Source: Octopus bimaculoides
Taxonomy: Eukaryota
Length of the DNA stretch: 64,000 bases
Assembly: GCF_001194135.2 (NCBI RefSeq)
Contig: NC_068983.1
Span: 7,003,343 to 7,067,342, forward strand
Direction of reading: 5' to 3'
Within the stretch, counting starts at the first letter, position 1. Each line of letters begins with the position of its first letter. The translations under genes and the position numbers were made by a program. The notes under the pieces were generated by a model. The model searched no databases, was not told where the DNA came from, and saw nothing but the letters and a program-made list of their open reading frames with translations. Below are positions 1-64,000 of the stretch, in pieces.

Positions 1-164
1 GAAGTCAACTTTGCATTTGATTCGTTTCTGGATGATTTAAAAAAAAAAGAAGGGAGGGCGTTCAAGAATTACAGTAAATATAATCGACTGTTCTTCAGGA
101 CAAAATTTCTGACCTTGTACATGTGTAAATTAAAAAAAAAAAAGAAATGATTATTTATTATCGT

Positions 165-400
165 AAGGTGGCGAACTGGCAGAACCATTAAGGCACGGGA
201 CAAAATGCTTAGCGGCATTTCGACCGTCTTTACGTTATGGGTTCAAATTCCGCCGAGGTCGACTTTGCCTTTCATCCTTTCGGAGTCGATACATTAATGA
301 CCAGTCAGATCCTGGGGCGGGGGGGGGGTCGATATAACTGACTTCCACCCCCACCACCTCAAATACTGCTGGCCCTGTATCAAAATTTGAAACCATTATT
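165..400 (+). mobile_element. tRNA-derived SINE, family C
   Basis: Head aaggtggcgaactggcagaa, B-box-like gggttcaaattcc, shared central block gtcgactttgcctttcatcctttcgg, ATT-rich tail; more than 10 related copies in window. Confidence 0.8.
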
Positions 401-1645
401 GTTTATTATCGAGATTAAAACGTATTTTATTTAGTCTCCTGTACACAGATCATGAGCTCAAATTTCCCCTGGGCCATAATTTTTCATACCGTGCAGGGAG
501 GGGGTGATAAAAACCAATATTATTTAGCTCTAGGTCGTCAGCTGTGATTGAGTAAACCTATAATGAAAGCCGTTTCATTCATGGCCATTCCAGTATTTTT
601 CTATATCCAGGACATCATTGTCTTGTGTTTATGGTTTTTACTTTTAGGATATGCTTTAAGGAAGCGTTGCTGTTATTTTGGCAACCCAGCACATATAGGC
701 TCTCTCTTCGATCGTATTGCTAGGATGCATGAAGTACGTAACGAAGCAACTAAACCCTGCTCTTTTTCCTTCACTGGATGCCTTGTTAAAAAGAATTATA
801 AATTCCATTGGGATCAACTTTGCCTTTCATCAACACAACTCCCCTCTAGAGTTGATAATATTTATACCATTAAGAGAGTAATTTAACTGACTAGACTCAA
901 AGGAGAAGATAGAAATTATTAATATTGTGAGGAGGTGGTTGATGGCTCGAACGTTTAGTGATAAAAATTTACCATATCTTGTTCGATATCTCACTGGTTC
1001 GTGTTCTAATCCTGCGGGCGTCTGCTTTGCCTTTCATCCCACTGAAGTCGATAAAGTAAACATCAGAATAATATACTGATGATCGATGCACTTCTCGGTA
1101 TCCTTTCGTCTTTAATTGCCTTAATTGCGAGTCAGAAACCATTAAGTGTTATTTATACGAGTGCTAGGAGTTACGCTCTAGTTGCCTGTCTGTAAAGTAT
1201 TCGCAGGTCCTGTTTGCAAACACGGTTTCGATTTTTGATAGTAATCGTGTTGGCTCACTTATTTTACTTCGAAAGGCCATTTATTATTTCCCCAATTCGT
1301 ATTATTAAAAAAAAACCAAAAAAAAAAAACCCCACAACATTCAAAACAAACAAAACAGTATTATTATTCAAGCCTGCCCCTACGATCAAAGGAATTTAAA
1401 GCGTGACCAAATCGTGTGTTTGTCTATCTGTCTGTGTTCAAATATTGTGTATCTGTCTATATATTTAGTGTGTTATTTCAGTTAAAATGGAAAAAAAAAA
1501 AAAAAACCAGTAGGGTGCCGTAAGAAGATAAGACTGATATTTCTCATAGGTCGAGCTTACTATGTAAAAGTTCATTTCGTTGGTTCGCTTAGCTTCACAG
1601 TTAGTGATTTAGAATTCCCAAGAGAGACGTTGAAGTTTTTATAGA

Positions 1646-2105
1646 TTGGCAGAAATGGTTAAAGCATCGGACAAAAATGACTAACAGTATTTCGTCACAG
1701 CTCTTTACGTTTTGAGTTCAAATGTCGCTGAGGTCAACTTTGCCTTTTATCCTTTCTGGGTCGATAAAATAAAGTACTAGTCAACAATTCGAGTCGATAA
1801 TATCGATTAACAACCTTCCCACAAATTGCTGGGGTTGTACCTAAATCAGAAATCGTTATTATTAATCTCAAAAAGGCGACGAGCTGGCAGAATCATTAGC
1901 GTGTCGGACATAGTGCTTGTTTCTTCCAGCTCGTTACATTCTCAGCTGAAATTCTGCTGAGATCGATTTTGTCTTTCATCCTTTCGGGATCGATAAAATA
2001 AAGTACCGGTCAAGTACTTGGGCCGATGTCAGCAATTTTCCTCCCTCACTCCAAACTTCAGGCCTTGTTGCCTATAGTGAAAAAAACAAAAAAACATTCT
2101 TATTA
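1646..2105 (+). mobile_element. Two head-to-tail family C SINEs
   Basis: Both carry tggcagaa head, gagttcaaat/ctgaaattc B-box region, ctttgcc/gtctttcatcctttc block and ttatt tail. Confidence 0.75.
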
Positions 2106-2256
2106 TTAATCTCCAAATCGATGTAAAAAAAACTCACTCAATTAAGGTAATTTTAGAAAGGTATGAATGTTGAAAACATGTCTTATCTCTCATTTAAAAA
2201 TAACAGCAAAACTAAATTCAGTCTAGAAAACAAACAGAAAATCCCCAAAAAACATT

Positions 2257-2336
2257 GCGGGTTTTACCCGCTAGGTTGGAGTGCGGGGGAGGGCGGAAAC
2301 GCGCAGTCTTCGTTCACGAAAAGTCTTGTACAAGAC
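2257..2336. promoter_or_regulatory. Candidate promoter-like GC/CpG cluster
   Basis: GCGGGT-ttt-ACCCGC hairpin 2257-2271, GC box GGGCGG 2291-2296, ACGCGC, perfect 14-bp palindrome GTCTTGTACAAGAC 2323-2336, in non-repeat DNA at the edge of a CpG-retaining zone. Confidence 0.3.
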
Positions 2337-2428
2337 AAAAGTAGAGGGAAGCTAGAATGGACGAGAAGTATTTCATGGGAGTAGAAATTCCCCAGTTCAC
2401 TGTTAGAACACTTTGTTTTTATTTTATG

Positions 2429-2460
<32 letters not shown>

Positions 2461-2852
2461 NNNNNNNNNNNNNNNNNNNNNNNNNNNNNNNNNNNNNNNN
2501 NNNNNNNNNNNNNNNNNNNNNNNNNNNNNNNNNNNNNNNNNNNNNNNNNNNNNNNNNNNNNNNNNNNNNNNNNNNNNNNNNNNNNNNNNNNNNNNNNNNN
2601 NNNNNNNNNNNNNNNNNNNNNNNNNNNNNNNNNNNNNNNNNNNNNNNNNNNNNNNNNNNNNNNNNNNNNNNNNNNNNNNNNNNNNNNNNNNNNNNNNNNN
2701 NNNNNNNNNNNNNNCACACACACACACACACACACACTTCTCTATTTCTGCCGCTAAGGCTGGTTTTCCCTTCCTATCTCACTACAGAATATAGCCTAAC
2801 CCACCCACACATTTTTCTCCCCTAGGGTAGTCCTGGAGAGATATTTATATAT

Positions 2853-3183
2853 CTTTTACTTGTTCAGTTATCAGACCGCGGTCATGCTGGGGCAATGCCG
2901 TGAAGAATGTTTTTTTTTTTGTCGAATGAATCGCTACCAGTACTTTTTATTCTTAAGCCTGATTCTTATTCTATTGATCTCTTTGTCGAACCGCTAGAGA
3001 ACGTAAACGCACAAACACCGGTTGTCAAGCGGTGGTGGACGCACACACATACACACGAAGGCATCTTTCGGTTTCCGTCTATCAGATGCCCTAACAAAGC
3101 TTTGGTCAGGCCAAGGCTATAGTAGAAGGTACTTGCCCAAGGTGCCACACAGTGGGACTGAACCCAGAACTATGTGGCTGCAG
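2853..3183 (-). mobile_element. Diverged family A tRNA-SINE
   Basis: Matches family A blocks ttttacttgt..., aggctatagtagaag..cttgcccaaggtgcc, gggactgaaccc. Confidence 0.75.
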
Positions 3184-3209
3184 TCGGATGACTCAACAAA
3201 TAAAAGATT

Positions 3210-3215
3210 TGTGTA

Positions 3216-3258
<43 letters not shown>

Positions 3259-3560
3259 GTGGGTGTATATTTGTATACATACATATATGGGTGTGTGTGT
3301 ATTTGTGTATATATATGGGTGTGTATATATTTCTATATAAATATACACGTGTATATTTGTATATATATATGTGTGTGTGTGTGAGTGTGTGTATACATAT
3401 GTGTGTGTATATTTATATATATGTGCATGTGTGTGTGTGTATATTTATATATATATGTACACGTGTGTGTATATGTGTATACAGGTACACATGTGTGTAT
3501 ATGTATATACATGTACACGTGTGATACATGTATGCATGTGCATGTATATATGTGTGCTTC
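3210..3560. repeat. Compound (TA)/(TG) microsatellite
   Basis: Direct inspection. Confidence 0.95.
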
Positions 3561-3574
3561 TCTTACATCACAGT

Positions 3575-3790
3575 GTCGAGCAGGCTTGCAGATGCTGTTA
3601 CACACCACCTGTCACAATGTGCTTCCAATTCTGTCTTGACTGCATCATTTTTTTTCCCATCGTGACCCAAAATGCTTGACCAAATCATCTCCCTTCATCG
3701 TTGAGGCCTTTCAAGTGCCCTTTTCTTATCTCTTGGCTACCTCTCAGCAGCAACTGGACAGGTCCACCTGTTGTCTGTGAACCTTGCAAT
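3575..3790 (-). pseudogene. Decayed RTE-type LINE ORF C-terminal fragment
   Basis: Minus strand reads ARFTDNRWT...PRDKKRALERP, resembling the RTE motif R.TDNRWT...W.PR..KR..GRP; stops and frameshifts. Confidence 0.45.
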
Positions 3791-3800
3791 ATGTGTGTGT

Positions 3801-4097
3801 GTATGGCTTAGTGGTTAGGGTGTTGCACTCATAATTGCGAGATCATGGTTTCACTTCCTAGATCAGGCAGTGCAATGTCTTTCTTGAGCAAAACACTTCA
3901 TTTCACGTTGCTCCACGATCACTTTGACACTTGATGCATGGTACACCATGCACCTGTTCTGACAACATTGATTTAATGGAGAGAGTGAGCTGATGTTACG
4001 TCACATACATTTGATCACTATAAACAAATCATTTGTGCAGGTCATGTGGCAAAAGGCCAAACGTTCACACATTGTCTTCAACAGGAGAGCCCGTCGT
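3801..4097 (+). mobile_element. Family B-type tRNA-SINE variant
   Basis: A box tggcttagtgg, cttgagcaaaacacttcatttcacgttgctcca block shared with 40591-40918. Confidence 0.7.
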
Positions 4098-4509
4098 GTG
4101 TGTGTGTGTGTGTGTATGTAGGGGGCTGTTTGTAAGTGCTCCTTTTGTACATAAAATTTTTACCGGTATTAGCATATAATTTTACTTATTTGGCATTTTC
4201 TTTCTGAATACAAGCTGTCTTCTCTGGAAATTTTCCTTTCTTTCCAGAAAATGCTATGTCAACATAAGTTTTGCAATTCTTATCTTCATTGAATGTTTAT
4301 ATGACATAAATCACATTAACCTTGGACCAGTGGTTCTTAACCAGTTTTTTTTTTGTTGCACCTACTGCCTTCCTTTTAAGTAGATGTTTTGCCTAGCACC
4401 CACCCAAGTGGCAAGTGAGGTATCATCACTAAACTAACTTAACACGGATGATGATTTATTAAGCTTTTAACAGTGAAATGATAAAAAAATTGATGAAGAC
4501 AAATGTTAC

Positions 4510-4722
4510 TCTTTTACTTGTTTCAGTCATTTGACCGCAGCCATGCTGGAGCACCACCTTTAGTCGAGCAAATCGACCCCACGACTTATTCTTTGTAAGC
4601 CTAGTACTTATTCTATCAGTCTCCTTTGCCGAACTGCTAAGTTACAGGGACGTAAACACACTAGCATCGGTTGTCAAGCGATGTTGGGGTGGGGGGACAA
4701 ACACAGACACACAAACATATAC

Positions 4723-4767
<45 letters not shown>

Positions 4768-4924
4768 TACGATGGGCTTCTTTCAGTTTCCGTCTACCAA
4801 ATCCACTCACAAGGCTTTGGTCGGCTCGAGGCTACAGTAGAAGACACTTGCCCAAAGTGCCACACAGTGGGACTGAACCCGAAACCATGTGGTTCGTAAG
4901 CAAGCTACTTACCACACAGCCACA
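4510..4924 (-). mobile_element. Near full-length family A tRNA-SINE
   Basis: Minus strand has A box tggctgtgtgg, B box gggttcagtccc, internal (TA)n and 3' end aaatgactgaaacaagtaaaag. Confidence 0.9.
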
Positions 4925-5152
4925 AGTTAATGACTTCCCTGTCCCTGACGAGATCTCATTATATTTTAATAACCATTACTAGTTTCATCATGTATAATAT
5001 AATTACTACTAGATGTAGTAATTAGTGTGGTAATTATGGTTCCTCATTGCCCTCATCACTGTCCACTAAAGCCTAATTCCCATCTTCGACATGCCCAGCA
5101 CCCCCTTGGGGCTGGTACCACTCAAGTTGAGAACCTCTGTCTTAGATAATAC

Positions 5153-5326
5153 AGTTCTATATTTGAGAGATGAAGAATTATGTACATTATTTACATTATT
5201 TACATTTGTCCTCATCTTGTTTGTTGTTAACACAGCATTTCGTCTGATGTAATCTCCAGCCTACATCAGGTGTCTTGGAGGAATTTCAAACGTGGGTTCT
5301 CATTCTTAAGGTATCTTTCGATGTTG

Positions 5327-5358
<32 letters not shown>

Positions 5359-5380
5359 GTTATTATTATTATTATTATTA

Positions 5381-5412
<32 letters not shown>

Positions 5413-5430
5413 GTTATTATTCAGGTCACT
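5153..5430 (-). mobile_element. Family E element (hammerhead-bearing), 5'-truncated, degenerate ribozyme
   Basis: Reverse complement of the unit at 7720-7891; core reads CUGAUGU..GAAAUG at 5229-5274; (ATT)n linker; ends in the last 9 nt of the tRNA-like head. Confidence 0.85.
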
Positions 5431-5597
5431 CAATATGGTGTAGTGGTTAAGAGCACAGGCTATTAACCCCAAGATTCCGAGTTCGATTCCAGGCAGTAAC
5501 CTGAATAATAATAATAATAACAACAACAACATTGGAAAAATACCTTAGGAATGAGAACCCAGGTTCGAAATTCCCCCAAGACACCTGATGAAGGCTG
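5431..5597 (+). mobile_element. Family E element: tRNA-like head plus 5' half of hammerhead
   Basis: A box tggtgtagtgg 5436-5446, B box gagttcgattcc 5479-5490, (AAT)n, then gacacCTGATGAaggctg truncated at 5597. Confidence 0.85.
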
Positions 5598-5914
5598 TGA
5601 GTGTGGTGGTGGCGGCGGGGTGGAGGGTGGACTGAAATCATGGTCACTGCTTTTCTGTGCTTCACAAGCATAACTGTGACTCCCGAGTGAGTAAGAGTTG
5701 GTGGCCAGTTTCATGGTTTTTTGCTAATAGTTTTAGGTGTCTTTGGAGTCGTGGGTTGACATAGATACATGCTCAGGTCTTCCACCCTTGAATCAACTGA
5801 ATATTGATGATACTACAACCTGAGGGAGAGAGTATCAACTGCACCAGTACCCCTAATTCATACCCCCCCACCGTTTCAGCTGAGTACACTGGAGCAATGT
5901 GATATGAAATGCCT

Positions 5915-6003
5915 TTGCTTAACTCAGGCACACAACTTGCTTAACTCAGGCACACAGCTTGCTTAACTCAAGCACACAGCATTGCTTAACTCAGACATAC
6001 AAC
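5915..6003. repeat. 22-bp minisatellite x4 (ttgcttaactcaggcacacaac)
   Basis: Four adjacent copies inside a reverse family B SINE remnant. Confidence 0.9.
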
Positions 6004-6074
6004 ATGCTATTTAGTCTGTGAGTTAAACTCACAACTTTTTTGATTGTGAAAAAGTTCTTATGAAATATTTTCAG

Positions 6075-6126
6075 TTGTACATTATTTCTGCCAAATTTCA
6101 TTGAAGATTTCATTTTGAATGAAATG
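6075..6126 (+). CDS. Candidate internal exon of unidentified gene (CTLFLPNFIEDFILNEM)
   Basis: ttttcag acceptor, ATG/gtaaat donor, only one open frame (phase 2 to 0); no recognised homology. Confidence 0.25.
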
Positions 6127-6187
6127 GTAAATTTTAAATGCACTGAAAATTAATTTTCATTAATTATAAAAAATATTTGACAGAATA

Positions 6188-6520
6188 AGGATTCAGTCTC
6201 ATTATGCAGCACCTTGAGCAAGTGTCTTCTGCTATAGCCTTATGAGTGGATTTGGTAGATGGAAACTGAAAGAAGCCCATTGCGTGTGTATGTGTGCGTA
6301 CTCTTGTCTTGTCATCACATGATGGTTGTAATTGAACTTTGTCATCATACAAGTGAGTCTTCCACGTAAAACATGTCTAGCTATGGAAAAACAAATATCT
6401 TGTCTGGAAACAGGTGGATGTTGGTGACAGGAAAGGCATCCATCTCTAAAAAAATCTGCTTCTACATATTCCGCCTGACCCATGCAACCATGGAAAAGTG
6501 AATGTTAGATGATGATAATG
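6188..6520 (+). mobile_element. Family F SINE: family A-type head with RTE-type tail
   Basis: gcaccttgagcaagtgtcttctgctatagcc head followed by ggtgacaggaaaggcatcca...catggaaaagtgaatgttagatgatgat. Confidence 0.65.
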
Positions 6521-7010
6521 AATGAGTCTGATGCATTTGACAAGGTTAAAAGGTTAATATTCTTGTGTTATTGTGACACTACATTAGTTTGTTGTACTTG
6601 ATGTTTGTATTTCTGTCTTCATTCATGCTTTCCTGATGATTATGCCAAAGTCACTGTGGATTTGATTGGTGAACAGCAAAGAAAACGATAGCCAAATATT
6701 TCTTCATATTGGAGAATGCAAGACAGCATTCTCTTCCCAAGTATTCCAGTCTGCATCATCTTCCGAGTGGCTCCTTGTTAGCCAGTGGTCAAACTGTCCA
6801 ACTCATGCCAGCATGGAGAGCGGACATTAAACGATGATGATGATGATGATGATGATGATGTTGATTCTGTTTTCTTCTCTACACTTCTTGACAATTGGCA
6901 TATAAGGCTTCTACTCTCTCTCGATTCTGCCCTGTTGATGACTGTACACAGAGGACCAAACCTCCGGCTCCTGGTCTATTTGAAAGACCTAGAATAAGAA
7001 AAAGCAGTTG

Positions 7011-7344
7011 TAGTTTCTCAACTGGAGTCCATATCAACTCCAGGGATTCATATAAGATTTCTGGGGTCTACACAAACAAAATAATAAATTAGGGACCCAC
7101 AATAGTTTGTTAAGTGTCCATGGAAAGATTTTGTTTTAGATGTATTTATTACAAGAAACAGCAAGATTTTTTTATTCTGTAATGTTTTACACAGTTCAAC
7201 CTACACGAGTTAAAATAACAAAGTAGGAATTTTGAAAGAAGTTTCTATAAAACTAGTTTTTATACGTTGAATGGCAATGGGGGTCCACCAGAATAAAATA
7301 ATAATCAAAGGGACGAATAGATAAAAAATGGTTGAGAACCACTA
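7011..7344. mobile_element. hAT/Charlie-like MITE
   Basis: Imperfect TIRs tagtttctcaact ... ggttgagaaccacta, resembling CAGTGGTTCTCAACC; no coding capacity; no clear 8-bp TSD. Confidence 0.5.
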
Positions 7345-7549
7345 TTGTAAGCGATGCTGTTAGGTGTGTCCACACCGCCCACCCCACGAATAGAGGGTTT
7401 TCACTTGTGGCTACCTATTACTAATATCATTTGAGGATTTTGGGTGTTTGCTAGAATGGTGCACACTGCATGCTATAAAGTATGTGGATTATATGGAGAC
7501 CCGAATGACAATGAATGATGGAAACAGACTCTAGAAGGAGTTTCCCCAA

Positions 7550-7595
7550 GACACCTGATGAAGGCTGGAGGGTATATCAGCCGAAACGTTGTGTT
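7550..7595 (+). ncRNA. Minimal type-I hammerhead ribozyme
   Basis: Stem I GACAC/GUGUU, core CUGAUGA, extra A, stem II GGCUG/CAGCC, GAAA, CG, UU; predicted cleavage after GUU at 7590. Confidence 0.75.
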
Positions 7596-7767
7596 ACCAA
7601 CAAACAAGATGAGGACAAATATCCGTCAAATGTAAATAATGTACACAATTCCTCATCTTTTAAATATAGAACTAAATAATAATAATAATAATAATAATGA
7701 TAATAATGATAATAATAACATTGAAAAATACCTTAGGAATGAGAACCCAGGTTTGAAATTTCCCCAA

Positions 7768-7813
7768 GACACCTGATGAAGGCTGGAGGGTATATCAGCC
7801 GAAACGTTGTGTT
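7768..7813 (+). ncRNA. Minimal type-I hammerhead ribozyme
   Basis: Identical motif to 7550-7595; predicted cleavage after 7808. Confidence 0.75.
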
Positions 7814-7968
7814 AACAACAAACAAGATGAGGACAAATATCTGGCAAATCTAAACTGTGTAAATAATTCCTCATCTCTTGAATATAGAACTTTATGTGCT
7901 GTTCTTGATAACCTTGTACTTATAAAGAAGAGTACAAACTATGGATGCATGTGTAATGTGTTGAGCCT

Positions 7969-8001
<33 letters not shown>

Positions 8002-8020
8002 TTGTAAATATGTGTGTGAG

Positions 8021-8302
8021 TGAAGGTGCATGGATTATTGGTTAGGGTATTTGGTTCACGATTGTAAGGTTGTGAGTTCAATTCCTAGCAATGCAGTGTA
8101 TTCTTGAGCAAGACCCTTTATTTCACGTTGCTCCAGTCCGCTCAGCTGGCAAAAATGAGTAGTACCTGTAATTTCAAAGGTCCAGCCTTGTCACACTCTG
8201 TGTCACGCTGAATCTCTCAGAGAACTGCGTTAAGAGCACATGTGCCTGTGGAATACCCAGCCATTTGGATAATTGGATCAACGAGAATCCTCCTTGTCAT
8301 AA
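8021..8302 (+). mobile_element. Family B/G-type tRNA-SINE
   Basis: ggtgcatgg head, gagttcaattcc B box, ttcacgttgctccagtccgctcagctgg block, tail shared with 47794-48175. Confidence 0.75.
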
Positions 8303-8448
8303 CCAACAGCATGTGTTTTTCAAAATCTGTTGCTCTAAGGAAGACAACACTCAAGCCAATGATGGAGCCTCTACATGGTTATTCAATCAGCCTAGAAATA
8401 GCAGCCATATCTCTCTTAACTCACACTTCACTACCTTAAATAAAGGAT

Positions 8449-8657
8449 CATCATCATTGTTTAACGTCTGCCTTTCAAGCTAGCATGGGTTGGACGATTT
8501 GATTGCGGACTGGCAAACCAGAAGTCTGCACCAGGCTCCAATCTGATCTGGCAGAGTTTCTACAGTTGGATGCCCTTCCTAACGCCAACCACTCCATGAG
8601 TGTAGTAGGTACTTTTATGTGCCACCGGCACAAAGGCCAGTCAGGCGGTACTGGCAA
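8449..8657 (-). mobile_element. Family D RTE-type 3' end
   Basis: ggatgcccttcctaacgccaacc and (CAT)n terminus. Confidence 0.8.
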
Positions 8658-9041
8658 AAGCTCAAAAGGATATATTAGATATAATAAGAAGCTGTGGTGG
8701 TCATGGATAGAATGCTTTTTGATCGTGTCTGCTTTGTCAGAGCTTATCTGGGAGTTAAGAATTAACATCAAAATACAAGATGCAAATGATATGGTTGCAA
8801 TCAGAAGTTAATGTTGAGGCTGAGATTTAGAATAAGTGTGTGTGTATGTCAATTTTATGTATGGCTATGTATATCATAGTGTGTGTGTGTATACCATTGT
8901 GTGTGTTTCTGTATCATTGTGAATGTATGTGAATGTCTATGTGTGTCAATCTTTATGTGTTTCTGTGTGTTTCTATGTATGTGTCAATGTGTATCGGTGT
9001 GTGTGTGTGCGTCTCTCTCTCTCTATCTATATATATATATA

Positions 9042-9142
9042 TCAGATTGGAGCCTGGTGTAGCCATCTGGTTTCACCAGTCCTCAATCAAATCGTCCAAC
9101 CCATGCTAGCATGGAAAGTGGACATTAAACGATGATGATGAT
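9042..9142 (+). mobile_element. Family D RTE-type 3' end, short
   Basis: cagattggagcctgg...catgctagcatggaaag..gacattaaacgatgatgat. Confidence 0.8.
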
Positions 9143-9244
9143 ATATATATATATATATATATATATAAACAAATAGTAAATGAGTATATGCATATATACG
9201 TACAGGTATGTGCGTACCGACATCCACCTGTATGTATAGGTGCA

Positions 9245-9500
9245 TATCTGGGTACAGGACATTGCAAACAAAACGTAGACAAGAAAACACACAAGCCACA
9301 TAGAGAACATTTTCCTTCATCAGCTACCCCCGTTTTAACACCGGCGTTTCGAAGAGCTGGGTAGGACGCATCGTTAAAACGGCTCTTCCCATGGACTGCA
9401 AATTAAATTTGTATACACAAATTAAACCTTGCCATGGAGGAATGTAGTGGCGGACAAAAAACAAGACAGGAAAACAAACGGAAAAGGCTATACGGCCAGA
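9245..9500 (-). mobile_element. Penelope-like terminal fragment (tentative)
   Basis: Minus strand has GAAGAGC/GCTCTTC stem then GAAAC, and a downstream ctgatgaagg; CpG-rich relative to flanks. Confidence 0.35.
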
Positions 9501-10876
9501 CGGGATATATATACATATATGATTGTGTGTCTATGTGTGCAGCATTGTAGGAATGTCTCCATGTGTGTCACTGGGTATCTGTGTATCACTGAATGTGTGT
9601 CAATGTTTATCACTGTGCACGTGTCATTAGGCTTGTGTCATTTTCTTTGTGTGTCTATGTGCATCACTGCATGAGTATGTCTGTATATTGTTATATGAGT
9701 ATGTGTGAGTGAGTGCTATATGTATCATAGTGTGAGCGTTGTTGTTGTTTAACCCTAGGTCAGCTTTGATCCTGTAGACTCGTATCTATAACCAAAGGCA
9801 TTTTAACCATCATTATCTCGCATTTTACGTTTATTTATGACTTAATGTTTTGAAAGTTTTTAATACATATGTTATCTAATGACTAATTCTGTTATTTAAA
9901 ATTTGGCAGGGTGTTGTTTGAGGGATATTTAGCTACTATTTCTATCAAGATTCAGCAATAATTTAGAAACTTCTCATTTCCTTTTTTTTTTTTTTTGTGG
10001 ATTGTTAGAGAAAGAATTAATGTTTTGGTGTGATTGTAGACAAAGAGAGAGAGAGAGAGAGAGAGAGNNNNNNNNNNNNNNNNNNNNNNNNNNNNNNNNN
10101 NNNNNNNNNNNNNNNNNNNNNNNNNNNNNNNNNNNNNNNNNNNNNNNNNNNNNNNNNNNNNNNNNNNNNNNNNNNNNNNNNNNNNNNNNNNNNNNNNNNN
10201 NNNNNNNNNNNNNNNNNNNNNNNNNNNNNNNNNNNNNNNNNNNNNNNNNNNNNNNNNNNNNNNNNNNNNNNNNNNNNNNNNNNNNNNNNNNNNNNNNNNN
10301 NNNNNNNNNNNNNNNNNNNNNNNNNNNNNNNNNNNNNNNNNNNNNNNNNNNNNNNNNNNNNNNNNNNNNNNNNNNNNNNNNNNNNNNNNNNNNNNNNNNN
10401 NNNNNNNNNNNNNNNNNNNNNNNNNNNNNNNNNNNNNNNNNNNNNNNNNNNNNNNNNNNNNNNNNNNNNNNNNNNNNNNNNNNNNNNNNNNNNNNNNNNN
10501 NNNNNNNNNNNNNNNNNNNNNNNNNNNNNNNNNNNNNNNNNNNNNNNNNNNNNNNNNNNNNNNNNNNNNNNNNNNNNNNNNNNNNNNNNNNNNNNNNNNN
10601 NNNNNNNNNNNNNNNNNNNNNNNNNNNNNNNNNNNNNNNNNNNNNNNNNNNNNNNNNNNNNNNNNNNNNNNNNNNNNNNNNNNNNNNNNNNNNNNNNNNN
10701 NNNNNNNNNNNNNNNNNNNNNNNNNNNNNNNNNNNNNNNNNNNNNNNNNNNNNNNNNNNNNNNNNNNNNNNNNNNNNNNNNNNNNNNNNNNNNNNNNNNN
10801 NNNNNNNNNNNNNNNNNNNNTGTGTCTGTGTGTGTGTGTATGTATATATATATATATATATATATATAAACACACA

Positions 10877-10910
<34 letters not shown>

Positions 10911-63639: not shown

Positions 63640-64000
63640 TGAGCTGTGTGGCTGTGTGATATATGTTTGCATCCCAACCACATGGCTCCAAGTTCAGTCT
63701 CACCATGTGGTATCTTGAGCAAGTGTCTTCAACTATAGCTTTAGGCTAATCAAAGCCTTGTGAGTGGATTTGGTTGACAGAAACTGAAAGAAGCCCATCG
63801 TATACACTTATATATGTGTGTGTGTATGTGTGTTTGTGTTTGTACCAGCATCACTGCTTGTCAACCAGTGTTGGTGTGTTTAGGTGCCCATAACTTATCA
63901 GTTCATCAAAAGAAGACTGATAGAGTAAGTACAAAACTTTGGCAAATAAAATAAGTAGCGGGGTCAATTCATTGGACTAAAATTTCTTCAAGGCGGTGCC
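63640..64000 (+). mobile_element. Family A tRNA-SINE, diverged, runs off window end
   Basis: tggctgtgtg A box, aagttcagtctc B box, family A body. Confidence 0.8.

What the first reader, a model, noticed from the sequence alone, without database searches (positions are those of the whole stretch)
7541..7891. Tandem pair of intact minimal hammerheads defining a 218-nt unit
Seen: two identical motifs GACAC-CUGAUGA-A-GGCUG-(10 nt)-CAGCC-GAAA-CGUU/GUGUU. The ribozyme is perfectly conserved while the sequence downstream of it differs between the copies. Stem III reduces to the palindrome AACGUU. Established: minimal type-I hammerheads with palindromic stem III (newt satellite 2, Penelope-like elements) cleave as dimers, and an extra A between A9 and G10.1 is tolerated in the CChMVd viroid hammerhead. 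Inference: a read-through transcript could fold as a double hammerhead and release a 218-nt monomer (7591-7808), possibly circularised as in retrozymes.
Basis: partly seen in the sequence, partly recalled or inferred. Interest (0 to 1): 0.82.

Follow-up and report, generated by a model that had tools for sequence, protein, structure and literature searches.

The report
Penelope-type hammerheads in an octopus SINE
The two hammerhead ribozyme motifs are real, but they are the already described "minimal" hammerheads of Penelope-like retrotransposons, here carried by a short non-coding mobile element of an octopus genome whose partial tandem duplication is a normal by-product of how such elements insert.

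Summary
Observation confirmed. Two identical 46-nt type-I hammerhead motifs lie at 7550-7595 and 7768-7813 (+), 218 nt apart. A structural descriptor hits only these two sites and none in 300 random 64-kb sequences.

The motif has every hallmark of the PLE "min-HHR" class (Cervera & de la Pena 2014): no helix III beyond the ACGU palindrome, an extra nucleotide between A9 and G10.1, G10.1-C11.1, and a 5-bp open helix I.

It is not an isolated tandem. It is one of three loci of a dispersed repeat in the window. The other two, 5153-5597 and 59925-60489, are head-to-head inverted pairs. One has a target-site duplication inside another SINE.

Full copies read: tRNA-like head with A/B boxes, then (AAT)n, a 55-nt leader, the hammerhead, and an 83-nt 3' module with an AC-rich tract and stem-loop. 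Four copies share the same 3' end.

Partial tandems, inverted pairs and 5' truncation are the known insertion signature of Penelope-like elements. A translated copy matches one Octopus bimaculoides entry.

The hammerheads in the other copies have decayed. The 218-nt unit is not self-paired, and the tandem lacks the head.

Best reading: a PLE-dependent SINE-like element. Release of a 218-nt circle is possible but unsupported. New member of a known kind.

The parts
7541..7673 (+). Copy u1: 5'-truncated upstream copy, made of a 9-nt leader, hammerhead 1 and the 83-nt 3' module
   Evidence: Alignment of six copies. There is no significant similarity to the element upstream of 7541.
7550..7595 (+). 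Minimal hammerhead 1. Helix I 7550-7554/7591-7595; CUGAUGA 7555-7561; extra A 7562; helix II 7563-7567/7578-7582 with a 10-nt loop; GAAA 7583-7586; ACGU palindrome 7586-7589; U17 7590; predicted cut 7590|7591
7606..7659 (+). 3' stem-loop of u1: a 10-bp stem (AAGAUGAGGA / UUCCUCAUCUU) preceded by the AC-rich tract 7596-7605
   Evidence: Fold of four copies gives z -1.7 to -2.4, with the stem kept and the loop variable
7674..7717 (+). Internal (AAT)n microsatellite joining the 3' end of u1 to the body of u2. In full copies it lies between the head and the body
7718..7767 (+). 55-nt leader of copy u2 (ACATTGAAAAATACCTTAGGAATGAGAACCCAGGTTTGAAATTTCCCCAA), containing a B-box-like GGTTYGAAATT
7768..7813 (+). 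Minimal hammerhead 2, identical to hammerhead 1; predicted cut 7808|7809
7809..7891 (+). 83-nt 3' module of u2 (stem 7825-7833/7868-7876). The element ends at ...AATATAGAACT (7891)
   Evidence: The same 3' end is seen in u1 (7673), c3 (5153) and c5 (59925)
5153..5431 (-). Copy c3: full body plus long (AAT)n plus the last 10 nt of the head. Its hammerhead (5229-5274) has decayed: A9U, a helix II mismatch, C15.2U, U16.1C
5432..5597 (+). Copy c4, head-to-head with c3: tRNA-like head 5432-5503, (AAT/AAC)n, leader. It is cut off at 5597 inside helix II of the hammerhead
59925..60250 (-). Copy c5: full-length, from head (60189-60250) to the canonical 3' end (59925). The hammerhead core 60005-60040 has decayed (G12A, 3-nt deletion). 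There is an N gap at 60105-60114
60253..60489 (+). Copy c6, head-to-head with c5: head 60253-60325 (A-box-like 60260-60270, B-box-like 60304-60314). The hammerhead core 60399-60434 has decayed (U7A, G10.1A, helix I G>A). The copy is 3'-truncated at 60489 inside the 3' stem-loop
59918..59928 (+). Left copy of the target-site duplication CAACACC(AGTT). The last 4 nt overlap the element's terminal AACT
60492..60502 (+). Right copy of the target-site duplication CAACACCAGTT. Uninterrupted paralogues of the host SINE read CCAACACCAGTTGTCAAG

Best explanation
7541-7891 is a partial-tandem insertion (a 5'-truncated copy followed by a longer copy) of a short, non-coding, SINE-like retroelement of an octopus genome. 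Its 3' half is a Penelope-like-element (PLE) type module: a leader, a minimal type-I hammerhead, and an 83-nt AC-rich/stem-loop tail.

A full-length element is about 290-350 nt. It reads: head with Pol III A- and B-box-like motifs, then (AAT)n, a 55-nt leader, the min-HHR, and the 83-nt tail.

Proposed life cycle (shown = read directly from the sequence here; the rest is inferred):
1. The head drives Pol III transcription through the element. Inferred. Shown: there is no T4 terminator in the sense strand, and two copies start at the same GGGCA.
2. A PLE RT/GIY-YIG protein supplied in trans binds the hammerhead/stem-loop module. It starts reverse transcription at a fixed internal site about 83 nt 3' of the hammerhead cut site. 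Inferred by analogy with the Anolis PLE PAc. Shown: four copies share this 3' end.
3. The endonuclease cuts both strands of AT-rich DNA with a stagger. Shown at one locus: a TSD of 7-11 bp with 4-nt microhomology.
4. Either both DNA ends prime on an RNA, giving head-to-head inverted pairs, or the RT switches template, giving a partial tandem. Shown: the arrangements, at two loci and one locus respectively. The mechanism is inferred.

The 218-nt spacing of two intact hammerheads is therefore a by-product of integration. If the locus is transcribed by read-through, the two motifs can pair through their ACGU palindromes into a double hammerhead and cut after U7590 and U7808. By analogy with other PLE min-HHRs this would be slow and probably protein-assisted. 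What the ribozyme does for the element remains as unknown as it is for PLEs in general.
For: Motif class. All sequence features listed for PLE min-HHRs are present: an extra nt between 9 and 10.1, G10.1-C11.1, palindromic 15.2-16.2, helix I of 4-5 bp, and helix II longer than the canonical 4 bp (against PMC4209133). The paper also notes dual min-HHRs 100-700 bp apart on opposite strands, as seen here.

Dispersed family. There are six copies at three loci and no others in the window.

Architecture. There is one partial tandem with a 5'-truncated upstream copy and two head-to-head inverted pairs. This is the published PLE insertion signature (PMC8557442).

Single-event origin of an inverted pair. 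An 11-bp direct repeat CAACACCAGTT flanks 59925-60489, and five uninterrupted paralogues of the host repeat read through the site.

Fixed 3' end. It lies 83 nt after the hammerhead cut site, following an AC-rich tract and a conserved stem-loop. In PAc, RT starts in an AC-rich stem-loop 85-92 nt after the hammerhead cut. PAc's endonuclease prefers 5'-ATT-3', and it cuts and extends both strands (PMC11167929).

Head. It is found only linked to the hammerhead body (3 of 3). The A-box (TGGTGTAGTGG) and B-box (AGTTCGATTCC) each match the consensus at 10/11 positions. There is no T>=4 in the sense strand of c3-c6.

Host. The only protein-database relative of a translated copy is an Octopus bimaculoides entry at 90% identity. 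Octopus genomes carry recently active PLE families (PMC13282606).
Against: There is no PLE ORF and no PLE pLTR in the window, and no octopus PLE sequence could be fetched. Homology of the 3' module to a partner PLE is therefore untested.

The head is not called a tRNA by ARAGORN at normal thresholds or by Rfam at E<=5. Pol III transcription is inferred from box matches only.

Only six copies are available, with no compensatory changes. All stem changes in the old copies break pairs.

A TSD was found at one of three loci only.

The double-hammerhead fold is 7.6 kcal/mol above the MFE in the nearest-neighbour model, and the core can be sequestered by GAUG/CGUU pairing.

No expression or cleavage data exist.
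Confidence: 0.75

Rival explanations
1. This is an active animal non-LTR retrozyme. The tandem is transcribed, the two hammerheads cleave as a dimer, and the 218-nt monomer (7591-7808) is circularised by a tRNA ligase. The circle then serves as the rolling-circle template for retrotransposition.
For: Two intact, identical hammerheads lie 218 nt apart, with 0/55 differences against 11/78 downstream. The unit length (170-400 nt range) and low GC (30%) fit retrozymes. The operational definition in the 2026 preprint (two consecutive units with complete canonical or minimal HHRs, MFE < -5) would be met. Retrozymes are now argued to be PLE derivatives.
Against: The hammerhead is minimal, not canonical with loop1-loop2 contacts. 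The NAR 2020 paper assigns minimal motifs to PLEs/Terminons rather than retrozymes. There are only 1.6 units and no longer arrays in 64 kb. The 218-nt RNA is not self-paired, and 44 nt of it is (AAT)n. The family's other loci are inverted pairs with a 5' head, which a rolling-circle copy of a 218-nt circle cannot produce. The head is absent from the tandem, and there is a TTTT in u1. For a PLE, no RNA-seq ends were seen at the hammerhead site and cleavage was dispensable for insertion in vitro.
Confidence: 0.15
2. This is an ordinary LINE-mobilised tRNA-SINE with an (AAT)n tail, into whose tail an unrelated hammerhead-bearing fragment has repeatedly nested. The tandem and inverted arrangements come from recombination or from assembly errors in a gappy draft.
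For: The (AAT)n sits exactly where a SINE tail would be, after the head. PLE endonucleases favour AT-rich or microsatellite targets. The scaffold has many N gaps, one of them inside copy c5.
Against: The head never occurs without the hammerhead body in the window (3 of 3). Both arms of the 60-kb pair run through head, (AAT)n and body, and the pair is flanked by one TSD, so head and body were inserted together. The 7541-7891 tandem contains no Ns, and its two copies differ at 11 positions, so it is not a collapsed or duplicated assembly.
Confidence: 0.08
3. This is a chance resemblance to a hammerhead in AT-rich repetitive DNA, with no ribozyme ancestry.
For: Rfam hammerhead models do not match. 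The conserved core is short.
Against: There were 0 descriptor hits in 300 random windows against 2 observed. Features not required for a chance core match are all present: the extra nt, G10.1-C11.1, the palindrome, RUH, and helix I complementarity. The same CUGAUGA-A-GGCUG...CAGCC-GAAAC core occurs with ACGU or ACAUGU palindromes in 8 of 12 unrelated metagenome contigs.
Confidence: 0.02

Closest known systems
Minimal type-I hammerheads (min-HHR) of Penelope-like elements (Cervera & de la Pena 2014, PMC4209133; Lunse, Weinberg & Breaker 2017, cited in PMC6765202)
   Same: The CUGAUGA/GAAAC/GUU core; no helix III beyond a palindromic 15.2-16.2; an unpaired nucleotide between A9 and G10.1; G10.1-C11.1; a 5-bp open helix I; a helix II longer than the canonical 4 bp; occurrence in direct tandem and on opposite strands a few hundred bp apart; mostly dispersed copies away from full PLEs
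   Different: It sits in a roughly 300-nt non-coding element with a tRNA-like head instead of in the pLTR of an RT/GIY-YIG-coding element. No PLE ORF lies within 64 kb. This sequence family (loop 2 GAGGGUAUAU) was not found in the literature held or in the collections scanned.
Animal non-LTR retrozymes (Cervera & de la Pena 2020, PMC7229834; Li, Clavereau & Pollet 2026 preprint, 10.64898/2026.07.22.740005)
   Same: Non-autonomous and AT-rich; a unit of about 200-300 nt bounded by type-I hammerheads; thought to depend on PLE machinery; TSDs longer than 4 bp
   Different: Retrozymes carry canonical hammerheads with loop-loop contacts (or newt-type with a short helix III), form arrays of up to tens of units, and give highly self-paired circles. 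Here the hammerhead is minimal, the array is 1.6 units, the unit is unstructured, and full copies have a 5' head that lies outside the hammerhead-bounded unit.
Schistosoma Sm-alpha / Sj-alpha SINE-like elements with a hammerhead (Ferbeyre et al. 1998; Laha et al. 2000; as summarised in PMC6765202)
   Same: A short non-coding retroposon combining a Pol III-type promoter region with a hammerhead. Tandem copies are needed for the ribozyme-bounded unit to keep its promoter.
   Different: Sm-alpha has a canonical, efficient hammerhead. Here the hammerhead is the PLE minimal type, and the insertion architecture (inverted pairs, partial tandem) points to a PLE partner. Sequence comparison was not possible because the paper is not held.
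Poseidon PLE of Anolis carolinensis, PAc (PMC11167929)
   Same: A hammerhead followed about 85-92 nt downstream by the reverse-transcription start in an AC-rich stem-loop. Here the fixed 3' end lies 83 nt after the cut site, following an AC-rich tract and stem-loop. Cleavage and extension of both target strands would explain the inverted pairs. The ATT target preference fits the (AAT)n junctions.
   Different: PAc is autonomous (about 3 kb ORF). Its hammerhead overlaps the start codon. The analogy is architectural, and no sequence homology was tested.

Membership tests
PLE-type minimal hammerhead (min-HHR) | Catalytic boxes CUGANGA ... GAAA(Y) ... (R)UH in type-I order | tested here: met
   CUGAUGA 7555-7561, GAAAC 7583-7587, GUU 7588-7590; the same at 7773-7808
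PLE-type minimal hammerhead (min-HHR) | No helix III/loop 3 beyond a palindromic 15.x-16.x segment, so that only a dimer gives a stable helix III | tested here: met
   A15.1-C-G-U16.1 = ACGU with zero loop. The nested double-hammerhead pairing 7586-7589 with 7804-7807 is topologically possible
PLE-type minimal hammerhead (min-HHR) | [quoted passage not shown] | tested here: met
   A7562/A7780; G7563-C7582 (criterion)
PLE-type minimal hammerhead (min-HHR) | Short helix I (4-5 bp, no defined loop 1) and a helix II longer than the canonical 4 bp | tested here: met
   Helix I GACAC/GUGUU is 5 bp including one G-U and cannot be extended. Helix II GGCUG/CAGCC is 5 bp, plus a possible G-U
PLE-type minimal hammerhead (min-HHR) | Located in the pseudo-LTR of an element encoding RT + GIY-YIG. 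True of a minority of genomic min-HHRs; not required by the motif definition | tested here: not met
   There is no ORF of 120 aa or more other than low-complexity or N-spanning artefacts in 64 kb. The paper itself states that most motifs are dispersed single elements
PLE-type minimal hammerhead (min-HHR) | Self-cleavage as a dimer (weak in vitro, protein-assisted in PAc) | not testable with these tools
   Only energetics are available: double-HH -55.5, two cis folds -59.7, MFE -63.1 kcal/mol
PLE-type insertion (non-autonomous derivative) | 5' truncation, partial tandems, and an adjacent inverted copy forming inverted repeats | tested here: met
   u1/u2 is a partial tandem with u1 truncated at 7541. 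c3/c4 and c5/c6 are head-to-head (criterion)
PLE-type insertion (non-autonomous derivative) | Sequence homology of the 3' module to the pLTR/ORF-start of an autonomous PLE of the same genome | not testable with these tools
   No octopus genome or Repbase/Dfam is available. Metagenome, viral and prokaryote scans returned no family member
Animal non-LTR retrozyme | Tandem repeat of 150-450 bp with at least two consecutive complete hammerheads | tested here: met
   Two complete motifs 218 nt apart. The array is only 1.6 units and was not reported by TRF
Animal non-LTR retrozyme | Canonical type-I hammerhead with helix I/loop 1 - loop 2 tertiary contacts (or a newt-type short helix III) | tested here: not met
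   Helix I is a 5-bp open stem without loop 1, and there is no helix III. Minimal motifs are assigned to PLEs/Terminons in PMC7229834
Animal non-LTR retrozyme | The monomer RNA folds into a stable, highly self-paired structure | tested here: not met
   z = +0.22 (linear), -0.49 (circular), 39% paired; 44 nt is (AAT)n
Animal non-LTR retrozyme | Abundant linear and circular RNA of unit length in tissues | not testable with these tools
   No transcriptome access
tRNA-derived SINE (Pol III head + body + partner-derived tail) | 5' head derived from a tRNA with internal A and B boxes | tested here: inconclusive
   A-box TGGTGTAGTGG (60260-60270) and B-box AGTTCGATTCC (60304-60314) each match the consensus at 10/11 with 33-nt spacing. 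However, ARAGORN finds nothing at default or 80% thresholds, and Rfam tRNA does not hit at E<=5
tRNA-derived SINE (Pol III head + body + partner-derived tail) | Defined 5' and 3' termini, no internal Pol III terminator, and target-site duplication | tested here: met
   c5 and c6 both start at GGGCA. Four copies end at AGAACT. No T>=4 occurs in c3-c6. A TSD was found at one of three loci

The most novel reading that the evidence does not exclude
An abundant octopus SINE family (three loci in 64 kb here) may be a true Pol III SINE whose 3' 'tail' is borrowed from a Penelope-like element rather than from a LINE: hammerhead plus RT-initiation stem-loop. If so, part of the octopus-specific SINE expansion would be driven by PLE machinery. 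Its head-to-head insertions with a single TSD would be natural in-vivo evidence that PLE proteins prime reverse transcription from both cut DNA ends. No tRNA-headed SINE/PLE partnership was found in the literature searched.
Probability: 0.3. Interest if true: 0.55.

Novelty: new member of a known kind. Interest (0 to 1): 0.3.

Why it matters
On its own, this is one more family of the thousands of minimal hammerheads already catalogued in animal genomes, so little changes. Its value is as a compact natural test case. The element joins a promoter-like head to just the roughly 185-nt PLE-type end, which delimits what a PLE reverse transcriptase may need to recognise. One inverted pair with an intact target-site duplication shows that such pairs arise in a single insertion event. 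If the family is abundant in octopuses, it would link their SINE expansion to Penelope-like elements. It would also supply many dsRNA-forming inverted pairs in a lineage known for heavy RNA editing.

Tried and rejected
- Rfam at gathering score (whole window) and at E<=10 (7450-7950; 60150-60520) gave no hammerhead or tRNA family. The only outputs were chance snoRNA/CRISPR-DR/lncRNA hits and a palindrome-induced mir-885 hit.
All carry other min-HHR families (mostly termite-gut-type samples) and none belongs to this family. Their ORFs gave only one RVT_1 hit, on the opposite strand, which is not informative.
- Viral-contig scans (2) and one prokaryote-genome scan returned nothing.
- Translating the element's open frame and searching 5.8 billion proteins gave one hit (Octopus bimaculoides A0A0L8FV75). 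Its contig is not on record, so no further copy could be fetched.
- ARAGORN on the heads gave nothing at default or 80% thresholds, and only unconvincing pseudo-tRNAs at 60%.
- A TSD search at the 7.5-kb and 5-kb loci found no direct repeat of 6 bp or more, and their flanks are unique in the window.
- I tested whether u1 continues upstream of 7541 in diverged form. It does not significantly (34 of 500 shuffles score as well).
- nhmmer with a family profile found no additional diverged copies in the window.
- Covariation analysis was abandoned. Six copies are too few, and every stem change breaks a pair.
- The papers by Lunse et al. 2017, Ferbeyre et al. 1998 and Albertin et al. 2015 are not held.
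Full report
**1. The observation**

The window is a gappy, microsatellite-rich eukaryotic scaffold. It is 38% GC, holds 3,543 Ns and has no credible long ORFs.

The string CTGATGAAGGCTGGAGGGTATATCAGCCGAAACGTT occurs exactly twice, at 7555-7590 and 7773-7808 on the + strand. With the flanking GACAC and GTGTT, the two 46-nt motifs (7550-7595 and 7768-7813) are identical.

In hammerhead numbering the motif reads:
- helix I GACAC/GUGUU (5 bp, one G-U);
- C3-A9 = CUGAUGA;
- one extra A;
- helix II GGCUG/CAGCC closed by G10.1-C11.1, with a 10-nt loop;
- G12-A15.1 = GAAA;
- C15.2-G16.2-U16.1, then U17.

I wrote a descriptor with these structural requirements. It hits only these two sites on either strand and none in 300 second-order-Markov random windows.

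The two copies differ at 11 of 133 aligned positions. None of these lies in 7541-7595 and all lie in 7596-7673 (Fisher p = 0.0027). Eight are in the loop of a 3' hairpin and one is in its stems.

Rfam does not recognise the motif, at gathering score or at E<=10. That is expected for a hammerhead with no helix III.

**2. What surrounds it**

The pair is not an isolated tandem. Self-comparison, a parts search and an nhmmer profile find six copies of one repeat family at three loci, and no more.

- Locus A is 7541-7891 (+): copy u1, then (AAT)n, then copy u2.
- Locus B is c3 (5153-5431, -) abutting c4 (5432-5597, +).
- Locus C is c5 (59925-60250, -) abutting c6 (60253-60489, +).

Loci B and C are head-to-head inverted pairs.

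The alignment gives this full-length element:
- a roughly 73-nt head (GGGCATATGGTGTAGTGGTTAAGAGCAC...GAGTTCGATTCCAAGCAGTGACC);
- (AAT)n;
- a 55-nt leader;
- the hammerhead;
- an 83-nt 3' module.

The 3' module consists of an AC-rich tract (AACAACAAACA), a 9-10-bp stem (AGAUGAGGA/UCCUCAUCU) with a variable loop, and the terminus ...AATATAGAACT.

Four copies (u1, u2, c3, c5) end at exactly this terminus. The 3' stem folds better than shuffles in all four, with z -1.7 to -2.4.

The head occurs three times in the window, always joined to the hammerhead body. It contains an A-box-like TGGTGTAGTGG and a B-box-like AGTTCGATTCC, each matching the consensus at 10/11 with 33-nt spacing. However, ARAGORN and Rfam do not call it a tRNA, so "tRNA-like" remains an inference.

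The sense strand of c3-c6 has no run of four or more T.

Copy u1 starts at 7541, 9 nt before the hammerhead. The sequence upstream has no significant similarity to the element. Copy u2 starts within (AAT)n and lacks the head.

**3. Evidence that these are retrotransposition products of the Penelope kind**

Locus C lies inside a copy of another SINE-like repeat. Five paralogues of that repeat read straight through ...CCAACACCAGTTGTCAAG.... At locus C, the 11-bp CAACACCAGTT is present on both sides of the whole inverted pair, at 59918-59928 and 60492-60502.

The inverted pair is therefore one insertion event with a staggered double cut. The last 4 nt of the left repeat coincide with the element's terminal AACT, a priming microhomology. 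The right arm (c6) ends inside the 3' stem-loop at a point of similarity between the element (TGTAAATAA) and the target (GTAAACAAA). This indicates internal priming.

The two arms meet at their 5' ends (GGGCAG.../ac/GGGCAT...). That fits two cDNAs each run to the 5' end of an RNA. No TSD of 6 bp or more was found at loci A and B.

The literature describes exactly this architecture for Penelope-like elements:
- High 5' truncation, partial tandems forming pseudo-LTRs, an inverted copy immediately adjacent, microsatellite target bias, and frequent assembly trouble (PMC8557442).
- The purified Anolis PLE protein PAc cleaves and extends both strands. It prefers 5'-ATT-3' in AT-rich DNA and starts reverse transcription internally in an AC-rich stem-loop 111-118 nt into the ORF. 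Its hammerhead cut site is at +26, which puts the start 85-92 nt downstream of the cut (PMC11167929).

Here the fixed 3' end is 83 nt downstream of the cut, just after an AC-rich tract and stem-loop. The tandem junction is an (AAT)n tract.

**4. The motif class**

Cervera & de la Pena (PMC4209133) defined the PLE "min-HHR". Its features are:
- no helix III;
- palindromic 15.2-16.2;
- a conserved nucleotide between 9 and 10.1;
- G10.1-C11.1;
- helix I of 4-5 bp with no defined loop 1;
- a long helix II;
- thousands of mostly dispersed copies per animal genome, some in tandem and some 100-700 bp apart on opposite strands.

The same paper reports no activity as a monomer and low activity as a dimer. 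Every sequence feature is met here.

Eight of them carry an ACGU or ACAUGU palindrome right after GAAA. The same core design therefore recurs in unrelated animal-derived sequences.

**5. Host**

The element has one frame open across leader, hammerhead and 3' module. Searching that 51-aa translation found a single relative, the Octopus bimaculoides "uncharacterized protein" A0A0L8FV75 (90% identity). This is evidently a spurious gene model on another copy. Its contig is not on record.

The family therefore lives in O. bimaculoides or a close relative.

Octopus genomes are SINE-rich and carry Penelope families with recent insertions (PMC13282606, PMC8967140). No held paper links hammerheads with octopus repeats.

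**6. Is the ribozyme maintained, and would the 218-nt RNA be made?**

The other three complete hammerheads are dead:
- c3 has A9U, a helix II mismatch, C15.2U and U16.1C.
- c5 has G12A and a 3-nt deletion.
- c6 has G10.1A and a helix I mismatch.

Several of these are CpG transitions. Their hammerheads are as diverged as their flanks, so there is no in-situ selection and no compensatory change.

The identity of the two hammerheads in locus A is different. The differences between u1 and u2 cluster in the hairpin loop, which looks like a difference between source lineages with constrained ribozyme and stem. It is not evidence that this locus is functional.

Folding gives little support for release of a unit. 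The 360-nt transcript has an MFE of -63.1 kcal/mol. Forcing two cis min-HHRs costs 3.4 kcal/mol, and forcing the nested double hammerhead costs 7.6 kcal/mol. A competing GAUG/CGUU pairing sequesters the core.

The 218-nt monomer is no better folded than shuffles (z +0.22 linear, -0.49 circular, 39% paired). Retrozyme circles are described as highly self-paired.

The tandem lacks the head, and u1 has acquired a TTTT at 7658-7661.

For PAc, hammerhead cleavage needed the protein and was dispensable for insertion in vitro. No RNA-seq ends mapped to the cut site.

**7. Verdict**

The best explanation is a PLE-dependent, SINE-like non-autonomous element. Its partial-tandem insertion happens to leave two intact minimal hammerheads 218 nt apart (confidence 0.75).

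The closest known relatives are the PLE min-HHRs (a member by motif), animal non-LTR retrozymes (functionally related, but two defining features are not met), Schistosoma Sm-alpha SINE-like elements (the same idea of a Pol III head plus a hammerhead), and PAc (the same spacing of hammerhead and RT start).

Novelty: new member of a known kind. Interest: 0.3.

The most novel reading still open is that this is an abundant, genuinely Pol III-driven SINE with a PLE-derived tail, which would tie part of the octopus SINE expansion to Penelope-like elements (probability about 0.3).

Noticed in passing
window 60189-60325 (also 5422-5503): Two promoter-like heads abut head-to-head (junction 60250|ac|60253) and form a roughly 70-bp near-palindrome. 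Rfam's weak mir-885 hits here (E 0.004 and 0.048) are an artefact of that palindrome. Any transcript through either inverted pair would fold into a long dsRNA.
   Followed up: partly
protein P0001 (UniRef A0A0L8FV75_OCTBM), corresponding to window 7724-7891 / 60365-60490: The only database relative of the element's open frame is a 51-aa 'uncharacterized protein' of Octopus bimaculoides. It is a translation straight through leader, hammerhead and 3' module, so it is very likely a spurious gene model on a repeat copy.
   Followed up: partly
window 59760-59924 + 60490-60620; paralogues about 31259-31433(-), 34631-34768, 37749-37795(-), 45700-45841, 53059-53199(-), 54332-54474, 62904-62973: A second, more abundant SINE-like family with core GTAAACACACCAACACCAGTTGTCAAG...GGGGGACAAACACA, usually followed by CA/TA-rich microsatellite. 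It hosts the 60-kb insertion and provides the 'empty site' comparison.
   Followed up: partly
window 8017-8290: Another tRNA-ish repeat (GGTTAGGGTATTTGGTTCACGATTGTAAGGTTGTGAGTTCAATTCC...) lies directly after (GT)15 at 7970-7999. Weak paralogues are at 44491-44562(-), 30503-30570(-) and 28304-28371.
   Followed up: no
window 60041-60144: The 10-N gap at 60105-60114 lies inside copy c5. It is flanked by a duplicated (AAT)n plus the first 31 nt of the leader (60114-60144 versus 60041-60088). This is either an assembly artefact of the inverted/tandem structure or a small real internal tandem.
   Followed up: no
loci L001-L012 (metagenome contigs): Twelve contigs, mostly from termite-gut-type JGI samples, carry other minimal hammerheads with the same CUGAUGA-A-GGCUG...CAGCC-GAAAC core. 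Eight have ACGU/ACAUGU palindromes. They are presumably host (insect) PLE-derived DNA within metagenomes. L012 has an RVT_1 ORF about 660 nt away on the other strand.
   Followed up: partly
window 5598-5640: Copy c4 stops abruptly inside helix II of its hammerhead (5597). It is followed by a G-rich stretch, TGAGTGTGGTGGTGGCGGCGGGGTGGAGGGTGG, that is unique in the window. Its origin (deletion, or filler DNA at the junction) is unexplained.
   Followed up: no
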